The position numbers and the translations under genes were made by a program. This document shows positions 1-64,000 of a DNA stretch of 64,000 nucleotides, one piece after another (the stretch's first letter is position 1; every line of letters starts with the position of its first letter). The notes below the pieces were generated by a model, which made no database searches, was not told the DNA's origin, and saw nothing but the letters and a program-made list of their open reading frames with translations. The DNA comes from Octopus vulgaris (taxonomy: Eukaryota): contig OX597822.1 in NCBI GenBank assembly GCA_951406725.2, positions 6,262,001 to 6,326,000 on the forward strand. The letters run 5' to 3'.

Positions 1-295
1 AACGTATGTCCGTGTACTGGCATGTGTCCGTCCAAGTTGTGTATATGACTGTTACTTTGCTGAAGGTTGTATACATATTTACATAATGTTTGTATAGACG
101 CACACACACATATATATATGTGTGTGGGTGTGTGTTTGTTCCTCTCATCATCGTCTAACCGTGAATGGATACAACGCCTAGGTGCAACTGTTCGTATCAA
201 ACAACGTCTGCTCATACCGTTGTATATAACTGCACATACACGTTGCTACCCATATGTAAGGACTACAGGTAAAAGGTAGAGAGAGAGAGGGGTGG

Positions 296-618
296 TTATA
301 GAATAGTCCTTCTGAATGGGATCTGGGTGTTATTCCATTCGGACTTTCGGTTGAGAGTAGGTTTGTATTCTTGTATACAAACAGCTTCTGTGACCTGTCT
401 CAACATTGCATCGGTGGGATTTGTTGATAGGATGTTCAACTTAAGCTCCCCTAAGGATCCCTTGTGGCAGTCTACAGCATGTTGGTAGAAGATGGAGTTT
501 GGCTTCCTTTCAATGTAGTTGTCCAGGTGTTCTTTGAACCTATCATTGATGCTTCTAGAGGTCTCACCTATGTATGACTCTGGGTTAGTCGCGCAAGCTC
601 CCTCCTGGCACTTAATCC

Positions 619-620
<2 letters not shown>
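296..620 (-). mobile_element. Penelope-like element remnant: C-terminal GIY-YIG endonuclease domain, 5'-truncated at a (TA)n tract
   Basis: Minus-strand frame YRIKC-x9[17 protein letters not shown]...HAVDCH...RQVTEAVCI...PTLN matches the PLE GIY-YIG pattern (Y-x-I-x-C, YIGET, R-x2-EH, E, LN). It runs open to the stop at 296; upstream is the (TA)n at 621-713. Confidence 0.8.

Positions 621-713
<93 letters not shown>
621..713. repeat. (TA)n microsatellite
   Basis: Pure TA dinucleotide run. Confidence 0.97.
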
Positions 714-715
<2 letters not shown>

Positions 716-734
716 CTTACACACACACACATGA

Positions 735-987
735 CATGGCTGTGAGGTAAGAAGTTTGATTCCCAGTCACATGGTTCCGGGTTCAGTCCCACTGCGTAGC
801 ACTTTGGGGTCGTTCAAATAATCGTGAATGGATTTTGTAGACGGAAACTAAAAAGAATCGCTTCGTGTATATATATATATATATATGTATGTATAAAGAA
901 ATAATAAACGTTAGCATGCAGTATTTCGTCTGCCGTTACGTTCTGAGTTCAAATTCCGCCGATATTGACTGCCTTTCATCCTTTCGG

Positions 988-1020
<33 letters not shown>

Positions 1021-1260
1021 GCGTGTGTGTGTGTATATATATTTATGTGTTTGTCTTTGTGTCTGTGTTTATCTCCCCTACCATCGATTTATAAACGATG
1101 TTGGTGTCTTTACTTCCTCGTAACTTAGATATTCGACGAAAGAGTTTGATAGAATAAGTAGTAGGCCTACAAAGAAGTCCTAGGGTCGATTTGTTCGATT
1201 AAAACCCTTTAAGACGGTGCTTTAAGTCAAATGACTGAAGCAATTGAAAAATTAAAGAAA
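735..1260 (+). mobile_element. Degenerate tRNA-derived SINE (family A) with a nested family-B fragment at about 910-990
   Basis: tggctgtgaggtaag...ggttccgggttcagtccc head and gatagaataagta...gtcaaatgactgaa tail match other family-A copies. ttacgttctgagttcaaattccgcc at about 937-960 matches family B. Confidence 0.75.
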
Positions 1261-1284
1261 TATATATACATATATATATGTATA

Positions 1285-1324
1285 GGCGCAGGAGTGGCTG
1301 TGTGGTAAGTAGCTTGCTAACCAG
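1285..1324 (+). mobile_element. SINE family A, 5' 40 bp (A-box part); the remainder resumes at 3547
   Basis: ggcgcaggagtggctgtgtggtaagtagcttgctaaccag matches the start of the full-length copies at 11676, 28845(-), 48856(-). Confidence 0.92.
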
Positions 1325-1331
1325 ACATGCG

Positions 1332-1371
1332 CAGTTAGTCGGTTGCTTCTTGTTGAGCTAGAGTGGACGTG
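1332..1371 (+). promoter_or_regulatory. Internal Pol II core promoter, Inr + DPE-like
   Basis: cagtt/ttagtc Inr-like motif at 1332-1340 and GGACGTG at 1365-1371 (about +29 from the A at 1337), at the extreme 5' end of the insertion. This arrangement is known from jockey/I-type LINE promoters. Confidence 0.55.
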
Positions 1372-2005
1372 AGTCCAACTAAAGAAAAAAGACCAAAAAC
1401 GGAAAGTTGTCGAGGTAAGTGATTTTGTTTATTGTGAGTTGGGCATAATTTATTGCGTGCCAATTATTATTTCAGTAGGTTGTGTCCAACTCTGAGACAA
1501 TTTCGCCTGCGCTAGGCGGCTGCCGTTTTTGTGTTCATTGAAAAAAAAAAAAAAAGAAAAAACAGTGGAGGGGCGTATACTCAGAATTCAATACAGTTAC
1601 TGTTAAAATTACCGTTGGCAGTAACCAGTGCTGTGTTTGAGTTTGCTGAATTTATTCCCTTGTCAGAGTACTTCGCAAGAAAAGTATAAAAATAAGCCAC
1701 TATTGGATTACCTTTCGGACCCATTTTTGTGGAGGTTGTGTTGCAGTTGCGGCGTTCAGGTTCAACCCAGGCCGGGTGTACTGCAGAATATTTTTGCTGT
1801 GTTTTTTCTGTTTATTAACTTTCTTTTGAACTTCATTTACCCCTCCCCCCTTTTGTTTTTTCTTTATTGCGACTTTCCGTTAATTTCTTCCCTTCTGTTG
1901 TGCTTTCTCCTTTTTGTTTTTTCAAAAATCTATCAAATTTATTTAGACTTTTGAACTTTTTTCTTCCTGCTTTTGAGTCTAATTTGAATATATTTTTTAA
2001 AAAAC

Positions 2006-3250
2006 ATGGCAATGAAAAATAACAAAGTTTTGGAGTGGGAAATCATACCACCCAAAAAGTGGTTGAAGGACCGTGAAGATAGGACGGTGGTGTTGAGAAC
2101 CTACTCCAAGGCACTTGACACCATCGCCCTATTCGAAAAGACGGCAATTGAGGAGGAGTTGGAGGAGTATTTGCCAACAATTAAATTCATTTCCAGGGGT
2201 GTCAAATATGGAACGGTGTGGTTGCTGTTTGACACCCCTGAAGAGGCTTGCAAATTTGCTAGCGAACCCTTGGAGGGTAAGGAAATCTTATTCCTGCCCA
2301 CTTACAAAAAAAAGAAATTGATGAAAGCTTGGATCTGCGGACTGCCACCCGACATAGAACCCGAGTGGATAGAGGAGACTATCCGCCGGGGTCTGGGTGA
2401 CAGCGAAACTAAGCTCCTCAATGTAAAAGTTCTTCCTGCGGCTGCTTGGGTTGGCTCGAAAGCAGTTTTGACCCTGTGGACCCAATCAGCCAATCTGGTT
2501 TTTCCAGATTTTTTGAAAATGGCCGGGTGCAGGTACCCGGTGATGCTTGAGGGTCGCCCCCCTAAGTGTCATCGGTGCTTGGAGTCCGGCCACATAAAGA
2601 AGAACTGTCCTCGGGAACAAAATAGGATCCCGGAACAGTTAAGTAAAACCCCTCTAGAAGAGGGAACGATAACGGCCGAGAAAGCAGAGGACTCCTCAAG
2701 CAGAGGCCGAAAGAGGAAGGTGAGCAACAATGGGTGCTCACCAAAGGATAATAGGGATGAGGAGAGGAGGGCGAATCTTCCAGCCACGGAGGAGACGCAC
2801 CCTCCCTCAGTTGAAAAGGGAAAAAAAAAGAAAAAGAGGAAGAAAAACGGGACGTTGCCGGCTGTCAGTGTGGCACCGGAATGTCGCGGAACTACGTCGG
2901 TTGGGGTTGTGCCACCGACAAGAGAAGGAATACCGTTGGCGGAAACTGTGCCGCCAACGAAAGAACTGAATGTATTGGTCCTCTTCTATAGAGGAGGAGA
3001 AATTGAAAAAGTGATGGAAGAGCACTACAAGGGAGCACCTTTAGCCTTCACACAGGACCCCGAATGGCCTCCGCAGGTAGCTGTGGAGGCCGTGGCGTTC
3101 GACGTGACGCTAGGGCTAAAGGAGCTCAATGAAGACTATAACTTGGTCCCGGGCGACGCGAACTCGGAACTTGACTACGTTCTGAGGGAGGCGTGGTTGA
3201 TGGTGGAGGGCGCGGGCACAAGCTATTTCGAGGACGATATGTATTATTAG
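2006..3250 (+). CDS. L1/Tx1-type ORF1p (gag-like RNA-binding protein): RRM-like N-terminal half, CCHC zinc knuckle, basic low-complexity linker, unknown ~95-aa C-terminal domain
   Basis: Uninterrupted 414 aa, GC-richer than the flanks, start context aaaaacATGG. Motifs GTVWLLFDTPEEA and KAWICGLPPDI (RNP-like), PKCHRCLESGHIKKNCP (C-x2-C-x4-H-x4-C), and NLS-like RGRKRK and KGKKKKKRKK. Confidence 0.85.
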   Translation: MAMKNNKVLEWEIIPPKKWLKDREDRTVVLRTYSKALDTIALFEKTAIEEELEEYLPTIKFISRGVKYGTVWLLFDTPEEACKFASEPLEGKEILFLPTYKKKKLMKAWICGLPPDIEPEWIEETIRRGLGDSETKLLNVKVLPAAAWVGSKAVLTLWTQSANLVFPDFLKMAGCRYPVMLEGRPPKCHRCLESGHIKKNCPREQNRIPEQLSKTPLEEGTITAEKAEDSSSRGRKRKVSNNGCSPKDNRDEERRANLPATEETHPPSVEKGKKKKKRKKNGTLPAVSVAPECRGTTSVGVVPPTREGIPLAETVPPTKELNVLVLFYRGGEIEKVMEEHYKGAPLAFTQDPEWPPQVAVEAVAFDVTLGLKELNEDYNLVPGDANSELDYVLREAWLMVEGAGTSYFEDDMYY

Positions 3251-3376
3251 TAATGGACTTAAGTCCAAAAATTGAAAAATTGTAAGAGGATTAATACCTC
3301 GTTTTGTATTAATAATGGACTGCTAAGCCCAAAATTGGAAAAATTGTAAGAGGTTTAATACCTCGTTTTGTGTTAA
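3251..3376 (+). repeat. Tandem duplication of a ~62-bp unit in the 3' UTR of the ORF1-only element
   Basis: taatggact...aaattgtaagagg.ttaatacctcgttttgt.ttaa at 3251-3312 and 3313-3376. Confidence 0.9.
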
Positions 3377-3546
3377 TCTTTTTAAAAAGAACAATGTTTT
3401 AGAGAAGCAAAAGTCGGCGGGCGCTTTCTGTCTTCTCCCATCCTTATCATCTTTCTTTCATTATCATTCACCTCATTAATGTCCTCGTCCAGCCCGCAAA
3501 GCTAACTTAATCTGTGTACTGCCTTTATGGCAAATGTTTTGAAATA

Positions 3547-3936
3547 AAGTAGCTTGCTAACCAGCCACATGGTTCCGGGTTCAGTCCCACTGTGTGGCAC
3601 CTTGGGCAACTGTCTTCTGCTATAGCCCCGGGCCGACCAATGCCTTGTGAGTGGATTTGGTAGACGGAAACTGAAAGAAGCCTGTCGTATATAGGTATAT
3701 ATATATATGTATGTGTGTTTGTGTGTCTGTGTTTGTCCCCCTAGCATTGCTTGACAACCGATGCTGGTGTGTTTACGTCCCCGTCACTTAGCGGTTCGGC
3801 AAAAAGAGACCGATAGAATAAGTACTGGGCTTACAAAGAATAAGTCCCGGGGTCGATTTGCTCGACTAAAGGCGGTGCTCCAACATGGCCGCAGTCAAAT
3901 GACTGAAACAAGTAAAAGATTAAAAGAGAGAGAGAG
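3547..3936 (+). mobile_element. SINE family A, remainder of the interrupted copy
   Basis: Continues ccacatggttccgggttcagtccc (B box), ccttgggcaa core, central TA/TG tract, and tail gtcaaatgactgaaacaagtaaaag. Confidence 0.92.
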
Positions 3937-3967
3937 TAATATATATATATATATATGTGTGTCTAAA

Positions 3968-4230
3968 GGCGCGTGGCTCAGTGGTTAGAGCATTCGGCTC
4001 ACGATTGTAAGGTCGTGAGTTCAGTTCCCGGCGACGCGTTTTGTTCTCAAGCAAGCCACTTTATTTCACGTTGCTCCAGTCCACTCAGCTGGCAAAAGTG
4101 ACTAGTACCTGTGTTTGAAAGAACCAGCCATGTCGCATTCTGTGTCTGAGAACTACGTTAAGGGTACTCGTGCCTGTAGAGTGGTCAGTCATTTGCATGT
4201 TAGCTTCACGAGCAAGCTGTTCTGTTGACA
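3968..4230 (+). mobile_element. tRNA-derived SINE (family C)
   Basis: A box tggctcagtgg and B box gagttcagttcc, then caagccactttatttcacgttgctccagtccactcagctg body. A related head lies at about 57920. Confidence 0.75.
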
Positions 4231-4509
4231 TTATGGTTGCCTGGAAGTTTGCATTGGTTCTTCACATTTCATTTGAATTTAGATGCTTAACCAAAACGGA
4301 TCACCAGGAAACACTTTATTAGATTAAGTTACCTGGTGAGGCATTTATAAGTAATTTAAGTGGGAAATAGAAAAAAGAAAAAAGCAACTGACAGCGAATA
4401 GTAAAGTGGAACTAAGAAACAAAAAGTATTTGAGGGATAGAGAAGATAGAGAATTAAAGAGATAAAAAGAGGAGGTAGAAAAGGGAAGTGTGAAGGAATA
4501 ATAAGAGAA

Positions 4510-4909
4510 TATTCTTTTCTATTCTAGGCACAAGGCCCGAAATTTTGAGGGAGGGGGCCAGTCGATTAGATCGTCTAGTACGCAACTGGTACTTATTTAA
4601 TCAACCTCGAAAGGATGAAAGGCAAAGTCGACCTCGGCGGAATTTGAACTTAGAACGTAAAGACAGACGAAACACCTATTTCTTTACTACCCACAAGGGG
4701 CTAAACACAGAGGGGACAAACAAGGACAGACAAACGGATTAAGTCGATTACGTGGACCCCAGTGCGTAACTGTTACTTATTTAATCGACCCCGGAAGGAT
4801 GAAAGGCAAAGTCGACCGCGGCGGAATTTGAACTCAGAACGTAACTGCAGACGAAATACGGTTACACATTTCGCCTGGCGTGGTAACGGTTCTGCCAGCT
4901 CGCCGCCTT
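4510..4909 (-). mobile_element. Two adjacent/nested family-B SINE copies with different 3' tails
   Basis: aaggatgaaaggcaaagtcgacc.cggcggaatttgaact.agaacgtaa occurs at about 4611-4660 and 4795-4844. Head reverse complement (ctgccagctcgccgcctt) ends at 4909. Confidence 0.85.
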
Positions 4910-5378
4910 ATAATGAGAGAATATTGGTAGAAAAATGTATGAGAGGAGGCAAGCTAGAAAGCAAGAAGTTTAAGTTGGATAATCCTAAAAAGGATAAATG
5001 AAAATTTATAACAATTTGATAATGTCAGTGAAATGAATATATAAATAAAAATAAAAACAGCCAAGAGACAAAGAATGAGGAAGAGAGATAAGAGACGATT
5101 GCATAGTTGGAAAGAGAGCAGATGAGAAGGGGAGGAAGAGATTAATAAAAGAGGAGAGAGTTAATTGTGAGTGAGTAACATATTGATTGAAACCAAAGAT
5201 TTTGGAAAATGAATGTAAACACAAATGTATACGTAAATGTGAGTAGGTCATGACCTCACATATGATAGGTGCCCGAAGGTCATTTCTGTATGTTTCAAAA
5301 AGTCTAATTATAAACAGACTCGTCTTCTCTAGGTACAAAATTATAGATTCATACATACACATAACGACGTGCCGGCGT

Positions 5379-5492
5379 ACACACACACACACACACACTC
5401 ACACAAACACGCACACACACACATACGCACACATACAATACACTAACATAATACACATATATACATACATAATACACAAACACTCACACACC

Positions 5493-5525
<33 letters not shown>

Positions 5526-5578
5526 GCGCACACACACACATACAATACACTAACATAATACACAAACACTCACACACC

Positions 5579-5662
<84 letters not shown>
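5379..5662. repeat. Compound (CA)n/(TA)n microsatellite with an internal duplicated segment
   Basis: CA runs; catacaatacactaacataatacac and aaacactcacacacccatacac each occur twice. Confidence 0.9.
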
Positions 5663-6024
5663 CCTATATATAGAAACATACACACATACCAGCATATATA
5701 TTCATTAATTCTTTATATATTTTCATACCCATGTATGCTCTGCTTAACTAAGTACGGACATAGGCACACAGATTCACATATTGCAGTTTGTGTGTATGTA
5801 TAAACATGTATACATATATATATACGTGTATATATATGCATATATGTCTATGTGTGCGTGTGTCCTTGTGTTTCTCTTCGTCACCCTCTTCCGCTTTACA
5901 ACTGGTGTTGATGTGTTTACATCCCCGTGATTTAGAGGTTCAGCAAAAAAAAGACCGATATATTAATTGCCAGATTTAACAAAAAATAAGTAAGGGGATA
6001 GATTCATTGATTAATATATTATCA

Positions 6025-6415
6025 TATTATAGTATTAATATATTATCAAATATCAAATACGTTATAATATAAAGGTGGTTATAGCGATAAAACCCAAATA
6101 AGGCAATGTTTATAAATGAGGGTCGAAAATAGTACCGGCAATTGCTAGAAATTATTACTCGGATAACCACACAAAATCCCCAACCTCATGAGATATTCTG
6201 GGAGTGTGAGCGGCAAGCCACAAGATCGTGAATATCTCGTGAGGTTGGTGATTTTGTATGGTTATCCGAATTATATTTTTAGTTTTTATTTCTAGCAATT
6301 TCAGGTGATACTTTAAACCCTCAATTATGAATACAGCCTTTTTGGTTTTAATTGCTATAGTCACCTATTATAACGTGTTTAGTATATGATAATATATTAA
6401 TATACTATTATAATA
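6025..6415. mobile_element. ~390-bp imperfect fold-back palindrome (MITE-like)
   Basis: 6025-6198 is the imperfect reverse complement of 6229-6415 (e.g. tcggataaccacacaaaatc.ccaacctcatgagatattc / gaatatctcgtgaggttggtgattttgtatggttatccga). Confidence 0.85.
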
Positions 6416-6430
6416 TCTCATTGTATTTTG

Positions 6431-6489
<59 letters not shown>

Positions 6490-6491
<2 letters not shown>

Positions 6492-6680
6492 TAGTTCTAT
6501 ATTTAACAGATGAGCAATTATGTACATTATTTACATTATTTACATTTGACGGATATTTGTCCTCATCTTGTTTGTTGTTAACATTAACACAACGTTTCGG
6601 TTGATATACCTTCCAGCCTTCAATTGTCTTGGGGTATATTCGAAACTGGGTTCTCATTTCTAAGGTATTTTTCGATGTAA
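6490..6680 (-). mobile_element. Penelope-like terminal-repeat remnant with a degenerate hammerhead motif (6586-6630)
   Basis: Minus strand ...gacaattgaaggctggaaggtatatcaaccGAAAcgttgtgtt. A related, internally deleted copy in opposite orientation is at 9594-9675. Confidence 0.5.
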
Positions 6681-6706
6681 TTATTATTATTATTATTATT
6701 ATTATT

Positions 6707-7548
6707 ACTTTTTTTTTCTTCTTTCAAATTTTCTTCCATTTCTTGCCGAGTGTCTTCCCGACTCCTAGGGCAAAGAAACTCATAGTGTATATTGGTAGGC
6801 CATTAAACCAAACTCAGTAGTTCGTTCATTTTTTTTTTTTTTTAAATTTTTTTTTTTTTTAAAGTTAAATTAAAATGCATGAGCAGCAACAGTTCTCACA
6901 TCGACAATGCTCTTCTCAATACGTGTGATGTACCAGTTAAGACAATCTTTTGCACTTCTTGCAGGGATGGTAAGCCAGGGATCATTCTCATATAATTTTC
7001 GGTTCCCTTCTTGATCATTCCTAGTGCTCCTACGATCACTGGTATTGTAACCGCCTTGAGATGCCACATTTTCTCAATTTCAATGAGTAGGTCTTTATAT
7101 TTTCTGAGCTTGTCAAACTCTTTCGCTGAGATATTATGATCACAGGGGATGCTCATGTCGATCAATAAGCAAACTTTATTGTTTTGGTCTTTCACAACAA
7201 TATCTGGTTTATTGGCCTTGATGGTTCGGTCTGTATGTACTGGAAAATCCCACAGAATGGTTACATTTTCTCCTTCAGTTACAGCCTCAGGGTGGTGATT
7301 ATACCACTTGTCGGCAGTTTTGATATTGTAATGCCGACTTATTAGCCAGTGAAGATATTGGCCAACTCTGTCATGTCTTAATTTATACTCCACTGGTGCT
7401 AAGACTTTACATCCAGAGATTAGGTGGTCCACTGTTTCAATCATGTCGTTGCAGAATCGGCATTTTGGGTCTGCTCCATTTTCATCACATTGGCCTGGTA
7501 GTTCCGGGTTGATAGGCTTTGGTCTTGAGCAGCCAGGATGAAACCTTC
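6707..7548 (-). mobile_element. R4/Dong-clade non-LTR retrotransposon 3' fragment (zinc knuckle + restriction-like endonuclease + 3' UTR)
   Basis: EGFILAAQDQ...CRFC...HLISGC, RHDRV, KPDIVV, CLLIDMSIP, KEFDKLRKY, IPVIVGALG (ORF 6896-7444); bounded by (ATT)n on both sides. Confidence 0.9.
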
Positions 7549-7606
<58 letters not shown>

Positions 7607-7610
<4 letters not shown>

Positions 7611-8970
7611 TAGTTTTATTTTTATAGCGTGCTTTCACTTCACTACCGAGCGCAGCTCTGTGTGCCTTGGGTATGTGCTGTGATTTGTTGTGATGCTCTG
7701 ATGGTTATTGTATGGAAAGTGCTCTGCGTAGGATGTGTGCAGTGCCTAGTAGTGCAATTTTCTGTATGATATATGTGTTTGTAAGTCCTGGTGTTTTTGT
7801 TATGTATTTGTCTGAATATTTTTTTATCATGCCTAATGCACCTACTATGATAGGAATTGTTTCTGTTTTCAGATTCCACATTCTAGTTACCTCTATTTCC
7901 AGGTCTTTGTATTTTGAGAGTTTCTCCATTTCTTTTAGAGACACGTTGTCATCTGCCGGTATTGATACATCAATTAGAAAGCATTTTTTTCTTCATGATC
8001 TCTGACAACTATATCTGGTCTGTTGGCCTTAATTTCTCTATCTGTGTGTATCGGCATATCCCAGAGTATGGTTGCTTTCTCGTTTTCTGTAACATTTTCT
8101 GGTGTGTGCCTATACCATCTTTTTTCTGTTGTTATTCCCTCTGTTTCTGCTTTGAGTCCTGAGCTTCTCAACCATTGCTGGGTTCTTTCTTTGTCTATTT
8201 CTTTTGCGTTTAGTTTAGTGCAGTATTTACCATGAAGGGGCTTTTCTTGCCATCGTTTTATCATGGTTCGTTGCTGTTCTATTTTTAGTTTGGATTTCAT
8301 TTGTTTTATAGCTTTTGTTGTTTCTTCATCATCTTCTTCTTCTTCTTCGTGTTTATTAGGTGGTATGATTTCTTGTTTGTATTTGTCAGCTTCCTTAAAT
8401 ACCGAGAACAGTTTTTTGTTTTGCTCGTGTTTTGCTGCTATCTGGATCAGTTTTCCTTCCTTCTGAAGTAGGTATTTTTGCAGTCCTATGGTGGTTATTT
8501 TATAGTAGTTTTCCAGCTGTATAAGGCCTCTACCACCTTCTATACGTTGTATATATAGTCTTTCTATGTCAGATTTTGGGTGATGCATCCTAGATCCTGT
8601 CAGTATTTTTCTTGTTTTCCTATCTATTTTGGACAGTTCATTTCGTGTCCAGTTAAGGATATTGTAGCTGTAACTTATAACTGGGACAGCTAAAGTGTTG
8701 ATACCTATTATCTTGTTTTTAGCATTGAGCTCTGTTTTTAGTATTGATCTAACTCGTTTATAATATTCTTTTTTTATTTTCTCTTTCATTTATGTGTGTT
8801 GTGTCTTATCTAGTTCATGGATTCCTAAGTATTTGTAAGTTTGGCTTTGGTCTAATTCTTTTATTTCATTGGTTTTATCTAGTGTGATGTTGTTACTTTT
8901 AACTAGTTTTCCTCTTTTCATGGTTACTTTGGCGCATTTTTCTAATCCAAATTTCATATCTATTTCATAT
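7607..8970 (-). mobile_element. R4/Dong LINE 3' fragment (RT C-terminus/thumb + RLE), frameshifted, zinc-knuckle region deleted
   Basis: YKYLG at about 8820-8840, INTLAVPVISYS, ERLY..R.EGGRGL, GLKAETEG joined directly to ITTEKRWYRH, RPDIVV, IPIIVGALG; (ATT)n both sides. Confidence 0.9.
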
Positions 8971-8971
8971 C

Positions 8972-9020
<49 letters not shown>

Positions 9021-9023
<3 letters not shown>

Positions 9024-9451
9024 TTGTTCTATTTTAATAGCGTGCTTTCACTTCACTACCGAGCGCAGCTCTGTGTGCCTTGGGTATGTGCTGTGATTTG
9101 TTGTGATGCTCTGATGGTTATTGTATGGAAAGTGTTCTGCGTAGGATGTGTGCAGTGCCTAGTAGTGCAATTTTCTGTATGTTATATGTGTTTGTAAGTC
9201 CTAGTGTTTTTGTTATGTATTTGTCTGAATATTTTTTTATCATGCCTAATGCACCTACTATGATAGGGATTGTTTCTGTTTTTAGATTCCACATTCTGGT
9301 TACCTCTATTTCCAGGTATTTTGAAAGTTTCTCCATTTCTTTTAGAGAAACGTTGTCATCAGCCGGTATTGATACATCAATTAGAAAGCATTTTATTTCT
9401 TCATGATCTCTGACAACTATATCTGGTTTGTTGGCCTTAATTTCTCTATCT
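9021..9451 (-). mobile_element. R4/Dong LINE short 3' fragment, same subfamily as 7607-8970
   Basis: Near-identical RLE C-terminus (LEIEVTRMWNLKTETIPIIVGALG) and 3' UTR. Confidence 0.9.
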
Positions 9452-9509
9452 TATAATAATAATAATAATAATAATAATTTCTCTATAATTTTTAAATTAA
9501 GATAGCGAA

Positions 9510-9568
<59 letters not shown>

Positions 9569-9700
9569 CATCATCATCATTATTATTCAGGCACATCGAA
9601 AAATACCTTAGGAATAGGAAAAAAGAATCCAGGTTTGAAATTTCCCCAGTCAAATGTAAATAATCTAAATAATGTATATATATATATATATATACACACA

Positions 9701-9731
<31 letters not shown>

Positions 9732-9753
9732 TACACACAAATATATATATATG

Positions 9754-9804
<51 letters not shown>

Positions 9805-9995
9805 GGCATTATATACTTGCCAGAAGGCATTATACATACATGCCAAACGCTAAGAGGGACAATTAGTCATTTCTACCAAAAATATTACTAATCCCACCGA
9901 ATGCAATTTTTCAAAGTAAGACATTTATCTTACGCTATCTACCTGACAATTTCTTGTTAAGTTTTCCTTATTAAGTAGTTGTCCTTAATTAATTG

Positions 9996-10822
<827 letters not shown>

Positions 10823-11131
10823 CATAATTATTTGTATTTTGTTATATACAAATTAGGTCAAATGTCACCTGACGGTAAATCAAAATCATTTTATTCTAAG
10901 ATTTATTTATGCTTAACAACTAAATAAATTTGATAAAGGCATCTAAATATGAAACATCATGAAAACTGTTCAAACTGAAGTCCTTCTTGAGCAACACATT
11001 TTTCCATTCGAGTCAATACGGAATTGCAGATAGCATTTATGGAATTTTGATTTACTGTCGGGTGACTTTTGTCCAATTCTGTATATATATATATATATAT
11101 ATATAAACATACGTTTGTGTGTGTGGGGCGG

Positions 11132-11170
<39 letters not shown>

Positions 11171-11675
11171 GAATATTAAGAGAAATAAAAATTGACATAT
11201 TTACGCACAAAATCTGTATTAATCGTTAGTATTGTCTATATTTGTTTACTCATAGAATTTAAAACTCTTGGACTTTCTGTGTAAACAGTCGATAACTGCA
11301 TCTTTTTCTGCTATTAAGAAGGCCATCTCTAGTCACAAGAATTTCCAGTGCTTCATTTAAGCATAATCTGCAACAACTTCCCTCCCCTCTATAGGGATTT
11401 ATAGAACATATTATAAATTATCGTAATTTATAGCCTATACCTTTTTGATTTTAAGTCATGTGTATACACGGAAACTGATGTCGTTTATCATAATTTCACC
11501 GATATTTGCCGTGTATTCCATAACTAGTAATCCGGCTAAGAAAATAGGTGCTTAACCACTAAATTGGAAACAGAGTGGATATTCTAGGTGGATGTCCAAA
11601 CTTAACAGTAACAGGCGCACATTGATCTGTACGCAAATAAACACACACACGTTCAAATATATATACATATACATA

Positions 11676-12110
11676 GGCGCAGGAGTGGCTGTGTGGTAAG
11701 TAGCTTGCTAACCAACCACATGGTTCCGGGTTCAGCTCCATTGCGTGGCATCTCGGGCAAGTGTCTTCTGCTATAGCCCCGGGCCGACCAATGACTGGTG
11801 AGTGAATTTGGTAGACGGAAACTGAAAGAAGCCTGTCGTATATATGTATATATATATATGTGTGTGTATGTGTGTGTGTGTATGTGTGTGTGTGTATGTG
11901 TGTGTGCTTGTCCCCCTAGCATTGCTTGACAACCGATGCTGGTGTGTTTACGTCCCCGTCACCTAGCGGTTCGGCAAAAGAGACCGATAGAATAAGTACT
12001 GGGCTTACAAAGAATAAGTGCCGGGGTCGATTTGCTCGACTAAAGGCGGTGCTCCAGCATGGCCGCAGTCAAATGACTGAAATAAGTAAAAGAGTAAAAG
12101 AGTAAGAGTA
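11676..12110 (+). mobile_element. Full-length SINE family A
   Basis: tRNA-like head with A/B boxes, central (TA)(TG) tract, (taaaagag)n tail. Confidence 0.93.
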
Positions 12111-12332
12111 TATATATATATAATTAAATACACACACATGTATACACGTACTTATATGTGTGCATGCATGTGTATATATGCGCGTGTTTCTGTGTATATT
12201 ATCCAAGATAGTGAACTATAGCATCGTTGGTTTACAGATGCCCCTTTGCGACAGGGGGGGGGGAGTTCCTGCAATTCAATGCAGAACTATTTCAAGGGAG
12301 TTTCTATTCTAAAGTCACGCATGCTTGAGCTA

Positions 12333-12530
12333 TACTCTTTACTCTCTTTTACTTGTTTCAGTCATTTGACTGCGGCCATGCTGGAGCACCGCCTTTAGTC
12401 GAGCAAATCGACCCCGGGACTTATTCTTTGTAAGCCCAGTACTTATTCTATCGGTCTCTTTTGCCGAACCGCTAAGTGACGGGGACGTAAACACACCAGC
12501 ATCGGTTGTCAAGCAATGTTAGGGGGACAA

Positions 12531-12583
<53 letters not shown>

Positions 12584-12754
12584 CATTTATACGACAGGCT
12601 TCTTTCAGTTTCCGTCTACCAATTCCACTCACATGCATTGGTCGGCCCGGGGCTATAGAAGAAGAGACTTGCCCAAGATGCCACGCAGTGGGACTGGAAA
12701 CCGGAACCATGTGGTTGGTTAGCAAGCTACTTACCACACAGCCACTCCTGCGCC
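12333..12754 (-). mobile_element. Full-length SINE family A, inverted relative to the 11676 copy
   Basis: Reverse complement of the family-A sequence over its whole length. Confidence 0.93.
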
Positions 12755-12789
12755 TATATCTACATCTGTTAATTATATTTCGTTTACAA

Positions 12790-13725
12790 ATGCTTACACA
12801 AGCAAACACGATTTTTGCAGTACCTTATAGAGTGTTTCTAAAGTTTCCAGATGTTTTTCTCGGATTGGTTGGTATTGAACCCAATGCTCCGATGACAGTA
12901 GGGATAACCTTTTATGTGTGAATCTCGTAGCTGTCATATCTTAGCGATTTCAATTCTCAGGTCTTCATATTTATAAATCTTTTCTCTTTCTCCCATAGTA
13001 TGCTGATCTCCTGGCACTACCACATCAATTATCAGGGATTCCTGTTTGTCCCTCCTAAAGGTTATTATATCGGGCCTTTGGTGCTCTAACACCTTGTCTT
13101 TCTGGAAGTCAAAGTTCCAGAAGATTTTTATTTTCCTCTCTCCGTCCATTGGCTTTCCCGGTGTATGTTGGTACCAAGCACCCGTTACCTCGTATCCATA
13201 TTTCCGACATAGTAGCCAGTGGAGGTGTTGGGTTACCTTGCCGTGTCCGCGCTTGTACTCATTTTGTGCAAGACTTTCACAAGCGCTAACAATGTGAGTC
13301 ACGCTTTCGACCCTCTTCCCATACATTCTGCTGAGGTCCGTTGCACTTGTGTGGTAGATATCCCTTTTCACACAGTTGGTACACAATGCCTGATCCTAGG
13401 CAGCGATGATTAGGCTTTCAGTCTTCTTTTTTAGGTCACCCTCGCTGAACCACCTCCATGATGATTTGTGATTCTTTAAGTTGTGAGTTTCAAGGTGGAA
13501 CCGATCATGTAATTCCATGCAGAGTAAGGTTTCTTCTCTCGTTGGCTGTTCGTAATCGGAATTCATAAGCACTCTCAAGTCCATTTGTGGTAAATCCTTC
13601 TGCTTAGCAGCATACTGTAGCAGTTATTCTGTACTGTTTACCAAATATTCTGCCATGTTTCTTCTTTCACTGTTGAAGCACTCCTGTACTCTAATCAATC
13701 CATATCCCCAATTACACCTCTTCTA
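12790..13725 (-). mobile_element. Older R4/Dong LINE 3' fragment
   Basis: LKKKTESLIIAA, ESVTHIVSACESLAQ, LHWLLCRKYG, RPDII, LIIDVVVPGD, KYEDLRIEIAK; stops and frameshifts; (ATT)n follows at 13732. Confidence 0.85.
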
Positions 13726-13730
13726 TATCA

Positions 13731-13803
<73 letters not shown>

Positions 13804-13807
<4 letters not shown>

Positions 13808-13895
13808 TTTTTATTTTAATAGCGTGCTTTCACTTCACTACCGAGCGCAGCTCTGCGTGCCTTGGGTATGTGCTGTGATTTGTTGTGATGCTCTA
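13804..13895 (-). mobile_element. R4/Dong 3'-UTR-only stub within (ATT)n
   Basis: agcgtgctttcacttcactaccgagcgcagctctg... same as at 7607, 9021, 30588. Confidence 0.85.
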
Positions 13896-14010
13896 TTATT
13901 ATTATTATTCTTGTTGTTGTTGTTGTTGTTTTTGTTGTTGTTGTTGTTGTTACTGTTGTAGTTATAATTCTTCTTCTTCTTTTTCTTCTTCTTCTTATTA
14001 ATTATTATTA

Positions 14011-14066
<56 letters not shown>

Positions 14067-14068
<2 letters not shown>

Positions 14069-14285
14069 GGCGACTAGTTGGCAGAATCGTTTTCCCGCCA
14101 GTTAAATGGCGGCATTTGGCACCCCATCTTTATATTCTTATTTCATATACCACCTTTGGTGACTTAGCCTTTCCCCCATTCTGAGTAGATTGATAAAATA
14201 AGTACCAGTTGAACACCGAAGTTGATCTAATCGACTAAGACCCTTCCTCGAAAATTTCTGGCTTTGAGCTAAAATTTCAAACCAC
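14067..14285 (+). mobile_element. Degenerate SINE family B
   Basis: aaggcg...tggcagaatcgtt head, aaataagtaccagtt, tail aaaatttcaaacc followed by (ATT)n. Confidence 0.7.
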
Positions 14286-17039
14286 TATTATTAATATAAT
14301 TATCATATCTGTTATTACTATTGTTGTTGCTGTTGTTATTGTCATCGTGGTTGCTGTCGTTTCCGTCGTCATCATTATTATCGTTTGGCTTAGCAGGATT
14401 TAAAGCTTCAGTACCCACGTGTTGTTAACGTTACATTTGTCGTGCTGACGTTCTGATATCATTGCTATTATCATTGATAATATCGACATAGCATCACACT
14501 ACATTACACAGTATTATACACAACATCACCAAAAAATGCACTGCTTCTATCATTACAGCTGCCATCACATATCTACCATTAAGCAACAGTAACATCATTA
14601 CTACCACAACCACTATCATCACTCCTCACACCACAACCACCACAACCACCACCACCACCATTACTTCCATCTCTACGACGACCGTTATCAGTACTCACAC
14701 ACGTAAGACACAGCATACATATACGCTCGCATACATATACGCTCGCATACATATGAACACATGCTCACGAAACGACACATACACACATAAAAACAGCAGC
14801 AACAACAACAACAACAAAAACTACAACTCATCATTATTTTTCTGCTTGAACTATCACTGTTACGAAATGCTAACACAACCATTTACAACATCAATAGCAC
14901 CGATTACTCAACACGCATTTGATCATATATATATTTTCTCGACTTTTTATTTTTCCATTTTATTTCTTTCTAAAATGTAAATGTTGGGTTATTTTGGAGT
15001 CCATTGATCCAGATAATGTGCTTCTGAGAAAGGAAAAGGAAAAGAAAGCCAAAAGAGATAAACCAAGGGGGAAAACAAATTAAACGAAAATGAAAGAGAA
15101 ATAGCGACAAGAACAGAAAGAAAATGGATAATATCTTTTCTTTTGGATGGGTAGATCTATCATCGGGGTAGAAGTAGATTTATTCACGTGGATCCATGGT
15201 TTCCTTTCGGTAACACTGTCTAATAATTGGTTGCGATTTATATTGAGGACTCGGTACGAATGTCCTATATCGTAAGGGAAAATAAAATGACAGGTTGGAG
15301 AATTATATCAGGATCAATTGTGTATTGAACTCGAGCCGTTACCTTGATTTATTGTGAATTTATTTCTGTCTCTGCGAACACCAAGACAGACCTGATCAGT
15401 TAGAGGCGTTCCAAATATGGCCATCCTATCATTTTCCGACCAATGTGGAGCTGTTTTTGAGACGGCACGATGCAATTCTATGGAAAATAATTCGCGCGAA
15501 GTCGAAACTTTTTCAGCGTTTCTTGCGCGATCGACATTGGCAGGAAGCATACCTTGCAGTATTGATAGTTTTGGAATCCTCTTCATTAGAGGTCAAATCC
15601 TATCAATACCAACTCTGCAATTCATCCTTTCACCTTTAATCAAACAAGCACCGGTACTCGATTCGACCGATGGCGCCTTTCAGCGTAGTTCAAATAGGTA
15701 CGAGTAATAGTGTTAACGAATTGCTCCTTTCTCGATCGATACAACTAATATTAGTACACGATTCAACCGAGTGCGCCAAACTATGTGACACAGAACCAGT
15801 CTCTGAAATCAGAGACAAAGTAGTAATCAACCTCCATCAGTTATGGGAAATGGTTGAATACATTACAATATTCTTTAATATACCCTGTATCGTTCCTGTA
15901 TGACCTGAGTTCAAGTTATAATTCTTCCATTGAATATAGTAGAATGAGCAATGCAGTTATAAAAGACATGACATAATTGTTTCTCAAAATGTCACACTAT
16001 AACGAAGCAAACATCCGACATGTAGCAATTTGTTTTGTTTGAGAAATTCTGTTGAGATGTTTTGTGTCCTATTTCTAAAACTCTGCTAAACTGTTGTCTG
16101 TTGAGGATGATTCCATAGGGATAGCCATACCGACTTTAAATAATGTTCCGTACTTCAAAAATAGCCACCTATTCATGGTTCAAAAGAACCGTGTTACAGA
16201 TTCACTCAATGTTGTAAACAGTATAAAACGAGGTCGAGCTTCTGATTCTGCCATGCGTGGAATTTATGCAACTGATTTTTAAGTTTTTAATCTATTCATA
16301 GATAGCATCTTTCTATCTTCCTCCTTCAATTTACAAGCATATACTCAGAGTAAACATATTTACTCGGACCATCCGTTACTCTAAATCCGCCTTTTAGCAT
16401 ATTTGTTGGGATATGGCCCTTTACTCTCTGCTCAAACTTTCCTTTTCAAGTGAAACTTGATATCGTGTTTGATAAATTGTTTACTATCAAGGAAACATAA
16501 AGTTTCAGCGTATGACTGCACATAATTAGAAACGGCATAGCCGGTCCTCTAGTCAGCGGGTTGTGACAATAAATTAAACACATGACCAGTGTAGCACGTC
16601 TTCTGCAAAGACAGCTGATGTGTAGTCGCTCCGTGCTTTTGTACGGCAAAATGTGAACTGGGTCAAGGCACTACGATAAGACTGTAATATAAAGTAAAAC
16701 CGATGTAAGCGTTTGCCACGTTAGCCTATTGTTTCAGGAATGCCTTTCTCTCAGCCTACTTCAAGGTGAGATTGACTACACTGCTCTTGACCTCAATTCT
16801 GTCCTTTTCCATGTTTAAGGTCTGCACTAAAACAGACCCCGTGCAGTTTTACTGGTCTGTCGATCGAGACCCCTACAACGCTGTTGGATGGCGTAGACCT
16901 TCTTCTCCAGGTACAGAGCTGCAAGCCTACTCAGTTTTATTGGTTAAATTTTACCCTAGGCACCGCTACATACAAAGTACATTCCAGAAGGTTTGAGATT
17001 TTTCAGGAAAGACATTTATTCATTAAAAAAGAAACTGTA

Positions 17040-18060
17040 ATCTTCTTCAGAGTAGGAACCTCTGATTTTAATACATATGTTTTAGTGCTCCAACAACTTC
17101 GTGAAGGCCCCCTAAAGTCCTCCAAAATGAAGGAAGGTATCCAGGCTCCTTTTCCCAGCTTCCTTCATCTTTTCAATGTCTTCAAAAAGATTTCTCCTAC
17201 AGTTCTCCTTTACCTTGGAGAATAGTCATATGTCACAAAGAACAAGGTCTAGACTATAGGGAAATGTAGGAACAGTACTGATACTATGCCTCCCAACCAG
17301 TTGGTTATAAGGATAGAATTGTGGGCTGGTGCATTGTCATGGTACAGGTTCCACCGACACGAGTGAAAGAGCTCTGGTCTTGTGCGATGAAATCAATTCC
17401 TGAACTCCTTGAAAACTTCCATAAAGTACTCTTTGCTGACCATCTCGCTCTAGGGAAACCAGTGGATGTAGATGATGCCTTTTCTGTTGAAATAGGTGAT
17501 CATCACGAGTTCCTTGATAGACTTGATTTGCCTACCCTCCTTGGGTCTGGGGAAACCAAAATGCTTCCATTAGGTATACATTCTTTTAGTCTGTGGATTA
17601 TAGCAGTAGAACCAGATTTTACTACAAGTTACGAGAGACTCAAATATTCTTGGATTGGAGGTAATGAGCTCAACCATCTTCCCGCTGACACCAAAGCATA
17701 TTTCCTCGTGTTCGTCACTGAGCACCTTGGGAACGAATTTTATGCAAATTTTGCGCATATTCAGATATCCATCTCTAAATTATATGCGTTTTGTCATTAT
17801 AGGAATACAACAATTTTCGTCCAGAAAATTGCGAATTTTCTCAACTAGTTCTGGTACTTAAACGCCCCTCTCCGTCTCACACCTCTCATCGTCTCTTACC
17901 TCCTCTCTACCATCCTTGGAGCTCTAGCCAGCAAAAACAAGATGATCAGTTCATGCCAGTTAATCCATAAGCACTCTGAGGAATTTCGCAAGATTCTGTC
18001 GCGTTTTTGCCCATTTAATACAAAATTTTATTAAATAGCCAGCTTCCAAATTGTCTTCGC
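17040..18060 (-). mobile_element. Decayed mariner (Tc1/mariner) transposase pseudogene
   Basis: Minus-strand motifs KFVPKVL (WVPHEL-like), LVTCSKIWFYCYNPQTKR, HDNAPAH (17321-17342), PYSLDLVLCD (YSPDLAP-like, about 17232-17260). Outer boundaries are approximate. Confidence 0.8.
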
Positions 18061-18178
18061 ATTTCGAATGCATTCTGAAAACTAGTCACCTGTAAGAAGC
18101 AGTATTTAGTACGTTGTGTTCAAAGTGCGGCTGCAGTCGTCACCTTCAATCTGGAACAAAATTTTGGCAGGTTAGATG

Positions 18179-18293
18179 TACGAGAGGGTGCTGAAAATTC
18201 CTGGCTTTGGGTAACAGAAAATAAGGAAGAAACCGTTAATTATGATTTTATTCAACATCTTCCACTTTCAGATTTACACATTTATTGCAGCGT
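18179..18293. mobile_element. Mariner-like terminal sequence
   Basis: TA + cgagagggtgctgaaaattcctggc followed by ttttattcaacat...cacatttattgcagcg, resembling the end of a mariner element; partner TIR not found. Confidence 0.45.
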
Positions 18294-18961
18294 ATTAGAA
18301 TTACCAGGCCCGTTGCAACCCAATTTCCTTTCTGAATTGCTTTATTTGTAGCGGTGGGTTCAGGTTTTCCATAACTACACATCTTATTATCAACCAACAG
18401 TGTAGTTCTAGCAGTATGTTTGAGTCTTCTTAGAAAAAATAATATTCATCCCAGGCAAAAACGTATAAAACTAAAATGCTTCTGGTCTAGGCTTTGTGAG
18501 TGGGACATAAGTTCAAATACGCGACTGTTTTTGAACTTATGGGCACGTCCCACAAACATAATGTCTAGTAAAATGTTCTTAAAGCAATTCAGCTTGGTCT
18601 GAAGGTATACGCTCTACATTGTGTTTTGTACGTAGATACGTATCTATACAGACATTTTATCCAATTTTAAACGTGGATGTCCTATTTAAACAAACTACAC
18701 TATAGTAATTACCATGAGAGAAACACTCACACTGGCTTTCTGTGCAAATTGTACACTTGTTTATAACACTATTGGGGAGACAAATCCCTGCAATCTTCAG
18801 CGCCAAGACCACAATTTCGACTTTCGTTGTTCCTGTCAATGGATGCTCGACCGCTAGAGATATCAGCAATTTGTCTCCACCAATGATATATAGAGTAATA
18901 GTACCAGAACAGGTGCCCGTGCCGATACTGGCCAGTAGCCTTTTTTTTTTCTTTTTTTTTG

Positions 18962-19087
18962 TACTTGTTTCAGTCATTTGACTGCGGCCGTGCTGGAGCA
19001 CCGCCTTTAGTCGAGCAAATCGACCCCGGGACTTATTCTTTTGTAAGCCCAGTACTTATTCTATCGGTCTCTTTTTGCCGAACCGCT
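18962..19087 (-). mobile_element. SINE family A, 3' fragment
   Basis: tacttgtttcagtcatttgactgcggcc...gccgaaccgct. Confidence 0.9.
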
Positions 19088-20865
19088 TGAAAATATTTAT
19101 TAACGACGGAGGTAGTATTAATACTGAGAGAAATGTTTACAAAAATTGTCTTTCTTTCTGGTTGTTCTAGATATGTTACAGTTTATTGAGAGTAACTTTC
19201 CTGTTTCTCTGCCTTTTCTAAATATTCATGATTTTTGGAAGAGTGAAAACAAACGGCTTTCGAAGAGCATAAAAAGAGTGAAACGATTGAAAACGTTGGA
19301 AATCTACATAAAAAAAGAAATGCTTTTTGCTGCGTTTTTCACTGCCTCTGCTATTATTACTTCTAATGCTTTCGCCTCTGCTACTGCTTCCGATATTACC
19401 CTTGCTATCATTATTGCTGTTGTTTCTGTGCATGTTTGATAATGATGCTACTTCAGTTTGCATTTAGAGTAGCCATGCAACCTTTTGAACTTTGACCTTT
19501 CATCGAGAAAGCTGAGATTTGAACACTCACTTTCCAATTCCTTCTTTGATGTTATTGCTGCTCCAACTTCTGCTGTTGTTCTTTCAGTTAACGTTGTTGT
19601 TACTGCTAATGCTGTTTGTCGCTGTAGTAGTAGTGCTACTATTTGGACTTCGAAATTTCAACGCACGAAAATAGTTATCCTTCCTTTAAACGGGCTGCAC
19701 CTTCCTTTACGCCCCATATCTTCACACTGTGTTTAGTTTGCTAGCTGCAGAAGCATGTATGAATGTATCTTTCAAATCAAACCAGCTACACTGAGCACAT
19801 TCGTCAAGAACAGACAATCAATTCTATCGAAGGGGTTTCGAGCTCAACCGATGATAAATTTATTTCTGACACACTCACAGCTGTCAGACACGAAGTTCAT
19901 ACTGCCGTGTATAAATCGGTTGGGAATAACACAGATATGTGCTACACTACGGATATGAGACAACGTCTTAACAAGCACCCTGGCTAAAATATTAGTCACT
20001 GTGATCATCAAATTTATGGACAGGAAATTGATGTCCTATTGCTTGCATTGCTTTTCAGCTGCGCCACTGTCTAGGACAAAAGAGACAACGGGAAGACTTT
20101 TTTGTTTTACAAGTTTTGCCCTTATACAAAAAGTTTATTTGGGAACATTATCGAAGCCAATTAATCTGCCTATCGCACAACCCCATCCGCACTAACACTA
20201 AGCGTAATTCTACTTTCGTTATCGGTCTTGGCAACGCTACGCCTCTATCACCAACAGCCGCGTCAGGCTGCCCACGTTGGCATGGCTGTGCCACCGTGAT
20301 TGTGCCGATCACTACAAAAATTTTAGTAGTAAGTACTATGCTCAAGAGATGGCAACATAATCACATATTGACCTCGACTAGTCAGTAGGCCTGCAGTTCG
20401 GGGCCTGGAGGAGCATGTGCACCATTTTGATTTATTAGACTTTATCTTCTTTGAAATTTATTTGAAATCAGAATGCCAATGAACAGAAAAACAAAACAAT
20501 ATCGCCGCAAGGTATTCCGCTAAATTACAATAAAATTAATAAGATAAATGTATATAAAGTGGGACGTTTCGTCGAATCCTTCACAAATTCGAACCACATG
20601 TAATGATACCTTTTTAATATTTAATGTTTCTTTAATAACGCGTTTTACTTTTTCTTGCCTTGGTTTTTGTATAAATGTTTATTTTTTCTTTAAAAGTCTA
20701 CGAGAAAATTCAAGAATTTACGCTATAATCGTGATTAACGCTACGAATTCAAATATGGGAGAAAAATCACTTATCTGTTCTTCTTAATGTGGAGCATTTA
20801 CTTTCCTTAACTTAGCAAAGTACACAAGGAGTAATAAAATCGATAATTGACTATTCCTTCCATAT

Positions 20866-20925
<60 letters not shown>

Positions 20926-22539
20926 GCAAAAAATAGGACTTGATACTGCATTAGATTGGAATATTTCAAACATTTATTGAAGAGTATATCTGATATCTTA
21001 GTAACCAAAAGTTTTAAAGACTGTCGGCAAGCGGCAAGAGTGCATATCGATTATACTTTAATTTGTGTGTGCCTCATTCTAATATATTGTGAGATCTAGA
21101 CCAATTATACTGAGATTGGTTGATACCGTAACTTTCAATCCAAAGCTATCCAAGTGCTTTATGAGGTTTACCTCCAAGGAATCTACCTTAGGCCGTCACT
21201 AAGGTGTGCCACAGCTAACCCATTGTCTTAGTAAATGCCGACGTTGAGTATAAGCGAATTTAACCTCTATTATATCCGATATGTAAATGCCAACCAGAAC
21301 ACTTATGTCTGACCTTATAGATGCCAAATAAACCTGATGGTTGCAAAAGTTCCAAATATGGTAATACTTTATCATAGAGAAATGTACTGAAAGCTTGCAA
21401 AAATAGTTTCCAATGTATTTCATATAAATTTCAGGAACTCCTGGGGAACTTGGTAGCTCTTCTAGAAAGGTTCTAGACATCGAAATGTACAAATCTACGA
21501 TACCATATTGAGTGAATTGTCTTAGTGTATTTTATAAGTTCCTAAACGGGTTGATAACTAGTATACCTATAAGTTCATCATTTCAGGTTAGTTGTTTTGA
21601 TATTAGCATTGTTTATTTTATAAAACATTTCTGATTATCAAACCTATTCTCTTTTTATTAGGGTTTATTAGCCTGCATTTGGAGATTTTAACGAAGTCTA
21701 TCTGCGATCTTCAAAGGTAAATGCTTCACATTTAGATAGACATTCTAGTCACTTACCTAATTTAATTTTCTTCGCTATTTGATCATTGTGTAATATATTT
21801 TCCCATGTATTTTCCTATAAGTATTAGCAAAGTCATTAAGAGTAGCTGCCTATGTTTATCATTATCTATCTATCTCATAGATGCTATTAATCTTTTCAGG
21901 TGAAATAAAAGCCAAAACAAACGCATAATTTAAGGATATTGCTTTTTAATATCCTTGCTTAATCTTATTTTGAACACATTTCTTGTATGTACCGAAGTTA
22001 ATGTTTGCCACAAAATCTAAAATGCTCTTAGTACATTGCTTGATATTTGTCCTCCGTTGAAATTTTTATCGTCTTAATATTGTAGTGTTTCAAAACAATA
22101 TTTACTAATCAAGAATCAAATAGACGTCACTGCATTTGCTACGCTATGGCGCAGCGAATTCTCCATTGAACCTGGTGATGACCTTCTATGATGTTTAACG
22201 ATGTTTAACTTTAATAGAGTAATCAATTTTGTGTATACCCATATTTGCATTATAATACTTAAACAGATAATGTGTTTCATTTCCAGTGAATATTTCATCA
22301 TTTGTCTGCATTAAGTGACCTATATAAAACCTGTTTCAAAATATGTCATATTTTGGAGTGCAAAAAAGTGTGACAAGGGAGACATTCACAAAATATAGAG
22401 AACTCAATATCGATGGCAGAATTAAATACCATTATACAGTTCTTCAGGAATATCAGGAAATATTATCAAGATTGTCTTAGCAGCATTATAGGCCACTGGG
22501 AGAAATCAATGTACTGGTCCCTATACTATTTATTTATTT

Positions 22540-22960
22540 ATTATATGCCACAGAATACACAGATCGAAATTGAGCGCCTTTGACCCGTGGGGCTCCTGGA
22601 CTACTACTCAGTGTCTGTCTACTTTATGACAGTCCTGAATACATTGAAGACAAGTTTTATATTGAGACAAGATTCAACAGTCAGCACTGCACAGAACCAA
22701 AGGTCCCGTCTTTTCTATTTAGAATAAGGACGTAGTAATGTACCAACTTGGGTTTCAAGGCTCCACAACTATTCAATATTTTGCAAAACAACTTCAGAGA
22801 TTTTTGAGGTGCGGATGCGTAGGTCTTCAATTAGCGTCTGGACAAATTTTAGATGAGATACCAGACGAACCCACTTCGCCGTATGACGCATGAAGAAGAG
22901 CGGCTTAGTCCAACTTGCTACTTCACCAGAAAGGACACAGAAAAGAAACCCAGTGGCTGA
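22540..22960 (+). mobile_element. Old CR1/L2-group LINE 3' coding remnant
   Basis: Broken frame GFKAPQLFNIL...RLDKF...IPDEPT...RAA.SN resembles the CR1-group ORF2 C-terminus. Confidence 0.55.
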
Positions 22961-23461
22961 AACCAGTAAAAGATAAAAGATATCAACTCGCATAATTTTC
23001 TTTTATGAGTCTCTAAATTAGGAGATAATACATTTCATTCTTTCGGCAACTCGCAAATTTTATCTCTCAAATCAAATAGTGAAAATAAAAAGGAAACGAA
23101 TATAATATACTTTCGAATTCATATCTAAACATGAAACCGTACAAAGATATACTGGTGAGGAATAGATTCCAAAACAGTCGCCTGTTTATTGTAGGAAACG
23201 GAAATCCATATCTGGTCAATAATAACTCTATTGTCAACGTATACTGAGGTGTTACAATTCAGTTCCAGACAAAAAAGAAAATAAATAATTACAGAATATT
23301 CAATACAAATGAGAATCATGAATAGGAGAAAAACCTGGAGACGTAACATAAACGAAAGAGAAATCTTATATTTATATATATGTATGTATATAGCTATACT
23401 CGCACAGCCAATATATGTATATGTATGCATATATATCTACATATATCTATATGAATATATG

Positions 23462-23493
<32 letters not shown>

Positions 23494-23524
23494 TGTATGT
23501 ATCTATCTATCTATCTATCTATCA

Positions 23525-23560
<36 letters not shown>

Positions 23561-24134
23561 CTATATATATATATAAATATATATATATATTTATGTATAT
23601 GTGAGCGCGTTGTTTGAAAACACGACTGCGTTCTACCAATACATTGATTCCTTTCATTCTGTTGTAGATTTCTTTGCGTTACATAGTATTGGTTAATATA
23701 TATTTTGTTAAAACAGTTTTAACTGACCCTTTATTGATATATAATAAACTTCGTCTAAAATAGCAACAACACATTGAATCAAGTTGAATATTTCTATTAA
23801 CCGTTTAGTTAATAGTATTCAAACGACATCCGCGAACCTTGTTCTTCGTGAGCTTCAAATAACATTTCTACATTTTCTAGCGCCACTTCTTTAAGTCGAA
23901 AATGTTTTGTCAAATTGCTATTGTTTTATTTTCTCTTTGATTGGGACAAGAAATAAAACAGAGTTGTTAACAATGAAAACAATAATGACTGCACAAATTA
24001 AACGAACGCACAAAACAAAAGTGTACAGACAGATGGCGTTAATATTAAAATTTCTAAAATCGATATTGTTTTACAAATGCTTTTCGGGCTTTCTCCTCAT
24101 AATGCAGGAAAAGAAATTAAAAAGTTGAATAGCT

Positions 24135-24280
<146 letters not shown>

Positions 24281-24993
24281 GATGATGGTGATGATATAAA
24301 GGCAATACTAAAATAAAAATACAACCGGAATCCATAAAACTTTCACTGAAACAATGTTTGAAAATTATTTAAATTTCAAATTAAAATTTGCTTGGGGTAT
24401 GTAAGTTTTGAGCAATTCAATTATCAGTTGAAAAATGCAATATTTTGTTTCTTTGAACAAATGCCCAAAAAACATAATATATTTAAAAAAATGGCCAAAA
24501 TATTAAAGCTTGAGAGTGAATTTCTATAATTTTAAGTCATTCAGAAACGTAAAGGTTTAAGGGGAAACTATTCTTTTTTTGTTTTTTGCAAACCTCGAAT
24601 CTTAAAATATGATGTCAAATTTTGTTTCAAAATTTGACACTTTATTTTAACATCACAATGGCGTATATACCAGCTGACTAAAAACATTGAGATTATCAAT
24701 TAAAAGGCAGCGTTAAATACACGTTAAAAATGTAATTTTAGACGTCATTCTATGACGTTTTTAATAATTGTAATGGTTTTAGATTTAGATAACACTGCGC
24801 ACGATCTACAAAAGGTAATAACAAATACCATTACTTATGTCAGGTTGAACTTATTTTATCAGTCTCTATTTGCCCAGGAGCTAGATTATGAGATACAACA
24901 TAAATAATAACCGGTTTTATTGTGGTTTAAATGTGAACACAATCACAATTCTGGGTTACGGAAAATGAATGCATAACACTCACATATATATGC

Positions 24994-25043
<50 letters not shown>

Positions 25044-25047
25044 TCAG

Positions 25048-25115
<68 letters not shown>

Positions 25116-25261
25116 GTCTATCTATATCTAGATATATATTGTATGTGCATATGTGTCTATACGCAGATGCCTCTGTGTTTTGTGTATATATATGTATGTA
25201 TATAACACAAAGGATGTCGCGATACACGTGTTTCAAGCTTATCAAGTATTCACCCTGAATT

Positions 25262-25296
<35 letters not shown>

Positions 25297-25369
25297 TGTG
25301 TGTGTGTGTGTATACGAACGAGGGATTGCTGGGTTTAAGATTGGTCAATAGAGACATTATCTTTTTTCT

Positions 25370-25620
25370 TTTATTTGTTTCAGCCATCAAATCGCGGCCA
25401 TACTGGGGCACCACTGTGAAGAATTTCATTTGAATTTATTGACCCCATTTCTCATTACACACTCATATACGGCGGGTTTCGTTCAATTTCCATTCACCAA
25501 ATCGACTCTCAAGGCTTTGATCAGGACAAGAGTCTATAGTAGAACGCAGTTACTCAAGGTGCCACGCAGTGGGAACCACGTGGTTGGGATGTAGACTTCT
25601 TATCGCACACACATGCCTGT
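25370..25620 (-). mobile_element. Degenerate SINE family A
   Basis: ttgtttcagccat..gcggccatactggggcacc and caaggtgccacgcagtggga motifs. Confidence 0.7.
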
Positions 25621-26265
25621 GTGTATATTGATATACATGGGATGACAGATATGCTTTGAAATGACAGTGACTATCTTGTTTTTGTCTTTTTTGCTGCCAT
25701 TTTCTCGACTGTGGAGAATTAGAAAACGGTGCTCCTCTTGCATAAACCATTGTTTCTAAAAAATTTGGTCTGCTGGTATATTTTGCCCCACAAACACAAT
25801 CGTGGCGTTTCTTTGTAACGATGAATTATCGCCACAATATTAGTTGTCTCCATGATGAGGGCAACCGGGACACTAAGGTCACTGAATTCCTCTTTGGAAT
25901 GCCGTCTGTTTTTTGGCAGGAGTGGGGACACAATAATGCTGAAGGGAGTGGAATGCAAATAATGGTGAAGATTCTGGCCGAAATGTACAGCAGAAGCCAG
26001 GAATATTCTTCTAACGGAAGACACATGGATAGATAATAGCTAAAGAGCTAATGCAATAGTTTACTAAATGTATGTATTTGAGAGAGACTGATGTGAAGCA
26101 TTAATTCTCTAAAGAAAAGAAAGAGGAAGCTAAAATGTTCTTAATACTTGATACCGATTTTCTAGCTACCATATTTGTACGATTGTATGTCTGCTGACGT
26201 GTTTATTTCAACAAAGGTAGGTGTAGACATTTATATATGCATCTTTATAAATATACTTTTTATTA

Positions 26266-26332
<67 letters not shown>

Positions 26333-26333
26333 G

Positions 26334-26365
<32 letters not shown>

Positions 26366-27113
26366 TACATGTATATTTATGCTTGTATATATATATATAT
26401 ATATCAATATATGCACGCACAAATATTTACACACACACATATGTATATATATATACATACATACATATATACATACACACATATGTATATTTATATGTAT
26501 GTATATGTACATACACAAATATTTATATTTCTATTTATGTATATAAATGAGCATTTAGAGATATGTCTACGTACGTGTGTCTATATATGTACGCATACAT
26601 GTACATATATACGTGCATATGTGTGTGAGAGTGAATATATGTGCGTTAATTCATGTGTTTATTTAAGCAATAATATACGAATTTTTGGACAGGTAACTAA
26701 ACAATGGGAATAGCATGGAAGTAAGACGTATGTGAAAAAAGACAGAGAGAAAGTGTGTATGTGTGTGTAGGAGTAGTGAGGATGAGATAGACATACACCA
26801 AAATAACATAAAATATCGGTCCAATTGAGTAAATATACAATTGCAACGTGTGAGAGCTCTGATAGAAAATCTACATTGATATTTAGACTATATTTACACA
26901 TGCAACTGCATGTGTCAGAATACAATTTATCATGATACCTTCAATGACTTCCTGTATATTTTACTCACAAGACACGTCATCCACACACTACGCCATGCCA
27001 CGCCACTCTCTACCACGCCAGAGTAAAACCTTCCCTATGCAGGTAATTTAATGCAGTACTGAATCGATTACAGTATTTGAACGTGTCAACCTGAACGAAC
27101 AGTATTCTTAACG

Positions 27114-27153
<40 letters not shown>

Positions 27154-28446
27154 GTATTAGTATTATTATTATTGAGACAGCAGCTCACGCCAACACGAGA
27201 ATTTTGTTTGCCAATATAACAAGTATTTCTAGATGAAATTTATTCTTTTTCGATTATTTCACAGAGAATATTGCAATGTCAGCAAGCTTGCCACAGCACC
27301 TCAGGTAGATAGAAGATTCATTTTAAATATCAATATTTTGCAGTTTATTCTCCGGAATTCCGTTGTATTTACAATAGTTTTCAACATCATTTTATCTACT
27401 TGAGGGATAGTAAAAGCTATCAAGAAAGGGAGAAAGAGTGTATATCCGTTCGAAAAGAAAATAGCCATATAATCTTCTAATGCAGGAAAAAAAAAAGGAA
27501 AACCAAAAGGTGTGAAAAGAAATAACAAAAATACCCCCCTGCACAAATAGTCTGAATTTTACACCTGAAAAGTAAATTTTCATAAGGAAACAAGAATAAC
27601 AAGAAGAGGAATAACACTCATTTCGAGAACGAAAAAAATCGCAAACACTTGCAAACGGAAGAAAATGAGTTAAAAGAGCAATTTTATCTATCTTCATGCT
27701 GAGAGTAAAAGGAAGATTTTAAACATATACTTCTAATGCAAAAAAAAGAGAAAAAAATTGTATATTTCACTTGACAAACTATTGTAACCATAAAAATTCC
27801 ACTTTATCAAAACCTTTCATTCAAGAGCAAACGAGAAGAAAATTTAACCACATTAATCGAAGAGCAACGGGACACATGCCTAGTCGGCTTGAGAGGAAAC
27901 ATTTCCTCTGTCGGTCGAGAAAACGGTTCTAGTGTCATGTGTTTAGATTTTGGGCTCTTAGCTCATAGTCATCTCTCTAGAGCAGTTGAGTTTCAACTGA
28001 CATTCAAATTCTAATAATACAAGAGTGTCACCAAATCATTTGAAGCTGCGCATTGTCTATGCTAGAAACAAATATGATTGGGTAATTTGCTGCTCAGTCT
28101 CAAGAAGAGGAAAATCTTGATCTCATTTGTCTCTCTAGTCTGCTTTTTCGTTCTCTGTATGTTTTATCTATCCTACTTCGTTTAGTATGCTCTGCATACT
28201 CCATGTATCACTCCAGAATTCTGTGCTCTCCTCTGCATCTGCCATTGCATTATTTCTCTTTTCTGTTCCTTCAAATTTCTCTAAGTTTTTAACAAAGTCT
28301 TACAACAATCTGTTTGGTTGTAATTGATGTATTTTACTTCCAAACCTCTTGGTCACTGTTTTTTATTGGCAACATTTGTTTAAAGTTTCCGATGTCTAAT
28401 GGTGACTTTTTGCTGTCTAGATCGTATTTTGCTTTATTCTTTTGTT

Positions 28447-28845
28447 CTTTTACTTGTTTCAGTCATTTGACTGCGGCCATGCTGGAGCACCGCCTTTAGT
28501 CGAGCAAATCGACCCCGGGACTTATTCTTTGTAAGCCCAGTACTTATTCTATCGGTCTCTTTTGCCGAACCGCTAAGTGACGGGGACGTTAACACACCAG
28601 CATCGGTTGTCAAGCAATGCTAGGGGGACAAACACAGGCATACAAACATATAGACACACACATATATATATATACATATATATGACAGACTTCTTTCAGT
28701 TTCCGTCTACCAAATCCACTCACAAAGCATTGGTCGGCCCGGGGCAATAGCGGAAGACACTTGCCCAAGATTCCACGCAGTGGGACTGAACCCGGAACCA
28801 TGTGGCTGGTTAGCAAGCTACTTACCACACAGCCACTCCTGCGCC
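28447..28845 (-). mobile_element. Full-length SINE family A
   Basis: Full reverse-complement match to the family. Confidence 0.93.
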
Positions 28846-29311
28846 TGCTGTTTCGTTTTAGGACATAAATTCCTCTTTTATAAGGATCTTAATTTGCCAG
28901 TTCATCCTTCGCTTCCACCAGGTTTCCTCTCACCAATGTAATCCTAAAACAACCTTGGTTTGTTCTGGATATAGCACTTCGCCACCAGCTTGTTTAGTTC
29001 TTTCCTGCAACACATTTTTTCCCTTTACTTTTGCAGTGGCAGGATGACGACCTGTGGATGAACGCCTTTCTACGCCATTACTGCCAAACACGACACTTTT
29101 ACTATTGGTTTCAGTATCGTTCTTACCATTTTTCGAAGAGTTTTCATTTTACGTTATAATGTTTTTTTTTACAATTGCATTCTGATTCTTTACGCTCTGG
29201 CTTCAACTTCTGCCGGAACTAACTTTGTCTTCCATCTTTTCGTAAATAAATACCTGTCAGGTACTGAGGTTCAGGAAATCGACTAAATTCTCTCTACTCT
29301 TAAGTCTCTGG

Positions 29312-29440
29312 CCTCCTCCTCCTCCTCCTCCTCCTTCTTCTTCTTCTTCTTCTTCTTCTTCTTCTTCTTCTTCTTCTTCTTCTTCTTCTTCTTCTTCTTC
29401 TTCTTCTTCTTCTTCTTCTTCTTCTTCTTCTTCTTCTTCT
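29312..29440. repeat. (CCT)n-(CTT)n microsatellite
   Basis: Direct reading. Confidence 0.95.
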
Positions 29441-29441
29441 G

Positions 29442-29636
29442 AAGGTGGTTAGCTGGCTGAGTCGTTATCACGCTGCTCGAATTTGCCTAGCGGCATTTCG
29501 TTCGCCGCTAGGTTCTCAGTTCAAATTCTGGTGAGGTCGACGTTACCTTTCATCCTTTTGTGGTCGATGTAACCGACATATCCCCTCCCCCAAGGTTGCT
29601 GCCCTTGTGGAAAATTTGAAACGTTATTATTATTAT
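29442..29636 (+). mobile_element. Degenerate SINE family B with (ATT)n tail
   Basis: aaggtggttagctggc head, gttctcagttcaaattc, gcccttgtggaaaatttgaaac then attattatt. Confidence 0.75.
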
Positions 29637-30505
29637 TTTTGTTGCCTTTGCACAGCTTCTAACGCTGGAGATATACTACGGTGTCAGCTGTTCACTACCT
29701 GTGAACTAAGGTAAGACCACTTATTTTTCGAGCACCTTCCGGAGTATTGTAGCAGTTCCAAGCAGTGCTGTTTTTCTGTAAGTGTTTCACTCATATTGCA
29801 GCCCCTATTTGTTCCATGTACTTTTCGAGATTTATGCTCACTGTTCCCAGGGCTCCGACAATTATTGGTGTTACTGCTACCTATTTCATCGACCACATCT
29901 GCTTAACTTCCCAAGCTAACCTTTCATATCTATCGACATTTCTTTCTTCCTAATCGCATACCTTGTTGTCAGCTGAGCATGCTATGTCTATGATCCAGCA
30001 AAGTTTGTTTTCTGTCTCAAGACTATGTCTAGCTTTCTGTTCTCAATCTCATGGTCACACTGAGTAACAAGTTCCCATAGGATCTTTGCATTTCTATTTT
30101 CGAGAATGCCTTCAGGTTTGTGGTTGTAGCAATTTTTTGCTCTGTCAAGTCCATACTTGTTGCAAAGTGTCCAATGGACAAGCCTGGATATATTATCGTG
30201 GTGTCTCTTATATTCTTGTCTTTCTGTCTAAGCTGTTTACTTCGTCTACTGTCCATGCGATTACCCCTGGTCCATATCTTAGGAGTGAAACCGCCCAGGT
30301 GTTGATAGCTTCGATCTGATTCCGTCCGTTTAATTTCGACTTAAGGATCAGTCTCAATCTAGGTAAATGCTCCACCTTAATTATTTTTGTCATTCCTTTG
30401 TCCATAAATTTATCCGTTTCTAAAATGCCCAACTAGTTATAGCCCATCTCTTCTATCTGCTTCATAACCTCCATCGACGGTATCGTTAGTCCGCCCATGC
30501 ATTTG
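29637..30505 (-). mobile_element. R4/Dong LINE 3' fragment, internally deleted
   Basis: LGILE..., LILKSKLNGRNQIEAINTWAVSLLRY, LDRKTR then RHD; RLE-type ending (IIVGALGT) at about 29840-29870. Confidence 0.85.
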
Positions 30506-30587
<82 letters not shown>

Positions 30588-30592
<5 letters not shown>

Positions 30593-30817
30593 TAGTTTTA
30601 TTTTTATTTTTATAGCGTGCTTTCACTGCACTACCGAGCGCAGCTCTGTGTGCCTTGGGTATGTGCTGTGATTTGTTGTGATGCTCTGATGGTTATTGTA
30701 TGGAAAGTGTTCTGCGTAGGATGTGTGCAGTGCCTAGTAGTGCAATTTTCTGTATGTTATATGTGTTTGTAAGTCCTGGTGTTTTTGTTATGTATTTGTC
30801 TGAATATTTTTTTATCA

Positions 30818-30818
<1 letters not shown>
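30588..30818 (-). mobile_element. R4/Dong 3' stub, same subfamily as 7607 and 9021
   Basis: MIKKYSDKYITKTPGLTNTYNIQKIALLGTAHILRRTLSIQ plus the shared 3' UTR, flanked by (ATC)/(ATT)n. Confidence 0.9.
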
Positions 30819-30901
<83 letters not shown>

Positions 30902-30909
30902 CATTATCA

Positions 30910-30999
<90 letters not shown>

Positions 31000-31004
31000 C
31001 TATT

Positions 31005-31435
31005 AAGTGAGTGAGAGAGCACTGCATGCCACCAAAGTGACTCTGGGGTAAAATATACGAAGCCAAGTATACCCATTATGACTACCCGTCTGATAAGGGT
31101 ACATCAGGAACAAACATTACAACCATACGTGCGTGACATGGTGGTCTCATACCAGGATTAACAGCGCATGACATTGCAGGTTAGAATATTCTTCAGGTCG
31201 AGTAGCCCATCCCGTTCAAAAGGTCACTGAATAAGGTCTGTCTAGGGATGTTGAACGAAACACCCATATTTCTAGAGGTGAATTTCCGAAACCCAAATAA
31301 TTCCTCTCAACACATGGCTATGATGTTACCCCACTACTTCTACTCGTGATCAGAGATGCACATATCGTCAACCACTAAGGGACATGCACAACTGGTTAAG
31401 GTCAAACAACTGACAAGCAAATCTGTATTCTTAAC
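31005..31435. repeat. Unclassified interspersed element between trinucleotide tracts
   Basis: Complex, GC-richer ~430-bp block bounded by (TAG)n and (ATT)n. No second copy in the window, so family and strand are not determined. Confidence 0.35.
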
Positions 31436-31488
31436 GTTTATTATTATTATTATTATTATAATTGTTATTATTATTGTTATTATTATTA

Positions 31489-31561
<73 letters not shown>

Positions 31562-31562
<1 letters not shown>

Positions 31563-33805
31563 GACGTCGCATAGTATACATTACCTTGAGGTTGTTCATT
31601 GAAGATATTTCTATGTTTCTTGTTTTTACTTTTTGTCAAGTCACAAGGAACTCAGGCAGAGAGTACTTTACGCAATGTGTGTGCAGTTCCAAGTGATTCC
31701 GACTTTTGCTATACACCTAGATTGTAGCGTATTTCTAAACTTTCCAGTTATTTTTTTAGATTAGGTGGTATTGAATTCAATGCTCCGATAACAATAGGGA
31801 TAACTTTTATGTTTGAATCTCGTAAGTGTCACATCTTAGCAATCTGAATTCTCCATATTTATCAGCCTCTTCTCTTTCTTTCATGATGATATGTTGATTT
31901 GGCCCCGTCACGTCAATTATTAAGCACTCTTGTGTGTCCCTCCTAAAGGTTACTATATCCGGCCTTTGGTGCTCTTATACCTTGCCTGCCTGGAATTCAA
32001 AGTCTCAGGATTTTTGCCCTCCCCTTTTCGTCCATTACATTTTCCGGAGTATCTTGATATCAAGCACCCGTAATCTCATATCCATACTTAAACATGGTAG
32101 CCAGTGGAGGTTTTGGGCTACCTTGTCGTTTCTACGCATGTAATCTTTCTGCGCCAGACTTTCACAAGCACTAACAATGAGGTTCACCCTTTTGAACCTC
32201 TTCCCACGCATTCTGCAGAGGTCCATTGCACTTGTGTGATACATATTTTTTTTCACTGAGTTGGTATTCAATGACCAGTCCTGAGCAGCGATGATTGAGC
32301 TATCAGTATTCTTTCTTAGATCACCTTTTTTAAACCACTTCCATGATGCTTCCTGGTCTTTTTATTTGTTGGCTTCACGGTAGAATTGACCATGTAATTC
32401 CATGCGGAGTTGGATTTCTTCTCTCTCATTCGCTGTCCTTGATCGGAAATTAATGAACGCTCTCAAGTCCATGTTTGTTAAATCCTTCTACATTAGCAGT
32501 ATACTGCAACAGGTCTTGTTTGCTGTTTAGCAAATATTCTACCATGTTTCTTCTTTCACCGTTGATGCACTTCCGTACACTAATCAGCTCACGTCCAACT
32601 TTACCCCTCAACGTGTAGAGCCTGTGTACATTTACCGTAGAGTGGAGGGTGCCATACATTGTCATTGTCTTTCGGGTAGTGTGATCGAGTTGGTTATTCT
32701 CTGCTTGTGTCCATTTAAGGGATGAGTGCACTATAGCGGAATGCTGCAACCACCTATATGTTGATGGCAGTCACAAAGTTCTTTGAGCTGAGTTTTGATT
32801 TTAAGAGAAGTTTAAGGCGCTTGAAAATTGCAGTGATGACCTTGCCTTTCATTACTTTACGCAAGATATTTCCCAGTTCCAGGATCCCAAGATACTTGTA
32901 CCCATCATCCGGGTTTTCCATTATCTCTCTGTTTGGCAATTCTATGCACCTACAATTTATTCTTTTCCCCCGTTTCAAAGTAAGCACCGCACACTTCGAG
33001 AAACCGAATTCCATCCCTAAATCCTTGCCGCATATTTTCACGGTCTCAACCAGCCCCTCTATTTCAGGCTCTGTTTATACGAACAGTCTTAAATCATCCA
33101 TGAAGAGAAGGTGATTAGGACGTGGTCCATTCTTTCTCAGCTCATAGTGTGCGTTGACTTTGCGTAGGACTACAGAAAGTGGGATCAAGGCTACAACAAA
33201 TAACAGTGGTGAACAAGAGTCTCCTTGGAAGATACCTCTTTTGATTGTTACCTCGGCTAAGTATTCCAACTAGGCATGACGTTTTCAATCAATACACACA
33301 CGTTCTTAGCTATTCCACATATGTCGAGGGTTCCGAAAATTCATGAATGCGGCAACATGTCGTGAGCGTTTCTGAAGTCTATCCAGGCCATACATCAGTT
33401 TTCTTGGTACAGTTCTTCATTATAACCTTGTCTATCACAAGGTGGTCCTTGGTACCTTTGGATCCTTATCGGTATTCCTTTTTTTCTAATGGCAGTAGAT
33501 TGTTTTCCGAAAGGAACGTATATATTTTCTCTTCGAGGAAACCTGTTAATACTTTCTATAAGAGTTTAAGATAAGTAATACGTCGGTAATTGCGAGTTGC
33601 TTTGCCCTTTGACCGAGCTTTCATAAACATTATTGTTTTCCCTCTATCATCCAATCCGGAACTGCACCGCTCTGTAGGCAACTGTCTAATTGCACCGCAA
33701 TTCTCTTGTGTGTTGACCTAAACCACTCGAGTCAGTAGCCTCGAATTCCGTCTGGTCCTGCTGCTTTCCAGTTTAGCTTTTGTTATACATATGCCATGAC
33801 ATCTT
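31562..33805 (-). mobile_element. R4/Dong LINE, longest fragment (RT domain through RLE), pseudogenised
   Basis: RGIFQGDSCSPLLF, NHLLFMDDL, GMEFGFSKCA, YKYLGILE, LCRM...LIVSACESLAQ, LHWL; many stops and frameshifts; (ATT)n at the 3' end. Confidence 0.92.
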
Positions 33806-33829
33806 CCGCTGTTATATTATTATTATCAT

Positions 33830-34045
33830 TAAGGTGGTTAGCTCGCAGAGTCGTTACCACACTGGACGAAATGCTTCCAGTATTTCGACAGTTGCTACGT
33901 TCTGAGTTCAAAATCCGCCGAGGTCGACTTTGACTTACATACTTCCGGAGTCGATAAATTAAGTACCAGTGAAACAGTGGTGTAGATGTAATCAACTAGT
34001 CACCTCCCGCAAAATCGTTGCCCTTGTGACAAAATTTGAAACTAT
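33830..34045 (+). mobile_element. SINE family B
   Basis: ctacgttctgagttcaaaatccgccgaggtcgactttg...aagtaccagt...cccttgtgacaaaatttgaaac followed by (ATT). Confidence 0.8.
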
Positions 34046-35814
34046 TATTGTTATTATTGTATTATTAATATTGTTGTTGTTTTTGTTGTTGTTGTTGTTG
34101 TTATTATTATTATTATCATTATTATTATTATTATTGCCATAATCCTGGGTGGGGGAATTGACAACATCGTTAGAACGTTATAAAAGGTTTTGTGGTATTT
34201 ATTCAGTCAGTATGCGATTTGATATCAAGCCTCGCCGTGCTCCTTTTGTGTTTCAACTCTGGAGTCGACAAAATAAGCTACCAGTGAAATACCCTAAGGA
34301 TTTAACCATCTAACGTACCCCACTAGAATATTTCAGGTCTCATAATTAATGTTACAAACAATCGTTATTATGGTGGTGTTGGTGACGTTGTTAATGATGA
34401 TGCTGCTGCTGCTGGTGGTAGCGTGAAGAGGAAATCATAGTCATGATGAGACCAATGGTTGATGAGAGTAGCGAGGAAGTGGAAGATGATGACGAGGAAA
34501 ACAAAAAGGAGAAGGATGAGTGTGACGGAAAGGATAAAGAGGATAAAGAGAGAATAAAGAAGAGAAGGAGGAAGAATGTGATAGTGATGTTAAATCATGA
34601 CGCATTTTCTGATATTCTTTAAACATTATTTAAAAATATTTTCAGGTTCTAAAACTGGCAACAAAAAATCTTTCAATATATATTTATTTGTTATTATTTG
34701 GTTTTATTTATTATCGCTAAATTTAAATAAAAAAACAACCAGTCAACCACCTAACCACCAACCAACCAACCAGCAAGCGAATAAACAAACCAGACAGCGA
34801 ACCATTTGAGTTGAAGAATTAGTCGTAACTAAGGTCGTTTGCATTGCTCTTGTTTATCCAAGATTTTTCTGGAGTTTGTCCAAATTTATCAAAGAAAAAC
34901 TCATTTGCCAATAGCGCTTTCTTTTTTTCTCTTAAACTTTCACTTTTGGCTATTGTGTTCAAGAAGAACAGTTGCCAATGTTTTTGTCTTTAAAACTGCC
35001 TTGATTCATTGTTGAATCAAAATAATTTACTGTTTTCTTTGTGTTTTCAAGTGGTTAGATGGATTGTTCTGATAAGTTTATCTGAAACACTGCAGTTCGT
35101 CGCTGCCGGAATTTGGTTTCTACTCATGTCTTGTGTTGAAAAAAAAACCACTTCCTCTTTCAATTATTAGCTCAGTGAATATTTATTCAACAATAAAAAA
35201 CATTTTCGGTTAATCAGATAATTAATTGTATGAGTCATTACGTTCTTGCTTGGTTAGGTAAACCAAGATCTCAAATAATGTAGTCTTCGTTAATAATGAA
35301 TCATTTTGCATATGTTCTTGAATTGGGATTGAACTTACAAGCTTTAATTCCCCGCAAGTTTCTAACTATTTCATGCACCACCACGAAGCGTCTATACTCA
35401 TAGTTCTTATACAGGAAAGTAGCTTGCCTAGTAAAGTGACTAGCTTACAAGGCGAGGCAAATATCAAACGGTGCTATGAATTGTGTCGAGTGTTCAGAAA
35501 AGTTGTGATTTATAAGAGAAATATTTAAATCGAGTACGCTGATAATATTTTAAAGACACTTACACAATCTTTGTTAGGATCAGAATCCATCTAGGACATT
35601 CTATTATGAGTGTGCAGAAAAATAACTCATGACTCATGATGCATTTAGGATTCATGTAGTTAAATAGATGATTGAATGAAATTTATTTATAATATTTATG
35701 ATAATTTATAATATCTATAATAATATTTATAATAGTTTATTTATAATATTATTTACGAAAATTAAACGATAAGATTTCGTTTTTGGATTTGGTTTGCAAG
35801 ATTCTTTATGTGAG

Positions 35815-36128
35815 TTCGTCTGTTGAAACATATTCTGTTGTATCTGGGGAGAGTCATTCTCTTTTTGTGCCTTATAATTTAACACACTTACCGGTAAAAT
35901 TTCCACTTGTTTCTTTTTTTTATTTTCCAAAAATTTTCCTTGCGTCCTGCAACCTTTTCAATAGTTTTGAGTCAAGACTATTGAAAAGGCTGCAAAGTGC
36001 AACGAAAATTTTAGGACAATAAAAAAGAAATAAGTGGAAATTTTACCGGTGAGTGTGTTAAATTATAAGGCACTAAAAGAGAATGACTTTTCCCAGACCC
36101 AACAAAAGAATAAAATATTCTGACGAAA
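35815..36128. repeat. ~310-bp fold-back palindrome centred at about 35971
   Basis: gtgccttataatttaacacacttaccggtaaaatttccactt / aagtggaaattttaccggtgagtgtgttaaattataaggcac; inner ccttttcaatagttttga-g-tcaagactattgaaaagg. Confidence 0.92.
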
Positions 36129-38299
36129 ATATGTGAGCCTCCGTTATGAATGCAAAAGAACTGGTCGGGAACGTGTGTATATCTATGGGTACACTGCTAT
36201 CCAGCCCTGCGCAGAGGAGAACTCGGATAACACACAACATTGGAAACGGCTGACATTCAATATTTTCTTCTCATAAACAGCACAACTGGAACACAACCTA
36301 TGAAATATCCAGGCAATAATTTGTTCCAGCTGCAGTGCATATGTTCGCAGGGAAGACGAATATAGTTTGAATTTCTCTAATTAGTCAGTACGTAACTTTA
36401 AATTAATTTCATGTCAATTGTTTTCACTCTCCTTCTACACAACTAACGAATTCTGACAAAAATCTCTTATTAAAATCCGTCATATGTCTTTCCTAGTTTC
36501 TCTTTGTATAAATATTTTCTCCACTCTGTCTCTCGTATAATAACAAAATAATATATTACAATAAATAAAACCCGAATCGTCTTGTATTAATGTGGTTCAA
36601 GCAGATCGATATCTATAGAAAATTCAGTTAAATAAATACTTAAAGATTATACGGTATACACTATTGTATTAAACTTAAACATGCTTTATTAACCAAAAGA
36701 AAATTAATATTGACTTCTTGCTTGATGGTTCTCCCTTTGAATTGTCAGCAAATAACGAAAGACCAATGAAACAAAGCATATAAATGTTTTATTGCTTCAA
36801 CGTTTAGTTTGATATCTTTTACATCACTAATAAAATTAATAGTATTTTATCTGAAATTTTTATTATAACGTTTCATTGTTCTAAACTGGTTTTATACATG
36901 CACTATTATAGAAACCATCGCCGATTCTAGTAGATTCCATGCATATTTAATGAAGGACGTCTCTAGTCCATACAAATAACTAGAAATTGCTATATTGTTG
37001 ATGGGTAAGAGAATATAGATAATGTGCAACGCTGCATAATTACTCCCTGATTGGTTAGAATAGTCTTCAGCTTTTGTTTTTTTTTTTGTAAAACTTGAAG
37101 TGTTTGTAAAACATCACTTGACGAACGGAGATGCTGAGTTCCAAAGGTTTGAAAACCACGGTTCAATATGATTGCTTCAACTGTATGAAATAACAGCCAT
37201 ATCTCCCTGAATTAATGGTCTACCTCTTAAAAAGGGTATGTCATATATAGGCCCATGTGTATGTTTAATAAAAAGAAATACGAAAAGATTAAAGCTAATT
37301 GGAAACATTTCTTCATGTGTCTTAACCACAACGCCCTGAAAATCACGACTACCCCTTTATCTTGCAGTATATTAAATGCTTTGTGTTGTATATTCAACTG
37401 AAATGCACATTTAATAATTTCGTTCTGTTTAATGTAGATTATATAGTTTTTGCAGGACGCAAGAACTTAGAAAAAATTATGACACATCTGGTTGTTAGCA
37501 TTTTATGGAAATTATTATTTGCTTCGATTTTAGACTCATTCCGTGAGTGATGCTAAAGCTCACATCTGTTTCAAAGATTTCTTGCAAGAACGGTGTCCCA
37601 GCAGTGAACACTCGTTTGAAAAAATACTGCCATATATCTAAGATAATAAAGTATATTAATCTATTTATAGTAAGGTGCGGAGGTGTTTGCGAGAGATGTG
37701 TCTTCTAAGATGAACGCTATGGTGACCTCACCGAAGCTCTCTCGTTGATACATTTTATTTGGTTATTGTAATTATTTTTTGGTCTTCATAATCGCTTAAT
37801 AATTGCCATTATTTACCACCATTCTCTTTATTTGCCTATTAATGTAAGCATTATCTTGTATAGGTTGAAATGATACTGCAAGTTAAGAGAAAAGAATGGG
37901 TGAGGCCAATTTCTCTTACTTTCTCATTTTACAAACAAGCTCTCATGTTCTCATATTACACGATTTAATACTATATAATTCTTCTCTATCACTGCTTCTT
38001 TCTACTGATCTCGTGTGCCATTTCCTTTTCTTGTGATAAAATCCCAGCACAAATACAGATAGCTCATTAGCTACTGTGAATTCTGTAAAATGTATGCCTC
38101 ATTTCTGTCCTCCCCGCATACACAGTCCCCACACTCACACATACATATATACCTTATATATCATGTATCTTGTAAAGAATTATTTTATAACACCTTTGGG
38201 AAGGATATGAATTTTACATCTTATTTTCTCGATTCCATAAAATTTATGGCTGCGTAACTTGTCACTATATTTTGCCATTTTTGTAGATAAAATTTTAAT

Positions 38300-38507
38300 T
38301 TCTTCTTCTTCTTCTTCTTCTTCTTCTTCTTCTTCTTCTTCTTCTTCTTCTTCTTCTTCTTCTTCTTCTTCTTCTTCTTCTTCTTCTTCTTCGTCTTCTT
38401 CGTCTTCTTCGTCTTCTTTGTCTTCTTCTTCTTCTTCTTCTTCTTCTTCTTCTTCTACTTCTTTTTTTTCTTCTTCTTCTTCTTCTTCTTCTTCTTCTTC
38501 TTCTTCT
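38300..38507. repeat. (TCT)n microsatellite
   Basis: Direct reading. Confidence 0.96.
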
Positions 38508-38998
38508 ATCTTACCTCAAATCATCATAGTAGTCTCTGGGGGTATCTGTAAATCATCGCAAAAAGGAGAATAAAAGAAAAAAAAAAACGAATGAAGTGTT
38601 TTCACGAACAGAACGCGAGGATTAAACAAAGAGAGGGGCTGGGTGTGTAGGAGAGAAAATTCATAGAGAAAATGATTGAGAAATAGGGAGAGCAAGATAT
38701 GGAGATTTATAGCATGAAGAGAAAGAGAGAGAAAATCAGATAGGAAAACAAAAAAAAAACTCAAATAAGTAAAAGGCAGAGGGAGACGAAGAACATGGAC
38801 GTCTGTATGTTCATGAGACAAAGAGACAAAAAATATAAATAGATTAAAACAATAATAGCATGAAACCTGCTTACAAAATATCTTTCATCTGTTTTCAAGA
38901 TTCGCTCTTTCAAGATACTAGATATCATATCATGGTGCTGACACAATGTTGAATGAAGGATTGGTAGAGTAAAATATGTCACTGAATAATAGCTGTTC

Positions 38999-39092
<94 letters not shown>

Positions 39093-39384
39093 ACGAAGCC
39101 TATAGGGAAGAACCTACAGGCAAATAATGACATGCTGTATAATCGAACCAAACGAAACCGAGTTTATCGAACCATGTATCTATTGAGAATTCCCCTGACG
39201 AGACGCATTTCAGCACTGAAGGAAGCACAAATACCAGTCGTACCGTACCTCACCCGCGAGGGATCAATGAAAGATGGGCCGAAGCGATCGTTATGATTAA
39301 TAATGAAGCTTGTGAATTCCATTTAGCGTTTCTCTCATTATACATACATACATACATACATACATACATACATACATACATACA

Positions 39385-39452
<68 letters not shown>

Positions 39453-39783
39453 GTATGTATATTTGCGTGTTGAAATATATGCACAATCAGGTAGGCATGC
39501 ATCCACACACTATATGTCCATATATTCATTTATTGTTTGCATATAAGGAAAATTATTAAAGAAACCATCTATAAATATTTAAACATACATGTTACTTGAC
39601 AATGCACGCACAATACACGGCCAACATCACTAGAATGTATATACAGAAATACATGCATCTCTTATGTAAATGTATATATAGTTTTTTTAGAAAGCGATAA
39701 AAAATCCCAACGATAAAATTTGTTTTAGAAAGCGATAAAAAAACCCAACGCTGTGAAGATTTTAGAACATTTATAAATCGTAT

Positions 39784-39831
39784 GTCTTACAGCTGTTTCT
39801 GGGATATTTATTATATTCCTTCATCGGAGAC
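39784..39831 (-). ncRNA. Minimal type I hammerhead ribozyme motif (PLE-type; U4C core variant)
   Basis: Minus strand GUCU-CCGAUGA-AGGAAUAU-aauaa-AUAUCCCA-GAAA-CAGCUG-UA-AGAC: stem I GUCU/AGAC, stem II, palindromic stem III, GUA cleavage triplet. Confidence 0.7.
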
Positions 39832-40258
39832 TGTATGAGAAGATGTTTAAGCAATAGTTAATTTAGATAAGATATGAAATAGAGAGTGAAGTGGAGGAAT
39901 GAAAATAGATGTGAGATATGCAGTGATATTGCTTTGTAGATCCATTATTTAGGCTGAATGGTATACATATAAGATTCCAATACCTTGTGAGTAAATTCCA
40001 ATAGTATTTAAAATTGGTCATTCCAAGTATAGAGGTTGTATACAGTGCTATTGAATCGAAGGTTTTATTTAAAGTGACCTAAAAGTAGGGAATGTATTTG
40101 CAAGGTTAAATCGACAATAGGAAGAGAGGGATAAAGAAAAGAAAAAAGGAAAAAGAAAAACAAGGAGAGAGATAATAATGAGATGAAGACAGGGAAGGTG
40201 TACCAGTTAGTGGTCAGTCAAGATAACTTGAAAGTAGGAATGAGGAGATGAGGGGAAT

Positions 40259-40289
<31 letters not shown>

Positions 40290-40525
40290 TAATAGAATAC
40301 AAAGTAAAGGAGTATCAGTTATGTAGTGATAAAGTATAAGTGATGGTGCAGAGAGAGGGTAGTAATATAGTGGAATGAGGAATTGAAGAATATAGTTTAG
40401 GTGGTTGGACAAGTCAGTGCTTAGTAGTATAAGAAAATATATATTTATATATATGTATATATATATATATATATGTATATATATACGTAAATATATTTAT
40501 ATATGTATATATATGTATATATATG

Positions 40526-40556
<31 letters not shown>

Positions 40557-40782
40557 GTATATTTATATATGTATATATTTAAACATAATCAAATAGGGTA
40601 ATAAATAAATTATTATTACCAGTGATCCAGCACAAAAGACGAATTAGTCATTAGACTATATATTTTTCGTATAGAAATATAATAAAAAGGCTTCTAAATA
40701 AGGAAGCGTAGTGCTAGAAACACAAAAAGGGATAAATTCATGAAAGGAATGAAGATTAAAAACATTTACCATCCCAGCTATA

Positions 40783-40859
40783 TCCCAGACCGAACGGTTT
40801 CTACCTCTTTTTTAGCAAACACACAGAATATATTTGCCAGGCCAGGTTCTTCAGTGGGA
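40783..40859 (-). ncRNA. Type I hammerhead ribozyme motif with an extended stem II
   Basis: Minus strand UCCCA-CUGAAGA-ACCU-[ggcc-UGGCAAAU...UUUGCUA-aaaaag]-AGGU-a-GAAA-CCG-uu-CGG-UC-UGGGA: canonical core, GUC triplet, all three stems pair. Confidence 0.78.
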
Positions 40860-41153
40860 AGCCTTCGTAATCCTAGACGCACAGACTGTTAGAAGCACAT
40901 GTAGATCTAACGGTTTGTATATCCTAACTTTTCAAACCTCTGCGCAGACGCAAATCACACCCGGCGAACAGAGAGGATATCGGGAAAAAATTTACGAACA
41001 AATTTATCAAGCAATATTTAAACATAATCAAAAAGGGTAATAAAATAAATTATTATTACCAGTGGCCTAGCACACTATACGAAAAATATATAGTCTAATG
41101 ACTATTTCGTCTTTTGGCCGAATTGTACTTGACGTCAGCTTCAACAACCGTAG

Positions 41154-41345
41154 AGGCGCAATGGCCCAGTGGTTAGGGCAGCAGACTTGTGGTCGGTAGA
41201 ACGCGGTTTTGATTCTCAGACCGGGAATTGTGAGTGTTTATTGAGCAAAAACACCTAATGTCCACGAGCCTCCGGCGGGAGAGGGTGGTGTACCCCACTT
41301 TACTCTTTCACCATAACTTTCTCTCACTCTTTCTTCCTACTTCTG
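41154..41345 (+). mobile_element. tRNA-derived SINE (family D)
   Basis: ggcgcaatggcccagtggttagggcagc A box, ggttttgattc B-box-like motif, then ttgagcaaaaacacctaa core-like segment. Confidence 0.65.
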
Positions 41346-43664
41346 CCACAAATCAGAGGAACCATGGTGTAATCCACTATGGTGTGGTAAACTTTCAAAC
41401 CCTAGTCTAGATTGCGAATCCTCTGTACCCCAGGATGGTTCAGCTCTCCACCCGTTAAAAGCCACCGTTTACGGAATGAGGATAACAACTTAGCTTTCGC
41501 GCCCGTGCAACCGCCAGTCTATCGCGTGTGGTGGGTGGATCTTCAAGTTGCCACAGGCATTCTTTGTAGCTTAGAGTAGGCTCGAATTAGAGATTATTCT
41601 TTGTGGCTAATGGCGTGAGTCCTGGTTGGAAGAAGAAGAAAAAGAAGACGTAAGAAGCATCAACAACCAACTGTCAGATAGCAAGCTTGGTAATATTTTG
41701 GAATTATGTAAACTAACTAGTCTTTTGCTGTCTTTGCCACACACATACATAATGAATAGGAGGCGAGCGATAGGAAAACCAGCAAAAGAACAACAGTAAA
41801 CATATTAAACAAACAAGTTACCGAAACTAAGAACAATTTTAATGAATTTTTTAATATTAAAAAAAAGACATTTTAAACTGTTGTGATCCATTGAAATTCA
41901 AATTCAACGAATCATTTTCCAAATATCATTTGAATAAAACTAAGAAACATTTTTTGTATAAATTTAGGAATGATAAATTTTTAATGCTAAATTCCAGTAA
42001 TTTATAAAATTTTCATATATTTTTAACTTGAATTTGTTTTTGGTTACTTGTAATTTTGCATAATTAATTATAGCAAAATGCATAATTATACTTTTGATAT
42101 AAATAGGAAATTTGATTTGAGCCCAAAATATTAATTTTTCATATTTTGCGGGATCAGATCATCTAATTGGTACTATATTTTTAAAATAAATGTAAATACA
42201 TATATATTTAAAATTTATATTTTCTTTAGCACAATTTTGCATTTTAATGGCTTCTCTTTTGTGTCAGGTTCTTGGTGATATCTAGAACAAGGACGAGATT
42301 TTTGCAAAATAATTAGAAAAAAATCTTAATTTAGTCGTGAAGTCAATAAGCTACATTAATAGAAATGGTCGCATGACAGTACATGCTGATTTTAAGATTA
42401 TTATTTTCTCCTGTGGGTGAATGAGTTATAAAGTGAATAAAAATAGAGATTCAGACTCGCAATTCTCGGAAATATAAATCGTCCTTTTGTATACGACACA
42501 ACTACATAGGAAGAGATGAAAATCCCTAATAGAATACTATGTAATAAAGCTTCAAGTCTACAGAAAGAAAACAGTTCAAATTTTGATAAATAATTATTAT
42601 GCATTTTGCTTAACTGAATGAATTAGAATCCGAAAAAAAGCAATAAGAGACTCATGCCTTAGTAATGCGCCAACTCACGGCTCAAGTTCTCTCTCTTTCT
42701 CTCTCCCCCTTTCTTCCTACTTCCTTGCTCGCCATACACACTTTGTAAATGCTAGAGTTATGTGAACTGAGTAAATGGAGACCAACAAGTATGTGAACTG
42801 AGTAAATTCTGACAAACATTGGTGTGAACTAAATAATAGCTGACAAATATTTAAATGAAATATCTAATTGGTGAAAAGCAGTTCTATGAATTGAATAAAT
42901 ACTAACAAAGAGTTACGTGAAAAGTTTGTGTGTTTCGCAATCTATTCACCATTTTAACATCTTTCTTCTATTGTTTTCCCTCATTGCTATCGAATTGTGT
43001 TGCGATTTTCGCGCTTTCTTAAATTCTTTTTTCAAATTATTGTTAATAAATTTACATAATTTGTGGTAATACTACCACAGATGAAATGCATGAATATTGT
43101 TAAAAACTCCTTTCATATTTTGCATAATTGTTTTTTCAATTTTTTTTTTACGAGGATATGAATACGAATATGAATTAATTACAGACTAAGAGAAGCGACA
43201 AGTAATTATGCTATTCTTTTGACTGAATTCTTTTCTCTGCAAGGAATGAAGAGATATTTTTGAAGCAATGAATATGAATATAAATATAAAACGGACAGAT
43301 CCGCACAGTCGTTAAAGGGCTTACAGAATACATCAGTGTATATAAAATCCCCTTTATTATCAACGTTCCTTTTCATCATTTCGAAAATGATAAATAAAAT
43401 ACTTGTCCCAATCGGTAGATTATCGGAAATATCAGCGCGTTCGACGAGAGAGCTTGCGGAATTTATTCCAACTATTTTCGTTCTGAGTTCAAATTGCATC
43501 TAGGAGTAGATGCCCAAGCTAATCTCTCGACTGGAGCACCTAACCAAATCCAGTATAGTCGAGTATAGACAACAAGCTGAAATAAAATGACAGCGAAATG
43601 ATGGGGTTTCATCTATATGTGTATCTAACACGACTGGATATAGAATATCGTTATTAGTTTAAAA

Positions 43665-43880
43665 ATCAGTTTCGAATTTTGGCACAACGGCAGTAATTTC
43701 GAGGGAGGGTATAAGTCGCTTACATCGACACCGCTGTTGAACTGGTACTAATTTTATAGACTCCGATCAGATGAAAGGCAAAGTTGATCTCAGCGTAATT
43801 TGAAATCAGAGCGGAAAGCCAGACGAAATGCAGCTAATTGTTTTGTCCGGCGTGTTGCGGATTCTGCCAGCTCGCCATCG
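43665..43880 (-). mobile_element. SINE family B
   Basis: gatgaaaggcaaagttgatctc...atttgaaatcagagc...attctgccagctcgcc. Confidence 0.8.
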
Positions 43881-45360
43881 TAATATCCCTTCAAGCATTA
43901 ATAGAAGAAACCTACAATCTACGCATTGTTGTGATGCGGAGAACATTTTGTTGAAGTATTGATAATTCCATTAAAACATTTTATTAATTTGATGACGAAG
44001 TGTCTCTTACTTCGGGATTCTCCTTAAGAGTGACGTGGCAAATAACCAGACTGAATATGTACAAGAAAACCTAGATGAAGAGGGAACCAAAAGTCTGGTC
44101 CGATATAACTGACAGATAATTAACTAAGCTGAAGTCATCCCGGTATACACGCGTCTTGTACAGGAGTTTTTTCCCCAAAGCACATAATTAATGATGAAAG
44201 TGATGCACTCCTTTACCGACGTCTTATTTGCCTCAGTGCAGGGTCCTTTGGTTTGCTTGATGTGATGGTGATGTACATCAACGGATGTGGCGCTTCCACT
44301 GTGAAGCAAATACCAAGAGGTTACGGGCGAAACAGTGAGAAAAGGACAGGAGAAGAGAGAGAAAGTCAGAGAGAGAGAGAGGAAAAGAACGTAAGCAGGT
44401 AAAGGAGAGAAACGAATTTACAGGCAGAACCTTGGATGGTATTGTAAATTCCGTTGCCCTGTTTAAGAATATCAGTTGGAACGCCGATTATCTTCAGCAG
44501 AGTCTACTCGGTTGCAAGCATTCGGGCGAGGGATTTGGTTTGGGGATGTCTTCATCTTTCACAAGTCTCAGAAGCGATGTAGAAAGGATCGTGTGCTTCC
44601 CTTCCTAACTAAGAGCCAATAAAAATAAAATGTACTTCTTCCTGTTGTGGATCCTTATTTTATTGATTTATTTAAGAAGTAAATTGCGTCTTGAGTAATA
44701 TTTAAACTCTGAATGCAGAGAATACAATCTATCCAAGGCTTTAACTATTCCGCCAATTCACATGCAATGATAGTACGAGAGCTACTAGTAGTATAAAACA
44801 AAACTAAAATTAGTGACACGTGTAATGTACTCACCCAAAACCAAACCAAACCGAAACAAAACTATTTTGTCTGTCAGATGAAAGTAAACTTCTGGGAGTG
44901 AAAATTTCAGACTAGACAGTAATGTTATGACTAATATAACTGTCATGACCCCCAAATATCAATGTCCATACTTACCACCCTAAATGCTAATGACATACAC
45001 CAATTTTTCATCTACAATATTGGCTTCTGAAGATCCCAAAAAGTTGAATGGACCTGGTAGTGTGTTACTGACAAACTGAAAACTGGAGCTCATAACGAAA
45101 TATGAAATTAACGTAATGAAAAATTCCAGAGGCTATAAAACTTATAAAATAGAGTGTGAGCAGCTCTGAGTTTCTCATCTCCGCTTCTGTCGACGACAGG
45201 AATAAGAGATTCAGACATTGGTTTCTATTACAAATTATATTCATCTCTAATCTTTCTCAGATTTTAATATATTATCATCTTGAAAATAACCCTCCGGTAC
45301 TGAGTGTATATGTACACGTGTGTGTAAGAATGTATGTTTATACGTACGTACATATGTGTG

Positions 45361-45363
<3 letters not shown>

Positions 45364-45392
<29 letters not shown>

Positions 45393-45504
45393 TGTATGTA
45401 TGTATGTATGTATGTATGTATGTATGTATGTATGTATGTATGTATGTATGTATGTATGTATGTATGTATGTATGTATGTATGTATGTATGTATGTATGTA
45501 TGTA
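45364..45504. repeat. (ATGT)n microsatellite
   Basis: Direct reading; similar tracts at 39341-39412, 46112-46236, 49922-49985. Confidence 0.96.
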
Positions 45505-46208
45505 GGTTGGTGGGTAGGTATATACGTGCGTATTGTTGTATACATGAATATATGTATGTTTCTATGTAATGAATGTATGTATCTTTGAACTCATGAATGT
45601 ATATGAATAAATGAGTGTATATTATGAGTGTAAAGGATAGAACAGTAGTTACATAATCATATTCATTAGCTTACAGCTATTTCCGCTATAACAATCTACA
45701 CATCCAGAGGTGATTGACAGTGTGACTTTTTAAAAATTCAATTGTAGCTCTAATATGTGCGTGTGTGTGTTCAAACAGACGGCTGCAGACACTCACAAGC
45801 GAACGCGCGTATTGCTGCGTATAGTTGGTATCTGTTAAGCCACGTAGAACACAATTTCTAGACTAGTGCAATTTATACACACATACAAAGCTTTCTACTG
45901 TTACTTGCTTCTTCTCTCTCTCTCTATCTACCTCTCTCTTTCTCTTTCTCTTTCTCTCATTCTATTTTTCTATTGCTTTCTCTCTCTCTCTCTCTCTCCA
46001 CACGCATACACATAAAAAATTGTATATATATATGTGTGTGTGTGTGTGTTTGGTGTGTTCAGATATTTTGAAAATTTTTAAGACAATTACATTAAATATT
46101 GTTTCAATGTTATACATACATACATACATACATACATACATACATACATACGTACGTACATACATGCATGCATGCATACATACATACATACATACATACA
46201 TACATACA

Positions 46209-46239
<31 letters not shown>

Positions 46240-48024
46240 GTATGTGTGTACTCAGATATGTTGAAATTTTTTAGATAATTACGACATTGAATATTGTTTC
46301 GACGCTATGTAAACGATAACATAACTACTTTCAAAATATGCAGCTTTTAAAACATTTTAAATATTTTTTGTATCGGTGCGTAACTTACACATCATGTCCA
46401 AAACATGGAATTTTACTTATAACTTGGAAATCCTGAGTGATGTTTAAGCTTTCAAGTTAGCATACGTAGTTAGGAAAAACTCATTAGTGGCATAGTTTTT
46501 AAGAGTGTCTGTTCTACGGTGAACTATGTCTTAAGAAGTAACCCAATTACAAACTAAGGCTAAAAAAATGGAAGTGTGACACATTCAAATAATTCATATT
46601 ATATTCATCAATAAAATTTAGAAATTACTTGAAGAAATGAATTAAATCTGTTACTAACTATCTGATAACATTATCATTAGATCTGTTTCCGTGAGTATGC
46701 GAAAAATATTATAATCAATACTGTGATCCAGAATGGTCCAATTGCAAACCTTAAATGGTCTTAACCATAAATGTTGAAGTAGTAAGTGTCACTCCTTGTT
46801 GAGGACATCTTTAATGAAACTTGCAATTGTGACTGCCTTCGATAAATGCTTTCTTGAATAACTACGAAAAGAAAAGAGTAGCAGATATCCTGTTTGTCGA
46901 TTTAAAAAGCAGTGAATGACCGCCGGTAACATCATGAATGACGCTCGCTAGAAATACCACATTTGGGTTTTTGGCTTTACATTGAAAAATTACGCCTAAA
47001 GAAGTGTGAGCTTGTGTAACCTTTCCTCTACCAAACAGTATACACATTGGTTTAAGTCAGATCGGTAAAGTACCTTGAAGTCAGACGAGTCAAAATTGAC
47101 CTTTGTATAAGCTGATGGTAGCAGTTATATTTAGGTATAATTCTTTGGAGATTTTCATAAGATTCACCCATAACATATTCGTTCCGTCACTGTTCAAGTA
47201 AACAAAAATTAGCAGGTCACCATCCCTGTACTGGGCTCAGCTGTGACTGTGTATAGTGTTTTAGTGTACCTAGAACAAATAAACAACGAATTCGGCATCC
47301 TCAACTGAGTCGTGGCTCTGTTGCCTTTCCTTGCAATCAAAGTGAAATACGAGTGATTCCTAGCCTAGCGTTTGTAAAACATCTGATATCGAGGTGGTTA
47401 GTTTTGAAACGGAGGAATTTCATTATTTAAAAGTAGAAATTTACATCAAATTGGGTGAAATTGCAAGAGGAAGCAGTCTACTACAGCAGTGCTGGAATTC
47501 CATTGACTCAACGCTGTAGTAGTCCTAGTTCTTCATGGCTTCTTTACATGCTTATTTCGCTCTTACAGAGGTTGATTAGCCAGCATTTAGCGTTGAAAAG
47601 TTAGTTCAGCTTGTAGAACGCATATTAGAGAATTCATAGAGTGTCAGAATATATGACACTATATATATATATATATATATCCCAAGAATTTGCAGCAATT
47701 AGAAATTTGACCTATCATACTTTTGATACCAGAGATACGATATGGTACTTAATTTCAAGTCATTGGCCACTGGAAACACGGAAATACCACAGTAGACCTA
47801 GCGCGCGCACACACACACACACACGCGCGCACACACACACATACATACATACACACACGTTCACAATTACAGGGTATCTAATCCCTTTTGGGATATATAT
47901 ATATGTAGTGAGATTGTAACCAAACAGGTTGGTAACTGTTGTCGCTGAATTATACTCCACACAACATCGACTGACTTCAACATCCTATCCGCGCTATCCC
48001 CTCGAGCGAACATATATAAAAAAT

Positions 48025-48235
48025 CAGGTTGAAGAATCGTTAGCACCCCGGGCAAAAGGCTAAGCGGCATTTCGTCCGTCTTTACGTTCTGAGTTCAAAT
48101 TTCTCCGAAATCGACTTTACTTTTTATCTTTCCGGAGTCAATAAAATAAGTACCAGTTAAGTAGTGAAGTGGACGTAATCGACTACGTCCGACCTCAAAA
48201 TTTCGGGCCTTGTGCCTGTACTAGAAAATATATTA
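48025..48235 (+). mobile_element. SINE family B
   Basis: agaatcgttagcaccccgggc...ttacgttctgagttcaaat...aaatttcgggccttgtgcct tail. Confidence 0.82.
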
Positions 48236-48451
48236 ATACTAATTATTATCATTTGCCAGATAAAGAATCTACAAGATCTGGACTAACCCATTGGGTCATA
48301 AATGTTTTCACATAGAAGCCGTTTGAAAATTTCTTTTCATTTCCGTATAACTATGGATGTGGACATGTACTGCACTCACAAATATTTAAGTCAGATGGTG
48401 CTTATTAAAAATGTTATTAGTTATTTAGTATAATGTACAGTTCATTCCATA

Positions 48452-48856
48452 TACTCTTTACTCTTTTACTTGTTTCAGTCATTTGACTGCGGCCATGCTG
48501 GAGCACCGCCTTTAGTCGAGCAAATCGACCCCAGGACTTATTCTTTCTAAACCCAGTACTTATTCTATCGGTCTCTTTTGCCTAACCGCTAAGTGTTGGG
48601 GACGTAACACACCAGCATCGGTTGTCAAACAATGCTAGGGGGACAAACACAGACACACAAACATACACACACATATATATATATACATATATACGACAGG
48701 ATTCTTTCAGTTTCCGTCTACCAAATCCACTCACAAGGCTTTGGTCGGCCCGGGGCTATAGCAGAAGACACTTGCCCAAGATGCCACGCAGTGGGACTGA
48801 ACCCGGAACCATGTGGTTGGTAAACAAGCTACTTACCACACAGCCACTCCTGCGCC
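48452..48856 (-). mobile_element. Full-length SINE family A
   Basis: Full reverse-complement match. Confidence 0.93.
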
Positions 48857-49565
48857 TACTATATATTTATATTTATTTGTGTGTATTTCATTCTATATTC
48901 TTTGAATATGCCCAAGCGTATGTGTATATTTGTTGATTGTGGGCATTGCTGTCGCTGTAGTTTAGCTACAAACCAGGCCTGACCAAAGTGATCTATAACC
49001 AATCGCAGTGTAGCTATAACTATTTCCTCGGTTTTGCGTATCTAAGAATACGCTATTTTAATAATTTTTTCTTTTCTAAACACAGCAGAAATAGATATCA
49101 CCGCCACTTTTAAGAGGTTAAGTTGCTAACTAAGGACTCTTTCGTGGGAAGTGTTGCAGTAAGTCTGTGTTATATCTATACGCATACGTGTATGGACTTC
49201 TCTGCATTTGTGTGTGTTTTATTTTATTATTTCTTGTGTACGTGCCTACGTATATGCTTGTATATACATGCATTTATGACAAGAAACTATCATGAGGTCG
49301 TAAAATCTCATTAAACATACGCCATTGTTTCCTACTTGTTAGTTTTGGTTTTACATTTATTTTCATTATATCTTTATTATTCACTCTTAATCCTTCCACA
49401 ATTTTGGTTCTTGCGATTCTTCATCGTTCTAACTCAAAACTACTTTGATGCATTACTTGATTTTCTTCATCTTCTTTTTTGCTCGGTCTATTCTTATATT
49501 TTGTATCAGATGTACAGATTTCCAGAGTAATAAAAAGATGAATAAACAGATGAATTTATGCATAC

Positions 49566-49611
<46 letters not shown>

Positions 49612-50493
49612 CTGTATGTGTGAGTGTGTGTATAAATATATATGAATATAAATGTATGTATATATATAAACACATACATATTTATGCACACAAATGTATA
49701 TACACATGTATTGATATGTGTGTATACAGCCATACATATATCTATGTGTGTGTGTGTGTAGATCATATGTATATATGATATATGTGATGGAATATATGTG
49801 TGTATATTAAATACATTTAAATATATTCATACATATAGACATGCATAGATAAATAGATGGATAAATTGATAAATAGATAGATACATAGATAGATAGATGA
49901 ATAGATAGATATATAGATACGTACATACATACATACATACATACATACATACATACATACATACATACATACATACATACATACAGATATATATGACATC
50001 AAAACAGCACCAGCATCAAACAATAAGTACATTATAAACAAATACATATAACAAAAAACAAAAAAGGAAGAAATGGAGAAATATTCTGCTTGAGAATTTC
50101 AAAAGTACCTCACTGATATTTATCAAATTTAATTTAATTTTTTTTATATTTATATATATGTTTACTTTATTTTCGGTTGCAGTGTGTCATCACTTTTCGA
50201 TGATTTAATCTTAAAACCAAGAAGTCTGCTCTATCATATTATTAGTGTTCTTGATTCAAGATTGAGCTTGATATGTTCCTATGCTCTTGTAGTCGATAGC
50301 ATTCCAAAATGGCATCTCTTTGATGCCGTTTTCAACAATTTTGGTTGATCAGCAAAAAATTTCCGCAAGCAATAAAAATATTTTCTCAGTTTCACTTGAT
50401 GTCGCTTCAACGCATGGTGGTTCTTTTGAAAAAAAAAATGCAAGATTGTTAACCTATATTTACAACTCCTATCGATAATGAGGAGAATGATGG

Positions 50494-50542
<49 letters not shown>

Positions 50543-51041
50543 AACGAAGACGATGGCGATGATGGTAATGACGATAGTGATCTTAACAATGGTGGGATTA
50601 GTAGTGATATTCAAGATGCTGTTATCGCTACGCTACTGCTGTAGTGATTACTCGTTATAACTGCGACAGTCGTCGTGATGGTGGTGGTGTTAGTGGTGCA
50701 AGATTGGCGGTGCTGGGAATGCAACTTGCATTACGTGTTTCTGCAAGACATTACGACGGATTTTCCTACAAGGTTTATCCAAGTGAAGAACAACAACGAC
50801 CAGATACAAGTAAACACACACACGCATACATAGCGGCACTTCACACAACCACACTCAACGGTACTTCATGTAAAGAAATCGATATCAAAAGCAACGAGGA
50901 CATTGTTTTATACACGTTCAAAACAACCACAAACAGCCACATAACATGCACATTAATACACACATGCGTGTACGTGTTTACACAATATATAGTTCATATA
51001 TGCATGGGAACTTAAGCGCATATATGTATATATATTATATA

Positions 51042-51098
<57 letters not shown>

Positions 51099-51409
51099 AT
51101 GTATACCACACTACACGACACCCTACAACATCACAGGCCTCCCCACCTCCCCACACGCAACCCACATACCCATCCCCAATCTTTACACCCACACACACAT
51201 ACACTCACACGTCCAGACCACCAGCCCTCTTTTACACGCACATACATACTCTCTTATACACACACGCACCCTTGTGTTGAGGGCTCTTTCGTATTGGAAG
51301 TCACTTGACCCTGTTATCTCCCGTACTGTCCCCTCTCGCGTTTGACCATTCTGTCCGAAGTCAGACGCCATGATAGATCGTTGCTTCTCTTCTTGTTTTT
51401 TCTGTGTAT

Positions 51410-51445
51410 CTTTCTGTAGAAGAGCGTAGGCTTGAAACGTAAAAT
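51410..51445 (+). ncRNA. Degenerate minimal hammerhead-like motif in a (TA)n-flanked remnant
   Basis: CUUU-CUGUAGA-A-GAGC-guag-GCUU-GAAA-CG-UA-AAAU; the core deviates from CUGANGA at position 6. Confidence 0.4.
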
Positions 51446-51533
51446 CCTTTTTCTATTCCTGAGCGCAATACTAATACATTTGTTTGTTTGTACACCACCT
51501 GTCTTCGTCTTTTGTTTTTTTCGTAAACTTTCC

Positions 51534-51586
<53 letters not shown>

Positions 51587-51673
51587 TTATATATATACAT
51601 ACATAACTATATATATCTATATATATCTATATGTGTGTGTGTGTGTGTGTGTGTGTATACACACATACATATA

Positions 51674-51875
51674 GCCGCAGGAGTGGCTGGGTGGTAAGTA
51701 GCTTGATTACCAATCACATGGTTCTGGGGTCAGTCCTACTGCGTGGCACCTTGGGCAAGTATTTTCTACTATAGCCTTGGGCTGACAAAGCCTTGTGAGT
51801 GGATATGTGTATCTGGATATGTGTGTGTGTGTGTATGTATGTTTGCGTGTCTGTCTTTGTTCCCCCCCCCCAACA
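51674..51875 (+). mobile_element. SINE family A, 5' portion
   Basis: gcaggagtggctgggtggtaagtagcttg...ccttgggcaagt. Confidence 0.85.
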
Positions 51876-51925
51876 AAGCGTAGGAACCGATATACGTACA
51901 TATATATGTATATACACACACACAC

Positions 51926-52037
<112 letters not shown>

Positions 52038-52038
52038 G

Positions 52039-52102
<64 letters not shown>

Positions 52103-53010
52103 TATATAATTAATATAAACAGTAGTTCGCAATATTTCACCAAACATGAGAATTTCAAATGTTAAAAATAAAAGCTAAACCTTTCTAATGCTGGAGTTAA
52201 CTTACACGAATGAAACCTAGCAGGGACCCTAATCGTCCGGAAAGTATATATATATATATATATATATATAATACAAAATGGGACAAAATGCAAAACATTC
52301 GGATAGTTAGGTGATACGAAAAGTGACAACAAAACATCCATATAGACGACACAAAGAAAACAAGGACGGGTCATTCGAAGTCCTCTATCCTCAGTCAAGT
52401 ACCTGATTATCCTCGCAATTTCGGCTGAATATTCTGGAGATCGCTCCAAAATACCCAGACCCAAGAAATAACTAAGCTACGAGCATTAGATTCATTGGAA
52501 GAAAGCAGCGAATGTATACAAAAAATGGACGGAAAAACGGACAAGGTTACACATATAAATACAATAAAAATAATAACAGGACATAACAACTGGTGTCTTT
52601 TAACTAAGGACGAATTGAATCAAGCTGGCGCGTGTGGAAATGAAGCCTTACGGCAGAGATACTAAGGTTCCACAAAACCTGGGAAAAATAACAATGTTGC
52701 ACGGACGGCAGTCAGATCAAAAACGAAAGAATAGGCTAGGTTGACCGGCGGTGACATGGAAATAGAAGAGAGACAAGGAGAAGCAGAGGTACAGAAGAAT
52801 TATGGAGGAGAAAGAAAAAAGGACAGGGGTACAGTGAAGTGAAAATTGGAGAGAACGTGAGTAAGAAGGGAAGGCAAAGAAATGCGAGAGAGGCGGAACG
52901 AAAGAACGAAAAGTGGAATTAACGAATAAGCGTGAAAGAGACAGAAATAGTCATACAAGATTTAGAAAAATTTGTACTTACATATAAGAGAGCAAAGTGT
53001 ACGTACGCCG

Positions 53011-53064
<54 letters not shown>

Positions 53065-53204
53065 CAGTGTACATTTAAACATATGAGGAATCTACTCGTG
53101 GGATTCAACACGCTAGAAAGAACAGCTAGGTACTATAACCACAAAATTAGGGATAAAATTCGACAGGAACGAAATGAAAAAATAAAAACATTTTACCATC
53201 TAGT

Positions 53205-53289
53205 TTCCTTGACCAATTGGTTTTTGATTTTAGTTTAGCAAGTAAATGAATAACATATACTCGCTAGGTGAAATCGTCTTCAGCAGGAA
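53205..53289 (-). ncRNA. Type I hammerhead motif homologous to 40783-40859, GAAA box mutated
   Basis: Minus strand UUCCUG-CUGAAGA-CGAUUU-[cacc-UAGCGAGUA...UACUUGCUA-aacua]-AAAUC-a-AAAA-CCAAUUGG-UC-AAGGAA. Shares flanking sequence (gctagaaa...agggataaa...aaaaacattt(t)accatc) with the 40.7-kb copy. Confidence 0.62.
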
Positions 53290-53509
53290 CACTTAAGGTT
53301 AAACGTATAAACACGAGTTGATCAAATTATGTGCCTCTTGTTTTTACATCATAATCTTTTCAAAATCTACTGCGCAGCCGCAGCCCTTCGCCAGCAATAA
53401 AAAAATGCCAACTTTTAAAAACCGAAAATTATCTAAAAACTTACAATACTTAGATAATTTTTTAGATAATTTTCGTGATATGAAAGAAAGAAGAGTGGAA
53501 TGGAATATA

Positions 53510-53554
<45 letters not shown>

Positions 53555-54330
53555 CCAAAGAGGGGGTTGTTTTTACGCAGGAAAAATATAGGAAAATATG
53601 TTGTTGTAATTGAGCCTAAATTTCAAAAACTCTTAAATGTTCAAAATGCATTTATTTACATATATACCGAACTAGTTTCAACAATATTGGTAAAAGTTTA
53701 AAATTAGAAAAACATCTTTAAATATTTCAATGTTGACAAATTAAAATGTTTCAATGTTGATAAATTAACATGTTCAAAACAGAAGGTTTGAATGTTCAAA
53801 GCAGTCAATAAAATTATAACTGTATATCAATTTGTTTGAATGTACAAAGTCCATTAATTTTAGTGGAATTCGACAAGTCATACTGAATAAAAAGTGTGAA
53901 ATGAAAATAGTAAAAAAAAGGGGGAATTTGGTATACAATTTCTCTCATCCTATTGTAATAGACGCTTTCGCTTGTAGTGGTCTGTTTTAGTAGTGGTTCT
54001 TCAGTTTATCTAAGCCCTGAAAAAGAAATCGGAATTTGCTCACCCCCAACCAACGCCTTTCACGATACCCTTAAAGCTAGGAACGTTTCAGCACCATATC
54101 GTATACTTACATATATAGAATTGTGAGTATGTGTGTGTGTGATGTGAGTGATTTTCTATTTGCATTCGCCCTCCACCACTGCTATACAACTTGTGTTGTT
54201 TTGCTTACGTTCCAGTAACATAATGACTTAGAAAGAAATAAGCACCGGGGACGATTTGTTCAACTAGTTCCTCTGAGGCAGTGTCCAAGCATGATCAGAG
54301 TCCAATGACTGGAAAAAGTAAAAGATAAAG

Positions 54331-54370
<40 letters not shown>

Positions 54371-54379
54371 GTGTGGGTA

Positions 54380-54410
<31 letters not shown>

Positions 54411-54498
54411 ATAATATATTATTATTATTATTAATATAAGGAAATTAATATCCAAACGCATCATAACGATATACCCGTGTGAAAATACTTATGGTATT

Positions 54499-54612
54499 AA
54501 AAATATATGTAAATAAATATAAATATATATAAAAATATATGTAAATAAATATAAATATATATAAAAATATATGTAAATAAATATAAATATATATAAAAAT
54601 ATATGTAAATAT
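54499..54612. repeat. 32-bp AT-rich minisatellite, about 3.5 copies
   Basis: aaaaatatatgtaaataaatataaatatatat in tandem. Confidence 0.88.
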
Positions 54613-55124
54613 GTATAAATTTAAATATAAAGTACATATATATATAGACATACATGCATATATGTGTATGAGTATGTATGTATATATACATACGTATGTA
54701 TGTATGTAAAAATACATATGCATATATGTGTGTATCTATGTGCGTGTATGTATGTGTGTGTTTGTGTGTGTGTGTGTATGTACGCATGTATATGTGTGTG
54801 GGGTGTGTGTGTGTCTGTGCTTGCATGAGTTTGTGAGGAGCTTAAAGGTTACCTCAAATCCTTTCGAGTATAAGCGACCGAAAGTGCAAGGAGCCGCGCT
54901 GAAGATCAGCATTCGACTGCAAGGTTAAGTTTCTTCAGCTGTTATTTGTACGCATTGTGAGCTGTGACTTGTATTCATTGTGATTGTCATTATTCAGTTT
55001 ATTTCAAGGTTTCTTGCCAATAGAGAAAGAACCAGTTTCTAACGTTGATTCAAGACTCCTTCATTGGAATTTCAACATCAACAACAGGGTATTTTTGTGT
55101 GTATATATACTCTTTTTAGTATTT

Positions 55125-55330
55125 TACTCTTTTACTTGTTTCAATCATTTGTATGTGGCCATGCTGGGGCACCACCTTTTAGTCGAGCAAATCGACCCCA
55201 GGACTTATTCTTTATAAGCCTAGTACTTATTCCATCGGTCTCTTTTTTGCGGAACTGCTATGTTACGGGGACGTAAACACACCAGCATCGGTTGTCAAGC
55301 GATGTTGGGAGTACAAACACAAACACACAA

Positions 55331-55368
<38 letters not shown>

Positions 55369-55566
55369 TGACACACACACATACACAGACACATACATAT
55401 ATACGACGGGTTTCTTTCTGTTTCCGTCTACCAAATCCACTCACAAGGCTTTCGTCGGCCCGAGGCTATAGTAGAAGGCACTTGCCCAAGGTCCCACGCA
55501 GTGGGACTGAACCCTAAACCATGTAGTTCATAAGCAAGCTACTTACCATACAGCCACTCCTACACC
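55125..55566 (-). mobile_element. Full-length SINE family A (more diverged)
   Basis: Full reverse-complement match with substitutions. Confidence 0.9.
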
Positions 55567-55962
55567 TACATGTGTTTATATATGTATGTGCAAATTTGTA
55601 CGTTTTATGTATGTATTCTCATGCATATAGTTGCATATTTATACGAGGTCATATATATTTAAATGATAAATTTATGGGAAGTTTTACAGATTTTTACAGT
55701 TCGAATGATGGAGTAGATCACCAGTCTTCGAATTAGGTGTCTACTTACTGGTTTTGAGAAAACTAATTTCTCAAGATTGGTATTTAGTCAGAGTGTTACG
55801 TATCTCAGGGCCCCAATGCTTACAGGTATAAACCTGAAATTGTATTACATATGTATGTTTTTATGTATGCATGTTTATATGTATGGTAAACACGTACATA
55901 TATATGCATGCAAACGCGTAAACACACATACATACACAAACACACGCACATAAATATATGCC

Positions 55963-56021
<59 letters not shown>

Positions 56022-56022
56022 G

Positions 56023-56059
<37 letters not shown>

Positions 56060-56060
56060 G

Positions 56061-56115
<55 letters not shown>

Positions 56116-56697
56116 GTATGTATGTATATATGTATGTATGCATACATACACCCTTGCTGTAATGTCTGTGCTATAAAAAACAGGATTTTCCAAACCTGAG
56201 ACAGTATCTTTTATTTTCGCTCGTCTTCATAAAAAACCTAAATCTTTTATGGTGGAAATATTGACCAATATACATATATACATACATATATATACACACA
56301 TATATATATATATATATATATATGCAGACAGAGAAAGAGAGAGAGAGAGAGATATAAGGAATGAAAGAGTGAAGGGGAGAAAGAGAGCCGTATGATCTCA
56401 TCGTTGAATATTCTGGCAATAATGAACTGATATTTGGTGAGTTCAAATGTTTGTATATGGTAATAAAAACGAAAGAAGATTATAACCCATTGAAGAAGAA
56501 GATGAAGAATATAAAGTCTGAAAATGAATGGTCTCGCTATAATACAAATAATATAACAAGCCAAGAAATACCTATACTTATGATGAGATGAAAGTGTTTC
56601 TTTTCTGTGATGGCTCCACCGTCGATCTAAACATAGTCAATCAATGTAGAGGACAGAAAATTAAGAGACATATGTAGTAGTAGTAATAGTAATAGTG

Positions 56698-56765
<68 letters not shown>

Positions 56766-56901
56766 GGTAGTGGTGGTAATATTGGTGATTGTTGTTATAG
56801 TAATAGGAATATCATATAAAGAAAAAGTAGAGGAATGTGTAAGACGAGTTGTAGTTTTAACATTAGTAGCAATAGTAAAATAATATGGAAAAACGAAGAT
56901 A

Positions 56902-56937
<36 letters not shown>

Positions 56938-57992
56938 CGGTTGTAATAGTATGAATGGGAACATAAAGGAGAGAACAAGGAGAAATGAAAGAAAAGACTA
57001 AGATGGCGAATGACTGATACGAACAAAATGAAAAAAATAGAGAGAAATAAAAGGAGAGAAAAGGATGTGAAAGAAAGGGAATAATAATCGTATTTTATTG
57101 GCCACAAGTGTCCATACATACAATACAAAACGTGTCATACAAAAGAGTTACAAATCATGTGGGGGTTGGATGTTCATAGATGTATACATACGTGCATAAA
57201 AAATTTAAGTACATAGAAACATGTGTATATGTATCTTAGGGTGTGGGTAAAAAACGTAGAATTAAAACTTGGTACCGAAAAAGTATAAGCGAAGGCAAAT
57301 CACCTTCGGAAGACTGAAGATCTACTAACGAATGTATATGAAATTGCCGTCTGTGTACTGAGGACTTCAAAATACCCTGTGACAATTTTTACCCTTACCC
57401 GAACCATCTTGCGGTCCACATTTACTTGGCCATGATCTATCGCCTCTCGTTAGACTATCGCTGTGACACTCATCAAATATGTTCTATTTGAACGCTGAAT
57501 TGTTGTTTCCACCTTCTTTACGTAAATCAATATATTATCTGATTGGTCATTTGATTCGCTCTTTTTTCAGATTCAGCATTAAATCAAATAAACTAAGACC
57601 ATTTTCTGAAATACTGCAAAACTCAGGTAGTCAATGGACGATGGTACGTCTTTATGTGAGACTTGCATGAATTTTTTCTTAACTCGGCGGTTTTTTTTTT
57701 TATCCCATATTTATTCTTACTCACTGTGACGCTTCTCTTCACCTTTCTCCAGTCTATATGTCCACCTAAACGCCGCATTAAATATGATACTAAAACGTAT
57801 ATTTTACGGTCCTGTGCAGAAGGAAGAAACCCATTGACCTCCCTACTGTAGTCGGTCGTTGGTGATCATGACAGTGAGGTTGAGATCATTTAATTGCGCA
57901 TTACTGAGACGTGCGGTGGAGGCGCGTGGCTAGGTATGATCGTAAGATTGTGGTTTTGATTCCTGTATAGGGCGACGTGTTGTGTTCTTGCT

Positions 57993-58376
57993 TTTTAGTC
58001 GAAGAAATCTCCCTCAGTACTTATTCTTTGTAAGGCCAGTACTTATTCTTTGTAAGGCCAGTACTTATTCTATCGGACTATCTTGCCGAACCACTAATGT
58101 ACGGGGACGTAAGCGCACCAACATTGGTTGTTAATGGTGGAGGACGAACACAGACACAAACACATAAGTGTATGTATATATATAAATAAATATATATATA
58201 TATATATATATACATATATATACGACAGGCTTCTTTCAATTTCTGTCGACCAAATCCACTCACAAGTGTTGGGTCAGCTCGAGGCTAAAGTAGAAGATAC
58301 TTGCCCAAGGTGGGATTGAACTCGAAATCATGTGGTTTGGAAGCAAGCTTCTTATCACAACAGCCACGCCTGCACC
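57993..58376 (-). mobile_element. Diverged SINE family A with an internal 22-bp tandem duplication
   Basis: cagtacttattctttgtaaggc twice at 58015-58058; remaining family-A motifs recognisable. Confidence 0.8.
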
Positions 58377-58609
58377 TTTATTGTAAAGAGTCAATTAACA
58401 AAATGTGTATGCAGTTTAAAAGTGTCTAGGAGCAAGGACACTTTTCTGCACAGCACCATTCAATCGGCTCTCACATGTTTCAAAGTCACCTCCAGAACTA
58501 AAAAGAAAAAAACAAAAAAACACGCAAAAGAAATTCCGTCTCAAACAATAAACCTGAGAGAAATCATTTTGCAAAGTTCTGTGAAACGCGACTGTTCGCA
58601 GCATACAGC

Positions 58610-58686
58610 AGCCGCAACTACTACTACTACCACCATCACCACCACCACCACCACTACTACTACTACTACTGCTGTTGCTGCTGCTG

Positions 58687-58755
<69 letters not shown>

Positions 58756-58776
58756 GTGCTGCTGCTGCTGCTGCTG

Positions 58777-58828
<52 letters not shown>

Positions 58829-58872
58829 CACCATTACCACCACCACCACCTACTATTACTACTACTACTACT
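58610..58872. repeat. Compound in-phase trinucleotide repeat (ACT/ACC/GCT)
   Basis: Direct reading; produces the spurious poly-T/A/S ORFs. Confidence 0.93.
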
Positions 58873-59973
58873 CGACTGGTGTTCATTTAATCCACCCCAA
58901 AAGGATCACGATTGCATTTTAACGTAAGTGCGGAAGAAATACAGATAAGCATTTTGTCCGGCGCAGTAACAATTATGTAAGCTCGCTGCCATCGATTCAT
59001 CATCATCATCATCATCATCATCATATTAATAATAATAATAATAATAACAATAATAATAATAATAACAGCAGTAGCAGTAGTACGAGTAGTAGCAGTAGTC
59101 ATTATTTTAAATTTAAGAGCAATGTTATTAATTATAAATAATTACAACTAGAGCGAGACGCGAACGTGGAGTGCAAACGCTCGCGAATAAATCTCAACTC
59201 TGTTAGTTGAACAGCCTCGTGATGAAAATAATAATAATCAATACATAAATAATTCAATGAATATATGAATTAAATATATATATATATATAATAAATGAAT
59301 AAATGATTAAATGAGTGAAAGAACACTTCAAAGGAAACTAGAAAATATTGTCGTCTTTCATAACACAGATACATTACAACAACACTTCCTGATAGACGCT
59401 AATATAGAATGTTTAACTTCCTGTTGTCAGTCTTAAGAGTTCACCTAGTTAGACTGAATGTTAATATAACTATGCAATACGGACGTCGATACAAAATAAA
59501 AAAAAAAAACTTAAATCATGAATAATATCAGAATGTTACAGGAAATATTTATCCTCGATTCAAATATTCATGATTCAAGAGTTGAATGCTTTGTGATAGT
59601 TTAGGAGTTTTGGTTTCTAAGTGTTTAACACAATCTCTGAGCGTCGTTACAAGAATATTTGACTTAATCCTTTACTTTTTTTTTTATAACCAAACACTGT
59701 TAAACAACTGGGAAAAATACAATGGTCTCAATTTATTGGAATATTGTGAATACTTCTTCATTTGAGTTTCCATATACATTGATATGGTTTTCATCCTATC
59801 CTATTCCTGCGTCTGAAGGAGTACATGTGCTGTGTGCACTGGGTTTCAAATATGTTCTCTGTTAGCTATATATAGGGATGTGTCAGTGTTCACTGATGTT
59901 GTTATTATTCTTTCACATAACAATGTGTTTGAAAAATATTTCCCCTGATCTGTAGGCAATTAACAAGAGAAGA

Positions 59974-60380
59974 GGATCTTTTCGGTTTGACCGGCAGTTT
60001 TTAAAAATAATTTCCACGTAACTAAACACTTTTAAACTTCGTATACTGGTAGAATGTGTTTATAAAACATCTTTTTCTCTTGGCTTTATTGAGAAAATTC
60101 TATAGTTTGTAAGATATTTGTTGATTTTTTTCAATTTTTGCAATTTCAACCAATCAATGACGTCCATTGAGGTGAAAAAATTCTGTGCCGTATGAATATG
60201 TCCCTCGTTTAAGAAACAGATTGGGTTTATTTACATTTCTGAAGAAAAAAAGATACCCTTCCCCCACCCCTAACCCTAAAACAGATTGAAATGCAATAGA
60301 TCGATAGTAGGGTCATAATTATGGGTGACAATTTCATATGACACCGCTAGAAAAAACTGCCGGTCAAACCGAAAAGATCC
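59974..60380. mobile_element. 407-bp MITE, Merlin-like (perfect 29-bp TIRs starting GG, 8-bp TSD)
   Basis: TIR ggatcttttcggtttgaccggcagttttt (59974-60002) and its exact reverse complement (60352-60380); TSD agagaaga at 59966-59973 and 60381-60388. Confidence 0.92.
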
Positions 60381-60419
60381 AGAGAAGAACTATGCTTTGA
60401 GCTGTAGCTGTAGCTTTAG

Positions 60420-61900
60420 TTATATAATTGAGGAGCATTTTCTACATCAGATTATGAGTGATGCTGAGGTCCAGTATTTGGTTCTATCAGCTATCGATTG
60501 ATATTATCTCCATACTGCTCTTAAGGGAAGAGGCCTGAGGTGCGATGATTATTTTTCTTGATAATAGCAGCACTGTTTATCGCTTGATGAAGGTAAGGTT
60601 GGAATAACAATAGGATGTTTTCCGTACTTGTAATTCATGGAATCCGCGCAGATTTGACAAGAATTGTTTTGGTTGCATGTAACTAACGCTTGTGGGTGTC
60701 AAAATGAAGGGTAATGCCATCTTCCTGAGAATGGGATTTCTTGGAAATTAGTGCCTGTGAGATAGAGATCTGGGAACAAAATCGAAGCCTGGGATACATC
60801 ATATTTGATAGAAGGTAATCGAACGGAGATCAATTTCTACACGCTACGACAATGCGGTCTGACAGGCAGCTACCTATTAAGGAGACAGCAGACAGATGGG
60901 GCCCGTAGTGTGGTAGGTTTAGCACAAAAATAAGGCGGCGAGCTGGCAGAATCGTTAGCACACCGGGTGAAATGCTTAGCGGTATTTCGTCTGCCGCTAC
61001 GTTCTGAGTTCAAATTCCGCCGAGGTCAACTTTGCCTTCCATCCTTTTGGGGTCGATTAAATAAGTACCAGTTACGCACTGGGGTCGATATAACCGACTT
61101 AATCCGTTTGTCTGTCTTTGTTTGTCCTCTCTGTGTCTAGCCCCTTTTGGGTAGTAAAGAAATAGGTTTAGCACAAAATCCATTGCTAGACAGTTGAAAG
61201 TATTGCAAATGAGGAAGGTAATCGCATTTCTTTCAAAGTCATTTAGGTACAGTTTTAGATGTTAGTCATAACTGTTTTGTTATCGATGGCTGACTACATG
61301 AGTTTGAGATGTACATTTTGTATTGATATGAACATGTTTGGTTTTCAAGGATAGAATGCTACATTCATACTGTCTGGAGGTGCATATCAACGATTTTCCT
61401 TTCCTTGTCTTCTGTTTGTTTGTGAGCTGCTCCACGTATTTCAGTTTCTCTCTGTAGTCGCCACATCCTTGTAAAACGACGTTCTGAAAGCAATTCATCT
61501 TTATCAAATATATAGACTGTATATATTACAATACTGTATTACAAAGAAGGAACATCAAAGAAAAACTGACGTACAAGATACAACCCACATATATTCTAGT
61601 ATTCCATACGTATAAATCTCATCTCTGATCAGCAACCTTTTGTCCATAACCTAGAAGTATGAGATTTTCAGAAAACAGAAAACGAAAAGACATTAGTGTG
61701 AAGATTATATAGTCAGTTCTTTCCTTGTTATCACATTAATTGCTTCACACAATGTCCGGATTTCTTGTTTAACGTTCAAAACATTCCCTTTTTCTGTGCA
61801 TAAAATGCTAAAGACTGGTAGGATGTCATTTGTTTGTAATTTGGTTTCAATTTTTCTTGCAGGTACAGTAATTATGAAACAGCTTATTAGGTAGTTGATT
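60420..61900 (-). mobile_element. Ancient CR1/L2/jockey-group reverse transcriptase relic, interrupted by a SINE
   Basis: Broken minus frames LNLPHYG...LIGSCLSDR...YDVSQASILFPDLYL (GVPQGSILGPLLF-like) at about 60760-60925; boundaries approximate. Confidence 0.45.
60930..61162 (+). mobile_element. Full-length SINE family B with a 16-bp TSD
   Basis: aaggcggcgagctggcagaatcgttagc...gggtagtaaagaaa; TSD taggtttagcacaaaa at 60914-60929 and 61163-61178. Confidence 0.93.
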
Positions 61901-62975
61901 CGCATAATTACGCTGTATATTGAAGCAGGAATATCACTCTAATATTCGCCTGCTCAGCCCCCAACGAAAGTTGAACAGCCATTTCCATACTCATCTTTAA
62001 TCCTTAATAGTGAATTTACAAGGATATGAGGCCGGAGCTCATCCAATTTTCTGAGCGGCTTTAGGTGATTTAGTATAAGGCATTTCCCTCAATGAAGCGC
62101 TAACGTGCTGTATCATTTGCTCCCAGATGTTACTGGTCTTGGCAGCAACATAACCTGGAATACGTTGTTTAAGGATGCAACGCGCATCTCTGACCGAAGT
62201 CAATACCACGACTTAAACACGTGTGAGCGCAACATCCTCCAGCACAGAAACCAAGAGGATACGTGTCTTCCTACACTCATGTATTTCGATTCGAGAACAA
62301 CAAAATTTCAGTAAAATCTTATCATCTGATTTTAAGCAACAACTAGAAAATCAGGAAATCTTTAAGATTGGATTCGCTTAATTCATATTTCTATAACTTC
62401 AGCAATTCACAAGATTTCCAAAAGGATATAAAGCTTAGAGAGGAATAAACAGAAAGCAGAAAACATACAAATACACGTATAGAAGTTAGGAAAGAAAGTA
62501 AGTTTAAATAGAAAATTCTAAGGAAAAGAGATTTAATAAAAATAGAAAAATAAAAATAAAATAAATTTAATGAATTATCATAACTTTAAATGTATTTAGA
62601 GATTCCGCAACTTTTATACTCGCAAGACATTCATCTATCTAAGACTAAATTTTGAAAATGACAGAATTTGTCTCTTTTTCTCCCCTCTCTCCCCTGCTAT
62701 AACTATTTAATGGCTTCAACCAGAGGCTGAGTTCATGCTGGAACGCGCGCGCACTCACACACACACATGTACACACATATACGGACATATAAAAATACAT
62801 AGAATAGAATCATGAGATATAAGTATTCCGGTACATATGACAAAGATTTCGTCTCGTACGATCTATGTGTGCGGTTTTATGCACCAAACGGCTTTATGAG
62901 AGGGTCTCTCCAGGCTAGAAACACAGTGTTCGTTGTTCTAACAAGGCACCAATGCTAAGATTGATACACAGACAT

Positions 62976-62977
<2 letters not shown>

Positions 62978-63017
<40 letters not shown>

Positions 63018-63065
63018 ACACACACACGCACGCGCACACACACAGACACACACACACACATACAC
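62978..63065. repeat. (CA)n microsatellite
   Basis: Direct reading. Confidence 0.95.
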
Positions 63066-63592
63066 AAATATGCATGCACACACTCACACATTTCGATGTT
63101 GACGGTTCTCCATCGCTTTCGACGATGATACTTGCGTTGTTCCATCAACTCAAATACTTGCTCATTGAGAAGAAACTGCAGTTGTTTGATAATTTGAAAT
63201 ACATGGATTTTTAAGCAATATTTTAAAGCAATATTTTAAAGCAATATTCTTTCAGAAACAGCGAAACACAACGTGTGCAATCTGTTTACCTATGAATTAC
63301 CAATACGTTCTATCCGACGAGCTTGCTCAGATGGATAAGAACTGAAATTTGAAGCTCTTTATTCAGCCGTAGCACATCAGTATTAAAAGTAAGCTATAAG
63401 AACAATCCTTGTTGAGTTTTTATGGAAGAAGAAATGCATATAAACACATGTATGCTTAAAACAGCTTACAGAATAAAGGAAATACAAGTCTTATCTCAAC
63501 ATGTGTTTCGGGAGCACCGTGACTTATGCCATAAACATGTAGTATGCGTATGACAGCATTCCTCTCCCGAAAGAGGATCAACTAACGTGGCT

Positions 63593-63997
63593 TACTCTCT
63601 TTTACTCTCTTTTACTTGTTTCAGTCTTTTGCCTGCGGCCATGCTGGAGCACCGCCTTTAGTCGAGCAAATCGACCCCGGGACTTATTCTTTGTAAGCCC
63701 AGTACGTATTCTATTGGTCTCTTTGGCCGAACCGCTAAGTGACGGGGACGTAAACACACCAGCATCGGTTGTCAAGCAATGCTAGGGGGACAAACACAGA
63801 CACACAAACACACACATACATATATATACATATATACGACAGGCTTCTTTCAGTTTCCGTCTACCAAATCCACTCAGAAGGCATTGGTCGGCCCGAGGCT
63901 ATAGTAGAAGACACTTGGCCAAGATGCCACGCAGTGGGACTGAACCCGGAACCATGTGGCTGGTGAGCAAGCTACTTACCACACAGCCACTCCTGCG
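63593..63997 (-). mobile_element. Full-length SINE family A
   Basis: Full reverse-complement match. Confidence 0.93.
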
Positions 63998-64000
63998 CTT

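Follow-up and report, generated by a model that had tools for sequence, protein, structure and literature searches.

An ORF1-only retroelement family in octopus and its position in the head of an abundant SINE

How can a 2.2-kb unit that encodes one intact protein and no reverse transcriptase (RT) come to lie, cleanly bounded, inside another mobile element? We addressed this question at a locus in a 64,000-nt stretch of Octopus vulgaris DNA (the whole stretch analysed, here called the window). Our best explanation, to which we give a probability of about 72%, is that the unit belongs, as an intact copy, to an ORF1-only family of many copies that occupies a fixed position in the head of a SINE and was likely copied there by the endonuclease (EN) and RT of a site-specific, probably Tx1-type LINE. 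Below, we present the evidence for this explanation together with four alternatives to it.

The unit and its host SINE

We observed that an 18-mer at 1307-1324 is repeated exactly at 3547-3564 (18/18, neither end extendable), and that a unit of 2,222 bp (1325-3546) lies between the two copies (coordinates refer to the forward strand unless stated). An intact SINE copy at 28823 (minus strand) carries the same 18-mer a single time and without interruption. The repeat is therefore a true target site duplication (TSD), in line with the perfect 18-bp duplication described in the initial annotation. Both flanks of the unit are halves of one SINE copy: nine further SINE heads in the window align with the 5' part of the head (1285-1306), and the remainder of the SINE follows the right TSD copy at 3565-3925. 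An uninterrupted copy (28846-28438) matches the flanks at 94% across 410 nt. Of the ten SINE heads of this kind in the window, only the unit's own is interrupted.

By eye and against the box consensus, we take 1295-1305 to be an A-box-like motif of the host SINE and 3578-3588 to be a B-box-like motif. Neither Rfam nor ARAGORN called a tRNA in the SINE head, which makes a tRNA origin of the SINE putative. The unit is inserted just after the first motif and before the second in this abundant SINE. Given ten such sites among the 128,000 strand positions of the window, each insertion would hit one by chance about once in 13,000.

The unit begins with a 681-nt leader (1325-2005), which is followed by a single intact ORF of 414 aa (2006-3250) and a 3' UTR. 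The 2.2-kb size and the one intact 414-aa frame given in the initial annotation were reproduced, and its 3' UTR of ~295 nt was counted as 296 nt. The sole ATG of the leader is at 1327 and meets a stop after three codons. The first five bases of the leader also occur in the SINE, two bases past the TSD. The 5' end, described as promoter-like in the initial annotation, is at most a candidate promoter. We considered and rejected a leader intron: a donor-like site occurs at 1415, yet no YAG acceptor preceded by at least 75% pyrimidines was found, and a contig from run X2 is unspliced. A DPE at exactly +28 from an A was not supported either, the candidates being one base off when checked by hand.

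The 3' UTR starts with a tandem duplication of 64-bp period (3245-3377), for which single-unit variants and joints skipping 63 nt exist, and closes with a terminal tail of ~160 nt (3384-3546). The last bases of the unit, AATA, abut the TSD without a poly(A) tract. The terminal AATAAA reported earlier is present at 3543-3548, so its final two A belong to the right TSD copy, which completes the motif; only the first four bases are the unit's own. Rfam found nothing at family thresholds in the unit.

The predicted protein and the selection on it

AlphaFold2, run with 44 sequences, modelled residues 11-200 at a block pLDDT of 89-98, with low confidence beyond. This region comprises two beta-alpha-beta-beta-alpha-beta domains and a knuckle, and no long coiled coil. 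The first predicted RRM (about aa 14-102; 2045-2311; pLDDT >90) aligned in VIA with the La RRM 1zh5 (residues 14-103, Z 9.1, rmsd 2.6, 83 aligned). The second (about aa 103-183; 2312-2554) aligned with RRM1 of U2AF65, 5w0g (residues 103-182, Z 8.2, rmsd 2.6, 73 aligned). Tandem-RRM proteins topped the Foldseek matches (best E 1.2e-4); L1 ORF1p was absent among the 50 fold matches listed, an absence that excludes nothing. A C-x2-C-x4-H-x4-C zinc knuckle lies at aa 188-201 (2567-2608). It gave the sole Pfam match of the protein, zf-CCHC, at an E of 0.0077, which is under the curated cut-off; zf-CCHC was matched by 21 of the 44 aligned relatives. The RRM-like region that had been read from the sequence was thus resolved by structure prediction (AlphaFold2, Foldseek, VIA) into two predicted RRMs, and the cysteine-histidine motif claimed with it was found again, at sub-threshold score in Pfam.

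A type I ORF1 is defined by one or more RRMs directly before a CCHC knuckle (PMC4120745). On the models, the protein is predicted to be of this type, with two RRMs and a CCHC knuckle, and the three domains are predicted to bind the element's RNA. Beyond them, a lysine-rich tract (aa 271-280; 2816-2845) within the low-confidence linker is possibly a nuclear signal. The C-terminal region (aa 321-403; 2966-3214) has no known match and low model confidence, and its variants are mostly synonymous; residues 316-414 had no match in the Atlas or in 78 fetched relatives.

A profile built from the protein and a 64% homologue matched 70 proteins at E ≤0.001 among 1.84 billion. We looked up 20 of the 70, and 12 of these were octopod-named (O. 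sinensis, O. vulgaris, O. bimaculoides, Argonauta hians). Among homologues with a name, those of Octopus sinensis come closest, such as LOC115225585 (64% identical).

We assessed selection from the 40 of 172 variants that were listed, 27 of which fall within the ORF. Synonymous changes made up 17 of these 27, where the same types of change would be expected to give 8.2 (P = 0.0004); they were 12 of 17 in the RRM-CCHC part and 5 of 10 in the rest. In the C-terminal stretch 3046-3175, 5 of 6 listed variants were synonymous. The leader holds 1 ATG where 7.8 are expected, a count as low as this arising in 4 of 5000 dinucleotide shuffles. The synonymous bias in the ORF and the ATG depletion of the leader show that the protein is selected. 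Part of this signal may predate the loss of ORF2 and stem from an ORF2-bearing ancestor.

Both the single knuckle and the 18-bp TSD are in keeping with L1/Tx1. No Pfam model places the RRMs in a clade, either for this protein or, among the 25 of 37 families listed, for the 44 relatives, and the unit itself has no RT. Type I ORF1s of non-mammalian animals have been linked to Tx1 (PMC5203782), but the type is widespread and not exclusive to that clade (PMC4120745). The same ORF1-only, SINE-targeting family could depend on a non-Tx1 LINE, as type I ORF1s also occur in the I, Jockey, R1, L2 and CR1 lineages. We consider such a partner improbable: Tx1 elements are described as habitually inserting into other transposons (PMC4494074), and 13 L1-Tx1 families of O. 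vulgaris have been active recently (PMC13282606). We infer Tx1 membership, along with mobilisation of the unit in trans.

Copies, shared tail and fixed target

The stretch or part of it was found in 20 of 24 listed sequencing runs, from nine studies and three organism codes. We mapped six runs in detail: X1, X12 and X18 (organism codes A, B and C) and X2, X4 and X16, which we guessed to be RNA and used as sequence evidence alone. All 30 bins of the stretch were covered in three DNA or unlabelled runs. In X12, a single leader contig reached a depth of 3,509 where the median of the 16 listed contigs was 48.6, corresponding to about 72 copies; in X18, leader contigs of 356 and 432 against 8.2 (8 listed contigs) correspond to about 44-53. 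These are rough contig-depth ratios, and summed depth is not copy number. The family has roughly 40-70 or more leader-bearing copies and many more tails. The multi-copy state expected in the initial annotation is borne out, and a single-copy unit, which it had named as a refuting case, does not fit tens of leader copies by depth.

Depth in X12 climbed from 5' to 3', from 3.5-4.5k over leader contigs through 9-28k around the stop codon to 38-44k at 3503-3510, as expected from 5' truncation and a shared tail. The marks of target-primed insertion are present, namely a TSD and, by rough depth ratios, 3' ends that outnumber 5' ends. At four synonymous sites, picked after the variant table was seen, the window alleles had depths of 2,342-27,554 in X1 (A), 0-167 in X12 (B) and 0 in X18 (C). 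These depths point to a young subfamily that was amplified in one lineage. Together with the synonymous bias of the ORF, they support the earlier description of a young, protein-coding element.

The longest stop-free stretch in the six frames of the 3' UTR is 50 codons, so the 3' UTR holds no ORF2, and the earlier report that no ORF2 remnant is present stands. We weighed whether the unit could nevertheless be an internal deletion or an early-terminated copy, formed once or a few times, with most relatives carrying ORF2 after ORF1. Depth does fall around the stop codon: at 3236-3261 it was 10.6-13.8k in X12, compared to 28k before, and 1.1-2.8k in X1 (80% of the run read). This dip coincides with the copy-number-variable 64-bp tandem duplication, however, and in the fully read X12 the depth over 3236-3300 was 10-30k, of the order of that at the ORF end. 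Contigs from other studies run from the ORF into the tail with 1-9 substitutions: one of 2,083 nt from X2 spans 1314-3374 (9 substitutions and 4 gaps, three of the gaps without location), one from X16 spans 3171-3424 (1 substitution, 2 gaps) and one from X4 spans 3194-3334 (1 substitution). Near-identical contigs may be alleles of the window locus.

Loose ends in the read mappings bear on the same question. None departs after the stop codon among the 24 of 293 that were listed for the second mapping, a subset that leaves the deletion reading some room. For the first mapping 24 of 1,354 were listed, and a lower-support ORF2 branch or random flanks could lie among the others. No longer fused relative was seen among 515 candidate proteins, a weak negative. 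Overall, we judge a one-off or rare loss of ORF2 very improbable compared to an ORF1-only family. A metagenome scan by protein patterns returned 53 pattern matches, none of them confirmed as a partner, and a scan by a tail-plus-target pattern returned 0.

The tail, in turn, extends beyond the family. Depth in X12 rose from 21k at 3383 to 120k at 3392 and 244k at 3410, and contigs of X4 and X16 join at 3384-3410 from long, dissimilar upstream sequences (agreement 0.61). Both observations show that other elements have the same last ~160 nt, and one of these tail-sharing elements would be the partner LINE. No resemblance to the host SINE was seen in the tail, since none of ten strand comparisons did better than 33 of 300 shuffles. 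At 3496-3509, the tail matches the reverse complement of the target site at 12 of 14 positions. This match is borderline: its score was reached in 24 and 57 of 2000 dinucleotide shuffles and, with a longer query, in 97 of 1000 base shuffles. A predicted fold pairs the motif with the TSD, but at a z of only −0.49. By sequence, then, there is a hint of a tail motif complementary to the target.

The insertion of the unit at one SINE position is its most distinctive property and was absent from the initial annotation. In two DNA runs, 85 tail-bearing contigs enter the same SINE position; their tails continue as SINE at 3555-3558 in 30 contigs of X1 and in 44 + 11 of X12, mapped to a reference that held 14 nt of the TSD. 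More diverged tails also reach the target, in X1 (3458-3575, 16 differences), X16 (3399-3560, 7) and X4 (3423-3560, 6). Depth in the TSD bin was 0.37-0.59 (X1) and 0.45-0.75 (X12) of that in the three preceding tail bins, and no group with another flank at 3544-3548 was present among the 24 of 293 loose ends listed. A target preference has been called where >20% of flanks lie in repeated sequence (PMC4494074), a share that the 3' flanks here exceed, on the 3' side only. At the 5' junction, other copies are represented by one X2 contig, in which 11 nt of the TSD matched and 22 further letters were unaligned; the window's copy is the one full-length copy seen with both flanks. Many family members thus share a single landing position in the SINE head, with 3' junctions sampled in number and the 5' junction thinly.

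This imbalance would also arise if the tail-SINE junction had formed once and had then been co-amplified as a composite that includes the remainder of the SINE, with no repeated targeting. We regard that history as highly improbable. The window copy has a SINE head upstream and a perfect TSD, and tails with as much as 14% divergence share the junction position. Agreement within the SINE-continuing groups was 0.66-0.76, indicating that the SINE copies downstream of the tails differ, and one X4 contig passes from the tail into a different SINE variant.

A retrocopy of a host ZCCHC3-like RNA-binding gene, raised as a refuting case in the initial annotation, is barely credible even though an Atlas cluster with ZCCHC3 RNA-binding domains scored 0.90 (rank 6) and relatives are annotated as octopus genes, because it does not fit tens to hundreds of copies with a 5'-to-3' depth gradient, a fixed target and no poly(A), and RBD_ZCCHC3 was unmatched in 44 relatives among the 25 of 37 families listed.

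Proposed mechanism and relation to known systems

The unit lacks a copying enzyme and, as do many relatives, lies at a fixed spot in the SINE, so it likely borrows the site-specific enzyme of a larger partner element. We propose that the unit would be transcribed and its ATG-poor leader scanned to the ORF, and that the ORF1 protein would then coat its own RNA in cis. The ORF2 protein of the partner could recognise the shared ~160-nt tail and nick the SINE at GGT|AAG. Priming may take place on a short A-run common to tail and target, with a second nick 18 nt away. A dispensable and very abundant SINE would offer a large supply of harmless landing sites.

A bolder version of this proposal, which we consider doubtful, is that an old, self-standing octopod lineage of protein-coding passengers nests in a SINE and parasitises a SINE-targeting LINE. 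Here, the tail motif at 3496-3509 would pair with the target or with read-through target RNA during priming, so that RNA would guide insertion in part, and being ORF1-only would be a long-standing strategy that has diversified, as opposed to the outcome of a recent deletion. Relatives at 20-30% identity are invoked for the age and diversity of that strategy.

If the preferred explanation of a SINE-targeting ORF1-only family holds, cephalopods would join the hosts of ORF1-only LINE derivatives, here with a type I ORF1, and such a derivative would be coupled to a fixed SINE target, giving parasitism at three levels. With many dated copies at a single known base, nature would offer a test of why a passenger retains its ORF1 (cis preference or help to the partner) and of how sequence specificity arises in an apurinic-type endonuclease. 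Such ORFs carry the annotation of uncharacterised octopus genes, and a repeat classification based on RT misses them. The octopod ORF1-like proteins among these genes (e.g., O. sinensis LOC115225585) have the same RRM-RRM-CCHC core, but their C-termini do not match that of the unit.

A poly(A) tail is a feature of HAL1, and HeT-A, too, has a restricted landing place. Non-autonomous LINEs that keep ORF1 form an established class, which includes HeT-A, HAL1 and Ag-Sponge (PMC5786205, PMC5753468). In the accessible parts of the O. vulgaris repeat paper, the text does not contain 'non-autonomous' or 'ORF' and the supplement does not contain HAL1, target or ORF1 (PMC13282606); those of PMC8967140, PMC9115989 and PMC4758252 hold nothing on such an element. 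Within the literature covered, we found no ORF1-only or SINE-targeting element in cephalopods and no combination of an ORF1-only LINE with a SINE target, each strategy being known separately. Repbase, Dfam, the Zenodo library of PMC13282606 and subscription papers were outside this search, and any of the three libraries may already contain the family.

For the targeting strategy, the nearest relatives are Tx1 LINEs that insert into other transposons and have non-coding passengers (PMC4494074, PMC8869645). Examples are Tx1 in Tx1D, Tx1-Mar in Mariner-N4_AMi, Tx1-9_AMi in Harbinger and Tx1-8_Crp/Tx1-4_AMi in LTR elements, with SINEU-3 as a passenger (PMC4494074). The octopus family resembles them in its fixed site within another mobile element, and non-autonomous Tx1 passengers likewise have the same target as their LINE (PMC4494074). 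It differs in that its target is a SINE and not a DNA or LTR element, and in that the passenger encodes a selected protein.

For the ORF1-only strategy, the unit is, like the Jockey-derived HeT-A and the CR1-derived Ag-Sponge, an RT-less LINE derivative in which ORF1 is present (PMC5786205). Unlike these elements of other clades, it lands in a SINE head with an 18-bp TSD. It is closest in kind to the mammalian HAL1, a non-autonomous LINE derivative that kept ORF1 alone and was amplified as a family (PMC5753468, PMC5786205). The 'half-L1' label of the initial annotation is apt to that extent, as an ORF1-only amplified LINE derivative, but as an analogy only: the octopus unit has a type I ORF1, in contrast to the coiled coil/RRM/CTD protein (Transposase_22) of mammalian L1 (types as in PMC4120745), and it has no poly(A), a fixed target inside a SINE and a mollusc host. 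The element joins two known strategies, the ORF1-only LINE and transposon targeting; in its way of working it resembles HAL1, without being one.

Element ends and the SINE target

The element occupies window 1325-3546, and its first five bases (1325-1329) recur in the host SINE at 3567-3571, two bases past the target-site duplication. Judged from the sequence, this likeness could be due to chance or to 5' mimicry of the target. At the 3' end, contigs of public runs showed common tail variants at 3505, 3506, 3510 and 3514 (within window 3501-3514). These positions lie inside or adjoin the target-complementary motif (3496-3509), a borderline 12/14 match to the reverse complement of the target site.

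Neighbouring repeats and possible retroelement remnants

A second SINE-like head, unlike the host SINE, lies immediately 3' of it (3969-4038, plus strand) and matches a tRNA weakly, at 22.1 bits (E = 0.24). Another repeat is present as two 99-nt copies (4577-4859), which are 88% alike and 184 nt apart. On the minus strand, we observed a stop-free frame with a YIGET motif (296-620), which we take to resemble the end of a Penelope-like element that encodes the GIY-YIG endonuclease. Several minus-strand fragments with AAT runs between them (6896-9450 and 12934-13326) look like the C-terminal part of R4/Dong-type LINEs, which carries a restriction-like endonuclease; a Pfam search of these fragments did not return an informative match.

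Relatives of the element's protein

Among proteins related to the 414-aa product of the element, a distant relative (P0004, P0072, P0073, P0074) was found on four contigs of 1,849-1,930 bp. Because these contigs are constant in length, they could represent another short ORF1-only unit. The long relatives (the group of P0006, P0014, P0025 and P0040), which include octopod proteins, have a C-terminal motif in common; in annotation, many of them count as uncharacterised genes of the host. The element's protein differs from these long relatives in that it lacks the shared C-terminal motif.
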